The translations under genes were made by a program, and so were the position numbers. A DNA stretch of 64,000 bases. Origin: Alphaproteobacteria bacterium. GTDB lineage: Bacteria > Pseudomonadota > Alphaproteobacteria > CADEGL01. The first letter of the stretch is position 1. The number at the start of each line of letters is the position of its first letter. This document shows, piece after piece, positions 1 to 64,000 of this stretch. The stretch lies in assembly GCA_050180485.1 (NCBI GenBank), contig JBFXED010000003.1, positions 23,654 to 87,653 on the forward strand. Direction: 5' to 3'. A model generated the notes under the pieces. That model did no database searches. It saw only the letters and a program-made list of their open reading frames with translations, and had not been told where the DNA came from.

Positions 1-242
1 TGGCCCGCCAGATGGACGCGGCCGGCGGTCGGACGCTCGAGCCCCGCCATGACCATCAGCATGGTGGTCTTGCCGGAACCGGACGGGCCGACCACGCCCA
101 CGCGCTCGCCGCGTCCGATCTTGAGGTTCACGCCGCGCAGGATGTTGACCGGACCGGCCGCGCTCGCCAGGGTGAGGTGGATGTCCTCCAGCTCGATCAA
201 GGTGCCGTCGGGCGCCGTTCGTTTCGCGGTCGCGTCGGTCAT
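1..242 (-). CDS. ABC transporter ATP-binding protein (YbbA/LolD-like), 5' part only; the gene runs off the window start
   Basis: Reverse-complement translation reads MTDATAKRTAPDGTLIELEDIHLTLASAAGPVNILRGVNLKIGRGERVGVVGPSGSGKTTMLMVMAGLERP. It has a Walker A (GPSGSGKTT), is open to the window edge, and is divergent from tesA as in the E. coli tesA-ybbA arrangement. Confidence 0.75.
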   Translation of the reverse strand, partial: MTDATAKRTAPDGTLIELEDIHLTLASAAGPVNILRGVNLKIGRGERVGVVGPSGSGKTTMLMVMAGLERPTAGRVHLAG

Positions 243-894
243 GAAACCCCGTCTGTCTGCCACGGCGATCCTACGCCGATTCGGCGCGGCGGCGCTCGCG
301 CTCATATGGCTCGGCACGGCGCCCGCGCTGGCCGCCGATCTGCGGCCGCGCATCGTGGTTCTGGGCGACAGTCTGGTCGCGGGCTACGGATTGCCGACCA
401 AGGATGCTTTCCCGGCGAAACTGCAAGCGGCGCTCGAAGCGCGCGGCGTCGATATCGACGTGGTCGATTCCGGCGTCTCGGGCGACACGAGCGCCGGCGG
501 CCGTGCGCGGCTCGACCTGGTCTTGGCCGAACCGCCGCGCGCGGTGCTCCTGGAGCTTGGCGCCAACGACGGTCTGCGCGGGCTCAAGCCCGGCGCGACG
601 GAAGAGAATCTGGACGCCATCATCGGCGAGCTGCGCCGCCGGCGTATTAAGGTCTTGCTGGCCGGCATGTATGCGCCGCCCAATCTGGGACGCGACTACG
701 GCCAGGCTTTCAACGCGGTCTATCCGCGTCTCGCGAAGGTCCACAGCATTCCTCTCTATCCCTTTTTCCTGGAGGGAGTGGCCGGCGTGCCGGAGCTGAA
801 CCAGCCCGACGGACTTCATCCCAACGCCAAGGGCGTCGACGTGATCGTCGAGCGCATCCTCCCCTACGTGCTCAAACTTCTTGGCAGAAGTTAG
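241..894 (+). CDS. tesA: SGNH/GDSL arylesterase / acyl-CoA thioesterase I (TesA-like), secreted
   Basis: Signal peptide MKPRLSATAILRRFGAAALALIWLGTAPALAA. GDSL block IVVLGDSLVAGYG, GAND block LLELGANDGLRG, C-terminal DGLHPN catalytic block. Confidence 0.85.
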   Translation: MKPRLSATAILRRFGAAALALIWLGTAPALAADLRPRIVVLGDSLVAGYGLPTKDAFPAKLQAALEARGVDIDVVDSGVSGDTSAGGRARLDLVLAEPPRAVLLELGANDGLRGLKPGATEENLDAIIGELRRRRIKVLLAGMYAPPNLGRDYGQAFNAVYPRLAKVHSIPLYPFFLEGVAGVPELNQPDGLHPNAKGVDVIVERILPYVLKLLGRS

Positions 895-2957
895 GCAGTC
901 TTCGCGCACCATTGCCGCCACATGGCGCGGTAGGCGTCTTCCAATGCGGACGTAAAGCGCGCGGGATCGGTCAGGGATGACGCCTCCATGCGCGGGCGTA
1001 AATTCGAGCGCAAGGCGGCCAGCCTCGCCGGATCACGCGCCAGCGCCACGGCGCGCGCGACATAATCCCCGGGCGAGGTGGCGATCATTTCCTCCAGACC
1101 CAGATGGGTCAGAAGTGCCGTGCCCACGCGCCCGACATGGCTGCGCCCCGCGAGTGTCACCACCGGTACGCCCATCCACAGCGCTTCGCATGTCGTGGTG
1201 GCGCCGTTGTAAGGATCGGTGTCCAACGCCACGTCGATCCGGTTGTAGAGCGCGAAATGCGCCGCCGCGGACGGGATATAGCCGAGCAGCTCCACCCGCT
1301 CCGCGACGATGCCGTGCTGCGCAAACATCGCGTGGTAGTGCGCGCGAGTCCCCGCGTCGCGAAACGGCGCGGCCTTGAGCACCAGGCGCGAATTCGCGAC
1401 CGCGCGCAAAATCTCGGCCCAGCGCGCGACCAGCGCGGGGTGGACCTTGGCCAGCATGTTGAACGAAGCGAAGGTGGCGTGGCCCGCCTTGAGCATCGGA
1501 ACTGGCTCCACAGCCGGCGCGTCCGGCGGTTTGCGGAAACATTGGAAGGTCTCGGGCAACCGCATCAGCGCCTCGGTGTGCAGCGTCTCCGCGTCTCCCG
1601 GGGGATCAGCCACTTCGTCGGTGATGCGCCAATCCATTGCCGGCAGACCCGTCGTGCCGGGATAGCCCAGATAGGTCACCTGCACTGGCGCGGGCTTGTG
1701 CGCGAAGACCGCGAGGCGATTGTTGGCCGTATGGCCCACCAGATCGACCAGCACATCGATGCCGTCGGCGCGGATCAGGTTCGCCGCGGCCTCGGCGTCG
1801 AGCGGGCCGATCTCACGCCAATGGTCCGCCAGCGCTTTCAGCCGCGCAGTCACCGGGTCGGATTTCAGATGGACGGCATAGCAGAACACTTCGAAGTGGC
1901 CGCGATTGTGGGCGGCGAGGATCGGCTCGATGAAGGACGCGACCGGATGGCGGCGGAAGTCGGGCGAGACATAGCCCACGCGCAGACGCCGCTCTGGATC
2001 GCGGCTGTTGGCGTGCGCGGCGTTGATTGCCGGAAAGCGCGCGGCCCATTCGCGATGCGCGGCGAAGATCTCTTCCGGCGAGGGGCCGGGCACGTAGTGC
2101 ATGGTTAGAAGAAGATTGCTGTGCGCGTGGCCGAACTTGGGCTCGATCGCGATGGCGCGGCGGAACAGGGTCAGTGCCTCTTCGACCATGCCCTGGTCTT
2201 TGAGCAAATTGGCCAGGTTGTTGAGCGCGGGTGCCGCGTTGGGATGGTGCCGGAGCGCACGGCGATAGAGGTCCATGGCCTCGGTCGTGCGCCCGCCCTC
2301 TTTACAGAGATTGCCCCAGTTCACGAGGGCCGCGAGGGAGGTTGGATCGAGCGCGAGAGCTTTGCGGTATTCCGCTTCGGCCTCTTTCGCCCGGTTCCGC
2401 AGTTCCAGCGCCTGGGCCAGGTTGACCAAGGCTTGGGTGAAAGCCGGTGTTTCAACCAACACCGCGCGATACTCGGCTTCGGCCTCGGCATAGCGGCCTT
2501 GGGCGGCCAACGCCAAGCCCAGGCCGTTGCGCGCGAAGGCGAAACCGGGCTTGAGCAAAAGCGCTTGTCGGTAATGCGCTTCCGCCTCTTGCGGCTTTTC
2601 CAGGGTGCGCAACGCTTCGGCCAAGCTGTGATGCGCCTCGGCGAAATCCGGCTGAAGCGCGAGCGCGGTCCGGTGCGCCTCCGCCGCGCGCATGGCCTCG
2701 CCCGCGGCTAAGAGAGCCGTACCCAGGTTGCGGTGGAACACGGCGGCCTTCGGTCGTTGGACCAAGGCCTTCTCGATCAGCGCGATGCCCGCGCGGTGAT
2801 CGCCGCGTTGGTGCGCAATCACACCCAGGAGATGGTTGGCGTCGGCGTGATCCGGGCTCGCCGCCAGGATGCGGCGGTAACACGCCTCGGCCTCATCGAG
2901 ACGGCCCCCATTATGGTGGGCCAGCCCCTCCTTCAGCGCGTCCGCGACCGTCGCCAT
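891..2957 (-). CDS. TPR-repeat protein with C-terminal GT41 (O-GlcNAc-transferase/SPINDLY-like) glycosyltransferase domain
   Basis: 688 aa. The N-terminal half has many 34-aa TPR units (AEAHYRQALLLKPGFAFARNGLGLALAAQGRYAEAEAEYRAVL and similar). The C-terminal half has GT41-like blocks (RLRVGYVSPDFRRHPV, YLGYPGTTGLPAMDW, NGATTTCEALWMGVPVVT). Confidence 0.8.
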   Translation of the reverse strand: MATVADALKEGLAHHNGGRLDEAEACYRRILAASPDHADANHLLGVIAHQRGDHRAGIALIEKALVQRPKAAVFHRNLGTALLAAGEAMRAAEAHRTALALQPDFAEAHHSLAEALRTLEKPQEAEAHYRQALLLKPGFAFARNGLGLALAAQGRYAEAEAEYRAVLVETPAFTQALVNLAQALELRNRAKEAEAEYRKALALDPTSLAALVNWGNLCKEGGRTTEAMDLYRRALRHHPNAAPALNNLANLLKDQGMVEEALTLFRRAIAIEPKFGHAHSNLLLTMHYVPGPSPEEIFAAHREWAARFPAINAAHANSRDPERRLRVGYVSPDFRRHPVASFIEPILAAHNRGHFEVFCYAVHLKSDPVTARLKALADHWREIGPLDAEAAANLIRADGIDVLVDLVGHTANNRLAVFAHKPAPVQVTYLGYPGTTGLPAMDWRITDEVADPPGDAETLHTEALMRLPETFQCFRKPPDAPAVEPVPMLKAGHATFASFNMLAKVHPALVARWAEILRAVANSRLVLKAAPFRDAGTRAHYHAMFAQHGIVAERVELLGYIPSAAAHFALYNRIDVALDTDPYNGATTTCEALWMGVPVVTLAGRSHVGRVGTALLTHLGLEEMIATSPGDYVARAVALARDPARLAALRSNLRPRMEASSLTDPARFTSALEDAYRAMWRQWCAKTA

Positions 2958-3037
2958 GGCGGATTTCTATCGGATGGGCGCACGCGGGAGAAGCGCGGCG
3001 GTCCTATTCGCATTAGAATAGCGACGATGGAGTTGCG

Positions 3038-4150
3038 ATGAGTGCGTTTCGCCTGGCCCATGCATCCGCGGAGAATTGGGGCCGCGCCGCCAAATCCTGC
3101 GTCGACCAATTGGGTCCCGCCGACGGCGCCACGCTGGGTTTCGTTTACGTCACCGACCGGCTTTCCGCGGACCTGGATGGAATCCTGACCGTCTTACGCG
3201 AGATGACCGGCGTGCCGCATTGGATCGGCACGGTCGGCTTGGGCGTGGTGGCCACGGGCCACGAATATTTCGACGAGCCCGCCATGGCCGTGATGCTGTG
3301 CGGCCTGCCCTCCGGTTCGTTCCGCGTCTTCCCGACTGTCGCGAAGAAGGCCGGCGAGCTCCGCGCGGCAACCGCCGACTGGAAGGAAGCCGGCCAAGCC
3401 ACCTTCGGCGTCGTCCACGGCGACCCACGCAACCCGGCCGCGCCCGAGCTTTTGGCGGCGGTTGCCAAGGAGTCCGGCATCTTTTTCGTGGGCGGCCTGT
3501 CCTCTTCGCGCGGGGGGTTGGCACAGGTGGCCGATAAGCTGACGGATGGCGGCCTGTCGGGGGTTTTGTTTTCCGGCTCGGTGCCGGTCGCGACCGGCCT
3601 GACCCAGGGCTGCTCGCCGGTCGGACCCGTGCGCCGCATCACGTCGTGCCAGGAGAACGTGCTGGCCCAGATCGACGACGGTCCGGCGCTGGATGCGCTG
3701 ATGCGGGATATCGGCGCGGCCACGGTCGAGGAACTGGCGCGCCGCGCGGCGAACATCCATGTGGCACTGCCCGTCTCCGGTTCGGACACCGGCGACTACC
3801 TGGTGCGCAACCTGGTCGGCATCGATCCGGACAAGGGCTTGGTCGCGATCGGCGAGCGAGTGGCGCCCGGCGACCGCATCATATTCTGTCGCCGCGACAA
3901 GGGTGCGGCGCGCGAGGATCTGTCGCGTATGCTCAAGACGCTGAAACGCCGGACGGGCGGTGTGCCGAAGGCGGGCGTGTACTACACCTGCGTCGCGCGT
4001 GGACCCAATCTGTTTGGCCCCGGTTCGGTCGAGCTGGCGGCGATCCGCGACGAGTTGGGGAACTTTCCCCTGGTGGGGTTTTTCTGCAACGGTGAGATTT
4101 CGAACGACCGTCTTTATGGTTATACCGGAGTGCTCGCGCTGTTCCTGTGA
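3038..4150 (+). CDS. FIST-domain signal-transduction protein
   Basis: 370 aa. Overall pattern matches FIST N/C sensory domains (GFVYVTDRLSADLDG, HWIGTVGLGVVATGHEY, GVLFSGSVPVATGLTQGCSPVGP, LVGFFCNGEIS). Divergent from the TPR-GT41 gene. Confidence 0.6.
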   Translation: MSAFRLAHASAENWGRAAKSCVDQLGPADGATLGFVYVTDRLSADLDGILTVLREMTGVPHWIGTVGLGVVATGHEYFDEPAMAVMLCGLPSGSFRVFPTVAKKAGELRAATADWKEAGQATFGVVHGDPRNPAAPELLAAVAKESGIFFVGGLSSSRGGLAQVADKLTDGGLSGVLFSGSVPVATGLTQGCSPVGPVRRITSCQENVLAQIDDGPALDALMRDIGAATVEELARRAANIHVALPVSGSDTGDYLVRNLVGIDPDKGLVAIGERVAPGDRIIFCRRDKGAAREDLSRMLKTLKRRTGGVPKAGVYYTCVARGPNLFGPGSVELAAIRDELGNFPLVGFFCNGEISNDRLYGYTGVLALFL

Positions 4151-4168
4151 CGTGGTTCGCTGGCCGCC

Positions 4169-4738
4169 ATGATTCGCTTGTTCGTTGCTCTGGAACTGCC
4201 CGAGACCGTCCGTACGCGATTGTCCTTCCTATGCGCGGGCGTACCGGGTGCGCGCTGGGTCGCGCCCGAGAACATGCACATGACGCTGCGCTTCATCGGC
4301 GATGTCGAGGAGCCGGTCTACGACGAGGTCGTCGACGCGCTGCTCGACGTGCGTGCGCCCGCCTTCGATCTGGTGCTGCGGGATTTCGGCACCTTCGAAC
4401 AAGGCCGAATCGTCCATATGCTGTGGGTCGGGGTGGAGCGCAGCGAAGCCCTGATGAACCTGCAGGCCAAGATCGAACGCGCGGTCATAGGCGCAGGCCA
4501 GGAGCCGGAACGGCGGCGCTATTTGCCCCATGTCACGCTGGCGCGGCTCAAGGTCGCGCCCGAGCACCGGGTGGCCGAGTTCATCGCCGGCAATTCGCCG
4601 TTCCGTCTGGAGCCGATTCCGATCGGCCGTTTTGCGCTCTTCTCCAGCCATCTGTCACGCAACGGCGCCAGCTATACGGTGGAAGAGGTGTTCCCGCTGA
4701 CGGGTGCCTTCGCCGAAGCGTGGGGCGAGGGCGAATAA
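4169..4738 (+). CDS. thpR: RNA 2',3'-cyclic phosphodiesterase (2H phosphoesterase, ThpR/LigT)
   Basis: Two H-x-T/S-x motifs (HMTLRF and HVTLAR) about 80 aa apart. 189 aa. Confidence 0.85.
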   Translation: MIRLFVALELPETVRTRLSFLCAGVPGARWVAPENMHMTLRFIGDVEEPVYDEVVDALLDVRAPAFDLVLRDFGTFEQGRIVHMLWVGVERSEALMNLQAKIERAVIGAGQEPERRRYLPHVTLARLKVAPEHRVAEFIAGNSPFRLEPIPIGRFALFSSHLSRNGASYTVEEVFPLTGAFAEAWGEGE

Positions 4739-4739
4739 A

Positions 4740-5225
4740 TCAACCCAGCGTGGCGCGCAGCTTCTCGAAGAGGTTGCCAACGGCGGTTTCGATCAACCCA
4801 TAGGTGCGTTCGAATCCCTCTTCGTCCCCGTCGTACGGGTCGGGCACGTCCAGATAGCCCGTGTCCGGCGCGAACTCCATGAGGAGATAGATTTCGGCCG
4901 CGGCGCCCTCGGCGAAACTTTCGGCCATGAAGCGCTTGTGGCTCTGGTCCAGCGCGATGACGTAGTCGAAGCGCTCGAAGTCCTTCGGAGCCATCCGGCG
5001 GGCGCGCTGATTGGAGATATCGACGCCGTGGCAGAGTGCGATGCGGGTGGCGCGTACGTCGGGCGGCAAGCCCACGTGATATTCGTGGGTGCCCGCCGAA
5101 TCGACCACGAACCGGTCGCTTAGGCCCGCCTCCTCCGCCAGGTGGCGGAAGACGCCTTCCGCCGTCGGCGAACGGCAGATGTTCCCGGTGCAGACGAACA
5201 GGATTTTGATCGGCGCTTCGGACAT
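4740..5225 (-). CDS. low-molecular-weight protein-tyrosine phosphatase
   Basis: CX5R P-loop ILFVCTGNICRSPTAEG and C-terminal DPY motif (VPDPYDG). Start chosen at MSEAPIKILF inside a longer ORF. Confidence 0.9.
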   Translation of the reverse strand: MSEAPIKILFVCTGNICRSPTAEGVFRHLAEEAGLSDRFVVDSAGTHEYHVGLPPDVRATRIALCHGVDISNQRARRMAPKDFERFDYVIALDQSHKRFMAESFAEGAAAEIYLLMEFAPDTGYLDVPDPYDGDEEGFERTYGLIETAVGNLFEKLRATLG

Positions 5226-5272
5226 GACGGGGCGGCTTGTGGACGCGCCGCACGCTATCATATCGAATCGGC

Positions 5273-5902
5273 ATGACCGATAGCCCCGAAACCCTGGTGC
5301 AGGCAATGAAGGCCGCGCGTGCCTGCACGTTGTGTGCGGCACATCTGCCGCTCGGGCCCCGGCCGGTGCTGCGGGGCTCGCCCACGGCCCGCCTTCTAAT
5401 CGTGGGCCAGGCGCCCGGCACGCGGGTGCACGAATCGGGCGTGCCCTGGGACGATCCGTCGGGGGACCGCCTGCGCGCTTGGCTCGGCCTCGGGCGCGAG
5501 GCGTTCTATGACGAAGCCCGCATCGCCATCGTGCCCATGGGGCTTTGCTATCCCGGGCGCGACGCGAATGGCGGCGACAAGCCGCCGCGCCCCGAGTGTG
5601 CCCCGCTCTGGCATCCGCGCGTGCGCCCGCTACTGCCGAGGGTCGCGCTGACCCTGATCGTGGGTCGCTACGCCCAGAGCTATTACCTCGGCGCCCGCGC
5701 GAAGCAGAGTGTGACGGACACGGTGCGCGCTTGGCGCGAATTCCTACCGGACTTCATCCCGACACCGCATCCGAGCTGGCGCTCGAACGGCTGGCTCAAG
5801 CGCAACCCGTGGTTCGAGACAGAGATCCTGCCGGTCCTGCGTGAGCGCGTGGCCGTGCTGGTCAGCGCACCAGGACCAAGGGGCAGGAAATCCGGTCCAT
5901 GA
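5273..5902 (+). CDS. uracil-DNA glycosylase, family 4/5-type
   Basis: Motifs ARACTLCAAHL, LIVGQAPG and C-terminal PTPHPSWRS (HPS motif). Start at MTDSPETL. Confidence 0.8.
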   Translation: MTDSPETLVQAMKAARACTLCAAHLPLGPRPVLRGSPTARLLIVGQAPGTRVHESGVPWDDPSGDRLRAWLGLGREAFYDEARIAIVPMGLCYPGRDANGGDKPPRPECAPLWHPRVRPLLPRVALTLIVGRYAQSYYLGARAKQSVTDTVRAWREFLPDFIPTPHPSWRSNGWLKRNPWFETEILPVLRERVAVLVSAPGPRGRKSGP

Positions 5903-6707
5903 GCCGGTCGGCCGCGTCGCCCTTGGCGAAAGCGCCGTTGGCGCCCACCACCAGGACGGCATGCTGGATGCGGCGCGCGAAGCCGCATAGGTCGATCAGG
6001 CTGGGTTCACCCAGGATTTCGACCGTGCCCTCGACGCCAAGCCGTTCCAGAACCCTGGTCGCGCGCGCCCGCAATTCCTCGGCCTTGGGCGAATCGGCGG
6101 CGATCACCAGGACCGCAAGCGTGGCGCGGTTGGCGGCGGCCAGCCGCGCGGCAATGACCAGGGCGCGATCGGCCTCCGGCGTATCCTCATAGGCGACCAG
6201 GAAATTGCGCGCATCGAGCGCGCCGCGACGCAGGACCATGACCGTGCGCGCGGTCTGGCGTGCGACGGCGCGGGTACCCGAGCTCATCTGGACGCGCCCG
6301 CGCAGAATCTCGGTCAGGCCCTCCAGCACGATCAGATCGGCCTCGCCGGCTGCGGCCGCGACCTCGCGGCCGATCTCGCCGCGCGCCACGCGGAAGGAAA
6401 AGCCCAGACGGCGCCGCCGCGCCGCGGCCTCGACGAGCTGGCGCGCGCGGGCGGCGCGGGCGCGCATGTCGCGTTCGATCGCGGCCGGTTCGAATGCCTG
6501 CCATTGGCCGGACGCCAGATTGATCTCGCGCACGAAGGGCAGGGCCGCCGAGCGCAGAAGATTGGCGTCCTCGACGAAAAGACCGACCAGTTCGGCATGC
6601 AGCCGCTCGGCCAGCTCCGCCGCGGCCTCGAGGGATTCGGGCGATTCCGTCGCGGCGTCGAGCGCGAAGATGATGCGCCGGATAACGATGTCGGCCGGGC
6701 CGGTCAC
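5862..6707 (-). CDS. tandem universal stress protein (UspA-UspA)
   Basis: Two USP-like halves (IVIRRIIFALDAATES...DLIVLEGLT and NFLVAYEDTPEADRA...VGANGAFAKGDAADRLMDRISCPLVLV). GTG start at 6707 overlaps the upstream Lon-like stop in a GTGA motif. 281 aa. Confidence 0.7.
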   Translation of the reverse strand: MTGPADIVIRRIIFALDAATESPESLEAAAELAERLHAELVGLFVEDANLLRSAALPFVREINLASGQWQAFEPAAIERDMRARAARARQLVEAAARRRRLGFSFRVARGEIGREVAAAAGEADLIVLEGLTEILRGRVQMSSGTRAVARQTARTVMVLRRGALDARNFLVAYEDTPEADRALVIAARLAAANRATLAVLVIAADSPKAEELRARATRVLERLGVEGTVEILGEPSLIDLCGFARRIQHAVLVVGANGAFAKGDAADRLMDRISCPLVLVR

Positions 6708-9157
6708 GGCGTGCGGCCCTTGTGGGCGAAGCGGCGCGCGGCCGCGGCGAACGCATTCAGCCGCGCCTGAACGCGGCCGTTGATCGTGTTCGCGGGATAA
6801 CGCCCGTTCTTGCCTTGCGCGCCGGCAGGCACGCCGGTCAGAACCTCGATGCCCTGGTCGATGGTCCCGATCGGGAAGACGCGGAACTCGCCTTTCTTCG
6901 CCGCGGCCACGATGTCCTCGCGCAGCATCAGATGGGCCACATTGGTCGCGGGAATCATCACGCCCTGCTGCCCGGTCAAGCCGCGCACCTTGCACAGATC
7001 GAAGAAGCCTTCGATCTTTTCGTTCACCCCGCCGATGGCCTGCACGTTGCCGTGCTGATCGACCGAGCCCGTGACCGCGAAGCTCTGCTTGATCGGTGCT
7101 TCCGACAAAGCGGAGAGGAGCGTGTAAAGCTCGGCGGACGAAGCACTGTCGCCGTCGACGCCGCCATAGGATTGCTCGAACACCAGGCTGGCCTTGAGCG
7201 ACAGCGGCTGCTCGGCGCCATAGCGCTCGGCCAGGAAGCCTTGGAGGATCAAGACACCCTTGGAATGCAGCGGCCCGCCCAGCGCGACCTCGCGTTCGAT
7301 GTCGACCACCTCGCCCTTGCCCAAACCCACCGAGGCCGTGATGCGGCTCGGCTTGCCGAAGGAATAGTCGCCGAGCGAGAGCACGGACAGGCCGTTCACC
7401 TGGCCGACTTTCTCGCCGCTGGTGTCGATATGGACGATGCCGCGCACCGTCTGTTCCTCCATGCGCTCACGCATGCGGTCGGAACGGCGGATTTGCGCGG
7501 TGATGGCCTGGTCCACGTCCTTGGCGTCCACCGTATCGGCCTTGCGCTGTCCGGCCCAATAATCGGCCTCGCGCAACAAGCCGCCGACGCGGCGCAACTC
7601 CATGGACAGGCGCTCGCTGTCCTCCACCAGCCGCGCGGCGCGGTCCATCACCTTGGCGATGGCGGGGGCGGTGAAGGGGCGCAGCTTGTCGCCGTCGATC
7701 AGGCTGGCCAGGAAGCGGGCATAGAGCTTGCCGTTCTTGGGCTCGCGCTCGACATACTCCTCGAAATCGACCGGCACCTTGAACAGCTCGCCGAACTCCG
7801 GGTCCGCCGTAGCCAGCAGGTAGTAAAGCTGCCGGTCGCCCAAGAGGATGACCTTGATGTTCAAGGGGATGGGCTCGGGTTCCATCATCATGGAGCCCGC
7901 TCCGCCGAAGGCGTAGCCCAAGGGCTCGATGCGGATCTCGCGGCTGCGCAGCGCGTGCTTGAGCTCTTCCCAGCCATAGGGCTGCATCAGCACCTTGCGC
8001 GCATCCACGACCAGGTAGCCGCCATTGGCCTTGTGCAAAGCGCCCGGCAGGATCATGGAGAAGTCGGTCACCAGCGCGCCGAACACGGCGCGGAATTCGA
8101 ACTTGCCGAACAGGTTGGGATGGTTCGGGTGATCTTCGTAGATGACCGGCGCGCCTTGGCGGTCGGTATTGTCGATCAGGACGTTCACCTTGTAGCGCGC
8201 GAACGGTGACGCGGCGGCGGGCGGCGGCGCGCCTGGTACCGGCGCGGCCGGCTGGTCGGGCCTCAGGAAATCCTCCGCGTTGTCGATCATGTCCTTCTCG
8301 ACCGCGGCCAGGTATTCCATCACCTCCGGCACGTCCGCGTAACGCTTCTTCACGTCGTTCAAAAGATGCGTGATGGCGAACTGTGCCGTATGGCGGTTCA
8401 AGTTGCGCATCTGTTTTCGCGCTTCTTGTTCCCACGCGGGAAGCTTCTGCAGGACCTGCTGCAATTCGGTCTGCAGTCCCTCGATGGTCTTTTGGATCGC
8501 CTGCTTTTCCTCGGCGGGAAGTTTCTGGAACTCCTCCGGGTCCATCACCTCATCGCCCTTGATGGGGGCGAGGGTCAGGCCCGCGGGCGTGCGGATCAGC
8601 GCGGCGCCCTTGGCTTTGGCCTTCTCCTGGAATTCGCTGAAGGCGCCTTCGTGGAGCTGCTTCATGCGCTCCTCAATGGCCTGGCGCTGGCCGCGGAACT
8701 CCTCGGTCTCGAAGGCGGCCGGCAAGGCCGCACGCAACTCGTCGATCAGATGGTCCATGTCGGCGCGGAACGGCCGCGCCTTTCCGGGCGGCAGGCTCAG
8801 CGCTTGGGGCTTATAGGCGTTCTCGAAATTGTGGACGTAGCACCAATCGGCCGGCACCGGTTCGTTGGCGGCTTGGCGTTCCAGGAATTGGCGCACCATC
8901 CGGTGCTTGCCGATGCCGTCGGGGCCCAGCGCGAACAGGTTGTAGCCATCCTGCACCATGCCGATGCCAAAGCGGATGGCTTCCATCGCCCGCTCCTGGC
9001 CCAGCGCCTCGTTCAGCGGCTCGACCTCGGCCGTGGTCTTGAAGCCCAAGCCGGCGGGGTCGGTGCGGCGGCACAAGATGTCAGGCGCCAAGGGGGTGGC
9101 TTTCGCGCGCGCTGTCACTCCGGCGGTCTTCTTCTGGGGCTTGGCGGTCTTCGGCAT
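6704..9157 (-). CDS. Lon-family protease with large AAA-like N-terminal domain (LonC/AAA_32-type, S16 C-terminal domain)
   Basis: 817 aa from MPKTAKP. N-terminal P-loop-like GPDGIGKH. C-terminal S16 catalytic dyad context GGVDGDSASSAELYTLLSAL (Ser) and TGSVDQHGNVQAIGGVNEKIEGF (Lys), parallel to E. coli Lon DGPSAG / IGGLKEK. Confidence 0.85.
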   Translation of the reverse strand: MPKTAKPQKKTAGVTARAKATPLAPDILCRRTDPAGLGFKTTAEVEPLNEALGQERAMEAIRFGIGMVQDGYNLFALGPDGIGKHRMVRQFLERQAANEPVPADWCYVHNFENAYKPQALSLPPGKARPFRADMDHLIDELRAALPAAFETEEFRGQRQAIEERMKQLHEGAFSEFQEKAKAKGAALIRTPAGLTLAPIKGDEVMDPEEFQKLPAEEKQAIQKTIEGLQTELQQVLQKLPAWEQEARKQMRNLNRHTAQFAITHLLNDVKKRYADVPEVMEYLAAVEKDMIDNAEDFLRPDQPAAPVPGAPPPAAASPFARYKVNVLIDNTDRQGAPVIYEDHPNHPNLFGKFEFRAVFGALVTDFSMILPGALHKANGGYLVVDARKVLMQPYGWEELKHALRSREIRIEPLGYAFGGAGSMMMEPEPIPLNIKVILLGDRQLYYLLATADPEFGELFKVPVDFEEYVEREPKNGKLYARFLASLIDGDKLRPFTAPAIAKVMDRAARLVEDSERLSMELRRVGGLLREADYWAGQRKADTVDAKDVDQAITAQIRRSDRMRERMEEQTVRGIVHIDTSGEKVGQVNGLSVLSLGDYSFGKPSRITASVGLGKGEVVDIEREVALGGPLHSKGVLILQGFLAERYGAEQPLSLKASLVFEQSYGGVDGDSASSAELYTLLSALSEAPIKQSFAVTGSVDQHGNVQAIGGVNEKIEGFFDLCKVRGLTGQQGVMIPATNVAHLMLREDIVAAAKKGEFRVFPIGTIDQGIEVLTGVPAGAQGKNGRYPANTINGRVQARLNAFAAAARRFAHKGRTP

Positions 9158-9174
9158 GGGCTCGCTCGCTCGGC

Positions 9175-9636
9175 TCAGGCGGTGGCTTCGATGCGTTCCA
9201 TGTCCGCGTCCGACAGGCCAAAATGATGGCCGATTTCGTGGATCAGGACATGGCGCACGACGTGGGTCAGATCGTCGCCGGTCTCGCACCAATAATCCAG
9301 GATCGGACGACGGTAGAGGAAGATCATGTCCACGTCCTGGCCGACGGCCAAGTTGGACTTCCGGCCGATGGCTATGCCGCGGTAAAGCCCCAGGATGTCG
9401 AAGGGGGACTCCAGCCCCATCTCCTCCTCAGTCTCGGCGTCGGGAAACTCGTCGACGCGGATGACCACGCCATCGAGATTGCCGGCAAAGGGTGCGGGCA
9501 GGGCGGCCAATGCGGCCTCCGCGATGGCGTGCAATTCGTCGAGGCTCGGCGGCGTCTTGGGCAAGGGCGGGCTCCCGGCTTGCTCCCCGGCAGGGCGGGG
9601 GCCATGGTTGGTCCTATCAATATAGGAGCGGAGCAT
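9175..9636 (-). CDS. zincin-like metallopeptidase family protein (small HExxH protein)
   Basis: [11 protein letters not shown] zinc-binding motif near the C-terminus, about 153 aa. Sits 18 nt upstream of the Lon-like gene on the same strand. Confidence 0.7.
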
Positions 9637-9925
9637 GGTGGAAAAACTGACGGGTGCGGCACGAACGGCGGCCCTGGCCAAGCTCAAGGGCTGGCGCGAG
9701 GTGGAGGGGCGGGATGCCATCCACAAATCCCTGCGCTTCAAGGGTTTCAACGAAGCCTTCGGCTTCATGGCGCGCGTCGCGCTCCAGGCCGAAAAGGCCG
9801 ACCACCACCCCGAATGGTCGAACGTCTACAACAAGGTCGAGATCACCCTCGCGACCCACGAATGCGGCGGGCTTTCCGCGCGCGACGTGACGCTGGCCGA
9901 ATTCATCGACGGGATCGCGGGCTAG
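9635..9925 (+). CDS. phhB: 4a-hydroxytetrahydrobiopterin dehydratase (pterin-4a-carbinolamine dehydratase)
   Basis: 96 aa with the EKADHHPEW motif. Length and pattern are typical of PCD/DCoH. Confidence 0.9.
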
Positions 9926-10239
9926 GAACCGTCCAGCCGGGCCACGGCGACCTCGAAATGGTCGCTGGTCTCGGCGAAGCGCAGCAGAAATTCGGCGTCG
10001 CGCGGATAGTAGCGCGCGCGAGCATAGTCCTCGCCCGCGAATGCCTTGATCGATTCGATCGAGTCCCAGAAGGTGAGCGTGGTGACCTCGACGCGCTCGC
10101 CCTCGTCGCGGCAGAAAAGATAGGCACCGCGATTGCCCGCCGTGCGCCGGTAGTCGGCCAAGCCTGTCTCCTCGAGATAACGCACATACGCGTGTTTCTT
10201 CACGGCCTGTATATGGCCGCGCCACATCCTCACGATCAT
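9922..10239 (-). CDS. hypothetical protein, ABM/Dabb-like ferredoxin-fold candidate
   Basis: About 105 aa from [10 protein letters not shown]. No diagnostic motif. Convergent with phhB, 4-nt overlap. Confidence 0.4.
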
Positions 10240-10340
10240 GACGCTCTCCTCGCCGTCTTCGATTGCGCGAGGCTCACGCGCGCGCATGCACGGCGCAAAC
10301 GACGATTTCTCAGGCGGTTGATGAGGAAAACTGATCTTGC

Positions 10341-11573
10341 CTAGACGGCGCGGTCCAGCGCATCGACCAGGCGCCGCACATCCTCGGCCGAATTGTAGTG
10401 GACCAGGCTCGCGCGCACGACGCCGCCGCGCGGCAGGTAGCCAAGACTTTCCACGGCGCGATGGGCATAGAAGATGCCGTGGCGCAGGCCCAGCTTGTGT
10501 GCATCCAGCGCCTTCGTGACTTCGCCGGAGTTCTTGCCCTCGACGACGAAAGAGAAAGTGGGCGCGCGCAAGTGCCGGTCGGCGCGCTTGCGACCGATCA
10601 GTTTCACCCGCTTGTCGGTGGACAGGAAATCGGCCAGCGGCTTCGAAACGGTCTCTTCGTGGCGCGCCATCAAATCGTAGACGCGGTCAAGCTGTTCGCC
10701 GAAGGGGCGGTTCGCGCCGGGGAAATGATGGGCGTGCAACGCCTGGAAATAATCGGCGATGCCCGCAGCGCTCGCGACCGTCTCGTAGTCGTAGCCGCCC
10801 ACGTTCATCTTCAACGGGATATTGTCCTCGGCGATGAAGAAATGGTTCTGGCCCTTGAGCGAAAGCATGTGCTCGCGCTTGATGTACATGAGCCCGTGGT
10901 GCGGGCCGAAAATCTTGTAAAGGCTGCACAGGTAGAAATCGACGTCGGTGGCGCGCACGTCGACGCGCCGGTGGGGCGCATGCGCCACGCCGTCGATGCA
11001 GACAAGCGCGCCTGCGCTGTGGGCCAGCTTCGCGATGGCGGCCGCGTCGTTCTCGCTGCCGGTCACGTTCGAGCAGTTGGTGGCGCAGACCAGCTTGGTC
11101 TTGCCGGTCAGCAGCGCTTCCAGATCGTCCAGCTCCAGATCGGCCGTCTCGGGCCGCATGCGCCATTCCCTGATGACGACGCCCATGTCGGCCAGGCGGC
11201 GCCAAGCGCCGTTGTTCGATTCATGGTCCAGGTTGGTGACGATGACCTCGTCGCCGGCCTTGAGCCGCGAACGGAAGGCGTTGGCCAGGACAAAGACGTT
11301 GTTGGTGGTGGAATGGCCGAGAACGATCTCCTCCGGTGTCGCGTTGATCAGCGCCGCCATGGCGCGCTTGGCCTCGGTCAGCCGCTCGGTCGCCTTGGCC
11401 GAAGGTCCGTAAGTGCCGTTGGGCTGCACGCGCGAAGTGGTCAGGTAATCCGTCATCCGCGCGATGAACTGCTTGGGCACCAGCGTGCCGCCTGCGTTGT
11501 CGAAATAGCCCCAGCCGTCGGCCAGCTGTGGGAACTGGGCGCGGACAAAATCGATGTCGAGGCGGTCGGCCAT
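10341..11573 (-). CDS. class V aminotransferase-fold PLP-dependent enzyme (cysteine desulfurase/SufS-like family)
   Basis: 410 aa from MADRLDIDF. DNAGGTLVP N-terminal block and SLYKIFGPHHGLMY PLP-lysine region. Confidence 0.8.
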   Translation of the reverse strand: MADRLDIDFVRAQFPQLADGWGYFDNAGGTLVPKQFIARMTDYLTTSRVQPNGTYGPSAKATERLTEAKRAMAALINATPEEIVLGHSTTNNVFVLANAFRSRLKAGDEVIVTNLDHESNNGAWRRLADMGVVIREWRMRPETADLELDDLEALLTGKTKLVCATNCSNVTGSENDAAAIAKLAHSAGALVCIDGVAHAPHRRVDVRATDVDFYLCSLYKIFGPHHGLMYIKREHMLSLKGQNHFFIAEDNIPLKMNVGGYDYETVASAAGIADYFQALHAHHFPGANRPFGEQLDRVYDLMARHEETVSKPLADFLSTDKRVKLIGRKRADRHLRAPTFSFVVEGKNSGEVTKALDAHKLGLRHGIFYAHRAVESLGYLPRGGVVRASLVHYNSAEDVRRLVDALDRAV

Positions 11574-11725
11574 TTGCGGTGCTCCCCAAGGCGTTGGCGC
11601 CACGGTAGGGGGTGGCCGAAGCCCGCGTCAACGCACGCCCGCGCGACTCCAGTTCCTCGCGCGGCCATGGCATGATGGCCGCGCCCCGCCGCGGGGCACC
11701 CGGGCTTTTCGGAGACTTATCGACG

Positions 11726-13687
<1,962 letters not shown>

Positions 13688-13736
13688 CCATGGGACGCGC
13701 AGGCGAATTCGCGCCCGCGTGAAAGGAGGGAAGGCG

Positions 13737-14930
13737 ATGACGACCGCGAACAAAGACGCCGCCACGGCCCACAAGCTGGGCGTGCGCGACTCCATCGCCG
13801 AGATGCCACCGTCGCCGATCCGTGAGGTCTCGCTGGTGGGCGCCGGCGTGCCCGGCGTGGCCGCTTTCTGGTTCGGCGAGCCCGATGTGCCGACGCCCAA
13901 ATTTATCTGCGACGCGGCGGCCAAGGCCCTGGCCGAAGGCAAGACCTTCTATAACCCGAACCGCGGCATTCCCGAGCTGCGCCAGGCGCTGGTCGAGTAC
14001 CAGTCGAAGCTTTACGGACGCGCGATTGACCCCGAGCGCATCACGGTCACAGCGTCGGGCATCAACGCCATCATCCTGTCGATGGAGATTCTGGTCGATC
14101 CGGGCGACGAGGTGATCTGCGTCACACCCTTGTGGCCGAACATCTCGGCCGGCATCGAGATCATGGGCGGCGCGGTCAAACGCTTCCCGCTCGACTTCGC
14201 GCGCGACAAATGGACGCTCGACATCGGCAAGCTGATCGCCGCCATCGGGCCCAAAACGCGCGCTGTCGTGGTCAACTCGCCCAGCAATCCCACCGGCTGG
14301 ATGATGAATTCGGCCGACCAGAAGGCGCTGCTGGAGCATTGCCGCAAGCACAGCGTGTGGATCGTGGCCGATGAGGTCTATGCGCGCCTGGCCTATGGCC
14401 GGCCCGCCGCGCCCTCCTTCGTCGAACATGCCGAACCGGACGACCGCGTGCTGGTCATCAACAGCTTCTCCAAACCATGGGCCATGACCGGCTGGCGCGT
14501 GGGCTGGATCACCCATCCGATCGGCTTCGGCAAGACGCTCGAGACGGTGACCGAATACAATATGTCCTGCGCCACGACGTTTGCGCAGTGGGGCGCCATC
14601 GCCGCGCTCAAAGGCGGCGAGGAGTTCATCGCCCAATCGGTCGCGCGCTATCAGGCCAACCGCGACGTGGTCTATCAACGGCTCGCAGGCAATTCGCGCG
14701 TGCGCATCGGACTGCCGGACGGCGCCTTCTACGCCTTCTTTTCTGTCGAGGGGATCAAGGACAGTTTGGGGGTCGCGAAGGACATCGTGCGCAACGCCAA
14801 GGTGGGCCTGGCGCCGGGCATCGCGTTCGGGCCGGAAAGCCAGGGGTTCCTGCGCATGTGCTACGCATCCGAACCCGGCCGCCTGGGGTCGGCGCTCGAC
14901 CGGCTGGAAGATTTCATCGGCAAGCTGTGA
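13737..14930 (+). CDS. pyridoxal-phosphate-dependent aminotransferase, class I/II (AspC-like)
   Basis: PLP-lysine block VINSFSKPWAMTGWRVGW, SPSNPTG motif, Shine-Dalgarno AAGGAGG 7 nt upstream of ATG. Confidence 0.85.
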   Translation: MTTANKDAATAHKLGVRDSIAEMPPSPIREVSLVGAGVPGVAAFWFGEPDVPTPKFICDAAAKALAEGKTFYNPNRGIPELRQALVEYQSKLYGRAIDPERITVTASGINAIILSMEILVDPGDEVICVTPLWPNISAGIEIMGGAVKRFPLDFARDKWTLDIGKLIAAIGPKTRAVVVNSPSNPTGWMMNSADQKALLEHCRKHSVWIVADEVYARLAYGRPAAPSFVEHAEPDDRVLVINSFSKPWAMTGWRVGWITHPIGFGKTLETVTEYNMSCATTFAQWGAIAALKGGEEFIAQSVARYQANRDVVYQRLAGNSRVRIGLPDGAFYAFFSVEGIKDSLGVAKDIVRNAKVGLAPGIAFGPESQGFLRMCYASEPGRLGSALDRLEDFIGKL

Positions 14931-14941
14931 AGGAGAGGACG

Positions 14942-15544
14942 ATGAAGCTCTATGAATTCGCCACTTCGGGCAATTGCTACAAGATCCGGCTCGCCATGGG
15001 GAATCTGGGCAAGAGCTACACGCGCGAGGCGGTCAGCCGCGACGGTGGCACCAAGACGCCGGAGTTCCTCAAGCTGTCGCCGACCGGCGTGGTGCCGGTG
15101 CTGGAGATCGCACCCGGCAAATTGGTGACGGAATCCGCCGCCATCCTGGCCTATCTGGCCAAGGGCACCCCCTTGCTGCCGGAAGACCCATATGAGCACG
15201 CCCAGGTGATCCGCTGGCTTTCGTTCGAGCAGGAGCGGGTGCTGTCGTCCATCGCCGGCGCACGTTTCATCCGCAAGATGCTGAACATCCCGAAGGAGCG
15301 CGAGGCCGAGTTCAAGGCGAAGCAGGAGGCCGGATACAAGGCGCTCAAGATCATGGATGCGCATCTCGCGAAGAACAAATTCTTCGCGGGTAACCGCTAC
15401 ACGATCGCCGACGTGGCGCTTTACGGTTACACGCATCTGGCGGGCGAGGACGGCGCGGGCATGGATTTGAAGCCCTATCCGAACGTGCTCGCGTGGCTTG
15501 AACGGGTGAAGGCGCAGCCCGGCCACGTCACGCTGATGCAATAG
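14942..15544 (+). CDS. glutathione S-transferase
   Basis: 200 aa. N-terminal thioredoxin-like fold (MKLYEFATSGNCYKIRLAM...VPVLE), C-terminal helical domain (ADVALYGYTH). GGAG RBS. Confidence 0.85.
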   Translation: MKLYEFATSGNCYKIRLAMGNLGKSYTREAVSRDGGTKTPEFLKLSPTGVVPVLEIAPGKLVTESAAILAYLAKGTPLLPEDPYEHAQVIRWLSFEQERVLSSIAGARFIRKMLNIPKEREAEFKAKQEAGYKALKIMDAHLAKNKFFAGNRYTIADVALYGYTHLAGEDGAGMDLKPYPNVLAWLERVKAQPGHVTLMQ

Positions 15545-15549
15545 GCGCC

Positions 15550-16164
15550 GTGGCGCGGCTCCACCATTTCTGGAACTCGGGCAACAGCTACAAGATCCGG
15601 CTGCTTCTGAGTGAGTTAGGGCGCGCGTACGACAGCGCGGCGCTCGACCGCGCGAACCGCGCGCAGAAGGAGCCCGCGTTCCTCGCCGTCAATCCGCGCG
15701 GCCAAGTGCCGGCGTGGGAGGAGGCGCCAGATCGCGTCCTGACCGAATCGGCGGCGATCCTCTTCTATCTGGCGCACGGCACGCCGTTGCTGCCGTCCGA
15801 TCCGTGGCTGCAGTCGCAGGTGGTGTCCTGGCTGCTCTATGAGCAGCAGCATCTCTGCAACCAGGGTGTCGGCATGGCGCATTACTGGACCTTCGTCACC
15901 GGCCAGGGCGAGACGAAGAAGGCCGAGGTCGAGGCCGCGCGCGAGAAATCTCGGGCGGAGTTCGTCTATCTGGAAAAGCATCTGCAAAGGCGCGACTGGT
16001 TCGTCGGCGATTCCTTCACGGTCGCCGATATCGCGATCTATGGCTACACGCACAGGGCGCCCATAGCGGGCATCGCGCTGGACCCCTATCCGAACGTCAT
16101 GGCGTGGATGGCACGGGCGCGGGCGCGTCCGCGCCATATCCGCTTTGAGGATAAGTCCACCTAG
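15550..16164 (+). CDS. glutathione S-transferase (tandem paralog of preceding gene)
   Basis: GTG start. Matches the upstream GST (HHFWNSGNSYKIRLLL...VPAWE...ADIAIYGYTH). Confidence 0.8.
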   Translation: MARLHHFWNSGNSYKIRLLLSELGRAYDSAALDRANRAQKEPAFLAVNPRGQVPAWEEAPDRVLTESAAILFYLAHGTPLLPSDPWLQSQVVSWLLYEQQHLCNQGVGMAHYWTFVTGQGETKKAEVEAAREKSRAEFVYLEKHLQRRDWFVGDSFTVADIAIYGYTHRAPIAGIALDPYPNVMAWMARARARPRHIRFEDKST

Positions 16165-17066
16165 TCCCTGGGTTCGGCGTTCTCGCGTTCGCCTTCGGCC
16201 TTCAGCCATTCCCGGAACGCCACCACCTTGTTCCGCTGCGCATAGGCCGGCGGATAGACGATGTAATAGGCCGCCTCGACCGGAAGCCGCAGCTTGAACG
16301 GTCGCACCAGGCGTCCCGCCGCCAGATCCGACGACGCGATGGCACTGCGTGCGAGCGCCACGCCTTGGCCCGCCACGGCCGCCTGCACGACCATGCTGGA
16401 GCTGTTGAATGAGATGCCGCGGCTCGGGTCCACGCCCTTCACGCCGGCGGCCACCAGCCAGCGCCGCCAGTCGGTTTCGATATCGTCATGCAGCAGCGTG
16501 TGGTGACGCAGATCGTCCGGGCATTTCAGTGGGTTCTTACCGGCGACCAGTTCGGGGCTGCAGACGGGGAACACATCCTCGGTCATGAAGCGGTCGGCGG
16601 CCAGATTGGCCCAATGGCCGCGGCCATAGCGCACGCCGATATCGACGTCCTCGCGCATGAAGTCGACCAGCCGCTCGTCGGGCGCCAGGCGGATGTCGAT
16701 ATCGGGATGCGCCGCGCGAAAGCGCCCGAGGCGCGGCACCAGCCACGCGGCGGCGAAGGACGGCATCGTGGTGACGGTCAGATGCCCGGTGCGGTCGCGC
16801 GCGGTCAGCCGCTCGGTCGCGCCGGAGATGGCGTCGAACGAGTCGCGCAAGACCGGCAGTAACGCCTGGCCGTGGTCGGTCAGGATCAGGCCGCGGTTGA
16901 CGCGCCGGAACAGAGCCACGCCCAGATGCTCCTCCAGCCCCTTTACCTGATGGCTGATCGCGGCTTGCGTCACGAACAGCTCCTCGGCCGCCTTGGTGAA
17001 CGATAGGTGGCGTGCCGCAGCCTCGAAGGCCCGCAAGCCGTTGAGCGGCGGAAGACGGCGTCCCAT
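16161..17066 (-). CDS. LysR-family transcriptional regulator (GcvA-like)
   Basis: N-terminal HTH LNGLRAFEAAARHLSFTKAAEELFVTQAAISHQVKGLE plus LysR substrate-binding domain. 301 aa. Confidence 0.9.
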   Translation of the reverse strand: MGRRLPPLNGLRAFEAAARHLSFTKAAEELFVTQAAISHQVKGLEEHLGVALFRRVNRGLILTDHGQALLPVLRDSFDAISGATERLTARDRTGHLTVTTMPSFAAAWLVPRLGRFRAAHPDIDIRLAPDERLVDFMREDVDIGVRYGRGHWANLAADRFMTEDVFPVCSPELVAGKNPLKCPDDLRHHTLLHDDIETDWRRWLVAAGVKGVDPSRGISFNSSSMVVQAAVAGQGVALARSAIASSDLAAGRLVRPFKLRLPVEAAYYIVYPPAYAQRNKVVAFREWLKAEGERENAEPRD

Positions 17067-17080
17067 GGCCCCTCCTATTC

Positions 17081-17101
17081 ATAAGATTTCCTAATCTTTA
17101 T
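17081..17101. promoter_or_regulatory. candidate LTTR-type dyad (AAGAT-N6-ATCTT) in the LysR/DUF1127 divergent intergenic region
   Basis: The sequence ATAAGATTTCCTAATCTTTAT lies about 15-35 nt upstream of the LysR start, a typical position for an autoregulatory site. Confidence 0.25.
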
Positions 17102-17224
17102 CCCGAGAACTCGTCGTTTGTCCAGGGGCGACTTCACCGACATATTCCCCGTCATGAACGGGGTTAAACCGGTTCGGGATGACCCCAAAAAAGATGAGAA
17201 ATTCGAATAGAAAGGGAAATCGCC

Positions 17225-17434
17225 ATGTCAGCCACCAGCATCTTCTCCCATGCCATTCCCTCCCAGGGGCTCGGCCATGCCGCCGTGAAGGGCCTGGGCC
17301 TGTTCGCCACCTGGTTCCTGCGGGGCCGGGCGCGGCAGCAGCTTCGCCAGCTCGACGACTTGACCCTTCGGGACATCGGCATCAGCCGCTATGACGCCGA
17401 GATCGAGGCCAACAAGCCCTTCTGGAAGGGGTGA
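17225..17434 (+). CDS. DUF1127 domain protein (YjiS-like)
   Basis: 69 aa with LRQLDDLTLRDIGISR, the hallmark DUF1127 C-terminal motif. Divergent from the LysR regulator. RBS GAAAGGGAAA upstream. Confidence 0.75.
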   Translation: MSATSIFSHAIPSQGLGHAAVKGLGLFATWFLRGRARQQLRQLDDLTLRDIGISRYDAEIEANKPFWKG

Positions 17435-17598
17435 GTGTGAATCACCACCGCAACGGGTCCGATCGGCAATCCTGCCGACCGGACCCAGCGGTTTCTTATT
17501 CGCCAGTTTGATTTCCGTAGATCCGATTTTGCCGTTCCGCGGTCTGGCCGAACCCGCCGCGCCTTGAGGCGCACCCCGACGGCCGGTACCGTTCCCCT

Positions 17599-17635
17599 GG
17601 CCGGCGCGGCTCTTCGCCGCGCCGGCTTTTTTTTT
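17599..17635 (+). terminator. rho-independent terminator after the DUF1127 gene
   Basis: GGCCGGCGCGG-ctcttcg-CCGCGCCGGC stem-loop immediately followed by T9. Confidence 0.7.
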
Positions 17636-17649
17636 GCCCGAGTCCCGCG

Positions 17650-18537
17650 ATGATCAACGCCGCCCTCTATACCATTAGCGTGCTCATCTGGGGCACGACC
17701 TGGCTCGCGGTCACGTTCCAGTTGGGTGTGGTGCCGGTCGAGCAGTCGGTGGCCTACCGGTTTCTGTTCGCGGGCGCCCTCCTGTTGGCCTACTGCGTCC
17801 TGCGCGGCCGTAAACTCGATCTCTCGTTACGCGACCACCTGTTCGTCGCGCTGCAGGGGCTCTGCCTTTTCTGCGTCAACTATGTCCTGTTCTATGCGTC
17901 GAACGCCTATCTCCACAGCGGCCTCTTGGCCGTCATCTTCTCCACGCTTCTCTTGATGAACGTGGTGACGGGTGCCGTCTTCCTGGGCACGCGCGTCAGC
18001 GGCCGCGTCGTCGCCGGCGGGCTGGTCGGGCTCGCGGGCATGGCGCTCCTCTTCCGCCAGGAACTGCACAATTTCGACCTGCAATCGGGCGGCGCGCGCG
18101 GCCTGATGCTTTCGCTGATCGCGACCGTCGTCGTCTCGGTCGGCAACATCACCTCGGCGCGCAACCAGCGCGCGGGTATCTCGGTCACCGTCGCCAACGG
18201 TTTGGGCATGGCCTATGGCGGTCTCATGACGCTCGCCTTCGCGCTGGCCAAGGGCACGCCGTTCGTTTTCGAATGGACGTTCCGCTATGTGGCGTCGTTC
18301 CTGTTCCTGGTCATCTTCGGCTCCATCATCGCGTTCGGTACTTACCTCACGTTGCTGGGGCGTATCGGTGCGGACCGCGCGGCCTATGCGATGGTGCTGT
18401 TCCCCGTCATCGCGCTTGTGCTCTCGACCGTTTACGAAGGCTACCGCTGGACCGTACACGGCCTGGCCGGCGTGGCGCTGATCCTGGCTGGGAACGTGAT
18501 CGTTCTGTTGTGGAAGCGCGGGAGCACACGCGCATGA
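17650..18537 (+). CDS. DMT-superfamily transporter (EamA-like)
   Basis: 295 aa with about 10 TM helices and two EamA repeats. Confidence 0.8.
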   Translation: MINAALYTISVLIWGTTWLAVTFQLGVVPVEQSVAYRFLFAGALLLAYCVLRGRKLDLSLRDHLFVALQGLCLFCVNYVLFYASNAYLHSGLLAVIFSTLLLMNVVTGAVFLGTRVSGRVVAGGLVGLAGMALLFRQELHNFDLQSGGARGLMLSLIATVVVSVGNITSARNQRAGISVTVANGLGMAYGGLMTLAFALAKGTPFVFEWTFRYVASFLFLVIFGSIIAFGTYLTLLGRIGADRAAYAMVLFPVIALVLSTVYEGYRWTVHGLAGVALILAGNVIVLLWKRGSTRA

Positions 18538-19460
18538 GCGGGCGGCGCTGGTTGCCCGGTCTGCCGGCGCCGATCGAGGGCGTCCTGTGGATGGCACTGG
18601 CCGCCCTTCTGTTGACCACGGTGAGCGCGATGCTGCGCCCAGTGGCCAACGACATCCCACCGGTCCAGCTTCTGTTCTTCCGGTGCGCGATCAGCGCGCT
18701 TCTTCTGCTGCCGTTCCTGATCCGCTCGGGCTGGGGCGTCATGCGCCGGCGCACGCTCGGGCTCTACACGCTGCGTGCGGCCCTGATGTTCGCGTCGATG
18801 CTGTTCTGGATCTACGCGGTGGTCGAACTGCCGCTGGCCGAGGCCACGGCGTTGGCCTTCACCGCGCCGTTGTTCGCCACCATGTTGGCGGCCGCGATCC
18901 TGGCGGAGCATGTCGGCGTCCGGCGCTGGGGCGCCGTCATCGTCGGCTTCATCGGCGCCCTGGTCATCATCCGCCCGGGCTTCGCCGTGATGAACATGGG
19001 CGTCGTCTTCGTGTTGCTGAACGCCGCATCCTGGGCGGGGGCGATCATCTTGGCCCGCATCCTCTCTCGAGGCGACGATCCGGTGACGATCGTCGCCTCC
19101 ATGTTCCTCCTAGCCACCCCCATGGCGATGGTGCCCGCGCTGTTCGTGTGGGAAACGCCGACTTTCACATCCCTGGCCTTGCTTGTCGCCATGGCCGTGC
19201 TCGGTGTGCTGGGGCATATCGCGGCCACGCGCGCCTTGGCCGTGGCCGAGACCTCGGTTGTCGTGCCGGTCGAATACATCCAGCTTCCAATCAGCGCCTT
19301 GTTGGGCTTCGTGGTCTTCGCCGAAGTGCCGGATATCTATACCCCGATTGGAGCCGCGATCATCATCGCCGCGGTCCTCTACATCAGCCACCGCGAAGCC
19401 ATGCAGGCGCGCCGCCGCGCAACGGATCCGCCCGCTCCGATCGCGCCGCCGACGCCTTGA
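18534..19460 (+). CDS. DMT-superfamily transporter (EamA-like), second copy
   Basis: Starts at MSGRRWLPGL, overlapping the previous stop in ATGA. Polytopic with EamA-like repeats. Confidence 0.8.
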   Translation: MSGRRWLPGLPAPIEGVLWMALAALLLTTVSAMLRPVANDIPPVQLLFFRCAISALLLLPFLIRSGWGVMRRRTLGLYTLRAALMFASMLFWIYAVVELPLAEATALAFTAPLFATMLAAAILAEHVGVRRWGAVIVGFIGALVIIRPGFAVMNMGVVFVLLNAASWAGAIILARILSRGDDPVTIVASMFLLATPMAMVPALFVWETPTFTSLALLVAMAVLGVLGHIAATRALAVAETSVVVPVEYIQLPISALLGFVVFAEVPDIYTPIGAAIIIAAVLYISHREAMQARRRATDPPAPIAPPTP

Positions 19461-19508
19461 TGTCGCCTACCCTGTGCGCGCATTCTGGCGCCAGGACGGG
19501 AGGACGGA

Positions 19509-20003
19509 ATGGGATTCGAAAATTTCCGAATGCTGGCCCGCTTCAACGGCTGGGCGAACGGCCATATCTACGATTGCTGCGCGCGCCTGTCGGACACGGA
19601 TTATCGGATGGACCGTAAAGCCTTTTTTGGTTCGATTCACGCCACACTCAATCATCTTTTGGTCGTGGACAAACTGTGGCGGGCTCGCGTTGAGGGTGGA
19701 ACGGCCGACATCAAGAGCCTCGACGAGATCCTGCACGACGACTTACCTTCGCTGCGCGCTGCGCGTGGGGCGGAAGATGCTGCTCTGATCCGCGCGGTTG
19801 ATGCGATCGACGCGGCCAACATTTCCAAACCGCTGACCTACAAGTTCGTCGACGGCACTTCGGCCGAAACACCGCTGGATGTCGTGCTGATCACGCTATT
19901 CAATCACCAGACGCATCATCGTGGCCAGATCCATGTCATGCTGACACAGGCAGGGGTCACGCCACCGCCGCTCGACATCATCAATTTTCCGGGAGCACGG
20001 TGA
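19509..20003 (+). CDS. DinB/YfiT-family protein (DinB_2 four-helix-bundle, putative metal-dependent thiol transferase/hydrolase)
   Basis: Motifs FNGWANGHIYD, HATLNHLLVVDKLW and FNHQTHHRGQIHVML. Confidence 0.8.
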   Translation: MGFENFRMLARFNGWANGHIYDCCARLSDTDYRMDRKAFFGSIHATLNHLLVVDKLWRARVEGGTADIKSLDEILHDDLPSLRAARGAEDAALIRAVDAIDAANISKPLTYKFVDGTSAETPLDVVLITLFNHQTHHRGQIHVMLTQAGVTPPPLDIINFPGAR

Positions 20004-20500
20004 TGGCATCCGATTATTTCCGTGTATTCGCGCGCTATAACCGCTGGGCCAACACACGGCTATACGACGCTTGCGCCCAGCTTTCCGACGCGGACCGGCG
20101 CCAGGACCGCAAGGCGTTCTTCGGTTCTGTCCACAACACGCTCAACCATCTTTTGGTCGGTGACCGGATCTGGATGGGCCGCTTCACGGGTACGGATTCC
20201 GGGATCAAAGCGCTGAACCAAATTCTGTTCGACGACTTCGCCGCGTTGCGTCGCGCGCGCGAGATGGAGGACGACCGCATCCAGGTTTATGTGGAAGGCT
20301 GCGACGAAGCCAAGCTGGCCGCCGCGCTCGATTTCAAGAGCATGGATGGCACCGCATCCTCCATGCCGCTCGCCCAAGTGCTTGGGCATTTCTTCAATCA
20401 CCAGACCCATCATCGTGGCCAGGTCCACGCCATGCTGAGCCAGGCTGGAGTGGCCGCGCCGTCACTCGATCTGATCGCCTTCCTGCGCGAAAAGCGCTAG
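20000..20500 (+). CDS. DinB/YfiT-family protein, tandem paralog
   Basis: Same motifs (YNRWANTRLYD, HNTLNHLLVGDRIW, FNHQTHHRGQVHAML). ATGA overlap with the upstream paralog. Confidence 0.8.
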   Translation: MMASDYFRVFARYNRWANTRLYDACAQLSDADRRQDRKAFFGSVHNTLNHLLVGDRIWMGRFTGTDSGIKALNQILFDDFAALRRAREMEDDRIQVYVEGCDEAKLAAALDFKSMDGTASSMPLAQVLGHFFNHQTHHRGQVHAMLSQAGVAAPSLDLIAFLREKR

Positions 20501-21477
20501 CGGATCGTCAGGATTACCTTGCCGGTCGAGCGGCGCTCCAGCATGGCGGCCATGGCCTGCGGCGCCTGGTCGATCGCGAAGCGGTGCGAGATATGCGGCT
20601 TCAACTTGCCGGCCGCATACAAAGACAGAAGCTCGGCGAAGGAATCGCGCAGGACTTGCGGATTGCGCTGGCGATAGGCGCCCCAGAACAGGCCCATCAC
20701 CGTCGTGTTCTTGACCAACAGCAGATTGGCCGGCGCCTGCGGGATGCGGCCTGCGGCGAAACCGACGACGATCAGCCGTCCTTCCCAGGCCAGGCAGCGC
20801 AAGGATGTGTCGAAGACATCGCCGCCGACCGGGTCGTAGATGACGTCGACGCCCTTGTCGCCCGCGATCTCCTTCACCCGCGCGCGCAGATCCTCCGCCA
20901 CGTAGTCGATCAGATGGTCGGCACCATGCGCCTTGGCGATGGCCAGCTTGTCCGTGCCGCGCGCCGTCGCGATCACCACCGCACCCATGGCCTTGCCGAT
21001 CTCGACCGCGGTCAAACCGACGCCGCCCGCCGCGCCATGGACCATCAGCGTCTCGCCGCGCTTGAGCGCCGCGCGGCGCTCTAATCCGACATGGGAGGTG
21101 CCGTAGGCCACGGGAAAGGACGCAGCTGTGTCGAAATCCATCGCGTCGGGAATCGCATAGACCTCGTTGGCGTCGGTCACGACTTCCTCGGCGAAGGCGC
21201 CGAAGCTGGTGGTCGCCATGACGCGGTCACCCTTCTTCACATGCGTGACGTTCGCGCCTGTCTCCAGCACCACACCGCCACATTCGAGGCCGGGCGAGAA
21301 GGGCAGGGCCGGCTTCTCCTGATATTTGCCGGCGACGACCAGCGTGTCGGCGAAATTAAGGCCCGCCGCGTGGACTTCGATGCGCACACTGTTGGGACCT
21401 TTCAGGGTGGGCGCTGGAACGTCTCCGACCACCAGCCCTTCATGGCCCGTCGCTTCCTTGCACAGCACCGCGCGCAT
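20497..21477 (-). CDS. NADPH:quinone oxidoreductase (zinc-type MDR superfamily)
   Basis: 326 aa from MRAVLCKE. Rossmann motif VHGAAGGVGLTAVEIGKAMGAVV. The longer ORF upstream of this Met is an artefact. Confidence 0.85.
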   Translation of the reverse strand: MRAVLCKEATGHEGLVVGDVPAPTLKGPNSVRIEVHAAGLNFADTLVVAGKYQEKPALPFSPGLECGGVVLETGANVTHVKKGDRVMATTSFGAFAEEVVTDANEVYAIPDAMDFDTAASFPVAYGTSHVGLERRAALKRGETLMVHGAAGGVGLTAVEIGKAMGAVVIATARGTDKLAIAKAHGADHLIDYVAEDLRARVKEIAGDKGVDVIYDPVGGDVFDTSLRCLAWEGRLIVVGFAAGRIPQAPANLLLVKNTTVMGLFWGAYRQRNPQVLRDSFAELLSLYAAGKLKPHISHRFAIDQAPQAMAAMLERRSTGKVILTIR

Positions 21478-21488
21478 CGGATTCTCCG

Positions 21489-22505
21489 TCAGGGTTTGCT
21501 TAGCAAGGCTGGCGCGGCCGTCAGGCTGCCCACCGGCGTCCCGCTCCAATTCCGCAATTCGGTTTGCGCGTAGGCCGCCAGCGCCGTATCCGCCGCACCT
21601 TTGGTCGCACCGAAGCGGCGCAGCAGCGTGGCGGTCGCGCATTCGGAGGCACGTGTCGCACCGTCGTCGATCTTGAGGGCGATGCCGAGGCCCTGTTGGG
21701 GCAGCGAAGCGGCGAAGACGCCCTCGGCGCCCGTCTTGACCAGGATGGTTCCGCCCGCGGCTTCCATGATCTTGGTGCAGAAGCGTCCGATGCCGGCGAT
21801 CATGAACGGGTGTGCCGCGACCGCGCGGCGGATGCGCAGCACGGCCTCGCGACGCGTGGGCGCCAAGACGTCCGGCGCCGCGATGCGCGCCATCGCGCGC
21901 GCGAGGCCCGCCAGCGACATGGCCACGGTCGGGATGCCGCAGCCGTCGGTACCCATGGGCGCGCGGCCTAGATCCTCGCCCGCCATCTCGCCCATGATGG
22001 CGCGGGTGCGGCGCTGCACGGAATGGTCCGCGTCCGAATAGCCGCGCGTCGCATCGCCCGTGGCCAAAGCGGTCGCCAGCATGCCCGCATGCTTGCCCGA
22101 GCAATTGTTGTGAAGCCGTGTCGGTGCCTCGCCCTTGCAGGCCAAGGCCAGTGCCGCGTCCGCGCCGCTCGGGACATGCGCGCCGCATTCCAGATCGTCA
22201 CCGGACAGCCCAATTCGCGCGAGCCACGCGCCCACGGCCGCGACATGTTCGGGCGAGCCGTTATGCGAGGCGCAGGACAAGGCCAGCTCGGCCTCGCTGA
22301 GCGCGAATTTATCGGCGGCGCCCGTCTCGACCAAAGCGATGGCCTGCAGCGGCTTGACAGCTGAACGGGGATAGACCGGCCGCGCCGTGTCGCCCCAGGC
22401 GGCAACGGTCTTACCCTGCGCGTCGCACACGATGGCCGCGCCGCGGTGAGCGGATTCCACCAGGGAGCCGCGGCGTACCTCGACCAGGATGGGATTTTCG
22501 GCCAT
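21489..22505 (-). CDS. asparaginase II family protein (Rhizobium etli AnsA-type, PF06089-like)
   Basis: About 338 aa from MAENPILVEVRRGSLVESAHRG. Pattern HNNCSGKHAGMLA. Family assignment is from memory of the EtA/asparaginase_II fold. Confidence 0.7.
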   Translation of the reverse strand: MAENPILVEVRRGSLVESAHRGAAIVCDAQGKTVAAWGDTARPVYPRSAVKPLQAIALVETGAADKFALSEAELALSCASHNGSPEHVAAVGAWLARIGLSGDDLECGAHVPSGADAALALACKGEAPTRLHNNCSGKHAGMLATALATGDATRGYSDADHSVQRRTRAIMGEMAGEDLGRAPMGTDGCGIPTVAMSLAGLARAMARIAAPDVLAPTRREAVLRIRRAVAAHPFMIAGIGRFCTKIMEAAGGTILVKTGAEGVFAASLPQQGLGIALKIDDGATRASECATATLLRRFGATKGAADTALAAYAQTELRNWSGTPVGSLTAAPALLSKP

Positions 22506-22570
22506 GAAATTCCGCATAAATGGGTGAAGCACCTTGCCTTGCGGGATGGAGGGGTGCAAGTTCGCCCGCC

Positions 22571-23128
22571 ATGCGCGGCTATTTCGGCATCGGCGTCGAC
22601 GGCATCTCCAAGCAGATGAACATCGGCAGTGTGTTCCGCACGGCCCATGCCTTCGGTGCGAGTTTCGTGTTCACGGTTGGCGCCGTCTATGAGGCCGACC
22701 AGGGAAACCTGGCCGACACCTCGGACACGCCGCGCAACCTGCCCCTCTATGAGTTCGATTCGGTTGAGGATCTGCGCCTGCCGACCGATTGCGACCTGGT
22801 CGGCATCGAGCTGATGGACGAGGCTGTTGATCTGCCCAGCTTCCGCCATCCGCGCTGCGCGGCCTATGTGCTGGGGCCGGAGCGGGGAGCGCTGTCGCCG
22901 GAATTGGTGGCGCGCTGCGCCCATGTGGTCAAAATTCCGACGAAATTCTCGATCAACCTGGCCCTTGCCGGGGCGTTGGTCATGTACGATCGGCTGCTTT
23001 CCTCCGGTCGCTTCGGCGCCCGGCCAGTGGCGGCGGGAGGGCCCGTCGAGGCACCGCCTTTGCATCAGTTCGGCCCGCCCGTGATTCGCCGCCTGAAGAA
23101 AGAGACCAGAGGATCCAAGAAGGCATGA
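22571..23128 (+). CDS. TrmH/SpoU-family RNA 2'-O-methyltransferase
   Basis: MRGYFGIGVDGISKQMNIGSVFRTAHAFGASFV and C-terminal SINLALAGALVMYDRL SpoU-type knot motifs. Confidence 0.7.
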   Translation: MRGYFGIGVDGISKQMNIGSVFRTAHAFGASFVFTVGAVYEADQGNLADTSDTPRNLPLYEFDSVEDLRLPTDCDLVGIELMDEAVDLPSFRHPRCAAYVLGPERGALSPELVARCAHVVKIPTKFSINLALAGALVMYDRLLSSGRFGARPVAAGGPVEAPPLHQFGPPVIRRLKKETRGSKKA

Positions 23129-23706
23129 GACCGTTCCTGATCGCCGCCGTTGCAACCCTCGCCCTGTTTCCCGCCGCCGCGTTCGCGCAAGGACAGAAAC
23201 CCGCCGCGCAAAAGCCGGCTGCCGCCGCCCAGAAGCCGGCTGAAAAGGCACCCGAAAAGAAGGACGCTCATATCGGCCATTACGGCGACTGGGACGTGTT
23301 CGAAGGCGCCGAGGGCAAGAACAAGGTCTGCTACATGGCCACCATCGCCAAGGAAACCAAAGGCGGCGGCACGCGCAAGGACAAGTCCTACGTCATGGTC
23401 ATGCACCGCCCAGCGGCCAAGAATTTGGGCGTGGTCAGCGTGACCTCCGGCTATGCCTTCAAGGACAAGAGCGAGCCCGTGGCCGAGATCGGTGGCGAGA
23501 AGCTCTCGCTTTACACCAGCGCCAAGACGCCCGATACGGCCTGGGCCTTCGAGGACGCCAAAGTGGTCCAGGCCATGCTCAAGGGCCAGACGATGGTGGT
23601 GAAAGGCACCCCGGCCAAGGGTGATGCGGCCACCGATACCTATTCCCTGAATGGCGTCAGCAAGGCCTACCAGGAGATGAACAAGGCCTGCGGCGTCAAG
23701 TCGTAG
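23125..23706 (+). CDS. invasion-associated locus B (IalB) family periplasmic protein
   Basis: Signal peptide MRPFLIAAVATLALFPAAAFA, then GDWDVFEG...KVCYM and a later Cys (MNKACG), typical of IalB. ATGA overlap with the upstream gene. Confidence 0.75.
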   Translation: MRPFLIAAVATLALFPAAAFAQGQKPAAQKPAAAAQKPAEKAPEKKDAHIGHYGDWDVFEGAEGKNKVCYMATIAKETKGGGTRKDKSYVMVMHRPAAKNLGVVSVTSGYAFKDKSEPVAEIGGEKLSLYTSAKTPDTAWAFEDAKVVQAMLKGQTMVVKGTPAKGDAATDTYSLNGVSKAYQEMNKACGVKS

Positions 23707-23742
23707 TTTGCCGTCGCGCCATCCCGGGCCTATATCTGGCCC

Positions 23743-24867
23743 ATGGCGCAAGCGCTTTCCCCGGACGACGGCCGCAAGAACCTGATCGGCCTGTCGCGCG
23801 ACGAGCTGGCCGGGGAGATCGAATCCCTGGGCGAGAAGCGGTTCCGCGCGCGCCAGCTCTGGCACGAAATCTATGCACGCGGCGAAACCGACTTCGAGCG
23901 CATGACCACGCTGTCGAAGCCGTTCCGCTCGTCCTTGGCCGAACGCTATCGGGTCTCGCGCCCCGCCGTGTCGCAGCACCAGATTTCCAACGACGGCACC
24001 CAGAAATGGCTCTTGGGTCTGGATGACCGCAACCAGATCGAGACCGTGCACATTCCTGAGACGGACCGCGGCACGCTTTGCGTCTCATCCCAAGTCGGCT
24101 GCACGCTGACCTGCAAGTTCTGTCACACGGGCACGCAGCGTCTGGTCCGCAACCTGGGGCCGGGCGAGATCGTGGGGCAGGTGATGCTGGCGCGCGACGC
24201 GTTCGGCGAATGGCCCGCGCCGCTCGGCGGCCGCAAGCTCACCAACATCGTCATGATGGGCATGGGCGAGCCGCTCTATAACTACGAGAACGTCTCCAAG
24301 GCGCTGTGCGTGGTGATGGACAACGAAGGCATCGCCATCTCCAAGCGCAAGATCACGCTCTCGACCTCGGGCGTCGTGCCCATGATCGAGCAATGCGGGC
24401 GCGAGCTTGGCGTCATGCTGGCGATCTCGCTGCACGCCGTGCGCGACGAGTTGCGCGACGTGCTGGTGCCGCTCAACAAGAAATATCCGATCAGGGAGTT
24501 GCTCGCGGCCTGCCGCAAGTATCCGCCGCTCAAGAACGCGCGCCGTATCACCTTCGAGTACGTGATGCTGAAGGGGGTGAACGATTCACCCGCCGACGCG
24601 CGCGAGCTGGTGCGCCTTATCTCCGGGATTCCGGCCAAGGTGAACCTGATTCCGTTCAACCCTTGGCCCGGCACCTCATATGAATGCTCGTCGCCCGAGA
24701 CGATCGAACGCTTCGCCCAGATCGTCATGGCCGCGGGTTACCCCTCGCCCGTGCGCACCCCGCGCGGCCAAGACATCCTGGCGGCTTGCGGCCAGTTGAA
24801 GAGCGCGTCGGAAAAGCTGCGCGCCAGCCAGCGCGGCGTCGCAGCGCAGCAAGCGGGTGCAGCCTAG
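23743..24867 (+). CDS. rlmN: 23S rRNA (adenine2503-C2)/tRNA methyltransferase RlmN (radical SAM)
   Basis: Radical-SAM cluster CxxxCxxC ([16 protein letters not shown]) and [13 protein letters not shown]; 374 aa. Confidence 0.95.
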
Positions 24868-24952
24868 CGCACGCTTTTTGGAAGACCCGTCTTCTTGACT
24901 TCGTTGCCGAGAAGCTCGGACACTTGTGAGTGCGCAATCGGGGGAGAGCGCA

Positions 24953-25858
24953 ATGACGGATCGAGGGGGCGCGCCAGCACCGGAAGGCTTGGCAAAGCTG
25001 CCGGTCGGGCCGGCGGTGATACAAAGCTTCGATCTTGTTTGGATGAATCGCCGATCGCTTGCCCCATGGCTTGCGGCGGCCGTGGCGCTCTATGCGGTGT
25101 CGTCAGCTATTTTTTTCTATGGCGGCACAGCGGACTTTACCGATGTGCCGTTGGTTGTTCGGTATGTTCTGCTGGGTACCGGAATTTTCGGATTTATCGC
25201 CGTCGCAGGATGTCTGCTTGTCGCGATCATCATCGCGCATCGGTGCGTGTTGCTCGCTGATGAAAAGCTTCTGAAGCATGGTCGACCGTCATGGCGAGTG
25301 ATCGTCCGTTATGGCGGACATGCAATACTCATCATGTTACTTCCATCGCTATGCGCCGCATTTGCGGCGGTCTTCTGGTTTTCCCTCGTTGGAAATGTCG
25401 TTGCGGGTCACCCCGTCTTCTCCGGTGTTGCGCTCATCATCTACTTCCTGGCAGTAGTCTGGGCGGCTATCTGGATCGTCGCACACCTCTGTCTCGTGCT
25501 TCCGGCTAAAGCCTCGGATGTGCCCGGGTTCGGTTTGGGGAACGCTTGGCGCGCTGCGAAAGGGAATGCCCTGCGCATGGCGGTGGGAGGTTTTCTCGTC
25601 TCCTTGCCGTTTATGCCTTGGTTTTTCGAGATAACGAGAAAGGTGCAGGGGGTTCAAACGGTGCGAACCGAATATGTTTTTCGAGGCGTACTTGGCGAAC
25701 CCCTTGCGCGCCTTGGCATGCCAGACCTCAGCTTGTCGATTCTGAGCTTCAGCATCGACGCCGTCGCGATTGTGTGTGTTGCTGCATTTCTTTCTCACGC
25801 CTTTCAGGTTTTGCGCCATAACAACCTTCCTGAATTGGCGAACCCCGAAGCAGAGTAA
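24953..25858 (+). CDS. hypothetical polytopic membrane protein, paralog A (lower GC)
   Basis: About 301 aa with about 6 TM segments and SD GGGGAGAG upstream. Shares LVLPAKA-D--GFG---A-R---GN and C-terminal FLS--FQVLR-N motifs with the next gene. Confidence 0.5.
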   Translation: MTDRGGAPAPEGLAKLPVGPAVIQSFDLVWMNRRSLAPWLAAAVALYAVSSAIFFYGGTADFTDVPLVVRYVLLGTGIFGFIAVAGCLLVAIIIAHRCVLLADEKLLKHGRPSWRVIVRYGGHAILIMLLPSLCAAFAAVFWFSLVGNVVAGHPVFSGVALIIYFLAVVWAAIWIVAHLCLVLPAKASDVPGFGLGNAWRAAKGNALRMAVGGFLVSLPFMPWFFEITRKVQGVQTVRTEYVFRGVLGEPLARLGMPDLSLSILSFSIDAVAIVCVAAFLSHAFQVLRHNNLPELANPEAE

Positions 25859-25871
25859 TTTTGGAGGACGG

Positions 25872-26732
25872 ATGTCAGGAACAACTGGCGCGTTGATCCG
25901 CCACCCACCCATCAATGTGGGCGCCGTCGTGCGCCGCAGCTACCGGCACGTGGCCGAGGATTTCTTGCCGCTCCTGGCCGTCAGCCTGTCCGCCGCGCTG
26001 GTCCTCGGCGTCGCGGAGCTTGTCCTGACCGGTGCGGCCTACGCGCTTTTCGGCGACGATCCCAAGCCCGCCGACTTCAGCTCCGGCTACGGCCTGATCC
26101 TTTCCGTGGCGGCCTTCGGTATCGGGGTGCTGCGCTATCTGCTCATGGTGGCGGTCGCCGTCCATTGGCATCGCTCCATCCTGGTCGCGGAGCATTCCTG
26201 GCGGAATATGGCGATCGGCCTGCGCGAAGGGCGCTATCTGGTCTGGCTGTTCGCCTGGTTCGTCGCGTTCGCAGTGGTGATAATCCTAGTCTACTCTACC
26301 CTGGGCTATCTGGGCTCGGATTTCCGGATCAGCGATTGGCTCGGCGACCGGCCGGGAGCCTCGCTGGTGCAGCTTCTGATCGCCGTGGCGGTTTACGCGG
26401 TGCTGGTCGCGCCATTCTATGTCGCGGCGCTGGTGCTGCCGGCCAAGGCGGTGGACGAGAAAGGGTTCGGCTTTGTCTCGGCGCTTCGTCTCACGCGCGG
26501 TAATTTCTGGCGCATCGCCGCCGCCAGCCTGTTCTTCAAGCCGCCGATCATCGTTCTGATTCTCTTCACCTTCGGCGTTGCGCATCTCATCCCCGAGGGC
26601 GGTGCGGTCGTCCGTTTCTTCCTCTCCGTCGCGGTGGACACGGCCACCTTCGTCTGGATCTGCCTGGAGGCGGGCTTCCTTTCCTTTGTTTACCAGGCGT
26701 TACGGGATAATGCGGTGCCGGCCGAACGATAG
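25872..26732 (+). CDS. hypothetical polytopic membrane protein, paralog B
   Basis: 286 aa with GGAGGA RBS. Paralogous to the preceding gene (LVLPAKAVDEKGFGFVSALRLTRGNFWRIA, FLSFVYQALRDNAVPAER). Confidence 0.55.
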   Translation: MSGTTGALIRHPPINVGAVVRRSYRHVAEDFLPLLAVSLSAALVLGVAELVLTGAAYALFGDDPKPADFSSGYGLILSVAAFGIGVLRYLLMVAVAVHWHRSILVAEHSWRNMAIGLREGRYLVWLFAWFVAFAVVIILVYSTLGYLGSDFRISDWLGDRPGASLVQLLIAVAVYAVLVAPFYVAALVLPAKAVDEKGFGFVSALRLTRGNFWRIAAASLFFKPPIIVLILFTFGVAHLIPEGGAVVRFFLSVAVDTATFVWICLEAGFLSFVYQALRDNAVPAER

Positions 26733-26807
26733 CCCCGCCCCCTTGCCGGGCGGGCCGCCCTGGCTATACTCCGCCGCCATCCGGACACCCCCTATTTAGG
26801 TGCGTCA

Positions 26808-28016
26808 ATGAAGGGCGACGTGAAGAAGGTCGTGCTGGCCTACTCGGGCGGGCTCGACACCTCGATCATTCTGCGCTGGCTGCAGGAGCAATACGGCTGC
26901 GAGGTCGTGACCTTCACGGCCGACATTGGCCAGGGCGAGGAGCTGGAGCCCGCGCGCAAGAAAGCGCAGCAGATGGGCGTCAAGGAGATCTTCGTGGACG
27001 ATCTGCGCGAGGAGTTCGTGCGCGATTTCGTCTTCCCGATGTTCCGCGCGGGTGCCCTGTACGAAGGCGTCTATCTGCTCGGCACCTCCATCGCACGGCC
27101 GCTCATCGCCAAGCGCCAGATCGAGATCGCGGAAGCGACCGGCGCCGATGCCGTCGCCCATGGCGCGACCGGCAAGGGCAACGACCAGGTGCGGTTTGAG
27201 CTGACCTACTATGCGCTCAAGCCCGACATCCGCATCATCGCGCCCTGGCGCGAGTGGGACCTGCATTCGCGCACCGATCTGGTCGCGTATGCCGAGAAGC
27301 ATCAGATCCCGATCCCGCGCGACAAGCGCGGCGAGCCGCCCTATTCGACCGACGCCAACCTCTTGCACATCTCCTACGAGGGCAAGGCGCTGGAGGATCC
27401 GTGGATTGAGCCGGACGCCGACATGTACACGCGTTCGGTTGCCCCCGAAGAAGCGCCGGACAAGCCGGCCTATGTCGAGATTGTGTTCGAGCAGGGCAAC
27501 GCCGTCGCGGTGGACGGGCAGAAGCTTTCGCCCGCGAAATTGCTCGAGCGGCTGAACGCGCTGGGCGGCGCTCACGGTGTCGGTCGCGTCGATCTGGTGG
27601 AGAACCGGTTCGTCGGCATGAAGTCGCGCGGCATCTATGAGACGCCGGGCGGCACCATCTTGTTCGCCGCGCACCGCGCGATGGAAAGCATCACGCTCGA
27701 CCGCGAGGCCATGCACCTGCGCGACGAACTGATGCCGCGCTACGCCAAGCTGGTCTATAACGGCTTTTGGTTCGCGCCCGAGCGCGAGATGATCCAAGCG
27801 CTGGTGGACAAGAGTCAAGAGAAGGTGAACGGCACGGTGCGCATGAAGCTGTACAAGGGCACGGCGTCCGTCGCGGGCCGCAAGTCATCCAACAGCCTCT
27901 ACTCGCTGGCCCACGTCACCTTCGAGAAGGACTCGGTCTACAACCAGCGCGACGCTGAAGGCTTCATCAAGTTGAACGCGCTGCGCCTGCGCCTGCGGAA
28001 GCTGGCCGGGAAGTAA
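26808..28016 (+). CDS. argG: argininosuccinate synthase
   Basis: Motifs [28 protein letters not shown] and [14 protein letters not shown]; 402 aa. Confidence 0.95.
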
Positions 28017-28020
28017 TCCG

Positions 28021-28710
28021 CTACGGCAATGCGCTTGGGCCCAGCAGCGGCGCATGCGCGGCCAAGGCGCCGGCATAGAGCGCCAAGCCGAGCGCGATCC
28101 GCCACCAACCGATCTCGGACAGGCGCGGCTTCGCGCGGCCCTGGATCGCGGCCACGAACGGAATGGCCGAGGTGGTGAGCGCGAACGGACCCCAGTTCGA
28201 ACCCAGTGTCTCCGCCCGCCGGTGGTCCATCAGCGGCATTCCGAGCAAGGCCAGCGCGGCCAAGCCGCCGAAGAAGATCAACGAGGCTTGATCGCCGTTC
28301 GCCGCCATGTGCGACAACGCCCACAGCGCGATGGCCCACATGATGGGATGGCGCGTCACCTTGAGGATGCCGGGTGCCGGGTCCGTCGCGTGGAAATGCT
28401 TCTCCTGCATCACGGCCATGGGATTGCGCGTCGTATAGCCGCAGACCAGCAGGATGATGGCGAAGGGCATGACGGCTAACGGGACATAGCGCAGTGCGGC
28501 CGGCGCGGGCCACAGCTCCCGGTACGGCGCCGCGGAATAGGCGGCGGCATACCAGATCAAAGCCGCGCCCGCGGCGACCGAGAATAGGGCCAGGTAGCCG
28601 CCGTCGCCCAGCAGCTTGACGAGGCCGCCGCGCAATGGCGTCGAGGGCAAAAGATGCACGCCCACGAACGCGCAGGCGGCTAAAATGAGGGCTGAGAAGC
28701 TGCCGGTCAT
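28021..28710 (-). CDS. NnrU-family membrane protein (putative)
   Basis: 229 aa with about 6 TM helices and HPIMWAIALWALSHMAANGD. Family call from memory, not certain. Confidence 0.45.
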   Translation of the reverse strand: MTGSFSALILAACAFVGVHLLPSTPLRGGLVKLLGDGGYLALFSVAAGAALIWYAAAYSAAPYRELWPAPAALRYVPLAVMPFAIILLVCGYTTRNPMAVMQEKHFHATDPAPGILKVTRHPIMWAIALWALSHMAANGDQASLIFFGGLAALALLGMPLMDHRRAETLGSNWGPFALTTSAIPFVAAIQGRAKPRLSEIGWWRIALGLALYAGALAAHAPLLGPSALP

Positions 28711-28818
28711 GGCCGATTATCTAGGGAGAAATCGAACGGGGTCCAGGGAAAGGCGTGTCCGCAATAATTCCCATTTTCGCCACATCCTTGTCCGCGTTTC
28801 GGGCGTTCTATAATCGCC

Positions 28819-29577
28819 GTGAACGCTTCCGCGATGACCGCCATGCTCCATGACTTTTCCCGCGCCGCCGACTGGGCGCTGTTCCTCGATCTCGACGGAA
28901 CGCTGATCGACATCGCCACCGAGCCCGCCAAGGCGCGCGCGCCGGCGGGCCTCGCCATGGTGCTGGAAGATCTGCACCGTTCGCTGCACGGCGCGCTGGC
29001 CGTCGTCAGCGGCCGGCCCTTGGACGATGTCGACCGCATCCTGCGGCCACTTAGGCTGCCGGGCGCGGGCCAGCATGGGGCCGAGTTGCGCCGCCTGCGG
29101 GGTGGGCGTGTGCTGCGGCCTCGACCGCCGCGCGCCATGCGCCGCATCGCCGAACGCGTGATCGCGGCCATGCCCGAGGGGGCGCTGGTGGAGGACAAAG
29201 GTCACAGCATCGCCGTTCATTACCGCCGGGCGCCCCATCTCGCGCGCACCGTCAAGGCGCGCGTCACGCGTGCGTTGGCGCCCGACCGGAGCGAGGCTCA
29301 CGTGCTGCACGGCAAGATGGTGGCCGAGGTGAAAAGCAACGGCATCGACAAGGGCCAGGCGGTCGACGCGCTGATGGCGTTGCCGCCGTTCCGCGAGCGC
29401 ACACCGGTCTTCCTGGGCGACGACCGCACGGACGAGGATGGCTTCGCCGCCGTGCTGCGGCGGGGCGGTCATGCGGTGCGGGTGGGCGATGGGCCGTTCT
29501 TCTTGGGCGGACCGTGTCTGGCCGATCCAGGCGCGGTGCGGCGCTGGCTCGCGGATTTGCGGGACGCGCTGCGCTAG
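28819..29577 (+). CDS. otsB: trehalose-6-phosphate phosphatase (HAD family)
   Basis: HAD motif I FLDLDGTL, motif IV FLGDDRTDEDGF, and genomic context with otsA. Confidence 0.85.
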   Translation: MNASAMTAMLHDFSRAADWALFLDLDGTLIDIATEPAKARAPAGLAMVLEDLHRSLHGALAVVSGRPLDDVDRILRPLRLPGAGQHGAELRRLRGGRVLRPRPPRAMRRIAERVIAAMPEGALVEDKGHSIAVHYRRAPHLARTVKARVTRALAPDRSEAHVLHGKMVAEVKSNGIDKGQAVDALMALPPFRERTPVFLGDDRTDEDGFAAVLRRGGHAVRVGDGPFFLGGPCLADPGAVRRWLADLRDALR

Positions 29578-30941
29578 TCCACGGGAATGGCGTCGAGCGC
29601 CGCCAGGAATGCGTCGACCCAATGCGAAACGGAATTGCCGCGCACGCGTTCGTTCATCGCGAGCCAGCGCGCCTTGCGCTCATCCAGCGGCATCGTCAGG
29701 CCCGCGTGCAGAGCCTCCGCGATCTCGTCGACGTCAAACGGATTGACGATCAGGGCCGCATCCAGTTCCTTCGCCGCGCCGGCGAACTGAGACAGGATCA
29801 AGACACCGGGATTCGCGGCTTCCTGGGCCGCGACATATTCCTTCGCCACCAGGTTCATGCCGTCGCGCAAGGGTGTGACCAGGCCGATGCGGCTGCGCCG
29901 GTAGAAGCCGGCCAGCACCTGGCGCGGGAACGGCTTGTTCAGGTAGCGCAGCGGCATCCAGTCAAACTCGGCATAGCGGCCGTTTATGCGGCCGGCCAGC
30001 GACTCCAGCTCGCGCCGTAGCTGCCGGTACTGGCTGACCTCGCCGCGGCTAACCGGCGCGATCTGCATGAAGGTGACTTTGGAGCGTTGGTCGTCGAAGC
30101 GCGACAGAAGCCGGTCATAGGCCTCGAAGCGCTGCGGCAGGCCCTTGGAATAGTCGAGCCGGTCGACGCCGATGACGAGCTGGCGGCCCGCCAGGCTTTC
30201 CTTCAGCCGCTCGTTCTCGTCCGATGCCGCCGCTTCCTCGGCCGTGCGCGCGAAGGCTTCGGCGTCTATGCCGATTGGGAAGGTGCCGACCGCAACATGG
30301 CGGCCGGAGGCCCGCACGCCGCCGTCGGGACGATGCGCGCCATCATTAAGCGCCACGACACAATCGCGGAAATTTTGCGCGTCGCCCTCGGTCTGAAAGC
30401 CGGCCAGGTCATAGGCGCCCATGGATTCGATCAGAAGCCGATGTCGCGGCAGCACGGCCAGGACCGCGGGCGGCGGGAACGGCGTATGCAGGAAAAACCC
30501 CGTGCGGTTCCGCGCGCCCAGCGCGCGCAGCTCGGCGCCCAGCGGAAGCAGGTGGTAGTCGTGGACCCAAACAACATCGTCGGGCTTGAGAAGCGGCGCC
30601 AGCATGGCGGCGAAGCGGCGGTTGACGCGCATATAGCCGTCGAAATCCGCGCGCTCGAATTCCAATAGGCCCATGCGGTAATGCAGGAGCGGCCATAGCG
30701 AGGAGTTGGCATAGCCCGTGTAGTACTGCGCGTGATCCTGACGGCCGAGATCGAGCGTCGCATAGGTGATCTTGCCGGATCGCGCGACAGTGGGCTCGGA
30801 AGGTGTCGCATCGGCGACCGTGCCGGACCAGCCGAACCACAGGCCGCCGCTGCGCCGCAACGCCTCGCGCACGGCGACGGCCAGCCCGCCCTCGCGGCCC
30901 GAGCGCGCCGAGGGCGGCGTCACGCGGTTGGAGGCGATCAC
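29574..30941 (-). CDS. otsA: alpha,alpha-trehalose-phosphate synthase (GT20)
   Basis: GT20 blocks VASNRV, LWFGWSG, VHDYHLLPL and GVDRLDYSKG. Probable GTG start at 30941 overlaps the GH15 stop in GTGA. The ORF-track Met at 31037 would overlap GH15 by 100 nt. Confidence 0.9.
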   Translation of the reverse strand: MIASNRVTPPSARSGREGGLAVAVREALRRSGGLWFGWSGTVADATPSEPTVARSGKITYATLDLGRQDHAQYYTGYANSSLWPLLHYRMGLLEFERADFDGYMRVNRRFAAMLAPLLKPDDVVWVHDYHLLPLGAELRALGARNRTGFFLHTPFPPPAVLAVLPRHRLLIESMGAYDLAGFQTEGDAQNFRDCVVALNDGAHRPDGGVRASGRHVAVGTFPIGIDAEAFARTAEEAAASDENERLKESLAGRQLVIGVDRLDYSKGLPQRFEAYDRLLSRFDDQRSKVTFMQIAPVSRGEVSQYRQLRRELESLAGRINGRYAEFDWMPLRYLNKPFPRQVLAGFYRRSRIGLVTPLRDGMNLVAKEYVAAQEAANPGVLILSQFAGAAKELDAALIVNPFDVDEIAEALHAGLTMPLDERKARWLAMNERVRGNSVSHWVDAFLAALDAIPVD

Positions 30942-32764
30942 GACCCGCGCCAAAATGCCTCCTCCCAGCTTTTCGACAACCGCATGGCGGAGGCGATCAA
31001 CCCGACCATGGAATAGGTTTGGGGGAAGTTGCCCCACAACTCGCAGGTCTTCGGATCCAGATCCTCCGACAGGAGGCCCAGATGGTTCCGGCGCGCGAGC
31101 AGCCGTTCGAAGATCGCGCGCGCTTCGTCCTTCCGGCCCACGGCGGCCAGCGCATCGATGTACCAGAAGGTGCAGACGGTGAAGGAAGTCTCCGGCGCGC
31201 CGAAATCGTCGGCGTCAACATAGCGGTAGAGATGGTCGCCGTGGCGCAGCGTCTTCTCGATGCTGGCGAGTGTGCCAAGGAACCGCGGATCGTCGGCCGC
31301 GAGAAAGCCCAGCTCGTGAAGCAGCAACAGGCTCGCGTCCATGGCGCTGCCGCCGAAGGACGCGACGAAGGTGTTGCGCGTCTTGTCATAGGCCTGGTCG
31401 AGGATCGTGGCGCGGATATGCGCGGCCACGTCATGCCAATGGCGTCCGCGTTCGGCCAGACCGAGGGCCCGCGCGATCTTGGACAGACGATCGCATGCCG
31501 CCCAGCACATGACGGCCGAATAGGTGTGGATCTCCGAGCGCGTGCGGTATTCCCAAAGGCCGGCGTCAGGCGTCAGCGCGGCTTCGGCGGCGCGCTCGCC
31601 CAGCTTTTCCAGCCGCTGGAACATGGCCACGTCGCCGCGCCGGGGCAGGCGGTGGTCAAAGAACATCTGTGCCGCCGCGAGAACAACACTACCGTAGCTG
31701 TCGTTCTGGACCTGGCCTGCGGCCGCGTTGCCGATGCGCACCGGCCCCATGCCCCGGTAGCCGGCGAGAGCCGTGGCGACACCTTCCTCGATCAGCGGGC
31801 GGCCCGGAACGACGGCGTAGACAGGCCCCAGCGTACCGTGCACATCGAGCGCCGCCACGTTCGTGATGTAGCGGATGTACTCTTCCATCGTCTGAGTCGC
31901 GCTCAGCCGATTGAGCGCCTGGACGACGAAATACGCGTCGCGCAGCCAGCAATAGCGGTAATCCCAATTGCGCTGGCTGCCCGGCGCTTCCGGGATTGAG
32001 GTCGTCAGTGCGGCCACGATGGCGCCGGTCTCCTCGAAGCTGCACAGCTTCAGCGTGATGGCCGCGCGGATGACGGCCTCCTGCCATTCGAACGGCACAG
32101 ACAGGAAGCGGCACCAGTCCTGCCAGTATTCCTCCGTCTGCTCGAGAAAGCGGCGGGCGGTTTCTGGCAGGCTGGCGGTGAAGCTTTCGTCCGGTCCCAG
32201 GATCAGGGTGACCGGCCGGTCCAGAACGAAGGGCTGCTCCTCCGCGATATAGGACACGGGCACGTCGGTCGAAAGGCGCAGCGTTCCGCTGGAGCCGACA
32301 TAGCGGATGTGATTGCTGCCGAAAGTGCGCGCCGGCTCCTCCGCGCCATAGGCGAAGCGGGGGCGAAGCCGCACGGTCAAGCGCGGGGCGCCCGCCACGG
32401 GTTCGATGCGGCGCACCAGCATGGCCGGGCGATAGACGCGGCCGAATTGTTTGAAGCGGGGCGCGAAATCGGTCACGCGCACGATGCCGCCGTTGCCGTC
32501 GGACAGGGTCGTCTCGACGATGGCCGTGTTGACGCGATAGGCTTGGGTTGCCGAGGCCTCGCCGTCGAGCACGACGTCGAACAGGCCGCCCGCCTTGCTC
32601 TCCGCATCCAGCAGGCTCGCGAAGAGCGGATCGCCGTCGAGACGGGGAAAGCAGGCCCAGACGATGCGCCCGCGTTTGTCGATCAACGCCGCGATGGTCG
32701 AGTTACCGATCGCCGCCAAATCGAGATTGGCCTCGCCTGCGCCGCGATGCGCCGAGTTGTCCAT
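30938..32764 (-). CDS. glycoside hydrolase family 15 (glucoamylase/trehalase-like)
   Basis: 608 aa from MDNSAHRG. GH15 (alpha/alpha)6 blocks WDYRYCWLRDAYF and TCTFWYIDAL. Lies upstream of and coupled to otsA. Confidence 0.85.
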   Translation of the reverse strand: MDNSAHRGAGEANLDLAAIGNSTIAALIDKRGRIVWACFPRLDGDPLFASLLDAESKAGGLFDVVLDGEASATQAYRVNTAIVETTLSDGNGGIVRVTDFAPRFKQFGRVYRPAMLVRRIEPVAGAPRLTVRLRPRFAYGAEEPARTFGSNHIRYVGSSGTLRLSTDVPVSYIAEEQPFVLDRPVTLILGPDESFTASLPETARRFLEQTEEYWQDWCRFLSVPFEWQEAVIRAAITLKLCSFEETGAIVAALTTSIPEAPGSQRNWDYRYCWLRDAYFVVQALNRLSATQTMEEYIRYITNVAALDVHGTLGPVYAVVPGRPLIEEGVATALAGYRGMGPVRIGNAAAGQVQNDSYGSVVLAAAQMFFDHRLPRRGDVAMFQRLEKLGERAAEAALTPDAGLWEYRTRSEIHTYSAVMCWAACDRLSKIARALGLAERGRHWHDVAAHIRATILDQAYDKTRNTFVASFGGSAMDASLLLLHELGFLAADDPRFLGTLASIEKTLRHGDHLYRYVDADDFGAPETSFTVCTFWYIDALAAVGRKDEARAIFERLLARRNHLGLLSEDLDPKTCELWGNFPQTYSMVGLIASAMRLSKSWEEAFWRGS

Positions 32765-32856
32765 GGAATAGCCTGCTCCCGCACGGAGGCTGTTCGCCGA
32801 AGCGATGCCCAATGAAGGAAAACGCGGCAGACCTGGGATGGTTCCAGACGAGGCGT

Positions 32857-33738
32857 TTAGGCTTTAGGGACGGAGATTCCGCGTTGGCGGCAGGCCGCCA
32901 CGACCGTGTTACGCAACAGACACGCAATCGTCATCGGACCGACGCCGCCCGGGACGGGCGTGATCGCGCCTGCGACCTTGGCGGCCTCCTCGAACGCCAC
33001 GTCGCCGACGAGGCGTCCCTTGCCGTCCGGCGTGGGCACACGGTTGATCCCGACGTCGATGACGACGGCGCCCGGTTGGATCCAATCGCCGCGCACCATC
33101 TCGGGCTTGCCCACTGCGGCGACCAGGATGTCGGCGCGGCGGCATTCGGCGGGCAGATCCTTGGTGCGCGAATGAGCAATGGTCACGGTGCAGCTTTCGC
33201 CCAGCAGCAGCATGGCCATAGGCTTACCTACGATGTTGGAGCGACCCAGCACCAGCGCGCGCTTGCCCGCCAGGTCCTTCACGCGGTCCTTGATCAGCAT
33301 CAGGCAGCCCAAGGGCGTGCAGGGCACCAGCGCATCGCCGCCGATCGCGAGCTTGCCGGCGTTGATGACATGGAAGCCGTCCACGTCCTTGGCCGGGTCG
33401 ATAGCGTCCAGAACCGCGGCGGGGTCGATCTGCTTGGGCAGCGGCAGTTGCACCAGGATGCCGTTTACCGCCGGATCGGCGTTGAGCTTGGCGACCAGCG
33501 CCAGAAGCTCGGCCTGGCCCGTGGTCGCGGGCAGCTTGTGTTCGAAGGAGCGCATGCCGGCCTCGACGGTCTGCTTGGCCTTGCTGCGCACATAGACTTG
33601 GCTGGCGGGGTCTTCCCCCACCAGCACCACGGCCAGGCCGGGCACCAGCCCATGATCTTTGGTCAGCCCAGCAACCTGTCGCGCGATGGTCGCGCGCAGA
33701 TTGGCGGCGAAGCCCTTGCCGTCGATGATCTCAGCCAC
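32857..33738 (-). CDS. folD: bifunctional 5,10-methylene-THF dehydrogenase / methenyl-THF cyclohydrolase
   Basis: GTG start (V)AEIIDGKG. Motifs [24 protein letters not shown] and GGVGPMT. Confidence 0.9.
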
Positions 33739-34060
33739 GTTGTCCTCCCAACCACGCATTGATTTGGCGGGCGAGGGCGGGCCCATCGCCGGCGACATGC
33801 ACGATCTTGCGCCGCGCGGCCGCACCGGAGGCGACCGACAGCGTGGTGCGCGGCACGTCCCATGCTTTGGCCAGGAGCTTCAGCACGGCCATGTTGGCCT
33901 TGCCGTCCTCGGGTGCCGCCGTGACCAACAATTTCAGCGCCGCGCGCCCATCCGCGTCGGTGATTAGCCCGTCGATCCGGTCGCGCCCCGCGCGTGGCGT
34001 CACGCGCAATGCAACACGCACGCCGTCGCTAGACACGGTGACGGGCGACGGTTCGCTCAC
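33731..34060 (-). CDS. DUF167 (YggU-like) protein
   Basis: 109 aa with [26 protein letters not shown], typical of UPF0235/YggU. Adjacent to yggT. Confidence 0.7.
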
Positions 34061-34072
34061 GCGTCTAAAGCG

Positions 34073-34351
34073 TCAGAGAAAGTTCCGCTCCAGAAGCCGC
34101 TGCAGGAACCAGATGATGAGGATCAGGATGACCGGGGAGATATCGACGCCGCCCAGATTCGGCACGATGCGGCGGATCGGGCGCAGGGCGGGCTCGGTGA
34201 TTTTGTAGAGGAAGTCGTTCACCGAAAAGACGAAGCGGTTGTATGTGTTGACCACGTTGAACGCGATCAGCCACGACATGATCACGAAGGCGATCAGGCA
34301 CCACTTGTAGAGGTCGAGAACGACATAGATCAATTCGGCAATGGATTCCAT
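34073..34351 (-). CDS. YggT-family membrane protein
   Basis: 92 aa with two TM helices. The conserved yggT-yggU pair supports the call. Confidence 0.75.
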   Translation of the reverse strand: MESIAELIYVVLDLYKWCLIAFVIMSWLIAFNVVNTYNRFVFSVNDFLYKITEPALRPIRRIVPNLGGVDISPVILILIIWFLQRLLERNFL

Positions 34352-34550
34352 GACCGGTCTTTGCCCCCGGGGTCCGTCGTCGAAAAAAGCCTACAGGCGG
34401 GCCGGAAAACGCGCAAGCGCGCGGCGTGGGCTTGCGCCGACAAACCCTTCGCCCGGCTCGCAAAAATAGCGGTCGGCGGCCGCCTTGACGGGCTTCCCCC
34501 CGCCGGACATTATCCGCGCGCCTTTCCGAGGCACACGCATGCGTGGCTCG

Positions 34551-34626
34551 GGGCTGTAGCTCAGATGGGAGAGCGCCTCGTTCGCAATGAGGAGGTCAGG
34601 GGTTCGATTCCCCTCAGCTCCACCAC
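34551..34626 (+). tRNA. tRNA-Ala (anticodon CGC)
   Basis: 76 nt, GGGGCTGTAGCTCAGATGGGAGAGCGCCTCGTTCGCAATGAGGAGGTCAGGGGTTCGATTCCCCTCAGCTCCACCA. Cloverleaf with G3:U70, anticodon loop TTCGCAA, T-loop GGTTCGATTCC, encoded CCA. Confidence 0.85.
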
Positions 34627-34708
34627 TCTTTCTTCCCTTTTTCGCCCGGGTTCGTGGTGATCTAGCGTTCGACGTGGGGCTGTTCCGAACCGCCTCAGGG
34701 GAGACGTC

Positions 34709-35989
34709 TTGGATCGTTCTGTCAAGCAAGTGGCCATCATCGGCGGCGGCATCATGGGCTGCGCCGCAGCCTACTACCTGCGCCGGTTGGGCATTTCCGT
34801 CACCCTGTTCGAGCGTGGCGAGATCGGCACCGAGCAATCGAGCCGCGCGCTCGGTTATGTGCGCTGCCAGGGGCGCCACCGCGCGGAGCTGCCGCTGTCG
34901 GTGCTGGCGAATCGGATGTGGGAAACCTTGTCGGCCGAGCTGGAAGCCGACGTGGAGTATGTGCGCCAGGGCAACCTGGTGGTGGCGGAAACGGCGGCTG
35001 ATGAGGAACGGCTGCGCAGAAGTTGCGAGGCGGCACGGGCCAACGGCCTGTCCACCCGTGCCGTCGACCGCGCCGAGATCGCGCGCATTTCGCCGATGCT
35101 TCACGGTCCCTGGCGCTCCGGCATCTTTACGGAAGAGGACGGTCATGCGTCGCCGACCAAGGCGACCCAGGCTTTCGCCGCCGCCGCGCGACGCCTGGGC
35201 GCGGATCTGCGGACGAATGCGGGCGTGCGCGGTATCGCGGTTTCCGGCGGGCGCACGACGGGCGTGTGGACGGCGGACGGGCTGTTCGCGGCCGATGCCG
35301 TCATTTGCGTGGCGGGGATTTCGACGAATTTCTTTCTGCGCCCGCTCGGCGTGGCGCTCCCCATCCAGGTGGTGCGCAGCTCGAACCTCGAAACGGTGGT
35401 GAAGGACCCGTTCACGCGCACCGGCGTATGGACGCCCTATATCTCCATGCGGCCGCGGCTGGACGGCTCCTTCGCTTTCGGCACGGGCTATCGCGGCTCG
35501 CCGCCCGATCATGATCTGGGCGCGCCGACAATTAGCAGCCTCGGCTATTTCCTGCCGCGCTATCTGCGCAACCCGCGTCGGCCACGGCTGCGCCTCAACC
35601 GTGACTTCGGCGACAGCATCCGGCGGCGCGTCAGCGCGTCGGTGGCCACAACGCCGATGCCCGATCCGGTCATCAACCAGCCACAGATCGCCGAACGTCT
35701 GACCTGGGCGCAGAAATTCTTTCCCCATCTGGTGCCGCTAGAGGCGGCGCGCAGCTGGGCCTGCCGCATCGACGTGACGCCCGATCTAGTGCCCGCCATC
35801 GGCCCGTGGGGGCCGCCAGGCCTCTTCACCGCAGTCGGCTTCTGCGCGCACGGATTGGCGCTGGCGCCCATCGTGGGCAAGACCCTGGCGGAGCTGATCG
35901 CGACCGGCCGCAGCGACTTCGATCTACGCGGCCTCCGGCCCGGCCGCTTTCGGGAAAACGACCTGCAGGAAGACCCCGTCGCGCTTTGA
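34709..35989 (+). CDS. FAD-dependent oxidoreductase (DAO family)
   Basis: N-terminal dinucleotide fold VAIIGGGIMGCAAAYYL. 426 aa. Confidence 0.8.
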   Translation: MDRSVKQVAIIGGGIMGCAAAYYLRRLGISVTLFERGEIGTEQSSRALGYVRCQGRHRAELPLSVLANRMWETLSAELEADVEYVRQGNLVVAETAADEERLRRSCEAARANGLSTRAVDRAEIARISPMLHGPWRSGIFTEEDGHASPTKATQAFAAAARRLGADLRTNAGVRGIAVSGGRTTGVWTADGLFAADAVICVAGISTNFFLRPLGVALPIQVVRSSNLETVVKDPFTRTGVWTPYISMRPRLDGSFAFGTGYRGSPPDHDLGAPTISSLGYFLPRYLRNPRRPRLRLNRDFGDSIRRRVSASVATTPMPDPVINQPQIAERLTWAQKFFPHLVPLEAARSWACRIDVTPDLVPAIGPWGPPGLFTAVGFCAHGLALAPIVGKTLAELIATGRSDFDLRGLRPGRFRENDLQEDPVAL

Positions 35990-35992
35990 GCG

Positions 35993-36030
35993 CAAAAGAA
36001 GAGCGGCGGCTCCGGGGAAAGCCGCCGCTC
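35993..36030 (-). terminator. candidate intrinsic terminator for the DUF883 gene, between convergent genes
   Basis: Perfect 10-bp stem GAGCGGCGGC/GCCGCCGCTC with a 10-nt loop. On the minus-strand RNA it is followed by UUCUUUUG. Confidence 0.45.
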
Positions 36031-36088
36031 CGGATACCGGGCCCCGCGCGAAGCGGGATCGGTATCGCTTTCCGTCAGATGACAGTGA

Positions 36089-36337
36089 TCAGCGCGTGAA
36101 GCGGCCGATCAGGAATGCCGCCAGGGCGCCGCCGCCGAAAGCCAGCGCGACCGAGGTCAGCGGCTTGGCCGATACGGTGTCCCGCGCGTAGGTCACGGCG
36201 CGTTCGCCTTCGGTACGGGCCGTTTTCGCGATGCCGTTCACCGCCATCTCGGCCGCCATCGCGGCGCTCGCGATGATGCCGTCAATCTCGCGGCGGCCGT
36301 GGGCCTTGCCGGTTCCGTTCAATATCTGTCGAGCCAT
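36089..36337 (-). CDS. DUF883 (ElaB/YqjD-like) membrane-anchored stress protein
   Basis: 82 aa from MARQIL with AGGAGA RBS. C-terminal TM anchor VALAFGGGALAAFLIGRF preceded by a coiled region. Confidence 0.7.
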   Translation of the reverse strand: MARQILNGTGKAHGRREIDGIIASAAMAAEMAVNGIAKTARTEGERAVTYARDTVSAKPLTSVALAFGGGALAAFLIGRFTR

Positions 36338-36548
36338 TGGACGTCTCCTACGAACATTCAAAACATCGCTGCCAAGCCCATCGGATGGCCGCGTCTCTGA
36401 CCGTTAAACCGCGGGCACGCATCGCGGTTCCCGTTTCTTCGCGATCGCGATATGTAACCCGAATTCGCCGCAATCCGGTCGCTGCGCCGCCTTGACCGCA
36501 TCCCTCAGCTCCCATCAGCATGGGCGGCGAACGTGGGAGTCCGGGGGA

Positions 36549-37042
36549 ATGCAGAAACTCGTCGCATGCGTGACCATCGTCGCCATGCTGACGGCGTGCG
36601 CGACACGAATCCCAAAGTGGACATGACCAATGTGGACCGCGTGAAGTACGACGCGGATCTGCAGGAGTGTCGCGACCAAAGCGATTCACCATTTAAGGAC
36701 GTATAGAAGAGCACCACCCTTGGAGCGCTGACCGGCGGTGGTTTGACCGCGGGCGGGTTATCGAACCAATCGGGCCAATCGAAGGAAGCCGCAACGGTCG
36801 GCCTTCTGATCGTGGTGGGCGCGGCTGCCATAGGTGCGGTGGCCGGCCTGGTTGCGGGTGCGGCAGGCAGGCCGGTAAGCGGGAAAGTCCTCGCCCAATG
36901 CATGAAGGACAGGGGCTATGGCGTGAACGACGAGCCGCTGGCTCAGTCCCGTTCACCTTCGGCGGGCGAATCCACGATTCCGGATGATTTGTGCCCGACC
37001 GACATGATGCCGGAACAGATCGGTCAGGCGGTTCCCATATGA
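36549..37042 (+). pseudogene. glycine-zipper lipoprotein gene disrupted by a frameshift and an in-frame TAG
   Basis: Frame 0 reads MQKLVACVTIVAMLTAC-ATRIPKWT* (lipobox LTAC). Frame +2 continues KVDMTNVDRVKYDADLQECRDQSDSPFKDV*(TAG). Same frame after TAG gives KSTTLGALTGGGLTAGGL...VGAAAIGAVAGLVAGAAG...AQCMKDRGYG, a Gly-zipper plus C--RGY motif. Confidence 0.4.
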
Positions 37043-37236
37043 TCGCGCAGCATGGCGGCGATGGCCTGGGGCTGGTCTAGGACGGCGGTCACGTCGATGC
37101 CGTCATAGCCGGGTTGATTTTCCAGGTCGGCGCGCTTCAACCGCCAACGCCCGCGACACTGCACAACATGGCCACACACCTCGCCGTCGATCCGGATATT
37201 GAATTGCCACGCCCGCTCGCGATCCAGCATGCCCAT
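37024..37236 (-). CDS. hypothetical small protein (70 aa)
   Basis: ORF MGMLDRERAWQFNIRIDGEVCGHVVQCRGRWRLKRAD..., 77 nt downstream of the hybrid kinase on the same strand. No recognisable family. Confidence 0.3.
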   Translation of the reverse strand: MGMLDRERAWQFNIRIDGEVCGHVVQCRGRWRLKRADLENQPGYDGIDVTAVLDQPQAIAAMLRDHMGTA

Positions 37237-37313
37237 TGTCTTCGCCTTCCTTAACCCAGCTTGTTGCGCTGGTGAAGAAACGCGGAAACGGAGCGAAAGT
37301 TCGTCGATCTGGG

Positions 37314-39008
<1,695 letters not shown>

Positions 39009-39121
39009 GCCTAGCCCGTCCCAAGCGGCGCCAATTTTGGCGCCGCCGTCACGGACGGGATTGTACGGACCCGCACAAAAGCCTCAAGGTGCGGTGTGCG
39101 TCCCTAATAGTTGCAAAATGA

Positions 39122-39150
39122 AAAGGGCGCGGATTTCGCCGCGCCCTTCC
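39122..39150 (-). terminator. rho-independent terminator after the Gly-rich secreted protein gene
   Basis: Minus-strand RNA AAGGGCGCGG-cgaaau-CCGCGCCCUU followed by UUCAUUUUG, starting about 18 nt after the stop codon. Confidence 0.5.
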
Positions 39151-39167
39151 ATTAGAACATTGAAAAT

Positions 39168-39548
39168 TTACGGTGAGGTTTTCACGCCGCCTTTGGCGCC
39201 CGCGCCACCGCTCGCGCGCATACCGCCGCTGGCGTCATTGGACTGCGATTGCGCGCCGACACCCGTGCTGGTGCCCGCACCCGCTCCCGCGCCGACACCG
39301 ACGCCGGTGTTACCGCTCGGCGCCGCGCCCAGATTCACGCCCGCCCCGACGCCCGTGTTCGCGCCCACGCCAGCACCCGTGCTGGAGTTTGTGCCGCTGT
39401 TGGAGCCGTTGCCGCCCGCGGCGGCGCCCGCACCTGCCTTGGTGCCAACGCCCACACCCACATCCGCGGCGGAGGCGGACGGAAGATCAGCCAAGCCCAG
39501 CGCGCCGACCAGGGCGGCGGCGGAGGCGAAATAAACGAACTTCTTCAT
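39168..39548 (-). CDS. secreted glycine/alanine/threonine-rich low-complexity protein
   Basis: Signal peptide MKKFVYFASAAALVGALGLADLPSASA followed by about 100 aa of G/A/V/T/S/N repeats (GVGVGTKAGAGAAAGG...TGVGVGAGAGAGTSTGVGA). Own terminator downstream. Confidence 0.5.
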   Translation of the reverse strand: MKKFVYFASAAALVGALGLADLPSASAADVGVGVGTKAGAGAAAGGNGSNSGTNSSTGAGVGANTGVGAGVNLGAAPSGNTGVGVGAGAGAGTSTGVGAQSQSNDASGGMRASGGAGAKGGVKTSP

Positions 39549-39660
39549 GACGCATCCCTTTTCGTTGTGAACTTTTCCGCGCGGGCAACGCCAGCGCAGT
39601 CCTCGCTTTTCGAGGTCCGCACATTCAATTCACAGATTGGTCACCGGGTTCCATGATGCG

Positions 39661-39699
39661 GCAACGGCATCGCCGGGATTTCTCCCGCGATGCCGTTGC
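39661..39699. repeat. perfect 13-bp-stem inverted repeat (GCAACGGCATCGC-N13-GCGATGCCGTTGC)
   Basis: Read directly from the sequence. Lies between the enoyl-CoA hydratase stop and the Gly-rich gene start. No adjacent U-run. Confidence 0.6.
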
Positions 39700-39742
39700 G
39701 TTCCGATCAAGGCGAAATCGCGGCGGTGAAGCCGCGACCAGA

Positions 39743-40543
39743 TCAACCGCCCTTCACGCCCTTCTTCTGGAAATCCACATCCCAGTTCTGCGTGGTGCTG
39801 ACGACACGCTGCAGGCGGAACATATGGTCGGTCAGCGCATAGGCATTGTCGCTGTCTAGATCCTCGCAGCGCACGAACACCTCCATCTCCGTTCGGATAG
39901 CCATCAACGGATGGCGCGTGACGCGGGCGGCCAAGGCCTTGGCGCGGTCCAGCACCTCGGCGTCTTCCACCACTTCGTTGACCAAGTTGATGCGCAGAGC
40001 TTCGTTCGCATCGATTGCATCGCCGGTCAAGCACAGCCGCATGGCCTCGACGCGCGGCAGGTGGCGGTAGATGCGCGCCATGCCGGCCGCGCCACCCATG
40101 CCGTAGGCGATTTCCGGCAAGCCGAACTTGGCTGTCTTCCCCGCGATGCGCATGTCGGTCAGGTGCAAGAGGTAGATCATGCCTTGGCCCAGGCACCAGC
40201 CTTTCACCGCACCGATGATCGGCTTGAAGCGCTTCATGCGCAGCACTTCGCGTTCCCAGCCGGGGTAGTTGGGCTCATCGTCTTCGTTGGTGTGCGGATA
40301 GTAGTGCCGCATCACCCGGTCCTCGCCCTCAAGCGGCTTGCGCCGCGTCTTCAGATCGTCGCCGGCCGAGAAGGCGCGATCGCCCTTGGCTGTCAGGATG
40401 CCGATCTTGAGCGACCGGTCGCGCTGGAATTTGTCCAGCGCCTGATATAGTTGCTTGTGAATCTCCGGATTCAGCGGATTGACTTTGCCATTGTCGATCG
40501 TGAAGGTGGCGACCTCGCCATCGGTTTCATAAATCAGCGGCAT
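39743..40543 (-). CDS. enoyl-CoA hydratase/isomerase (crotonase) family protein
   Basis: 266 aa from MPLIYETDG. Crotonase blocks ILTAKGDRAFSAGDDL and GAVKGWCLGQGMIY. Confidence 0.85.
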   Translation of the reverse strand: MPLIYETDGEVATFTIDNGKVNPLNPEIHKQLYQALDKFQRDRSLKIGILTAKGDRAFSAGDDLKTRRKPLEGEDRVMRHYYPHTNEDDEPNYPGWEREVLRMKRFKPIIGAVKGWCLGQGMIYLLHLTDMRIAGKTAKFGLPEIAYGMGGAAGMARIYRHLPRVEAMRLCLTGDAIDANEALRINLVNEVVEDAEVLDRAKALAARVTRHPLMAIRTEMEVFVRCEDLDSDNAYALTDHMFRLQRVVSTTQNWDVDFQKKGVKGG

Positions 40544-40632
40544 CTTCGGCTTCCTTGTTCGAGCGTGATGGATCAGCCTGTCACAGCGCCGCGGTTTGCG
40601 AAACCGCCCCACCACTTGATTACGGAGTGAAC

Positions 40633-42204
40633 ATGCTGGGCAACGCGACGACGATCCGTCGGACGCTCGAGGAAAAGGCGCGTTCGCATCCCAATCGCCT
40701 CTACATGACGCATGAGGGCACGGCGCTGACCCTTGGCGAATTGGACCGGCGGGTGAACCGCTTCGCCAACGGCCTGGCCAAGCTGGGCTTCAAGGCGGGC
40801 GACCGCGTGGCCCTCATGCTCTCGAACCACCCGGACCATTTCTATGCCTTCCTGGCCTGCGCGAAGCTCGGCGTGGTGCAGGTGCCGGCCAACACCAACC
40901 TGCGCGCCACCAGCCTGGAATTCCTGTTCAAGCACGCCGATCCGCACGGCGTGATCGCGGACGATCATTTCGCCGAGCATCTGGTGCCGGTTCTGGCGGA
41001 CACGAAAGCCAAGCATGTGATCTGGCGCGGCAAGACGGCCGATGTGCCGGGCAAGCGCACCCATGCGTTTGCCGCGGTGATGGAGAGCGGCGCCGAGACG
41101 CCGCCGCCCGGCAATCCGCAACCAGAAGATGTGCTGTCGCTCAGCTACACCTCCGGCACCACGGGGCAACCCAAGGGCGTCATGGTTACCGACACTATGT
41201 TCCGTGCCTCGGCCTATGGCGCGGTGCGGCTCGGCGACATCAAGGCGGGTGACATCCTCTATCTCTGGGAACCGCTGTTCCATATCGGCGGCAGCGAGGT
41301 GATCGTTCTTGGCGTCTTCTTCGACATCACGATCGCGTTGACCGAACGGTTCAGCGCCTCGCGCTTCTGGCCCGAGGTGCGCGCGGCCAAGGCCACGCAT
41401 ATCCACCATCTCGGCGGCATCCTCTCGATCCTGATGAAGCAGCCGCCTGCGCCGGAGGACGCCGACAACACCGTGCGCGTGGCCTGGGGTGCGGGCGCAC
41501 CCGCGCGCATCCGCCAGCAATTCGCCGAGCGCTTCAAGGTGAAGGTTACCGAATCCTACGGCATGACCGAATGTTCCAGCATCACGACGGCCAACTCCGA
41601 GGGCGAGCCCGAGGCCGGCGTGGGCACTCCGATGCCGTATTTCGAGGTCCGCATCGTCGACGACGAAGGGAAGCCGCTGGGCGTCGGCGAGATGGGCGAG
41701 ATCCTGGTTCGCGAGAAGGAGCCCGGGTTCATCATGAAGGGCTATTTCCGCAACAAGGAGGCGACGGCCAGTGCACTCAAGGGCGGCTGGATGCACACGG
41801 GCGATCTCGGCAGCTTCGACGCGAAGGGGAACTACCACTATCTCGGCCGCAAGAAGGACAGTCTCCGCCGCCGCGGCGAGAACGTCTCGGCCTGGGAGGT
41901 CGAGCGGGTGCTGCTGACTCACGCGGCTGTCGAGGAATGCGCGGTGGTCGGTGTCGACACAGATGTCGGCGAGCAGGACATCAAGGCCTATATCAAGCCC
42001 GTCGCGGGCAGTGCGCCCGATCCGCTCGACATCATCAAATGGTGCGAGGCGCGCCTGGCCTATTTCCAGGTGCCGCGCTACGTCGCGTTCGTGGAGGCCT
42101 TCGCCAAGACGGCGACCGAGCGCGTCCAGAAGGAGAAACTGTCGAAGCAGGCGGACGGCGCGTGGGACCTGGAAGCGTCGGGCTACAAGCTGAAGCGGCG
42201 CTGA
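40633..42204 (+). CDS. AMP-dependent acyl-CoA synthetase/ligase
   Basis: Motifs YTSGTTGQPKGV, ESYGMTE, WMHTGDLG and LGRKKDSLRRRGENVS. Divergent from the crotonase gene. Confidence 0.85.
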   Translation: MLGNATTIRRTLEEKARSHPNRLYMTHEGTALTLGELDRRVNRFANGLAKLGFKAGDRVALMLSNHPDHFYAFLACAKLGVVQVPANTNLRATSLEFLFKHADPHGVIADDHFAEHLVPVLADTKAKHVIWRGKTADVPGKRTHAFAAVMESGAETPPPGNPQPEDVLSLSYTSGTTGQPKGVMVTDTMFRASAYGAVRLGDIKAGDILYLWEPLFHIGGSEVIVLGVFFDITIALTERFSASRFWPEVRAAKATHIHHLGGILSILMKQPPAPEDADNTVRVAWGAGAPARIRQQFAERFKVKVTESYGMTECSSITTANSEGEPEAGVGTPMPYFEVRIVDDEGKPLGVGEMGEILVREKEPGFIMKGYFRNKEATASALKGGWMHTGDLGSFDAKGNYHYLGRKKDSLRRRGENVSAWEVERVLLTHAAVEECAVVGVDTDVGEQDIKAYIKPVAGSAPDPLDIIKWCEARLAYFQVPRYVAFVEAFAKTATERVQKEKLSKQADGAWDLEASGYKLKRR

Positions 42205-42208
42205 GGCA

Positions 42209-43591
42209 TCAGCGTGGCGCGGCCTTGATCTCCTCGATCCGCTTTTCGACCTCGGTCCGCTCGGGCATGCCTTCGGGCAGCTTGGCCCGCAGGGCTTTCC
42301 AGTAGGCCTCGGCTTTCGCCGTGTCGCCGGCCTGCCAGGCGGCCGCGCCCAGGAAGAAGGCGGCGATCGCATTGCCCGGATCGATCGAATCGATGCGCCG
42401 CATCACGCCGACGAATTCCTGGGACAATTTGGCGCCGGGCTGCTGCAGCGCGAGGAGCGACTGCGCATAGCCCAGCTGCACGTTGACGTCGCCGGGCGTC
42501 AGCTGGGCGGCGTGCTTGAAGGCGTCCGCCGATTTCTCCTTCTCGCCCAGCACACGATAGGAGCGGGCGAGGCGCAACCAGCCTTCCACATCGTTCGGAT
42601 TGTCCTTCAGCTTCGCGGCCAACTGATCGACCATGCCGCGCACCATCGCCGTGCGCTGCTCCGGGGTCATGTTCTGCGTGGCCTGCATGTCCTCGGCGCT
42701 CGGCCCCGGCGCCTGCTGCGGCAAAACGGTCGCGGGATCGATGCCCAGCTCCGCCGCCGTCTGGCGGATGCGCGCAGTCAGCACGGGCATCCACGGCGCA
42801 TTGGGCTGGGAATCGGCGGCCAGTGCCGCCCAGATCTTGAGCGCCTCCGGCAGGCGTCCGGCCTGGCTCTCGGCCAGGCCGAGATAAAAGCGCGCGCGTG
42901 GTTCGCGCTTCTCACGCTCCAGGGCGCCTTCGAACAGCGTCTTGGCTTCGGGCGTCACTTGGCCCTGCGCGGCGAGGACCAGCGCTTCGCCGAGGCTCGA
43001 GGCGATTTCCGGTGCGCCGCCGGATAGCGTGTAAGCGCGGCGATAGGAATCGACCGCGTCCTGATAGCGGCCCAGCGCCTGTTGCATCAGTGCGAGCTGC
43101 ACCCAGCCGGCCTGATCGTCCGGCGCGGCGGCCAGCTTTGCCGCTAGTTCCGCCGTTTGCGCCTCAAGCGCCTTGTTCTGCTCGCCGCGCGCCTTCTCGA
43201 GTTCCGTCTGACGCGCAGCCAAGGGACGGTCCGGCGCGCCCGGCGCGCCGACCAGAAAATAGACGCCCAAGGCGGCGAAAACGGAAATCGCGGCCAGCAC
43301 GGTCGGGCCGAACCAGGAGCGTTTTATCGTAACCGGTGCCGCCGCTTCACCATCGCGCGTAAGGGCCAGGATGCGGCGGCCGATCTCCGCCTCGGCACCG
43401 CGTGCTTCGTCGTCCGAGATCAGGCCGCGTTCGCGGTCGCGTGTAAGTTCGGCCAGCTGGTCGCGATAGACGGCCAGGCCGTGCGCCGCGCGCGATGCCG
43501 CAGGCGCCGGCCGCCGCATCAGCGGACGCAGGATTGCCGCGACCGCGATGGCGGTGAGGGCAAGGAACGCGATGCCGGCCCAGATCGCCAT
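42209..43591 (-). CDS. ccmI: cytochrome c-type biogenesis protein CcmI (CycH), TPR
   Basis: N-terminal TM segment then TPR repeats. Last gene of the ccm cluster. 460 aa. Confidence 0.8.
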   Translation of the reverse strand: MAIWAGIAFLALTAIAVAAILRPLMRRPAPAASRAAHGLAVYRDQLAELTRDRERGLISDDEARGAEAEIGRRILALTRDGEAAAPVTIKRSWFGPTVLAAISVFAALGVYFLVGAPGAPDRPLAARQTELEKARGEQNKALEAQTAELAAKLAAAPDDQAGWVQLALMQQALGRYQDAVDSYRRAYTLSGGAPEIASSLGEALVLAAQGQVTPEAKTLFEGALEREKREPRARFYLGLAESQAGRLPEALKIWAALAADSQPNAPWMPVLTARIRQTAAELGIDPATVLPQQAPGPSAEDMQATQNMTPEQRTAMVRGMVDQLAAKLKDNPNDVEGWLRLARSYRVLGEKEKSADAFKHAAQLTPGDVNVQLGYAQSLLALQQPGAKLSQEFVGVMRRIDSIDPGNAIAAFFLGAAAWQAGDTAKAEAYWKALRAKLPEGMPERTEVEKRIEEIKAAPR

Positions 43592-43592
43592 C

Positions 43593-44051
43593 TTACGGAC
43601 CGCCGTTCAAAATTTTGTCGAGCCGCGCGCGTTCTTCCGCATCCAATGGCATGGTGCGGGACGTGGGCTTGCGGCGCCGCAAGGTCAGTATCATCGCACC
43701 CAGCGCGATCACCAGGACCAATGCCGGGCTGAACCAGAGAAGATAAGTTTCGGCGCGCATGGGCGGGCGCAGGCGAACATAATCGCCATACCGTGCGACA
43801 ACGAAATCCATCACCTGGGCATTGCTGTCGCCGGCCTTGATCCGCTCGCGGACCAGGATGCGAAGGTCGCGGGCCAGCGGTGCATTCGAATCGTCGATCG
43901 ACTGGTTTTGGCAGACCAGGCAACGCAGCTCCTGACCGACTTCGCGCGCGCGCGCCTCCTGCGCCGGATCGCTCAGCATCTCGTCGGGCTCGACCGCCCA
44001 AGCGGGTATCGCGATCAGAAGCGCGAAGAGGAGCACCAGCGCGCGGATCAT
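43593..44051 (-). CDS. ccmH: cytochrome c-type biogenesis protein CcmH (CycL)
   Basis: ELRCLVCQNQSIDDSNAPLARDLR has the LRCxxC motif. Signal sequence plus C-terminal TM. Start at MIRALVLLF. Confidence 0.85.
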   Translation of the reverse strand: MIRALVLLFALLIAIPAWAVEPDEMLSDPAQEARAREVGQELRCLVCQNQSIDDSNAPLARDLRILVRERIKAGDSNAQVMDFVVARYGDYVRLRPPMRAETYLLWFSPALVLVIALGAMILTLRRRKPTSRTMPLDAEERARLDKILNGGP

Positions 44052-44578
44052 TTTTGCAGCTCCTTCAAGAGCGGCAGGATTTTCTCGTCCAGATCGCGCG
44101 GCTGGACCGGGCCGACATGGCGGTAGCGGATGCGCCCTTCGCGGTCGATCACGAAGGTTTCGGGCACTCCGTAGACGCCCCACTCAATGGCGGCGCGCCC
44201 CTCGTGGTCGGCGCCGATGCGCGTATAGGGATTGCCCAGACGCTGCAGCCAGGCGATCGCGTCTTCCGGCTTGTCCTTGTAATTGATGCCGTAGATGGCG
44301 ACGCGACCTTCTTCCCTCAGGCGCAGGAAGACGGGGTGCTCCACCCGGCACGGGGCACACCACGAGGCGAAGACGTTGACCAGTGCGACCTGACCCTTGA
44401 GATCGGCGGTCGAGAGGCTGGGCACGGTGTCCAGCAACGGCGGCAGCGAAAACTCGGGCGCCGGGCGGTCGATCAGGGCGGAGGGCAGAACCGAAGGGTC
44501 CTTGCCCAGGCGCAGATAGGCCAGAACCGCAACCAAGCCCAGCAGCACAACCGGTAGGATATAGAGAAGACGCCGCAT
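44048..44578 (-). CDS. ccmG: thiol:disulfide interchange protein DsbE/CcmG
   Basis: Thioredoxin-fold WCAPC active site and GVYGVPETFVID. N-terminal anchor. Confidence 0.9.
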   Translation of the reverse strand: MRRLLYILPVVLLGLVAVLAYLRLGKDPSVLPSALIDRPAPEFSLPPLLDTVPSLSTADLKGQVALVNVFASWCAPCRVEHPVFLRLREEGRVAIYGINYKDKPEDAIAWLQRLGNPYTRIGADHEGRAAIEWGVYGVPETFVIDREGRIRYRHVGPVQPRDLDEKILPLLKELQK

Positions 44579-46561
44579 CTATTCGGCCGCCTGGGGCGCC
44601 GCGTTGCGGTCCGCGCGCGCGGGCGCGCCCACGCGATGGCGGCGGTCGGTCAGCGAGATGCCGCCACCCAGCGCGGTCACGATCGCGCCGATCCAGATCC
44701 AGGGCACCAGCGGGTTGTGATAGATGCGCACGACATGGCCGCCCTTGCCGTCGCCTTCACCGACGACGGTGTAGATGTCGGTGAAGAACGTCGTGTGGAT
44801 CGCGGCCTCGGTGGTCTGGCGCTGTTCCACCGGATAGAAGCGCCGCTCGGGAAACAGATGTGCAATGGTGCGTCCGCTGCGCTCGACCAGGAATGCGCCG
44901 CGCTCGGCGCGGTAGTTCGCACCCGCCACTTCGCTGACGCCTTCGAAGGTAAAGCGATAACCCGCGACGGCGACGCTCTCGCCCGCGCGCATGGTCTGGA
45001 TCAATTCGGTCTGCCATGCGCTGGTGGCGGTCACACCCGCGATCAGGATCGCGATACCCAGATGCGCGACCGTCATGCCATAGGCGGCACGCGGCAATCC
45101 GCATGCGCGGGCCAGCGTGTCGGCGAACGGCGACCGGAACAGGCGGATGCGCTCGGCCAGTTCCAAGAACGTGCCGGCCGCGATCCAGGCGGCCAGCGCC
45201 AGCGCGATGGCCGCCAGGACATGGCGATCATGGTCGAAGATCAGCACGCCGATGGCGACGCCGCCCGCGACAGCCATGGCCGCGCGTAGACGCTGCAGGG
45301 CGCCGGCCACATCGCCGCGCTTCCATGCCAGCATGGGGCCAAATCCCATGACCACGAACAGCGGCAGCATGAGCGGCAGGAAGGTCGCGTTGAAGTAAGG
45401 CGGTCCGACTGAGATACGCGCGCCGCCCAGCGCATCGAGGAACAGCGGATAGAGCGTGCCCAGCAAAACGGTCGCCGCCGCGACGGAGAGAAGCAGGTTG
45501 TTGAGCACCAGCGCGCCCTCGCGCGAGATCGGCGCGAACAGCCCGCCCGGTTTGAGGGCGGGCGCACGCAGCGCGTAAAGAAGGAACGCGCCGCCGACCG
45601 CGACCGCCAGTAGCACCAGGATGAACAGGCCGCGCTCGGGATCGTTGGCGAAGGCATGCACCGAAGTCAGCACGCCCGAGCGGACCAGGAACGTGCCGAC
45701 GAGCGACAGCGAGAAGGCCAGGATGGCCAGCAGGATGGTCCAGCTCTTGAGCGCGTCGCGCTTCTCCGCGACGGATGCCGAATGGATCAGCGCGGTGCCG
45801 ACGAGCCAGGGTAGAAATGAAGCGTTCTCGACCGGGTCCCAGAACCAGAAGCCGCCCCAGCCCAATTCGTAATAGGCCCACCAGCTCCCGAGCGCGATGC
45901 CGATGGTCAGAAAGCTCCAGGCCGCCAGCGCCCAAGGCCGCACCCAGCGCGCCCAGGCGGGATCGACTCGTCCTTCGATCAGCGCGGCGATGGCGAAGGC
46001 GAAGGTGATCGAGAAGCCGACATAGCCGAGATAGAGGAAGGGCGGGTGGAAGGCCAAGCCCGGGTCTTGCAGCAGCGGGTTGAAGCCTTCGCCGTCCATG
46101 GGCGGCGGGAAGATCCGCGCGAAGGGATTGGAGGTGAAGATGATGAAGAGGAAAAATCCCGTCGCGATCATGCCCTGCACGGAGAGGACCCGCGCCTTCA
46201 ACGGCGCCGGCAAATTGCCGCCGAAGCCGGCCACGGCCGCACCGAACAGCGCCAGGATCAACACCCACAGAAGGAGTGAGCCTTCGTGGTTTCCCCACGC
46301 GGCGCTCACCTTGTAAAGCAGGGGCTTGGTCGAGTGGCTGTTGGCCACCACGTTCGCGACCGAGAAATCCGATTGCACATAGGCCGCGATCAGGGCGGCA
46401 AAGGCGGCGCCGGTCAGAAGAAGCTGCGCGCCTGCGAGCGACGGGCCCATGGCCATCAGGCGCGAATCGCCGCGCGCGGCGCCCACAAGCGGCAGGCTGG
46501 CCTGCAGCACCGAAAGAACGAGGGCGAGGATGAGCGCGTAGTGGCCGGCTTCGACGATCAT
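44579..46561 (-). CDS. ccmF: cytochrome c heme lyase subunit CcmF
   Basis: 660 aa polytopic, with WGNHEGSLLLW and the WWAYYELGWGGFWFWDPVEN WWD-domain block. Confidence 0.9.
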   Translation of the reverse strand: MIVEAGHYALILALVLSVLQASLPLVGAARGDSRLMAMGPSLAGAQLLLTGAAFAALIAAYVQSDFSVANVVANSHSTKPLLYKVSAAWGNHEGSLLLWVLILALFGAAVAGFGGNLPAPLKARVLSVQGMIATGFFLFIIFTSNPFARIFPPPMDGEGFNPLLQDPGLAFHPPFLYLGYVGFSITFAFAIAALIEGRVDPAWARWVRPWALAAWSFLTIGIALGSWWAYYELGWGGFWFWDPVENASFLPWLVGTALIHSASVAEKRDALKSWTILLAILAFSLSLVGTFLVRSGVLTSVHAFANDPERGLFILVLLAVAVGGAFLLYALRAPALKPGGLFAPISREGALVLNNLLLSVAAATVLLGTLYPLFLDALGGARISVGPPYFNATFLPLMLPLFVVMGFGPMLAWKRGDVAGALQRLRAAMAVAGGVAIGVLIFDHDRHVLAAIALALAAWIAAGTFLELAERIRLFRSPFADTLARACGLPRAAYGMTVAHLGIAILIAGVTATSAWQTELIQTMRAGESVAVAGYRFTFEGVSEVAGANYRAERGAFLVERSGRTIAHLFPERRFYPVEQRQTTEAAIHTTFFTDIYTVVGEGDGKGGHVVRIYHNPLVPWIWIGAIVTALGGGISLTDRRHRVGAPARADRNAAPQAAE

Positions 46562-46565
46562 GGCG

Positions 46566-47009
46566 TCACGGCTTCGCCGCGTCCGGCCGCCATTGGCCGG
46601 ACTTCTTCAATGCCTCGGCCACTTCGGGCGGCATGTATTTCTCGTCATGCTTGGCCAGGACGCGCGTGGCCGCGAAGGTGCCGTCGGGCGCGAGTTTGCC
46701 TTCGACCACGATGCCTTGGCCCTCGCGGAACAGGTCGGGCAGGACCCCGGTATAGGTGACCGGCACGCTAGCGGTGAGATCAGTGACGCGGAAGGTCACA
46801 TGCGCGCCGTCGCGCACAACGCTGCCTTCCTCGACCAGCCCGCCGACGCGCAACGATGCGCCAGGGCGTGGCGGCTTCTCAGCCAGGTCGGCCGGTGCGT
46901 AGAAGAACACCATCGTGTCGCGCAGGGCCGACAACGCCAGCGCCGCCGCGCCGCCCAGCAGCGCCAAGCCGATCAGCACGAACAGAAGCCGCCGGCGCTT
47001 GGGCTTCAC
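46566..47009 (-). CDS. ccmE: cytochrome c-type biogenesis heme chaperone CcmE
   Basis: 147 aa. N-terminal anchor, LRVGGLVEEGSV, C-terminal H-containing heme-binding region LAKHDEKYMPPE. Confidence 0.9.
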   Translation of the reverse strand: MKPKRRRLLFVLIGLALLGGAAALALSALRDTMVFFYAPADLAEKPPRPGASLRVGGLVEEGSVVRDGAHVTFRVTDLTASVPVTYTGVLPDLFREGQGIVVEGKLAPDGTFAATRVLAKHDEKYMPPEVAEALKKSGQWRPDAAKP

Positions 47010-47179
47010 GCCGAATCTCCGCGTGCGGGCAGGGATTGCGCTTCGCGGCGCGCGCGCGCCCGGCGGCGCAAGGACGCAACCAGCAGCACGCCCAGCACGG
47101 CAAGGGCCGCGAGATAGGCGGGATAGACATATTCGCCATAGCTGGGCGTCGCGGCGGCGAAGGTGAGGAGAGGCATCAT
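47006..47179 (-). CDS. ccmD: heme exporter protein CcmD
   Basis: 57-aa single-TM peptide MMPLLTFAAATPSYGEYVYPAYLAALAVLGVLLVASLRRR, between ccmC and ccmE with a 4-nt overlap. Confidence 0.7.
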   Translation of the reverse strand: MMPLLTFAAATPSYGEYVYPAYLAALAVLGVLLVASLRRRARARREAQSLPARGDSA

Positions 47180-47184
47180 GATCG

Positions 47185-47901
47185 TCAGCTGCCCTGCATC
47201 AACCGGTGCACGCGCACACGGCGCGCCAGGATCTCGGCCTCGATGCGCACAATCACCGTCACAACAAAAAATGCCGTGAAGCCGGCGGCCATGAGGAGAA
47301 GCGGCGTCAGCATGTCGGGATGGATCGACGGTCCGCCGATGCGCACCACGCTGGCCGGTTGGTGCAGTGTGTTCCACCAATCGACCGAGAACTTGATGAT
47401 CGGCAGGTTCACGACGCCGACCAGCGCCAGAATCGCCGCCGCGCGCTGGCCGCGCGCCGGATCGTCGAAGGCGTTCAGAAGCGCCATGTGGCCGAGATAA
47501 AGGAAGAAGAGGATCAAGACTGAGGTCAGCCGCGCGTCCCACACCCACCATGCGCCCCACATGGGCTTGCCCCATAGCGAGCCGGTGACAAGCGCCAGGA
47601 AGGTGAAGGCCGCGCCGATGGGCGACGCCGCGCGCGCGAAGATATCGGCCAAGGGATGTTTCCAGATCAGCGCGGACGCGCTGGCCACCACGATCGCGGC
47701 GTAGACGAACATGGCCATCCAGGCCGACGGCACGTGGACATACATGATCCGCACCGTCTCGCCCTGCTGATAGTCGGGCGGCGAGGCGAGCAGTGCGAAA
47801 TAAAGGCCCGCGCCAAGCAGCAATACGGTCGCGCCCGCGGCCCACGGAAAGACCGCGCGTGCCAAGCGTAGGAAGCGATTGGGATTGGCGAATCTGTGCA
47901 T
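47185..47901 (-). CDS. ccmC: heme exporter protein CcmC
   Basis: Tryptophan-rich WWD motif GKPMWGAWWVWDARLTS. 238 aa with 6 TM. Confidence 0.9.
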   Translation of the reverse strand: MHRFANPNRFLRLARAVFPWAAGATVLLLGAGLYFALLASPPDYQQGETVRIMYVHVPSAWMAMFVYAAIVVASASALIWKHPLADIFARAASPIGAAFTFLALVTGSLWGKPMWGAWWVWDARLTSVLILFFLYLGHMALLNAFDDPARGQRAAAILALVGVVNLPIIKFSVDWWNTLHQPASVVRIGGPSIHPDMLTPLLLMAAGFTAFFVVTVIVRIEAEILARRVRVHRLMQGS

Positions 47902-47951
47902 GCGCGTCGCCTAGGATGTAGCCGCTGCGCGGTGCTTTGACCAGGGACGCG

Positions 47952-48617
47952 TCATTGCGCAGCCTGCCGCAAGGACGCCGCCGCGGCCCATGGCCCCAGG
48001 GCCAACGCCGCCAACAGGAACGCACCCAACGCCATCATCGGTGCCTGGAACGGCTCACCCGCGGCGGCGGCGGCGACCGCGCCGGCGCCGAAGACCAGGA
48101 CGGGAATATAAAGCGGCAGCACGAGGAGCGAGAGCAGCACGCCGCCACGCCGCGCGCCGAGGGACAGCGCAGCGCCGATGGCGCCTAGGATGGCGAGCGT
48201 CGGCGTGCCGAGCAGCATGCCGAGCAGAAGCGGGCAGAGAAGGGCGGTGTCGAGCGCCAGAAGCAGGGCCAGGAGCGGCGCCGCGATCATCAGCGGCGCG
48301 GCGGTGACCAGCCAATGCGCGGCGATCTTGGCCGCGACGGCCAGAACCAGCGGCTGGGGCGACAGCAGGATCTGGTCCAGCGTCCCGTCCTCGTAATCCG
48401 ACTGGAACAACCGGTCGAGGGAAAGAAGGACCGATAGCAGCGCCATCACCCACACGAGGCCCGGCGCGATGCGCGCGAGCACGGCCGGTTCGGCACCGAC
48501 GCCAAAGGGAAAGAGCGCGCCCGCGACGATGAAGAAGGCAACGACCATCAAGGCATCGCCGCCGTTGCGCACGGCTAGGCGCAGATCGCGGCACAGCAGG
48601 GCGGCGAACGCGCTCAT
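47952..48617 (-). CDS. ccmB: heme exporter permease CcmB
   Basis: About 221 aa from MSAFAALLCRDLRL, polytopic. The longer ORF upstream of this Met overlaps ccmA in another frame and is not credible. Confidence 0.8.
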   Translation of the reverse strand: MSAFAALLCRDLRLAVRNGGDALMVVAFFIVAGALFPFGVGAEPAVLARIAPGLVWVMALLSVLLSLDRLFQSDYEDGTLDQILLSPQPLVLAVAAKIAAHWLVTAAPLMIAAPLLALLLALDTALLCPLLLGMLLGTPTLAILGAIGAALSLGARRGGVLLSLLVLPLYIPVLVFGAGAVAAAAAGEPFQAPMMALGAFLLAALALGPWAAAASLRQAAQ

Positions 48618-49231
48618 GCCGTACTCGCGGAAAGCGAATCGATGTCGAGCGTGTCGTGCCCGCTCAATGGCGGCGCGCCGTGCGCGGAGAGAGCGACCAT
48701 GCCGCCCTTGGCGCGGTGCGCCGCGATGACATTCGACAATGTCGCGGTTCCGGCGGCGTCGAGCGCCGCGCCCGGTTCGTCGAGCAGCCATAGCGCGCGT
48801 GGCGCGAGAAGAAGTCGTGCCAGCGCGGTGCGCCGCCGCTGTCCGGCCGAGAGAAATCGCGCCGGCGTTTCGGCTTGGCCTGCGAGATCGAAGCCGGCCA
48901 GTGCCGCGCCCACATCGCCGCCGCCGTCGAAGGCGGCCCAGAAGGAAAGATTCTCCCGCACCGTTAGCGCGGCCTTCAACGCGTCGGCATGACCGACATA
49001 GCGGACGCGCGCGCGGTGCGCATCGGGCTCGAGCGGCGCGCCGTCCCATTCGAGCGTGCCGCCAGTCTGCGGCAGGAGGCCCGCCATCAGACGCAAGAGG
49101 CTGGTCTTGCCCGCGCCGTTGCGCCCAGCCAGCACCAGCACGCCGCCCGGACGCAGCGCGAAGTCGAGCGCGCGGAACACGATCCGCTCGCCTCGCGCGC
49201 ACATCAGATCGCGGCCCGTGAACACACGCAT
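48614..49231 (-). CDS. ccmA: cytochrome c biogenesis ATP-binding export protein CcmA
   Basis: Walker A GRNGAGKTSLL, signature LSAGQRRR, Walker B LWLLDEP. Start MRVFTGRD with GGAGA immediately upstream. A GTG three codons downstream would give more normal SD spacing. Confidence 0.85.
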   Translation of the reverse strand: MRVFTGRDLMCARGERIVFRALDFALRPGGVLVLAGRNGAGKTSLLRLMAGLLPQTGGTLEWDGAPLEPDAHRARVRYVGHADALKAALTVRENLSFWAAFDGGGDVGAALAGFDLAGQAETPARFLSAGQRRRTALARLLLAPRALWLLDEPGAALDAAGTATLSNVIAAHRAKGGMVALSAHGAPPLSGHDTLDIDSLSASTA

Positions 49232-49293
49232 TCTCCCTGGTGGCGGCGGGAAGCTAGCGGATTTGGAAGAGCGCGGCGATGCGGGGCGGGGCA

Positions 49294-49340
49294 AAAAAAG
49301 TGGCCGCCGAGTTGGGGGGAACTCGGCGGCCGGTGGTGCG
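49294..49340 (-). terminator. strong rho-independent terminator between the SBP gene and ccmA
   Basis: Minus-strand RNA GGCCGCCGAGUU-cccccc-AACUCGGCGGCC then AC + U7. 12-bp perfect stem. Confidence 0.6.
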
Positions 49341-49536
49341 GTCCGGGGTTCTGGCCCGGACCATCTTCGGAGGCTAAGGGGTGGGCCTCCGAGAGGGGTT
49401 CGCCACGGGACGGATTAGGCCTCTACACGGTGGCCGCTTCGGGTCTGAAATATGGCGATAAAAAGGTATTTTCGCCGGCAGACCGGTCGAAATAACCGTT
49501 CAATGTCAGGAGTTTACAGATTTTTGGCGGATGGGT

Positions 49537-50823
49537 TTACCAGCCGAGCCACTCGGATTTCCGAGGCACGTCGGCTTGGTAGACCTTGGTGAGGGTAATG
49601 GTGCCGGTCCGCATGAGGTCGACCAGGGGGGCATCGGTCGAGCCTTTCACTGTGGCCCGGTAGATCGCAATGCGGGTGAAGGCGCGGTGGTCGGTCTCGG
49701 TCCAGGTGCCGGGCGGGCAAACCCCTTCGAGGCCTGCGGGCACCCACTCTTTCTTTTGGTACATGCCCTTCTTGATATTGGGGCCGGTGATGCCGCCATT
49801 CGCATCGGCCCACGCCATCGCCTCTCGCATGAAGAACACGGAGCAGATGCCGCGGATGTAATGTACGGCGCGGTACGTTGTGCCTTTCGGATCGGACATA
49901 GCGGAGACGTCGCGCACTGTTTTCATTCCCGGCACGTCGTCGCCCCACTTGGCCGCGCCCATCACCCAGACCACGCCGTCGGCGGCTTCACCCGCCGCCT
50001 TCATGGCGTTCTCGTCCATGCCCCAGATGTTGGCCATCATCTGCGTCTTCACGCCCAGCGCCGCGCAGGCTTTCAGAAGCGCAATGTTGGAATCGGAGGT
50101 GTTGGCCAGGAACGCATAGTCGGCGCCGTTTTCCTTCAAGGTCAGGCATTGCGCGCGGAAGTCGCCCGGCGCCAGCGAATATTGGATCGCGGGCAGTATT
50201 TCGAAGCCGCGTTCCTTCGCGTATTCCTCGCCCGCGCGCTTTGGCGCGTTGGGATAGGGATGATTGTCGCCCATGTGGACGAATTTCGGCTTGCCGCTTT
50301 TGCCCTGCTTCTTCCAATCCTCCTCCGCCCATTGCAGCAAGGCGCGCAAGCCGTCCGAGTAGGTCGGGCCCATCGGGAAATTGTAGGGTGCGGCGCGCTT
50401 GCTCAATGGGCCCTTGCCGGTGGGATCCGCCAGCGGGGCGGAATAGGAGGCCGAGTAGTATGGAATCCGGTCTCTGTTGACGAAGTCGACCAGCGCTTCC
50501 GTGTCGGCCGTGCCCCAACCCTGGATCGCCGTCACCTTCGGCGCGGTCGTCCATTTCCGATAGGCAGCGAGCGCGCGTGGAACGGCATAGCCGTAATCAA
50601 CCGTATCGGCGTCGATACGCTTGCCGTTCACGCCGCCGTTCCGGTTGATCCACTCCAGCGCGTCGATCTTGCCCTGGCTGTATTCCTTGCTGACGATCGC
50701 CGTATCGCCGGTGATGTCGACCAAATTGCCGACCGGCACCTGCGCGCGCGCACCGGCCGAAGCGGCCAAGGCCATGGCCAGAACGCCCAACAGGCCTGCG
50801 GCAAGCCGTGCCGGTATCGTCAT
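49537..50823 (-). CDS. ABC transporter substrate-binding protein, LivK/branched-chain amino-acid-binding family
   Basis: Signal peptide MTIPARLAAGLLGVLAMALAASAGARA. Type-I periplasmic binding fold. No cognate permease or ATPase genes adjacent. Confidence 0.75.
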   Translation of the reverse strand: MTIPARLAAGLLGVLAMALAASAGARAQVPVGNLVDITGDTAIVSKEYSQGKIDALEWINRNGGVNGKRIDADTVDYGYAVPRALAAYRKWTTAPKVTAIQGWGTADTEALVDFVNRDRIPYYSASYSAPLADPTGKGPLSKRAAPYNFPMGPTYSDGLRALLQWAEEDWKKQGKSGKPKFVHMGDNHPYPNAPKRAGEEYAKERGFEILPAIQYSLAPGDFRAQCLTLKENGADYAFLANTSDSNIALLKACAALGVKTQMMANIWGMDENAMKAAGEAADGVVWVMGAAKWGDDVPGMKTVRDVSAMSDPKGTTYRAVHYIRGICSVFFMREAMAWADANGGITGPNIKKGMYQKKEWVPAGLEGVCPPGTWTETDHRAFTRIAIYRATVKGSTDAPLVDLMRTGTITLTKVYQADVPRKSEWLGW

Positions 50824-50948
50824 CGTCACCTTTCCCCGCGCGAAACGTTCCCAACCTAACTCATTGCCTATCGGGCAGCCACCGGCCGGTGTACAACGGC
50901 GCGCGGTTCGGCAAACGCGTGACTGCTTCGCGTCGGGGGAAATGCGGC

Positions 50949-52514
50949 ATGGCGCTCAGACGGTCCATCGGGCTTGCCGGCCTGACCTTCATCGGCATCG
51001 GGGGCGTACTGGGCTCTGGCTGGCTGTTCGCGCCCATGCTGGCGGCGCAACACGCGGGCCCGGCCGCGCTGGTGGCATGGCTGGTCGGCCTCCTGGCCGT
51101 CATGCTGGTAGCGTTGAGTTTCGCCGAGATTGCGGGAGCCTTGCCTGAAGCCGGTGCCATCGCGCGGCTGCCCCACTATTCCCACGGCGCGATGGTCAGC
51201 GCGGTGATCGGCTGGTCGGCCTGGTTCGGCTACATGACCATCGCACCCATCGAGACCATCGCGATCTTGAAATACGTGGCGCCCGCAATGCCGGAACTTC
51301 TGCGCCCGGACGGTTCGGACGAGCTGTCGCGCCTTGGCCAGTTCGCGGCCATCGCCGTGCTGGCCGTGATGATCGTCATCAACGCCTTGGGCGTGGCGTG
51401 GCTCGACAAGGCCAACTCGCTGGTCACGATCCTCAAGATCGCGATTCCCGTGATCATCGGCTTGACGCTGCTGGCAACGGTCTTGGAGCCCGCGAACTTC
51501 ACTGCCCATGGCGGCTTCGCGCCGTTCGGCACTGCCGGTGTCCTGAGCGCTGTCGCTGCCGGCGGCGTGGTGTTCAGCTATATCGGCTTCCGACACGTCA
51601 TCGATTTGGCGGGCGAGGCAGAGAACGCGCAAACGAACGTGCCGCTCTCCCTCATCCTGTCGGTCATCGTCTGCTTCGCCGTCTATGCGCTGCTCCAGGC
51701 CGCCTTTATCGGCGGCGTGCCGGCGGACGCGCTCAAGGGCGGCTGGCATGCGTTGGCCTTTGGCCACGATCTTGGACCCATCGCGGGCGTGGCCATGATC
51801 ACGGGCCTTGGCTGGCTGATTTCGCTTCTCTATGCCGGCGCCGTGGTCGGCCCGTTCGGCGCGGCCCTGATCGCCACCGGCTCCAACGCGCGACTCGGCT
51901 TCGCGCTGTCGCGCAATGGTTTCTTTCCGCACCTGTTCAACAAATTGTCAAAACGCGACGTACCGTTCAACGCGCTGGTCCTGGGTTTCGTGGCCGGTGT
52001 GATCGTCGTGTTGACTTTGCCGTTCACGGAGCTGGTCGCGCTCAACTCGGCGACGGTCGTGCTGTCCTTCTGCATCGGGCCGGTCGCCATCTTGGCATTG
52101 CGGCGCCAGCTGCCCGACCGGCCGCGGCCGTTCCGTCTGCCATTTGCCTCGGCCATGGCGCCGGGCGGCTTCGTCATCGCGGCGCTGGTCATCTATTGGT
52201 GCGGCTTCCCGACCATCTGGCGCCTGGACCTGGTCGTGGCCCTGGGCATCGCGCTGTTCCTCCTCAAGCTGGCCGTCGGCCGCGAAAAGGCCGCGCTCGA
52301 TCTCGGCGGCTCGCGCTGGCTGTTCCTGTTTCTGACCGGCCTCACGTTCCTGTCATGGACCGGCAGCTTCGGCGGCCAAGGTTACTTAACCTTCGGCACC
52401 GACATGCTGGCTGTTGCCGCCTGGGCGGTGCTCTGCTTCCGTATCGGGCTGAGAGACGCGCTCGCGCCCGAGCGCACACAGGAGTATGTCGAAGCCTCGC
52501 TGGAAGGGCCGTGA
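50949..52514 (+). CDS. APC-family amino acid permease
   Basis: 521 aa with about 12 TM helices. N-terminal LTFIGIGGVLGSGWLF is typical of APC transporters. Confidence 0.85.
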   Translation: MALRRSIGLAGLTFIGIGGVLGSGWLFAPMLAAQHAGPAALVAWLVGLLAVMLVALSFAEIAGALPEAGAIARLPHYSHGAMVSAVIGWSAWFGYMTIAPIETIAILKYVAPAMPELLRPDGSDELSRLGQFAAIAVLAVMIVINALGVAWLDKANSLVTILKIAIPVIIGLTLLATVLEPANFTAHGGFAPFGTAGVLSAVAAGGVVFSYIGFRHVIDLAGEAENAQTNVPLSLILSVIVCFAVYALLQAAFIGGVPADALKGGWHALAFGHDLGPIAGVAMITGLGWLISLLYAGAVVGPFGAALIATGSNARLGFALSRNGFFPHLFNKLSKRDVPFNALVLGFVAGVIVVLTLPFTELVALNSATVVLSFCIGPVAILALRRQLPDRPRPFRLPFASAMAPGGFVIAALVIYWCGFPTIWRLDLVVALGIALFLLKLAVGREKAALDLGGSRWLFLFLTGLTFLSWTGSFGGQGYLTFGTDMLAVAAWAVLCFRIGLRDALAPERTQEYVEASLEGP

Positions 52515-52546
52515 TGCGCATTGCCGCGTAGTTTGGCGGCCGTTCT

Positions 52547-53338
52547 TCAGCCCCGTGACATCGCCACGATGAACCGCGTGATGACGGCCAGGGTCTCGTC
52601 TGGCTTTTCCTGGTGCGGAAAGTGTCCGCATGCTGGGATCAGTGCCATCTCGCACAGCCCCGAAACCTGATCGCGGATGCGCTCGACCTGAAGCGGCGTG
52701 CCGTATTCGTCGTCGATGCCCTGAACCAAAAGCGTGGGGCAGCGGATCGCGGGCAGGCGATGCTCGCAATTCCATGTGCGGAACGCGGGCTTGCGCCAGG
52801 TGTCGGCCCAGGCCGCGAAGACGTCGTCCGTGTTGTCGCCATGGTGACGCATCAGTCTTTCGCGCAGTTTCGTCGTCTTATATTCGATGGCTGTGGCCTC
52901 GATGCCGGCAACGGTGCGGTCCTCGACGAAGATATGCGGCGCCTCGACCACGATCGCCAGCGTCGGCGACGCTGGCATGCTGGCATGGAGAAGCGCGATG
53001 GTCGCGCCATCGCTGTGACCGACCAGGATCGGCTCCGCGATTCCGGCCATCTCCAGCACGCGCGGCAGCACATCGAACGCCTCGTGGTCCAGATAGTCGA
53101 GCGCACGGTTGGGATTGGCCGGGTCCGATTTTCCGTGTCCCAGCCGGCTGTAGTTGAAAGCGGGCAGGCCAGTCGCGTCCGCCAAGCGTTGCGGGAAATC
53201 GCGCCAGGTCGTGACGCTGCCGAGAGCATGGTGAAGAAAAACGAGGGCGCGCGAGTTGGGCGCGGCCGCGCCGGCCCAGGCATATTCCAATTGCCCGTCG
53301 GGGAGGGAGAAAAAGGACGGTTCAGACGCCGGCGGCAT
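52547..53338 (-). CDS. alpha/beta-fold hydrolase
   Basis: Nucleophile elbow GHSDG, N-terminal LVFLHHALGS oxyanion region, C-terminal His in ACGHFPHQEKPDE. Confidence 0.8.
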   Translation of the reverse strand: MPPASEPSFFSLPDGQLEYAWAGAAAPNSRALVFLHHALGSVTTWRDFPQRLADATGLPAFNYSRLGHGKSDPANPNRALDYLDHEAFDVLPRVLEMAGIAEPILVGHSDGATIALLHASMPASPTLAIVVEAPHIFVEDRTVAGIEATAIEYKTTKLRERLMRHHGDNTDDVFAAWADTWRKPAFRTWNCEHRLPAIRCPTLLVQGIDDEYGTPLQVERIRDQVSGLCEMALIPACGHFPHQEKPDETLAVITRFIVAMSRG

Positions 53339-53789
53339 CCAACTCCGCCAGCCAACCCTTCGCCCAGGCCACACCCACTTCCTCCGGCACGTCCGTGCCG
53401 CTGGCGTCGTGCTGAAACACCTGGCCGATGCGCGCGGCGCCCAACTCGCCCATCACCTTGTCGAAGCGCTGGCCGCCATGGGTGTAGGTCTCGTTATAGG
53501 CACGATCGCCGAGCGCGATGACGCCGAAGCGCACGCCCGCGAGCGACGGACGGTCCTTCTCCAGCGCGTTGTAGAGCTTCATGGCGTTGTCCGGCACGTC
53601 GCCCTGGCCGTAGGTGGAGGTGCAGATCAAGAATACGCCCTGTTTCTGGAATACCGTCGGATCCAGGTTGTCCATCAGGATCAGCTCGGCCTCGCGGCCG
53701 TTCGCCTTGAACATGTCGCGGACGTCCTCGGCCACGATTTCGGCCGTGCCGGTCATGGTTCCGACGAGAATGAAGATCGGCTGGGGCAA
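53322..53789 (-). CDS. flavodoxin-family protein
   Basis: FMN phosphate loop ILVGTMTGTAE and LICTSTYGQGDVPDN. Probable TTG start at 53789 (GAGG 8 nt upstream), or ATG at 53756. The remainder of the 1186-aa ORF is antisense to acnA and rejected. Confidence 0.65.
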   Translation of the reverse strand: MPQPIFILVGTMTGTAEIVAEDVRDMFKANGREAELILMDNLDPTVFQKQGVFLICTSTYGQGDVPDNAMKLYNALEKDRPSLAGVRFGVIALGDRAYNETYTHGGQRFDKVMGELGAARIGQVFQHDASGTDVPEEVGVAWAKGWLAELDAAGV

Positions 53790-54002
53790 AAAGAGCCTCG
53801 ATGGTGCGGGGGTAAGGGCCCCGAAACCGGGGCGCGCGGCGGGGGAGAATATCGGCGTCGCCCCGGCAAAAAAAGGGGGCGCGGAATGAGGGAATTCGCA
53901 TAACCGCACGTCCGGTCTGGACATGAAACATCCCGCGACTATGCTGGCGCCCGCCGCGGCCGCCCTCCCGGGACCGGAGAGGCCGGCTCTTCGAAAAATG
54001 GG

Positions 54003-56708
<2,706 letters not shown>

Positions 56709-56719
56709 GCGGCCGGCCC

Positions 56720-57397
56720 ATGAATCCTGTCGACGAGGCCATCCTGAGCCGCCATTCGGTGCGGGCATTCCTGCCCACGCCGGTGCCGCTCGAAATGGTG
56801 CGCCACCTGCTGGCCGTCGCCAGCCGCGCGCCGTCCGGCAGTAACACCCAACCATGGAATGTCTATGCGCTGACCGGCGCACCGAAGGAGAAACTGTCGG
56901 CCGCGATCCTGAAGGCGCGGCGCGAGGAACCGGCCGAGGCGCACAAGGCCGAGTACCTGTCCTACATGAAGGAGTGGCGCGAGCCCTATCTTTCGCGCCG
57001 GCGTGCCACCGGCTGGGGCCTCTACAACCTGGTCGGTGTGACCCGGGGCGACCGCGAGGGCGCGCAGCGCCAGATGGAGCGCAACTACGTTTTCTTCGAC
57101 GCGCCGGTCGGATTGATCATCACACTCGACCGCGACCTGGAGCTGGGCTCCTGGGTTGATCTGGGCACATTTCTGCAGAACATCATGATCGCCGCGCGCG
57201 GCCACGGGCTGCATACCTGCCCGCAGGCCGCCTTCATGGACTATCACACGATCATCCGCGACCAGCTTGGCGTCTCCGAGCGCGAGATCGTCATCTGCGG
57301 TATGGCCATCGGCTACGAAGACACCAGCAAGCCGGAGAACAGCTTGCGGCTGGAGCGTGCGCCCGTCGATCAGTTCGCCCGCTTCTTCGGCTTCTGA
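56720..57397 (+). CDS. nitroreductase family protein
   Basis: 225 aa. N-terminal SRHSVRAF and APSGSNTQPW are typical of the NfsB/nitroreductase fold. Confidence 0.85.
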   Translation: MNPVDEAILSRHSVRAFLPTPVPLEMVRHLLAVASRAPSGSNTQPWNVYALTGAPKEKLSAAILKARREEPAEAHKAEYLSYMKEWREPYLSRRRATGWGLYNLVGVTRGDREGAQRQMERNYVFFDAPVGLIITLDRDLELGSWVDLGTFLQNIMIAARGHGLHTCPQAAFMDYHTIIRDQLGVSEREIVICGMAIGYEDTSKPENSLRLERAPVDQFARFFGF

Positions 57398-57682
57398 GCC
57401 GATCCGCAATTTGCGATTGCGTTCTGCGAGAGCTGGAATTGTTGGCGCTTCGAACGCACTTGAGGTGCGCGCCGCCGATCCGGCGGGTTAGGGCGCCGAT
57501 CGCCGAAAAGCAAGGATTTCAGCCCTTTTTCGCGTGCCGCCGCATTTGGCACGGGGTTTGCCATTTATGTGCCCAAGTTTGTAGCGTGACCGACGGCGGT
57601 CGTCGGACCTCCTCCCTCCAGCCGCCGCCGGGTCGCTAAGGTCCTCTTCGCTGTTTTGTGAATTCCCGAACCGGAGTTCCAC

Positions 57683-58219
57683 ATGTGGAAACTCGCGTCC
57701 AAGCTCGACCAGACAATGGCGCCCATGCCGGCCGTGTCCGCGCAGGACAATGCCGACGCGCTTCTCCTCCGCCGCGCGAGCGAATGGATGCTGGCCTATT
57801 GGCGCCGCGCCCGGGGCGACCAAGTCTTGCCCGCGTCATCCGCCCTCGATGATTTGTTCGCGACCGAATTCGGCGCCTTCTGCGTGGGCGGCCAGATTGG
57901 CCTGACCGAGGGCCCGCGCGTCCTGCGCATGGGCCGGCATTTCACCGAGGCCTTCGCGCGCAAGGACGCCGATCGCACCGGCGCTTTCGCCGCGGCCACC
58001 ATGCTTGGCATCGTCGTGGGCTTGGCGGGCGATCTGCAGATCGATCCACGACCTGTCCAGCGCGGCGGCGACTTCATGACCGATACCAATCGCATGGTGC
58101 GTTATCACGCCGTCGCCATGCCGTTCCGCGGCGGCGTGTCCGGCGTGCCCGCTTGGCTTGCTGCGGCCGAATGGCGGGTGGAACCGGCAGAGCATTTGGT
58201 TGGCCGAGTGGCGACTTAA
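57683..58219 (+). CDS. hypothetical protein
   Basis: 178-aa ORF with normal GC3 bias and no recognisable motif. Upstream of kup. Confidence 0.35.
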   Translation: MWKLASKLDQTMAPMPAVSAQDNADALLLRRASEWMLAYWRRARGDQVLPASSALDDLFATEFGAFCVGGQIGLTEGPRVLRMGRHFTEAFARKDADRTGAFAAATMLGIVVGLAGDLQIDPRPVQRGGDFMTDTNRMVRYHAVAMPFRGGVSGVPAWLAAAEWRVEPAEHLVGRVAT

Positions 58220-58255
58220 CGTATTGAATTAATTTTATTTTACGACACACTTGAT

Positions 58256-58272
58256 TTGCTGCACTGCAGCAA
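58256..58272. promoter_or_regulatory. perfect 8-bp-arm palindrome TTGCTGCA-c-TGCAGCAA inside an AT-rich island upstream of kup
   Basis: Seen in sequence about 110 nt upstream of the kup start, preceded by an unusually AT-rich stretch (TTGAATTAATTTTATTTTACGACACACTTGATT) with TTGAAT / TTGATT -35-like hexamers. Confidence 0.35.
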
Positions 58273-58382
58273 TCTAGGCTTTCGGCCTAGTCACGGAACC
58301 CGCGCCTCGCGAACGACTCTCGACTTTCATCGTTGTATACCGGGCACGGCCTCCACGGTTCGACCACGAGGTGGCGCAAGCC

Positions 58383-60260
58383 ATGCCATTAACCGACCGG
58401 ACGCAGGCATCCGCCTGGGCGATGACGCTCGGCGCGGTCGGCGTCGTCTACGGCGACATCGGCACGTCCCCCCTTTACGCCGTGCGTCAGTGTTTCAACC
58501 CCGCCTTCGGCCTGGCACCCACCGCGACCAATCTGCTTGGCATTCTGTCGCTTATTTTCTGGTCGCTCTTTCTCATCATCACGGTCAAATACGTCCTCGT
58601 CATCATGCGCGCCGACAACCGGGGCGAGGGTGGCAGCCTGGCGCTCTTAGCCATGATCCGCCGCCTGGAGAAAGGGAGCCGCCGGCGGGGCCTCTTGATC
58701 GCCGTCGGCATCGTGGGCACGGCGCTGTTCTACGGCGACGGCATGATCACGCCCGCGATCTCGGTCCTGAGCGCGATCGAGGGGCTGCAGGTCGCGACCC
58801 CTATGTTCGATCCCTATGTGGTGCCGATCGCATTGGCCGTCCTGCTCGGGCTGTTCCTGATCCAAAGCCATGGCACCGCGACCATGGGACGTCTGTTCGG
58901 CCCGATCATGGTCATCTGGTTTCTGGCCATAGCAGTGCTTGGCGCGATCCACATCCAAGACCATCCCGATGTGCTGGCGGCCATCGACCCGCGCCATGCC
59001 GTCGTCTTCACGATGGAGAACGGTTGGTTCGCCTTCGCGGCTCTGGGTGCCGTCGTCTTGGTCGTGACGGGCGGCGAGGCGCTTTACGTCGATATGGGGC
59101 ATTTCGGCAAACGGCCGATCCGTTTGGCCTGGTTCGGCCTCGTGCTGCCCGCCCTTCTCGTGAATTACTTCGGCCAAGGCGCCTTGATCCTGAAGGACCC
59201 ATCGGCCATCCAGAATCCGTTCTTCCATATGGTGCCCAGCGCATTCCTTTATCCGATGGTCGCGCTGGCCACGCTGGCGACCGTGATCGCCTCGCAAGCC
59301 GTGATCTCGGGCGTTTTCTCCCTCACCAACCAGGCCATCCGCTTGGGCTTCTCACCCCGCTTCGAGGTTCGCTACACCTCGCACGAGACGGCGGGCCAGA
59401 TCTACATGCCCCAGGTCAACTGGATGCTGATGGTCGCCGTGGCGCTTTTGGTCATCGGCTTTCGCTCATCGGACAATCTGGGCGCGGCCTACGGCATCGC
59501 GGTGACGGGCACGATGGTGACGACGACGATCCTGGCCTGCATCGTGGCGCTGCACCGCTGGAACTGGCCGACGCCCGTGACGTTCGCGGTGTTCGGATTC
59601 TTCCTCGCGATCGATCTGGTTTATTTCGGCGCCAATGCGCTGAAGATCGCCCATGGTGGCTGGTTCCCGCTTTTGGTCGCGGCGGCCACCTATATTGTCA
59701 TTTCGACCTGGATTCGCGGCCGCGCGATCCTGCTGGACCGGCTGCGCGAGGAAAGCATGGACCTCGACGCCTTTATCGCCAGCATCAAGCCCGGCTCGCC
59801 GGAACGCATCGAGGGCACGGCCGTCTACATGGCGCGGGTCGGCGCGGGCGTGCCGCACGCGCTATTGCATAATTTGAAGCACAATCGCGTCATGCATGAA
59901 CGCGTCGTCCTGTTGACGGTTCTGCCCGACGACGACCCGGTTGTTTCCAACGACGAGCGCGTCGAGGTCGAGATTCATCCCAAGCGCATTTACCGCGTGA
60001 AGGTGCGCTATGGCTTCAAGGAGGAGCCGGACGTGCCGGCGGCCCTCCGCCTCTGCGCACGCCAGGGGCTCGAGATCGATCCCCAATTCACCAGCTTTTT
60101 CGTCGGCCGTGTCACGTTGGTTCCTTCCGACCGGCCCCGCCTGCCGCGCTGGCGCCGCGCGCTGTTCTTTTCCCTCACGCGCAACGCGCGCAGCGTGACG
60201 GACTTCTTCCACATTCCACCCAACCGCGTGGTGGAGATGGGCGCGCAAATCGCGCTCTAG
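58383..60260 (+). CDS. kup: KUP/HAK/KT potassium uptake transporter
   Basis: GAVGVVYGDIGTSPLY N-terminal signature, polytopic body, cytoplasmic C-terminal domain. The track ORF begins at GTG 58371; ATG at 58383 gives an E. coli-like N-terminal length. Confidence 0.9.
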   Translation: MPLTDRTQASAWAMTLGAVGVVYGDIGTSPLYAVRQCFNPAFGLAPTATNLLGILSLIFWSLFLIITVKYVLVIMRADNRGEGGSLALLAMIRRLEKGSRRRGLLIAVGIVGTALFYGDGMITPAISVLSAIEGLQVATPMFDPYVVPIALAVLLGLFLIQSHGTATMGRLFGPIMVIWFLAIAVLGAIHIQDHPDVLAAIDPRHAVVFTMENGWFAFAALGAVVLVVTGGEALYVDMGHFGKRPIRLAWFGLVLPALLVNYFGQGALILKDPSAIQNPFFHMVPSAFLYPMVALATLATVIASQAVISGVFSLTNQAIRLGFSPRFEVRYTSHETAGQIYMPQVNWMLMVAVALLVIGFRSSDNLGAAYGIAVTGTMVTTTILACIVALHRWNWPTPVTFAVFGFFLAIDLVYFGANALKIAHGGWFPLLVAAATYIVISTWIRGRAILLDRLREESMDLDAFIASIKPGSPERIEGTAVYMARVGAGVPHALLHNLKHNRVMHERVVLLTVLPDDDPVVSNDERVEVEIHPKRIYRVKVRYGFKEEPDVPAALRLCARQGLEIDPQFTSFFVGRVTLVPSDRPRLPRWRRALFFSLTRNARSVTDFFHIPPNRVVEMGAQIAL

Positions 60261-60301
60261 CGCGGGTGGCCGCGGAATGCCAGGGCGGGTAAGCTCCGGT
60301 C

Positions 60302-60967
60302 ATGACCGACAGCATCGATGCCCTCATTGCCGAGATCGAGGCCGAATACGGCATCGTCGCCGAGCGCATCGGCAAGGACAAACCCGATCCCCGCGTTCTC
60401 GCCGCGCTGCGCGAGGTACCGCGCGCCGTATTCGTGCCGGCCGACCGGCGTGCCGACGCCTATGCCAACCGGCCGCTGCCCATCGGCTTCGGCCAGACCA
60501 TCTCGCAGCCCTTCATCGTGGCCGTGATGAGCGACATGCTGGCGCTCACCTCGGACAGCCGCGTGCTCGAGATCGGCACCGGCTGCGGTTACCAGACCGC
60601 GTTCCTGGCGCGTCTCGCGGGCCGGGTCTACACGGTCGAAATCGTATCCGAACTGTCCGCGGCGGCGGCGGAGCGGCTGGCGGCGCTTGGCGTGTCCAAC
60701 GTCGAATTCCGCGTGGGCGACGGCCGCCAGGGCTGGCCCGAGCATGCGCCCTACGACGCGATCATCGTGACGGCGGCGGCCACGGGCGAAATCCCGCCTG
60801 CGCTGCTGGAGCAACTCAAGCCCGGCGGGCGGATGGTGGTGCCCACGGGCGCCTCCATGCTGGCGCAAGAGTTGGTGCTGGTGACCAAGGACGAGGGCGG
60901 ACGCATCGCGAAGCGAAACCTGTTCCCGGTCGCTTTCGTGCCGCTGGTGAAGGCGCGGCGCGCCTGA
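60302..60967 (+). CDS. pcm: protein-L-isoaspartate O-methyltransferase
   Basis: SAM motif VLEIGTGCGYQTAFLA and GQTISQPFIVAVM. 221 aa. Confidence 0.9.
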   Translation: MTDSIDALIAEIEAEYGIVAERIGKDKPDPRVLAALREVPRAVFVPADRRADAYANRPLPIGFGQTISQPFIVAVMSDMLALTSDSRVLEIGTGCGYQTAFLARLAGRVYTVEIVSELSAAAAERLAALGVSNVEFRVGDGRQGWPEHAPYDAIIVTAAATGEIPPALLEQLKPGGRMVVPTGASMLAQELVLVTKDEGGRIAKRNLFPVAFVPLVKARRA

Positions 60968-60993
60968 TCCTGTCCACTGTGTGACGGAGCCGG

Positions 60994-63660
60994 ATGAACG
61001 AACCGCGCGACGACGCGACCTTGCAGGATTTCGCCCGCGGCCTGGCACGCTGGGGCGACCGGCCCGCGATCGTCTCCGTTGCGGCGGACGATGCGGTCTC
61101 GCGCTGGACTCACGCGGAACTCTCGCGGTTGGCCTTGTCGCTGGCCACGGGGCTCGCCCATGACGGCGTAAAGCCGAGCGAGGCGGTCGCGATCCTATCA
61201 CCCAACCGGGCGGAATGGATTCTCGCGCGGCTCGCGCTTCTGGAACTGGGTGCTTTGGCCGTGCCGCTCGACGATATGCTGGGCGACGACGAGATAGCAC
61301 GCGGCCTGGCCCGCGCACGCACGCACCGCGTCTTCACAACCCGCGCCTATGTCGAGCGTCTGCGCGGCCTCCCGGACGGCGGCGGCCTCGTGCTCCATCT
61401 CCTCGACGAACCCGACGCGCAAGGGCCGGAGGCCATCGGCTGGCGCCGCCTGCTGCGCGATCCGCAACCGGCGGCGCACAGGGTTTCGCCGGACGCGCCC
61501 GCGTCGCTTTTCTACACATCGGGAACCACGGGCGCGCCCAAGGGTGTGCCGCTCAGCCACCGCAACCTGGTCGCCAACCTGGCGGTCCTGCGCGCGGGGA
61601 ATTTTCTCGGTCCCGACGACCGGGTGATGCTGCCCCTGCCATTGCACCATTCCTATCCGTTCCTGATCGGCATGCTGCTGCCGTTGGCCTATGGCGCGGC
61701 CATCGTGCTGCCCGCGGGGGTCACGGGGCCGGAGATCGCGGCGGCGCTACGCGCGGGCGAGGCCAGTGCGATGGTCGGCGTGCCGCGCCTCTATGAAAGC
61801 CTGGTGGCCGGTATCCAGGCGCGCGTCGCGGCGCGCGGTCCCATCGCGCGCACGATATTCGGCGCGATGCTCAAGCTTTCGCTCGCGGCCCATGACGGCC
61901 TTCGCCTGCGCATCGGCCGCCATCTGTTCGCGAGTCTTCATCGGCAACTCGCGCCGCGCCTGCGCCTTTTGGCCTGCGGCGGCGCATATCTGGAGCCGGA
62001 TATCGAGCGCATGCTGATGGGGCTCGGCTGGCTCGTGCTCACGGGCTATGGCCTGGTCGAGACTACCTCGATCTCGACCTTCAATCCGCTGGACGCGCCG
62101 CGCATCGGCAGCGCGGGCCGCCCGGCGCCTGGCATTCATGTCCGGATCGCGCCCGTGACGGTGGGAGAAGAGCCGTCGGCCGATGGGCTCGGCTCCGAAG
62201 GTCTGGGCGAAGTGCAGATCAAGGGTCCCAATGTCTTCGCGGGCTACTTGAACGACGAAGCCGCCAACCAGGCCGCCTTCACCGAAGACGGCTGGTTCCG
62301 CTCGGGCGATATCGGTCGCCTGGACGAGGACGGCTATCTCCATATCACCGGCCGCGTGAAAGAGCTGATCGTCTTGGCCGGCGGCAAGAACATCTCACCG
62401 GAGAACCTCGAGGCGCATTACGTGCAGGTGCCTTATGTGCGCGAGGTCGCGGTCCTGGAGCGGCGCGGCGCGCTGGTCGCTTTGGTGCGCCCGAACTTGG
62501 ACGCGCTGCGCCAGGCCGGCACCAGCCGCATCGACCAGGCGCTGCGCATGGCGCTGTCCGAATCGGCGCAAAGTCTGCCCTCGTTCCAGCGCCTATCCGG
62601 TTTCGCGCTCGTCAACGAACCCTTGCCGCGCACGCGCCTAGGGAAGTTCCGCCGTCATGCGCTGCGCGCGCTTTACGATGCGGCCGAGGCGGGAGGGCGT
62701 GAGAGCGCCGCGCGCACGCCATCCCCGACAGAGCAGGCCTGGCTCGATTCGTCGCGCGGGCGCGAATTGTGGGCATGGTTGCAGGCGCGTTTCCCCGGCC
62801 GCACCCTCGACCTCGACACAGTGCTGCAGCTCGATCTGGGCGTGGATTCGCTGGCTTGGGTGGAACTGGGGCTTGAGCTGGAGAAGCGCTTCGCCCTCAA
62901 GCCCGACGAGACCATGTTGGCGCGCGTGGTCACGCTCGGCGATCTTTTGCGCGAAGTGGTCGAGGCGCCTGCGGGCGGTGCGCTCGAGACCGCGCCGCCA
63001 GCGGACGAACCCGATTGGTTCGCGCCGCGTCCTGGCCGGCTGACCGCGTTCGGCTTCGTGCTCTATGCGCTCCTCTGGGTGCTGACGCGCATTCTGTTCC
63101 GCATGCGCGTGATGGGGCGCGAACATCTGCCGCGTGACGGCCAAGTCGCCTTCACCCCCAATCATGTGAGCGATCTGGACGTCTTCGTCCTGGTTGCGGC
63201 GCTGCCCTGGGCACGCGCGAAGCAATTGGCCTGGGGTGGCGATGTGGCGCGCCTGTTCGCGACGCCCATCATGCGCCTGATTTCACGTATCGCGGGCGTC
63301 TTTCCCGTCGACGACCGGCGTCCCACGCATTCCATCGCGCTGGCCCGCGCGGCTTTGCGCGCCGGCCGCAGCCTGGTCTGGTTCCCGGAAAGCTGGCGCT
63401 CTCCGGACGGGTCGCTGCAACGTTTCCTGCCCGGCATCGGCCATGTGTTGCGCGATTATCGGGGTCCTGTCGTGCCCGTGCGCATCGCGGGCACCTACGA
63501 GGCCCAACCGCGTGGACGAACATTCCCGCGTCCGACGCCGGTGCAAATTCATTTGGGGGCGCCTCTGTTTGTCCAAACCCGCGCGGACGAAAGCGAAGCG
63601 CAAGCCGCCGGGCGCATCGCACAAGAGCTGCGCGATGCGGTCGAGCGAACGGGCCTTTGA
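60994..63660 (+). CDS. tri-domain fusion: AMP-dependent ligase (acyl-ACP/CoA synthetase-type) + phosphopantetheine carrier domain + LPLAT/PlsC-type acyltransferase
   Basis: 888 aa. Adenylation motifs LFYTSGTTGAPKGV, TGYGLVETTS, WFRSGDIG, GRVKELIVLAGGKNISPENLE. Carrier motif LDLGVDSLAWVELGLELEKRF (DSL serine). Acyltransferase motifs NHVSDLD (HX4D), FPESWRSPDGSL, VVPVRIAG. Confidence 0.85.
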   Translation: MNEPRDDATLQDFARGLARWGDRPAIVSVAADDAVSRWTHAELSRLALSLATGLAHDGVKPSEAVAILSPNRAEWILARLALLELGALAVPLDDMLGDDEIARGLARARTHRVFTTRAYVERLRGLPDGGGLVLHLLDEPDAQGPEAIGWRRLLRDPQPAAHRVSPDAPASLFYTSGTTGAPKGVPLSHRNLVANLAVLRAGNFLGPDDRVMLPLPLHHSYPFLIGMLLPLAYGAAIVLPAGVTGPEIAAALRAGEASAMVGVPRLYESLVAGIQARVAARGPIARTIFGAMLKLSLAAHDGLRLRIGRHLFASLHRQLAPRLRLLACGGAYLEPDIERMLMGLGWLVLTGYGLVETTSISTFNPLDAPRIGSAGRPAPGIHVRIAPVTVGEEPSADGLGSEGLGEVQIKGPNVFAGYLNDEAANQAAFTEDGWFRSGDIGRLDEDGYLHITGRVKELIVLAGGKNISPENLEAHYVQVPYVREVAVLERRGALVALVRPNLDALRQAGTSRIDQALRMALSESAQSLPSFQRLSGFALVNEPLPRTRLGKFRRHALRALYDAAEAGGRESAARTPSPTEQAWLDSSRGRELWAWLQARFPGRTLDLDTVLQLDLGVDSLAWVELGLELEKRFALKPDETMLARVVTLGDLLREVVEAPAGGALETAPPADEPDWFAPRPGRLTAFGFVLYALLWVLTRILFRMRVMGREHLPRDGQVAFTPNHVSDLDVFVLVAALPWARAKQLAWGGDVARLFATPIMRLISRIAGVFPVDDRRPTHSIALARAALRAGRSLVWFPESWRSPDGSLQRFLPGIGHVLRDYRGPVVPVRIAGTYEAQPRGRTFPRPTPVQIHLGAPLFVQTRADESEAQAAGRIAQELRDAVERTGL

Positions 63661-63667
63661 AGGGCGC

Positions 63668-64000
63668 TCAATGTGCGCCGCAGTCGCGCAGGGACGTGTC
63701 CAGGATGGCGAGGGAGGAATCGATCTCTTCGCGCGTGATGGTCAAGGGCGGCGCCAGGCGCCAGACCGCGTTCGCGCCGCCGGCCTTGTTGATGTTGAGG
63801 CCGAGCTCCAGGCAACGCGCCGTCGCCTTGAGGATCAGGTCGATGGCCGGCTTCTTGGTGAAGCGGTCCTCCACCAGTTCGACGCCGAGCAGAAGCCCGC
63901 GGCCGCGCACGTCGCCGATCACCTCATAACGCTGGCGCAATTCGTCGAGCCCCGCGCGCAAATAAGCACCCATTTCGCGCGCGCGGTCGGCCAGCCGTTC
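63668..64000 (-). CDS. class III (omega) aminotransferase, C-terminal part; gene continues past the window end
   Basis: C-terminal region YEVIGDVRGRGLLLGVELV...KAGGANAVWRLAPPLTITREEID is typical of AT-III enzymes. Open to position 64000. Confidence 0.65.
   Translation of the reverse strand, partial: ERLADRAREMGAYLRAGLDELRQRYEVIGDVRGRGLLLGVELVEDRFTKKPAIDLILKATARCLELGLNINKAGGANAVWRLAPPLTITREEIDSSLAILDTSLRDCGAH

Follow-up and report, generated by a model that had tools for sequence, protein, structure and literature searches.

The Lon-family protease LonC and a tandem universal stress protein (Usp) constitute a widespread, near-obligate gene pair which is absent where LonC has been characterised, and it is this pairing that looks new, as searches of the literature on LonC or a Lon-like protease with a universal stress protein, and on AAA_32 or PF20437, returned no relevant paper. 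While LonC has been treated as a small thermophile curiosity, with eight MEROPS members in a 2022 paper (PMC9569914), its architecture is found very widely, over 7000 homologues being recovered at E≤1e-10; in most of the sampled lineages LonC is paired with a dedicated tandem Usp, and the model organisms happen to be those without the partner. In the window, by which we mean the whole stretch of 64,000 nucleotides that was analysed, the pair belongs, on the best reading, to a three-gene operon (zincin, lonC, usp) of an alphaproteobacterial metagenome-assembled genome, the transcript limits being inferred from gene spacing.

Three ORFs of the same direction, encoding a mini-zincin, a Lon-family protease and a tandem Usp, were confirmed on the minus strand (Table 1), and their family E-values and thousands of homologues mark them as genuine genes rather than chance reading frames in 67% GC DNA. 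The operon layout and the translational coupling through a GTGA overlap proposed in the initial annotation hold, the overlap being exact, and all sequence motifs which it quoted were found, GPDGIGKH and GGVNEKIEG included. Its spacing of 18 nt between zincin and Lon genes is corrected to 17 nt (9158-9174), and the zincin gene which it had placed at 9175-9636 is present, but with a start that was probably set too far upstream. With a start at ATG 9636 the gene would run into the start codon of the divergent Pterin_4a gene (9635, plus strand). Homologues of the zincin are conserved only from PPSLDEL onwards, their ATG starts fall in alignments on the TTG of the window at 9564 and the public gene call is 129 aa long, so that the gene likely spans 9175-9564. 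At the other end of the locus, the 3' ends of the uracil-DNA glycosylase (UDG) and Usp genes overlap by 41 nt. Between positions 5600 and 9900, a sigma-70 scan gave no promoter-like sites and terminator-like matches stayed at background level, all within coding sequence; upstream of the intergenic CCTATAT no clear sigma-32-like -35 element was seen by eye. The palindrome TCCTATATTGATAGGA between the dehydratase and zincin genes, considered as a conserved operator, was set aside, being common only to the closest relative, L082.

Table 1. Features of the zincin-lonC-usp locus, in positions of the window
Feature	Position	Strand	Basis or remark
Convergent uracil-DNA glycosylase gene, downstream boundary	5273..5902	+	ORF list, UDG annotation
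Tandem Usp-like gene, LonC-associated partner	5862..6707	-	281 aa; Pfam Usp, AF2 model, profile match to TTHA0350
Partner residues 38-61, AELVGLFVEDANLLRSAALPFVRE, best-conserved segment specific to the family	6525..6596	-	Family alignments
GTGA overlap, Usp start GTG on LonC stop TGA	6704..6707	-	GTG 6707-6705, TGA 6706-6704
LonC-type Lon-family protease gene	6704..9157	-	817 aa; Pfam, phmmer against MtaLonC, AF2 model against 8k8v_A
Catalytic Lys714, NEKIEG context	7016..7018	-	Aligned with MtaLonC K625; invariant in 81/81
Catalytic Ser671, GDSAS context, Asp before Ser	7145..7147	-	Aligned with MtaLonC S582; invariant in 81/81
Walker B-like GYLVVDA, residues 380-386, without catalytic Glu	8000..8020	-	Aligns to MtaLonC GYLILDA
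LonC-specific helical-hairpin extension, about residues 104-330	8168..8848	-	Pfam LonC_helical at 104-137; AF2 model
Degenerate Walker A-like P-loop GPDGIGKH, residues 78-85	8903..8926	-	Aligns to MtaLonC GPPSLGKH
Mini-zincin gene (Zincin_1/DUF1025, provisional MEROPS M94)	9175..9564	-	Likely 129 aa from TTG 9564; maximal ORF to ATG 9636
Asp-zincin metal-binding/catalytic motif HEXXHXXGXXD	9208..9240	-	Seen in sequence; definition in PMC3890501
Divergent pterin-4a-carbinolamine dehydratase gene, upstream boundary	9635..9925	+	Pfam Pterin_4a

The Pfam HMM search for which the initial annotation had called assigned all three families (LonC/AAA_32, Zincin_1 and Usp), and the Lon-family protease is a clear LonC. 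It matches LonC_helical (E=1.6e-16), AAA_32 (4.7e-50), LonB_AAA-LID (8.3e-21) and Lon_C (2.3e-07), finds MtaLonC (4fwd) in phmmer at E=5e-93, and its AF2 model aligns with the full-length cryo-EM structure of LonC (8k8v_A) at a TM score of 0.87 (E=1.9e-52). The sequence and structural traits that define LonC (MEROPS S16 subfamily C) are present: a Ser-Lys dyad with a preceding Asp, as is the rule for LonB and LonC (PMC9569914), degenerate Walker motifs, and a helical hairpin inserted in the alpha/beta subdomain, which stands in for the membrane anchor of LonB or the N-domain of LonA. In the AF2 model this extension consists of helices at 127-182 and 215-292 with a beta-hairpin at 185-200 between them. 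The initial reading as a Lon-type Ser-Lys protease whose AAA-like module has degenerated is supported, and the dyad aligns to that of MtaLonC and is invariant in the family. Among 81 LonC sequences, position 85 of the P-loop is H in 38, R in 16 and S/T in only 13, and the residue after the Walker B-like Asp is A, V, S or G throughout (81/81), the catalytic Glu being absent from every sequence.

With the MtaLonC/TTC1975 peptidase (MEROPS S16.007) of Meiothermus taiwanensis and Thermus thermophilus, the LonC of the window shares domain order and fold, the dyad with the preceding Asp, GPxxxGKH, GYLxxDA without Glu and a helical-hairpin extension with a beta-hairpin. It differs in being longer by about 85-120 aa, most of them in the hairpin extension and at the N-terminus, in an identity of only about 29% overall and in a host of a mesophilic, non-thermophile lineage. 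MtaLonC, with the Walker A-like GPPSLGKHE and the Walker B-like GYLILDA, has no ATPase activity, degrades unfolded substrates independently of ATP and acts as a chaperone (PMC3391209; PMC13069640), biochemical properties known for this LonC alone, and its HHE basket carries beta-hairpin hooks (PMC13069640). The suggestion that the degenerate Walker A indicates an ATP-independent protease is therefore consistent with LonC, but is already established for it and not new (PMC3391209; PMC13069640). A canonical LonB with an intact Walker A, which the initial annotation had named as one case that would overturn its reading, does not describe the protein. While AAA_32, the LonB-type AAA-LID and a B-type protease domain are common to it and archaeal LonB (TonLonB, TIGR00764), a soluble helical hairpin replaces the membrane anchor, degeneration has affected the ATPase motifs and the score against NCBIfam LonB TIGR00764 is 141.2 bits, below the cut-off of 516.6.

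The downstream partner, annotated initially as a tandem UspA, is indeed a tandem Usp, a single chain that contains two Usp alpha/beta domains: Pfam Usp is matched in two stretches (E=1.6e-11), and the AF2 model (pLDDT 88) is a compact tandem Usp fold whose top structural matches are all tandem Usps (TTHA0350, Rv2623, UspE). The best of them and closest solved relative is TTHA0350 of Thermus thermophilus HB8 (PDB 3ab7/3ab8), with a TM score of 0.77-0.83, 26% identity and a full-length profile match at E=1.4e-23. TTHA0350, which was reportedly crystallised with ATP, shares the LFVxD..L.R segment of the N-domain with the partner and keeps G-x2-G-x9-G-S in that domain, whereas a regex search for the canonical Usp ATP motif G-x2-G-x9-G-[S/T], the mark of the ATP-binding (MJ0577-like) class, found it in neither domain of the window protein. 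By the same search it is absent from both domains of 105 of 135 partner proteins, that of the window included, and the partner as an ATP sensor in trans is thus a weak candidate. The LonC-linked Usp subfamily comprises 2264 representatives (50% identity clusters) at E≤1e-30, of a uniform length of about 280 aa. Its most conserved family-specific segment holds the signature AELxG[LV]F[VI][EQ][DE], which was picked by the search tool, and a conserved hydrophobic LLRLAALPF, in the helix-and-loop region after the second strand of the model. A half-size variant with the N-domain only, found in locus L171, still overlaps the LonC stop; there, the gene of a CBS protein follows. A general association with CBS proteins is anecdotal, as they were found only in L171 and L172 and near two other loci.

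Directly downstream of LonC and on the same strand, a tandem Usp-like ORF occurs in 50 of 79 evaluable species-representative genomes. These Usp-linked LonC loci come from Alpha-, Beta- and Gammaproteobacteria, Chloroflexota, Acidobacteriota, Deinococcota (Trueperaceae), Rhodothermota/Bacteroidota, Chlorobiota, Planctomycetota, Myxococcota and Desulfobacterota, about ten phyla overall, and in an all-against-all clustering of LonC-flanking ORFs the Usp partner was the only widely shared neighbour family. A cultured carrier, Sulfitobacter sediminis (L073), has the Usp-like ORF after its LonC gene. Conversely, among metagenome loci retrieved via the Usp subfamily and reaching some 150 nt or more upstream, the LonC C-terminus lies directly upstream on the same strand in 69 of 69. 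As far as Lon and Usp are concerned, the comparison of gene neighbourhoods proposed in the initial annotation thus shows in both directions a linkage which is not fortuitous. The (A/G)TGA overlap is seen in 22-27 of 51 loci, depending on the choice of start, and also in the gene calls of L082, L083, L084, L087 and L171; if the start codon closest to the LonC stop is taken, it overlaps that stop in 41 of the 51 loci and lies ≤31 nt from it in 49. The distance matrices of LonC and Usp correlate at r=0.74, reached by 0 of 2000 permutations (Mantel), a correlation to be expected of any pair of genes that are passed on vertically, and the partner, with a mean identity of 26% versus 50% for LonC, evolves much faster.

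About 29 of the 79 LonC loci of the same clade (~37%) are without the Usp partner and have unrelated downstream genes (DnaJ, PhoU_div, nucleotidyltransferase, GDH, PRTase, BolA, STAS, peptidase M3 and others), a heterogeneity which speaks against a single replacement partner. Partner-less, too, are the LonC loci of Meiothermus and Thermus, where Peptidase_S41 or penicillin amidase genes adjoin and, in the Thermus loci examined, no Usp gene call falls less than 4 kb from LonC; the protease can therefore function on its own. Neither the length of the hairpin insertion (252 versus 252 residues) nor that of the C-terminal tail (48 versus 47) separates Usp-linked from Usp-less LonCs.

From sequences and structure models, we consider it somewhat probable that LonC and Usp form a two-gene module in which the Usp would be a LonC-binding regulatory or adaptor subunit, with the zincin as a lineage-specific accessory. 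LonC would act as a soluble chambered Ser-Lys protease and holdase, built of an AAA-like ring without ATPase motifs and a helical-hairpin basket, and its gene would be co-transcribed and translationally coupled with that of the dedicated tandem-Usp-fold protein. Made in step with LonC and bound to it, the Usp-like protein might respond to stress or to a metabolite by gating the access of substrates or by biasing a protease/chaperone oligomer switch of the type described for MtaLonC. If the subunit model holds, the conserved N-terminal Usp domain with its AELxGLFVED..LLRLAALPFxRE segment would be the part that faces LonC. A bolder proposal, possible if rather doubtful, makes the ~810-aa LonC clade as such a two-component protease, the ATPase-less LonC depending on a dedicated tandem-Usp subunit which docks on the ring or basket and puts proteolysis or holdase switching under the control of a small molecule or a stress signal. 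Occasional loci such as L171, in which the second sensing module has been exchanged, fit this idea, and, if it is true, biochemistry on the partner-less Thermaceae enzymes has missed the regulatory half of the system. The pairing provides a testable handle on the control of an ATP-independent chambered protease as well as on the role of orphan Usp-fold proteins.

Usp genes are frequent passengers of stress operons, and LonC and Usp might be co-regulated stress genes which are expressed together and act separately, with no contact between the products. The activity of LonC alone in vitro, the heat-shock induction reported for MtaLonC (PMC13069640) and the fraction of loci without partner agree with such independence, which we nevertheless regard as unlikely, as the subfamily-specific converse linkage, the conserved 4-nt start/stop overlap and the family-specific N-domain motif exceed what co-regulation needs. 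The protease-first gene order with translational coupling, from which near-stoichiometric synthesis follows, would also suit a Usp-like protein that is neither adaptor nor sensor but an inhibitor supplied together with LonC, or the first substrate of the protease; as a plug or antitoxin-like brake it would sit in the basket or chamber and be removed under stress, and the rapid evolution of the partner and its hydrophobic LLRLAALPF are in line with this. Such a plug appears decidedly improbable, given that the present data are compatible with activation and inhibition alike and that we know of no toxin-like phenotype of LonC. Moreover, the partner is modelled as compact and confidently folded, whereas LonC is reported to degrade unfolded substrates only (PMC3391209; PMC9569914).

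The initial annotation had also considered a phage-responsive module. The synteny of the locus is stable and looks vertically inherited, its base composition is uniform with the flanks and the flanking genes are of the housekeeping type (UDG, LigT, an aminotransferase and an acetoacetyl-CoA synthetase-like gene). BREX systems include the Lon-like protease BrxL, and the sole match in a PADLOC scan of all three proteins was to BrxL, sub-threshold (E=0.0022, 14 bits) and over the protease domain, with no meaningful family match for any of them, which leaves an anti-phage or abortive-infection function unsupported and scarcely credible.

Returning to the LonC-Usp module with the Usp as regulatory subunit, the mini-zincin is, on the best reading, a lineage-specific accessory outside the conserved core. 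The HExxH metallopeptidase noticed initially is confirmed as a mini-zincin by Pfam Zincin_1 (E=4.6e-36, 123 bits against a cut-off of 22.4) and by a match to PDB 3e11 (Acel_2062; E=2.8e-10), and carries its motif, largely invariant across 10 homologues (H133, E134, G136, H137, H138, F139, G140, S142 and D143), in a single domain. Acel_2062 (DUF1025/Zincin_1, provisional M94) shares HEXXHXXGXXD and is likewise a minimal single-domain protein of about 110-130 aa with no signal peptide; a particular of the window zincin is its co-oriented position 17 nt upstream of the LonC gene. Presumably co-transcribed in one LonC subclade, the zincin may trim peptides. That two proteases are hard-wired to a Usp, as was first supposed, is overstated, as the zincin lies beside LonC in this one subclade only (5 of 80 species genomes and close relatives) and in none of about 25 metagenome loci that extend far enough upstream. 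An integrated proteolytic cascade of three obligate enzymes, zincin, LonC and Usp, is accordingly very unlikely, and for DUF1025 neither peptidase activity nor a partner has been reported for any member (PMC3890501). Such a cascade would be in keeping with a same-strand gap of 15-71 nt between zincin and LonC in every zincin-bearing locus, with the persistence of the zincin beside LonC where Pterin_4a (L087) or Usp (L022, L047) is absent and with the occurrence of the block on a contig labelled Acidobacteriota (L039). The divergent Pterin_4a gene, however, almost always flanks the zincin as well (11 of 12 intact zincin-bearing loci checked; in the clustering of flanking ORFs, its family, cluster 2, was found in all 6 zincin loci), which renders the synteny ambiguous, and the adjacency could be plain lineage synteny. 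Within the clade of the window the zincin-lonC-usp triad is retained down to 58% LonC identity, and in a Chloroflexota clade a thioesterase gene occupies the position of the zincin beside LonC.

The LonC protease and its dedicated tandem Usp partner form a widespread two-gene module, with translational coupling predicted from the gene overlap and absent from the model organisms; this is the result worth keeping and, as far as the literature search reached, undescribed. While the initial annotation had read zincin, Lon-like protease and Usp as one hard-wired triad, only the LonC-Usp pair turned out to be widespread and 'two proteases plus Usp' is confined to one clade. A scan with one genome per GTDB species gave 80 LonC loci of 45-57% identity, the neighbours of which were detected by phmmer and jackhmmer with the window proteins over six-frame ORFs. 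At 50 of the 79 loci evaluable for the downstream gene (one locus is truncated), covering about ten phyla, a Usp-like ORF lies immediately 3' of LonC on the same strand, and when all ORFs lying within 3.5 kb of LonC were clustered all against all, the partner Usp was the only family common to more than seven loci. If the start codon nearest the stop is taken, LonC stop and Usp start overlap at 41 of 51 loci and the Usp start lies at most 31 nt from the LonC stop at 49 of 51; the (A/G)TGA form occurs in 22-27 of 51, a figure that varies with start choice, and the GTGA overlap claimed for the window is read directly from its sequence. In the locus of Candidatus Leptofilum proximum (L023), a relative of the partner precedes LonC by 0.8 kb, in the same orientation, and is not downstream.

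In a neighbour-joining tree of LonC, partner-bearing loci occur all over the clade, interspersed with loci that lack the partner and have unrelated genes downstream, which fits an ancestral linkage with repeated loss of the partner. The LonC and Usp distance matrices are correlated (r=0.74, reached in 0 of 2000 permutations), with the partner evolving faster (mean identity 26% versus 50% for LonC). The converse scan of metagenomes, seeded with the partner's own signature, retrieved 80 loci of 27-59% identity. All 69 loci with at least ~150 nt of upstream sequence show a LonC C-terminus immediately before the Usp in the same orientation, the remaining 11 having no LonC match because that sequence is absent, which argues that this Usp subfamily is, at the sampled depth, a dedicated LonC companion. 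By profile search the subfamily comprises 2264 representatives (50% identity clusters, E<=1e-30), nearly all of ~280 aa. In one lineage (L171, L172) the partner is a half-size protein of 195 aa with the N-domain only, its gene again sharing 4 nt with the end of LonC. Next comes a gene for a separate CBS-pair protein of 152 aa, as though this had replaced the second ligand-binding domain; CBS genes are otherwise near just two more loci.

The partner matches Pfam Usp in two stretches (E=1.6e-11), and its AF2 model (38 homologues as input; pLDDT 88, pTM 0.86) retrieves without exception tandem Usps as top PDB matches, the best being Thermus thermophilus TTHA0350 (TM 0.77-0.83, 26% identity), which the family profile matches end to end (E=1.4e-23). 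The N-terminal domain of the family is strongly conserved (RRILVALD, AELxGLFVEDxxLLRLAALPFxRE, SFRVxRG) and the C-terminal domain weakly. Neither domain of the window partner has the canonical Usp ATP-binding motif, which is missing from 105 of 135 full-length family members and kept in the N-domain of 26 and the C-domain of 4. The partner could act as regulatory or adaptor subunit of the ATPase-dead Lon, a mechanism to be regarded with caution because most partners are without the nucleotide motif and the partner is often lost.

The protease itself, identical (100%) to a protein of GCA_050183015.1, belongs to a known and structurally characterised family. Pfam LonC_helical, AAA_32, LonB_AAA-LID and Lon_C are matched, and the closest solved relative is Meiothermus taiwanensis LonC (MtaLonC, TTC1975 peptidase; E=5e-93), with which the P-loops align directly (GPDGIGKH versus GPPSLGKH). 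According to the 2012 LonC paper, MtaLonC, with a Walker A-like GPPSLGKHE and a Walker B-like GYLILDA devoid of Glu, has no ATPase activity (PMC3391209); ATP-independence, deduced correctly from the degenerate Walker A by the initial annotation, is thus already textbook for LonC and not new. According to the 2024 cryo-EM study, the P-loop takes up phosphate only, helical hairpins and beta-hairpin hooks build the basket, and the protein alternates between a hexameric protease and a heptameric chaperone (PMC13069640). The AF2 model of the window LonC (mean pLDDT 78.5), with a long helical hairpin plus beta-hairpin at residues 127-292, superposes on full-length 8k8v_A (TM 0.87, E=1.9e-52). Ser671 and Lys714 are conserved in all 81 LonC sequences compared, none of which has the Walker-B Glu; GK is followed by H in 38, R in 16 and S/T in only 13. 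The NCBIfam LonB model scores far below its cut-off (141 versus 516.6 bits).

While a 2022 paper lists eight MEROPS members of LonC, from thermophiles (PMC9569914), more than 7000 homologues were found here at E<=1e-10. Unlike that of the window, the LonC genes of Meiothermus and Thermus (696-747 aa) have a Peptidase_S41 gene or a convergent penicillin amidase gene downstream, and no Usp. Neither LonC paper (PMC3391209, PMC13069640) mentions Usp or an operon, and a full-text search for LonC paired with a universal stress protein, Pfam names included, found nothing relevant.

The zincin (Zincin_1, E=4.6e-36) carries the HEXXHXXGXXD Asp-zincin motif of the DUF1025/provisional M94 mini-zincins, of which no member has shown activity (PMC3890501). 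Gene-neighbourhood comparison limits it to one LonC clade, against the proposed triad: it lies upstream of LonC in 5/80 genome loci (L012, L017, L022, L039, L047), which group with the window in a single part of the LonC tree, and two of the five (L022, L047) are without Usp. It is kept in every metagenomic relative examined, to 58% LonC identity, but found in none of the roughly 25 metagenome loci that extend far enough upstream. In the window's clade, where 15-71 nt separate it from LonC, the zincin is thus predicted to be co-transcribed with LonC; it is a lineage-specific addition with a putative functional tie. A divergent Pterin_4a gene flanks the zincin in every zincin-bearing genome locus; L087 alone is without it. 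The whole Pterin_4a-zincin-LonC-Usp block is also present on a 315-kb contig labelled Candidatus Sulfotelmatobacter, Acidobacteriota (L039), whose LonC nests within the otherwise alphaproteobacterial zincin clade, as would result if the block had been transferred or the contig mis-binned. In a Chloroflexota clade (L008, L009, L013, L018), the upstream slot is filled by a same-strand 4HBT_2 thioesterase gene, a lineage-specific neighbour.

Positions of genes and elements in the window and in compared LonC loci
Feature	Sequence	Position	Strand
Tandem Usp gene	window	5862-6707	minus
LonC gene (817 aa)	window	6704-9157	minus
Zincin gene, likely start	window	9175-9564	minus
LonC stop/Usp start overlap	window	6707-6704	minus
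Usp/UDG 3' overlap	window	5862-5902	minus/plus
TCAAGC(C/T)GG(G/A)	window	about 9574-9585	
Inverted repeat TCCTATATTGATAGGA	window	9612-9627	minus
Upstream partner relative	L023	4227-5165	
Half-size partner and CBS-pair protein	L171	4001-5059	
DarT gene	L082	10310-10469	
Triad, fragmented calls	L173	1911-4857	

All three minus-strand ORFs are found where initially annotated, the zincin closely adjacent to LonC at 17 nt (stop to ATG), not 18. A zincin start at 9636 is unlikely because that ORF would run into the pterin-4a dehydratase gene, divergently oriented, at its start codon, ten aligned homologues are conserved only from PPSLDEL onwards, the homologues' ATG starts align with the window TTG at 9564, and the public call is of 129 aa. 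The 70-nt divergent intergenic region, from the start of the dehydratase gene to the likely start of the zincin, holds a perfect 6+6 inverted repeat, common only to the closest relative L082, which could be an operator or chance. The TCAAGC(C/T)GG(G/A) motif, which precedes the zincin start by ~20-30 nt, is kept in the otherwise diverged intergenic regions of L083, L085, L017 and L022 and may belong to the 5'-UTR or RBS region. Downstream, the Usp gene and a UDG-family gene converge at their 3' ends, also in L082, L084 and L087; the 41-nt overlap leaves no space for a terminator. A locus scan found neither a sigma-70-like promoter nor a credible terminator.

A phage-responsive role, also proposed initially, is disfavoured: PADLOC gave no defence-system match, base composition does not differ from that of the flanks and the surrounding genes are housekeeping. 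The 64-kb window comes from an alphaproteobacterial MAG of ~65% GC. In L082 (86% identical), a gene for the DNA ADP-ribosyltransferase toxin DarT lies just past a FIST gene, in a slot occupied by a TPR/glycosyltransferase gene in the window's genome. On a long-read metagenome contig (L173), the triad appears in fragmented calls (AAA_32 only, 87 aa, 177 aa and 108 aa), most likely sequencing frameshifts rather than pseudogenes.

What the first reader, a model, noticed from the sequence alone, without database searches (positions are those of the whole stretch)
60994..63660. Single-polypeptide acyl activation, carrier and transfer enzyme (AMP-ligase, ACP-like domain, PlsC-type acyltransferase)
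The 888-aa protein carries all adenylation core motifs, an embedded carrier domain with the DSL phosphopantetheinylation serine (LDLGVDSLAWVELGLE), and a complete LPLAT domain (HX4D NHVSDLD, FPESWRS, VPVRIAG). E. coli Aas (established knowledge) is acyltransferase at the N-terminus plus acyl-ACP synthetase at the C-terminus and uses free ACP. Here the order is inverted and a carrier domain is built in, so a fatty acid could be activated, tethered and transferred to a lysolipid or another acceptor without soluble ACP or CoA. The substrate and acceptor are unknown, and the architecture appears little studied.
Basis: partly seen in the sequence, partly recalled or inferred. Interest (0 to 1): 0.55.

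Follow-up and report, generated by a model that had tools for sequence, protein, structure and literature searches.

The report
Fatty-acid ligase–carrier–acyltransferase fusion enzyme
This gene encodes one protein that very probably activates a fatty acid, holds it on its own built-in carrier arm and attaches it to a membrane lipid; it belongs to a widespread bacterial family that has been noticed before but never tested biochemically in this form.

Summary
ORF 60994-63660 (+) encodes an 888-aa protein with three domains. They are a long-chain-acyl-CoA-synthetase-like adenylation domain, a Pfam-significant carrier domain, and a PlsC/LPLAT acyltransferase with all motifs. In the AlphaFold model the carrier serine, S619, sits at the N-terminus of helix II.

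S619, the HX4D pair and the A10 lysine are invariant in 65 homologues from about ten phyla. The carrier is as conserved as the catalytic domains. In two unrelated phyla a holo-ACP synthase gene overlaps the start of the gene.

Direct comparison with E. coli Aas confirms the permuted domain order and the extra carrier. The acyltransferase is most like Aas-type modules. Partner genes in other lineages (a patatin phospholipase and a YegS lipid kinase) point to glycerolipid remodelling.

The most likely function is lysophospholipid re-acylation from free fatty acid, without soluble ACP or CoA. This is inferred, not shown.

The architecture is not unknown. Myxococcus ElbD has the same core plus a reductase, and ElbD-like proteins without the reductase are mentioned in the literature.

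I rate it a variant of a known kind that has been noted but not characterised, of moderate interest.

The parts
60994..63660 (+). Whole gene, 888 aa plus stop codon: adenylation domain, carrier domain and LPLAT acyltransferase in one polypeptide
   Evidence: ORF list. Pfam domains. An identical protein is called on MAG contig JBFXBR010000001.1.
60986..60989 (+). GGAG Shine-Dalgarno-like element 4 nt before the ATG. The gap after the pcm stop (60965-60967) is 26 nt, and no promoter or terminator was found in it
   Evidence: Sequence. Promoter/terminator scan.
61036..62667 (+). Adenylation (ANL) domain, residues 15-558, of the long-chain fatty acyl-CoA synthetase type. Core motifs: A3 at 61513-61545, A5 at 62044-62064, A7 GD at 62305-62310, A8 R454 at 62353-62355, A10 K551 at 62644-62646
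61804..61959 (+). Helical insert of about 50 residues (271-322) inside the adenylation domain. It is absent from E. coli FadD and Aas
   Evidence: Gaps at this position in both pairwise alignments. Modelled as helices 283-303 and 308-319. Several positions are nearly invariant in the family.
62752..62964 (+). Carrier (ACP-like) domain, residues 587-657, a four-helix bundle
   Evidence: PF00550 at 29.7 bits against a cut-off of 20.8. AF2 helices 587-599, 619-633, 639-643 and 648-657. PDB and NCBIfam matches are ACPs. As conserved as the catalytic domains.
62848..62850 (+). Codon of S619, the predicted 4'-phosphopantetheine attachment serine (DSL motif at 62845-62853)
   Evidence: Invariant in 65/65 homologues across phyla and in the 60-sequence alignment A1. 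First residue of helix II in the model.
62965..63033 (+). Flexible linker, residues 658-680, between the carrier and the acyltransferase
   Evidence: pLDDT below 50 for residues 661-670. Only 18-28% identity across homologues.
63034..63099 (+). Hydrophobic or amphipathic helix, residues 681-702; probable membrane-interface anchor in front of the acyltransferase
   Evidence: Kyte-Doolittle 1.92 for residues 683-701. Single long helix in the model. Aligns with the N-terminus of E. coli Aas.
63100..63573 (+). LPLAT/PlsC-type acyltransferase domain, residues 703-860. HX4D at 63163-63180, FPESWRS at 63382-63402, VPVRIAG at 63472-63492
   Evidence: PF01553 at 54.7 bits. Best curated matches are Aas-type acyltransferase modules: 74.6 and 51.2 bits, against 40.4 for PlsC. 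Thermotoga PlsC 5KYM, E 9.8e-10. H724, D729, P798 and E799 invariant.

Best explanation
The protein is a self-contained acyl-activating and acyl-transferring enzyme of membrane-lipid metabolism. It works like E. coli Aas but is built like the core of Myxococcus ElbD.

Proposed steps:
1. The N-terminal domain, which resembles a long-chain acyl-CoA synthetase, adenylates a free fatty acid with ATP.
2. The acyl group passes to the 4'-phosphopantetheine arm on S619 of the protein's own carrier domain. An AcpS- or Sfp-type transferase installs that arm.
3. A flexible linker lets the loaded carrier reach the C-terminal LPLAT domain. The helix at 681-702 holds that domain at the cytoplasmic face of the membrane.
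4. The H724/D729 dyad of the LPLAT domain transfers the acyl chain to a hydroxyl of a lysophospholipid, most likely lyso-PE or lyso-PG, or possibly LPA.

The net effect would be to re-acylate lysolipids from free fatty acid without soluble ACP or CoA.

Shown here: the three domains, their catalytic residues, the fold, the conservation and the gene contexts. Inferred: the fatty-acid substrate, phosphopantetheinylation, transfer within the same polypeptide, and the identity of the acceptor.
For: - Domains and motifs are all present.
- Catalytic residues of all three domains are invariant in 65 full-length homologues from Alphaproteobacteria, Woeseiaceae, Anaerolineales, Acidobacteriota, Geobacterales, Dependentiae, Clostridia, Verrucomicrobia and Melainabacteria.
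- The carrier is as conserved as the enzymes (54% against 53% and 53%), whereas the linkers are not (28-32%).
- The AF2 model (pLDDT 87) shows a canonical ACP with S619 at the start of helix II, then a disordered tether and a long helix before the acyltransferase.
- Holo-ACP synthase genes overlap the start of the gene in Dependentiae (L054) and Acidimicrobiales (L062), with TIGR00556 scores of 58 and 62 bits against a cut-off of 45.
- The adenylation domain is closest to long-chain fatty acyl-CoA synthetases by sequence and by fold. A-domain-only relatives in Clostridia lie next to FakB- and FakA-like fatty-acid genes.
- The acyltransferase domain matches Aas-type acyltransferase modules better than it matches PlsC, and is 31% identical to the Aas transferase domain.
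- Lipid-remodelling partners occur in other lineages. A patatin phospholipase lies 14 nt upstream in Melainabacteria. A YegS/BmrU lipid kinase lies 2-9 nt upstream in 13 Blastocatellia loci.
- The Aas mechanism used for comparison is described in PMC11416262.
Against: - No biochemical data exist for any member with this exact architecture.
- In the window's own lineage the gene has no lipid-related neighbour. Its neighbours are pcm and an aminotransferase. No LplT-like transporter is linked anywhere I looked, and the Geomonas MFS neighbour is not LplT-like.
- The adenylation domain is of the CoA-ligase type rather than the FAAL or AasS type, so formation of acyl-CoA is not excluded.
- For ElbD, the only studied protein with this core, acyltransferase activity could not be detected in vitro (PMC9131029).
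- The informative partner genes come from distant clades (25-34% identity) and may not carry over to this one.
Confidence: 0.55

Rival explanations
1. ElbD-like role. The protein makes a precursor of alkyl or ether lipids, or of another specialised lipid (for example by acylating DHAP or an alkyl-glycerol phosphate), rather than repairing ordinary phospholipids.
For: It has the same A-ACP-AGPAT order as the ElbD core. Environmental surveys count such proteins as ElbD homologues (PMC9131029, PMC11868695, bioRxiv 10.64898/2026.06.23.733905). Blastocatellia, which have relatives, make ether lipids according to the sponge-symbiont preprint.
Against: There is no N-terminal reductase: the adenylation domain starts at residue 15. 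No elbB, elbC, elbE or agps-like gene lies nearby. None of the 120 closest full-length relatives has a reductase domain, and none of the 150 closest didomain relatives is of ElbD length. Pontiella has an ElbD homologue but no detectable ether lipids (PMC11868695).
Confidence: 0.12
2. The acceptor is not a lysophospholipid. The enzyme might instead acylate glycerol-3-phosphate or LPA for de novo phosphatidic acid synthesis from scavenged fatty acid. Alternatively it might acylate a non-glycerolipid such as a lyso-ornithine lipid or a lipid A precursor.
For: LPLAT domains also include PlsC-, PlsB- and OlsA-type enzymes (established knowledge). TIGR00530 (PlsC) also matches, at 40 bits. A lipid kinase that could supply LPA or PA precursors is coupled to the gene in Blastocatellia. 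One relative, P0213, carries an extra LpxL-type lipid A acyltransferase domain.
Against: Aas-type acyltransferase models score higher than PlsC: 74.6 and 51.2 bits against 40.4. No OlsA or lipid A family matched the acyltransferase domain. The LpxL fusion is a single contig at 3x coverage with a degenerate P-loop.
Confidence: 0.2
3. The carrier domain is vestigial or purely structural. The protein would then be an acyl-CoA synthetase fused to an acyl-CoA-dependent acyltransferase, with CoA as the real acyl shuttle.
Against: S619 and the surrounding L-G-x-D-S-L motif are invariant or nearly so across about ten phyla. The carrier is as conserved as the catalytic domains. It has a canonical ACP fold with the serine at the start of helix II. 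AcpS genes are translationally coupled to the gene in two phyla.
Confidence: 0.1

Closest known systems
E. coli Aas (2-acyl-GPE acyltransferase / acyl-ACP synthetase), partner of the flippase LplT
   Same: One polypeptide combines an ANL fatty-acid-activating domain with an LPLAT acyltransferase. The acyl group travels on a phosphopantetheine thioester. The transferase domains are homologous (31% identity over 167 aa, E 4e-13), including the N-terminal hydrophobic helix. The activating domains are 26% identical (E 2e-29). The acyltransferase domain's best curated matches are Aas-type modules.
   Different: The domain order is permuted. Aas has no carrier domain and uses soluble holo-ACP (PMC11416262). 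The adenylation domain here is of the FadD/FACS type, with an insert of about 50 residues that Aas lacks. There is no linked lplT. The protein scores far below the Aas equivalog cut-off, 150 against 886 bits.
Myxococcus xanthus ElbD (ether-lipid biosynthesis; Lorenzen et al. 2014, as reviewed in PMC9131029)
   Same: It has the same acyl-CoA-synthetase-like, ACP and AGPAT-like acyltransferase order, with a built-in carrier. The ACS and ACP activities of ElbD were confirmed in vitro. ElbD-like homologues lacking the reductase are reported in other phyla (PMC9131029).
   Different: ElbD has an extra N-terminal FAR-like reductase and sits in the elbA-E operon; neither is present here. Direct sequence similarity to ElbD could not be measured because its sequence was not retrievable. 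No reductase domain was found among the 120 closest full-length relatives, and no protein of ElbD length among the 150 closest didomain relatives.
Long-chain fatty acyl-CoA synthetases (E. coli FadD, Thermus LC-FACS 1ULT, Archaeoglobus FadD1 3G7S, Mycobacterium FadD13)
   Same: These are the best sequence and fold matches for residues 1-560. All ANL core motifs are shared.
   Different: They are stand-alone enzymes that release acyl-CoA. Here a carrier and an acyltransferase follow in the same chain. No FACS model reaches its curated cut-off.
Adenylation-carrier didomain loading modules (McyG A-PCP 4R0M, EntE-EntB 3RG2, PA1221 4DG9) and FAAL-ACP systems
   Same: An adenylation domain is followed by a carrier in the same chain that it loads. 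The model superposes on these structures over both domains.
PlsC (1-acyl-sn-glycerol-3-phosphate acyltransferase; Thermotoga 5KYM)
   Same: It is the only solved homologue of the C-terminal domain (E 9.8e-10). The HX4D, FPEx(x)R and VPV motifs are shared, and so is a helix in front of the catalytic core.
   Different: PlsC is a stand-alone enzyme that takes acyl-ACP or acyl-CoA from solution. TIGR00530 scores 40 bits against a cut-off of 103.

Membership tests
ANL adenylate-forming superfamily (PF00501), long-chain fatty-acid-activating type | Core motifs A3 (P-loop), A5 (YGxTE), A7 (GD), A8 (Arg) and the A10 catalytic Lys | tested here: met
   YTSGTTGAPKG 174-184, GYGLVET 351-357, GD 438-439, R454 and K551. 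All are invariant or nearly so in 66 sequences. Pfam 238.5 bits.
ANL adenylate-forming superfamily (PF00501), long-chain fatty-acid-activating type | Orthology to a named FACS subfamily (score above the NCBIfam curated cut-off) | tested here: not met
   The best match, NF004837, scores 241 bits against a cut-off of 476. No model reaches its cut-off.
ANL adenylate-forming superfamily (PF00501), long-chain fatty-acid-activating type | Fatty-acid-dependent adenylation activity | not testable with these tools
   Needs an enzyme assay. The substrate is inferred only from the nearest relatives.
Phosphopantetheine carrier domain (PF00550) | Profile match above the gathering score, and a four-helix fold with the (D)S(L) serine at the N-terminus of helix II | tested here: met
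   29.7 bits against 20.8. Helices 587-599, 619-633, 639-643 and 648-657 with S619 first in helix II, at local pLDDT of about 76-92.
Phosphopantetheine carrier domain (PF00550) | Conservation of the attachment serine across the family | tested here: met
   S619 is present in 65/65 aligned homologues, D618 in 61 and L620 in 60. S619 is invariant in alignment A1.
Phosphopantetheine carrier domain (PF00550) | Actual 4'-phosphopantetheinylation | not testable with these tools
   Indirect support only: AcpS genes overlap the start of the gene in L054 and L062.
LPLAT / PlsC acyltransferase family (PF01553) | Motif I HX4D, motif III FPEGxR-like, motif IV (V/I)PV..G, and a motif II-like F-P-x-D-x-x-R | tested here: met
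   HVSDLD 724-729, FPESWRS 797-803, VPVRIAG 827-833. H724, D729, F770, P771, R775, E799, R802, P828 and G833 are invariant. Pfam 54.7 bits. PlsC 5KYM, E 9.8e-10.
Aas (bifunctional acyl-ACP synthetase / 2-acyl-GPE acyltransferase, NF005959) | N-terminal transferase followed by C-terminal synthetase, with no carrier domain | tested here: not met
   The order is reversed and a carrier lies between the two domains. Aas domain limits are 1-203 and 204-719 (PMC11416262).
Aas (bifunctional acyl-ACP synthetase / 2-acyl-GPE acyltransferase, NF005959) | Score above the equivalog cut-off | tested here: not met
   150 bits against a cut-off of 886. The LplT-Aas fusion models score 201 against 1221 and 167 against 1349.
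Aas (bifunctional acyl-ACP synthetase / 2-acyl-GPE acyltransferase, NF005959) | Genetic linkage or fusion to the lysophospholipid flippase LplT | tested here: not met
   There is no MFS gene next to it in the window or in close relatives. The Geomonas MFS neighbour is not LplT-like.
ElbD (Myxococcus ether-lipid enzyme) | N-terminal FAR-like reductase domain | tested here: not met
   The adenylation domain begins at residue 15 and no NAD-binding domain is found. The closest 120 relatives lack one too.
ElbD (Myxococcus ether-lipid enzyme) | ACS-ACP-AGPAT core in this order | tested here: met
   Pfam domain order, compared with the ElbD description in PMC9131029.
ElbD (Myxococcus ether-lipid enzyme) | elb operon context (elbB HAD-like gene, elbC, elbE NAD-dependent epimerase) | tested here: not met
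   The neighbours are Kup, PCMT and Aminotran_3. No such genes occur in the other contexts sampled.
ElbD (Myxococcus ether-lipid enzyme) | Sequence homology to ElbD itself (Q1DC43) | not tested
Fatty acyl-AMP ligase (FAAL) | Closest similarity to FAALs, or a FAAL-specific insertion | tested here: not met

The most novel reading that the evidence does not exclude
This family may be a general, self-sufficient bacterial "Lands-cycle" enzyme: a route, separate from Aas/LplT, FadD and FakAB-PlsX, that puts free fatty acids straight back into membrane phospholipids. Because the acyl group would stay on a carrier inside the protein, it would never mix with the AcpP or CoA pools. The family is spread over about ten phyla, including the reduced-genome Dependentiae.
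Probability: 0.4. Interest if true: 0.55.

Novelty: new variant of a known kind. Interest (0 to 1): 0.4.

Why it matters
If the proposed chemistry is right, many bacteria repair or remodel their membrane with a single protein that needs only ATP, a free fatty acid and a lysolipid. They include Rhodospirillales-type Alphaproteobacteria, Acidobacteriota, Geobacterales, Verrucomicrobia, Melainabacteria and Dependentiae.

This would add a route for fatty-acid incorporation that standard pathway reconstructions miss, because they annotate the gene only as "AMP-binding protein" or "long-chain acyl-CoA synthetase".

It also bears on environmental lipid studies. Those studies score such genes as "ElbD homologues" and take them as evidence of ether-lipid capacity. 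A reductase-less form acting on ordinary ester lipids would make that inference unsafe.

A self-loading acyltransferase could also be a compact tool for putting chosen fatty acids into phospholipids.

Tried and rejected
1. **LplT linkage.** The MFS gene 26 nt downstream of the Geomonas homologue looked like an lplT-aas pair. It has no LplT model hit and only trivial similarity to E. coli LplT, so I rejected it.
2. **ElbD-type reductase in L062.** The 1438-aa ORF is a high-GC over-extension. The real start is at 5244, directly after an AcpS gene.
3. **Conserved operon in the alphaproteobacterial clade.** All-against-all clustering of the flanks of 80 loci found none. Annotation of ten tight neighbours gave unrelated housekeeping genes.
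4. **pcm adjacency as a functional clue.** It is kept only within the window's own lineage (51-89% identity) and is absent elsewhere. I treat it as synteny, not as evidence of function.
5. **LpxL-type fusion (P0213).** This is a single 3x-coverage contig with a degenerate P-loop, and there is no LpxL neighbour in any held locus.
6. **Retrieving ElbD for direct comparison.** I ran no further search on a low-probability retrieval.
8. **RNA elements.** There is no Rfam element near the gene.
Full report
**1. The observation.** The window contains an ATG-to-TGA ORF at 60994-63660 on the + strand, encoding 888 aa. GGAG lies at 60986-60989, 4 nt before the start codon. The stop codon of the upstream pcm gene is 26 nt away. 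No promoter-like or terminator-like site lies between the two genes.

Pfam finds four matches:
- AMP-binding, residues 15-419: 238.5 bits.
- AMP-binding_C, residues 472-551: 21.2 bits, just below its cut-off.
- PP-binding, residues 601-653: 29.7 bits against a cut-off of 20.8.
- Acyltransferase PF01553, residues 703-831: 54.7 bits against a cut-off of 23.

An identical protein is called on a 497-kb contig of a MAG, GCA_050183015.1. The closest named relatives are from "Alphaproteobacteria bacterium" MAGs.

**2. All three domains look functional.**

I aligned 66 sequences covering Rhodospirillales- and Kiloniellales-type Alphaproteobacteria, Woeseiaceae, Anaerolineales, Chthoniobacterales, Melainabacteria, Acidobacteriota, Geobacterales, Dependentiae, Clostridia and Verrucomicrobia. 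One of them (L025) is a partial sequence, so counts are out of 65 where it has a gap.
- The P-loop S-G-T, E356, G438-D439 and R454 are invariant in all 66.
- The A10 lysine K551 is present in 65 of 65.
- The carrier serine S619 is present in 65 of 65.
- H724 and D729 of HX4D, and P798-E799 of motif III, are present in 65 of 65.

Pfam confirms the same three-domain architecture in seven of the most distant members.

Conservation by region also supports a working carrier.

| Region | Close family | All phyla |
|---|---|---|
| Carrier | 54% | 36% |
| Adenylation domain (residues 15-455) | 53% | 40% |
| Acyltransferase domain | 53% | 40% |
| Linkers | 28-32% | 18-23% |

The AlphaFold2 model has mean pLDDT 87. 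It gives a canonical four-helix ACP with S619 as the first residue of helix II. A disordered tether (661-680) and a 22-residue helix (681-702) then precede the acyltransferase fold. That helix is the only strongly hydrophobic segment outside the adenylation core. It aligns with the N-terminus of E. coli Aas.

**3. What each domain resembles.**

*Adenylation half.* It is closest to long-chain fatty acyl-CoA synthetases.
- The best NCBIfam model is NF004837.
- The best PDB sequence hits are CoA ligases.
- The top Foldseek hit is Thermus LC-FACS, 1ULT.
- It aligns end-to-end with E. coli FadD at 136 bits. This is better than its match to the Aas synthetase module, at 112 bits.
- It carries a helical insert of about 50 residues (271-322) that both E. 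coli proteins lack.

*Carrier.* It resembles fatty-acid-type ACPs.

*Acyltransferase domain.* Taken alone, it matches Aas-type transferase modules best: NF006386 at 74.6 bits and NF005959 at 51.2 bits. Generic PlsC (TIGR00530) follows at 40.4 bits. Its only solved homologue is Thermotoga PlsC, 5KYM.

**4. Direct comparison with Aas.** I took the E. coli K-12 Aas sequence from the annotated genome and compared it with the window protein.
- Window residues 689-848 match Aas residues 1-161 (31% identity).
- Window residues 97-473 match Aas residues 290-630 (26% identity).
- Nothing in Aas matches the carrier.

The protein is not an Aas orthologue: it scores 150 bits against the 886-bit equivalog cut-off, and the adenylation domain is of a different subtype.

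**5. Genomic context.**

In the window's own lineage the order is aconitase, nitroreductase, a hypothetical gene, Kup or HtpG, PCMT, then the target gene. This order is kept down to 51% identity. None of these neighbours is lipid-related.

In relatives of 40-48% identity the neighbours are unrelated housekeeping genes. No flank family recurs among them. The gene therefore behaves as a stand-alone housekeeping-type gene, not as part of a biosynthetic cluster.

Distant clades give more information.
- Dependentiae: an AcpS-type holo-ACP synthase overlaps the gene's start by 8 nt.
- Acidimicrobiales: an AcpS gene shares an ATGA overlap with the gene's start.
- Melainabacteria: a patatin-like phospholipase ends 14 nt upstream.
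- Blastocatellia: in 13 loci a YegS/BmrU-family lipid kinase ends 2-9 nt upstream.
- Clostridia: A-domain-only relatives lie next to DegV (FakB-like) and FakA-like genes.

Together these contexts support three points: the carrier is phosphopantetheinylated, the substrate is a free fatty acid, and the product belongs to glycerolipid turnover.

**6. Mechanism.** The best-supported reading has four steps.
1. ATP-dependent adenylation of a long-chain fatty acid.
2. Thioesterification to the Ppant arm on S619 of the protein's own carrier.
3. Delivery of the loaded carrier, through the flexible tether, to the membrane-apposed LPLAT domain.
4. H724/D729-catalysed O-acylation of a lysophospholipid.

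This works like Aas, whose mechanism is described in PMC11416262, but without soluble ACP.

The domain inventory, residues, fold, conservation and contexts are shown here. The substrate, the Ppant modification, the transfer within the same polypeptide and the acceptor are inferred. I put about 0.75 on the activate-tether-transfer logic and about 0.55 on the full statement, including a lysophospholipid acceptor.

The rivals are:
- an ElbD-like role in specialised or ether lipids (0.12);
- a different acceptor such as G3P, LPA or a non-glycerolipid (0.2);
- a vestigial carrier with CoA as the real shuttle (0.1).

**7. Comparison with what is known, and novelty.**

The architecture is not unknown. 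Myxococcus ElbD has the order reductase, acyl-CoA-synthetase-like domain, ACP, AGPAT. Its ACS and ACP activities were shown in vitro, but its acyltransferase activity was not detected. "ElbD-like homologues" lacking the reductase are reported in other phyla, without characterisation (PMC9131029).

Environmental studies count such proteins as ElbD homologues by BLAST. One of them notes that Pontiella has such a gene but no detectable ether lipids (PMC11868695). A FAAL study mentions bacterial fusions with lysophospholipid acyltransferases in passing (PMC8460268). I found no paper that characterises the three-domain form.

The family is large.
- The genome scan found 583 stretches encoding relatives. 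That count includes proteins that match only the adenylation domain.
- The carrier-acyltransferase didomain defines 258 clusters (50% identity) at E <= 1e-30. The full-length listed hits carry it at about residue 545-880, and none is of ElbD length.

I therefore class the protein as a variant of a known kind (Aas- and ElbD-type fused acyl-activating acyltransferases). The variant has been noticed but never studied. A lipid biochemist would find a self-loading Aas analogue worthwhile but not startling, so I rate interest at about 0.4.

**8. Limits.**
- ElbD itself could not be retrieved for a direct alignment.
- Whole-model structure searches were saturated by adenylation-domain hits.
- The informative partner genes come from clades that are only 25-34% identical to the window protein.

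Noticed in passing
window 60302-60967 (+) and 60994-63660 (+); also L081, L082, L088: The pcm (protein-L-isoaspartate O-methyltransferase) gene sits directly upstream of the target, with a 13-70 nt gap, in every relative of 51-89% identity examined. Genes on either side of the pair change: Kup or HtpG upstream, and an aminotransferase, a chromate transporter or a Suv3-like helicase downstream. The two genes are probably co-transcribed. No functional link is evident.
   Followed up: partly
L085:4132-7575 (protein P0213): One relative carries an extra C-terminal LpxL/HtrB-type lipid A acyltransferase domain (PF03279, 182 bits) after the adenylation-carrier-PlsC core, and its P-loop is degenerate. 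It is a single contig at 3x coverage, so the fusion could be an assembly artefact.
   Followed up: partly
L054:7556-7903 and L062:4933-5247: AcpS-type holo-ACP synthase genes overlap the start codon of the three-domain gene in a Dependentiae MAG and an Acidimicrobiales MAG. This is an unusual position for the housekeeping PPTase gene.
   Followed up: yes
L036:6898-7902 and 12 other Blastocatellia loci (L031-L050): A YegS/BmrU-family lipid kinase gene is translationally coupled upstream of the three-domain gene. In five of these loci an NAD_binding_9 flavoprotein gene lies between the two or next to them. This looks like a candidate lipid-salvage operon.
   Followed up: partly
L063, L066, L068, L078 (Clostridia): Relatives that have only the adenylation domain (about 580 aa) are followed by DegV (FakB-like) and FakA-like Dak2 genes. 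This puts an acyl-CoA-synthetase-like gene inside a fatty-acid kinase locus.
   Followed up: partly
window 57683-58219 (+): A 178-aa ORF between the nitroreductase and kup genes has no Pfam match. It is nevertheless kept at the same position in relatives (L081, L082, L088 and the P0023 contig).
   Followed up: no
window 40555-42204 (+): A second, stand-alone AMP-binding / acyl-CoA-synthetase gene (549 aa) is 26% identical to the target's adenylation domain over 329 residues.
   Followed up: partly
window 53322-56882 (-): A 1186-aa ORF lies antisense to the aconitase gene (54003-56708 +). It is almost certainly a high-GC shadow ORF, not a gene.
   Followed up: no
window 34550-34622 (+): This is the only Rfam match in the window, a tRNA gene (66.6 bits).
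   Followed up: no
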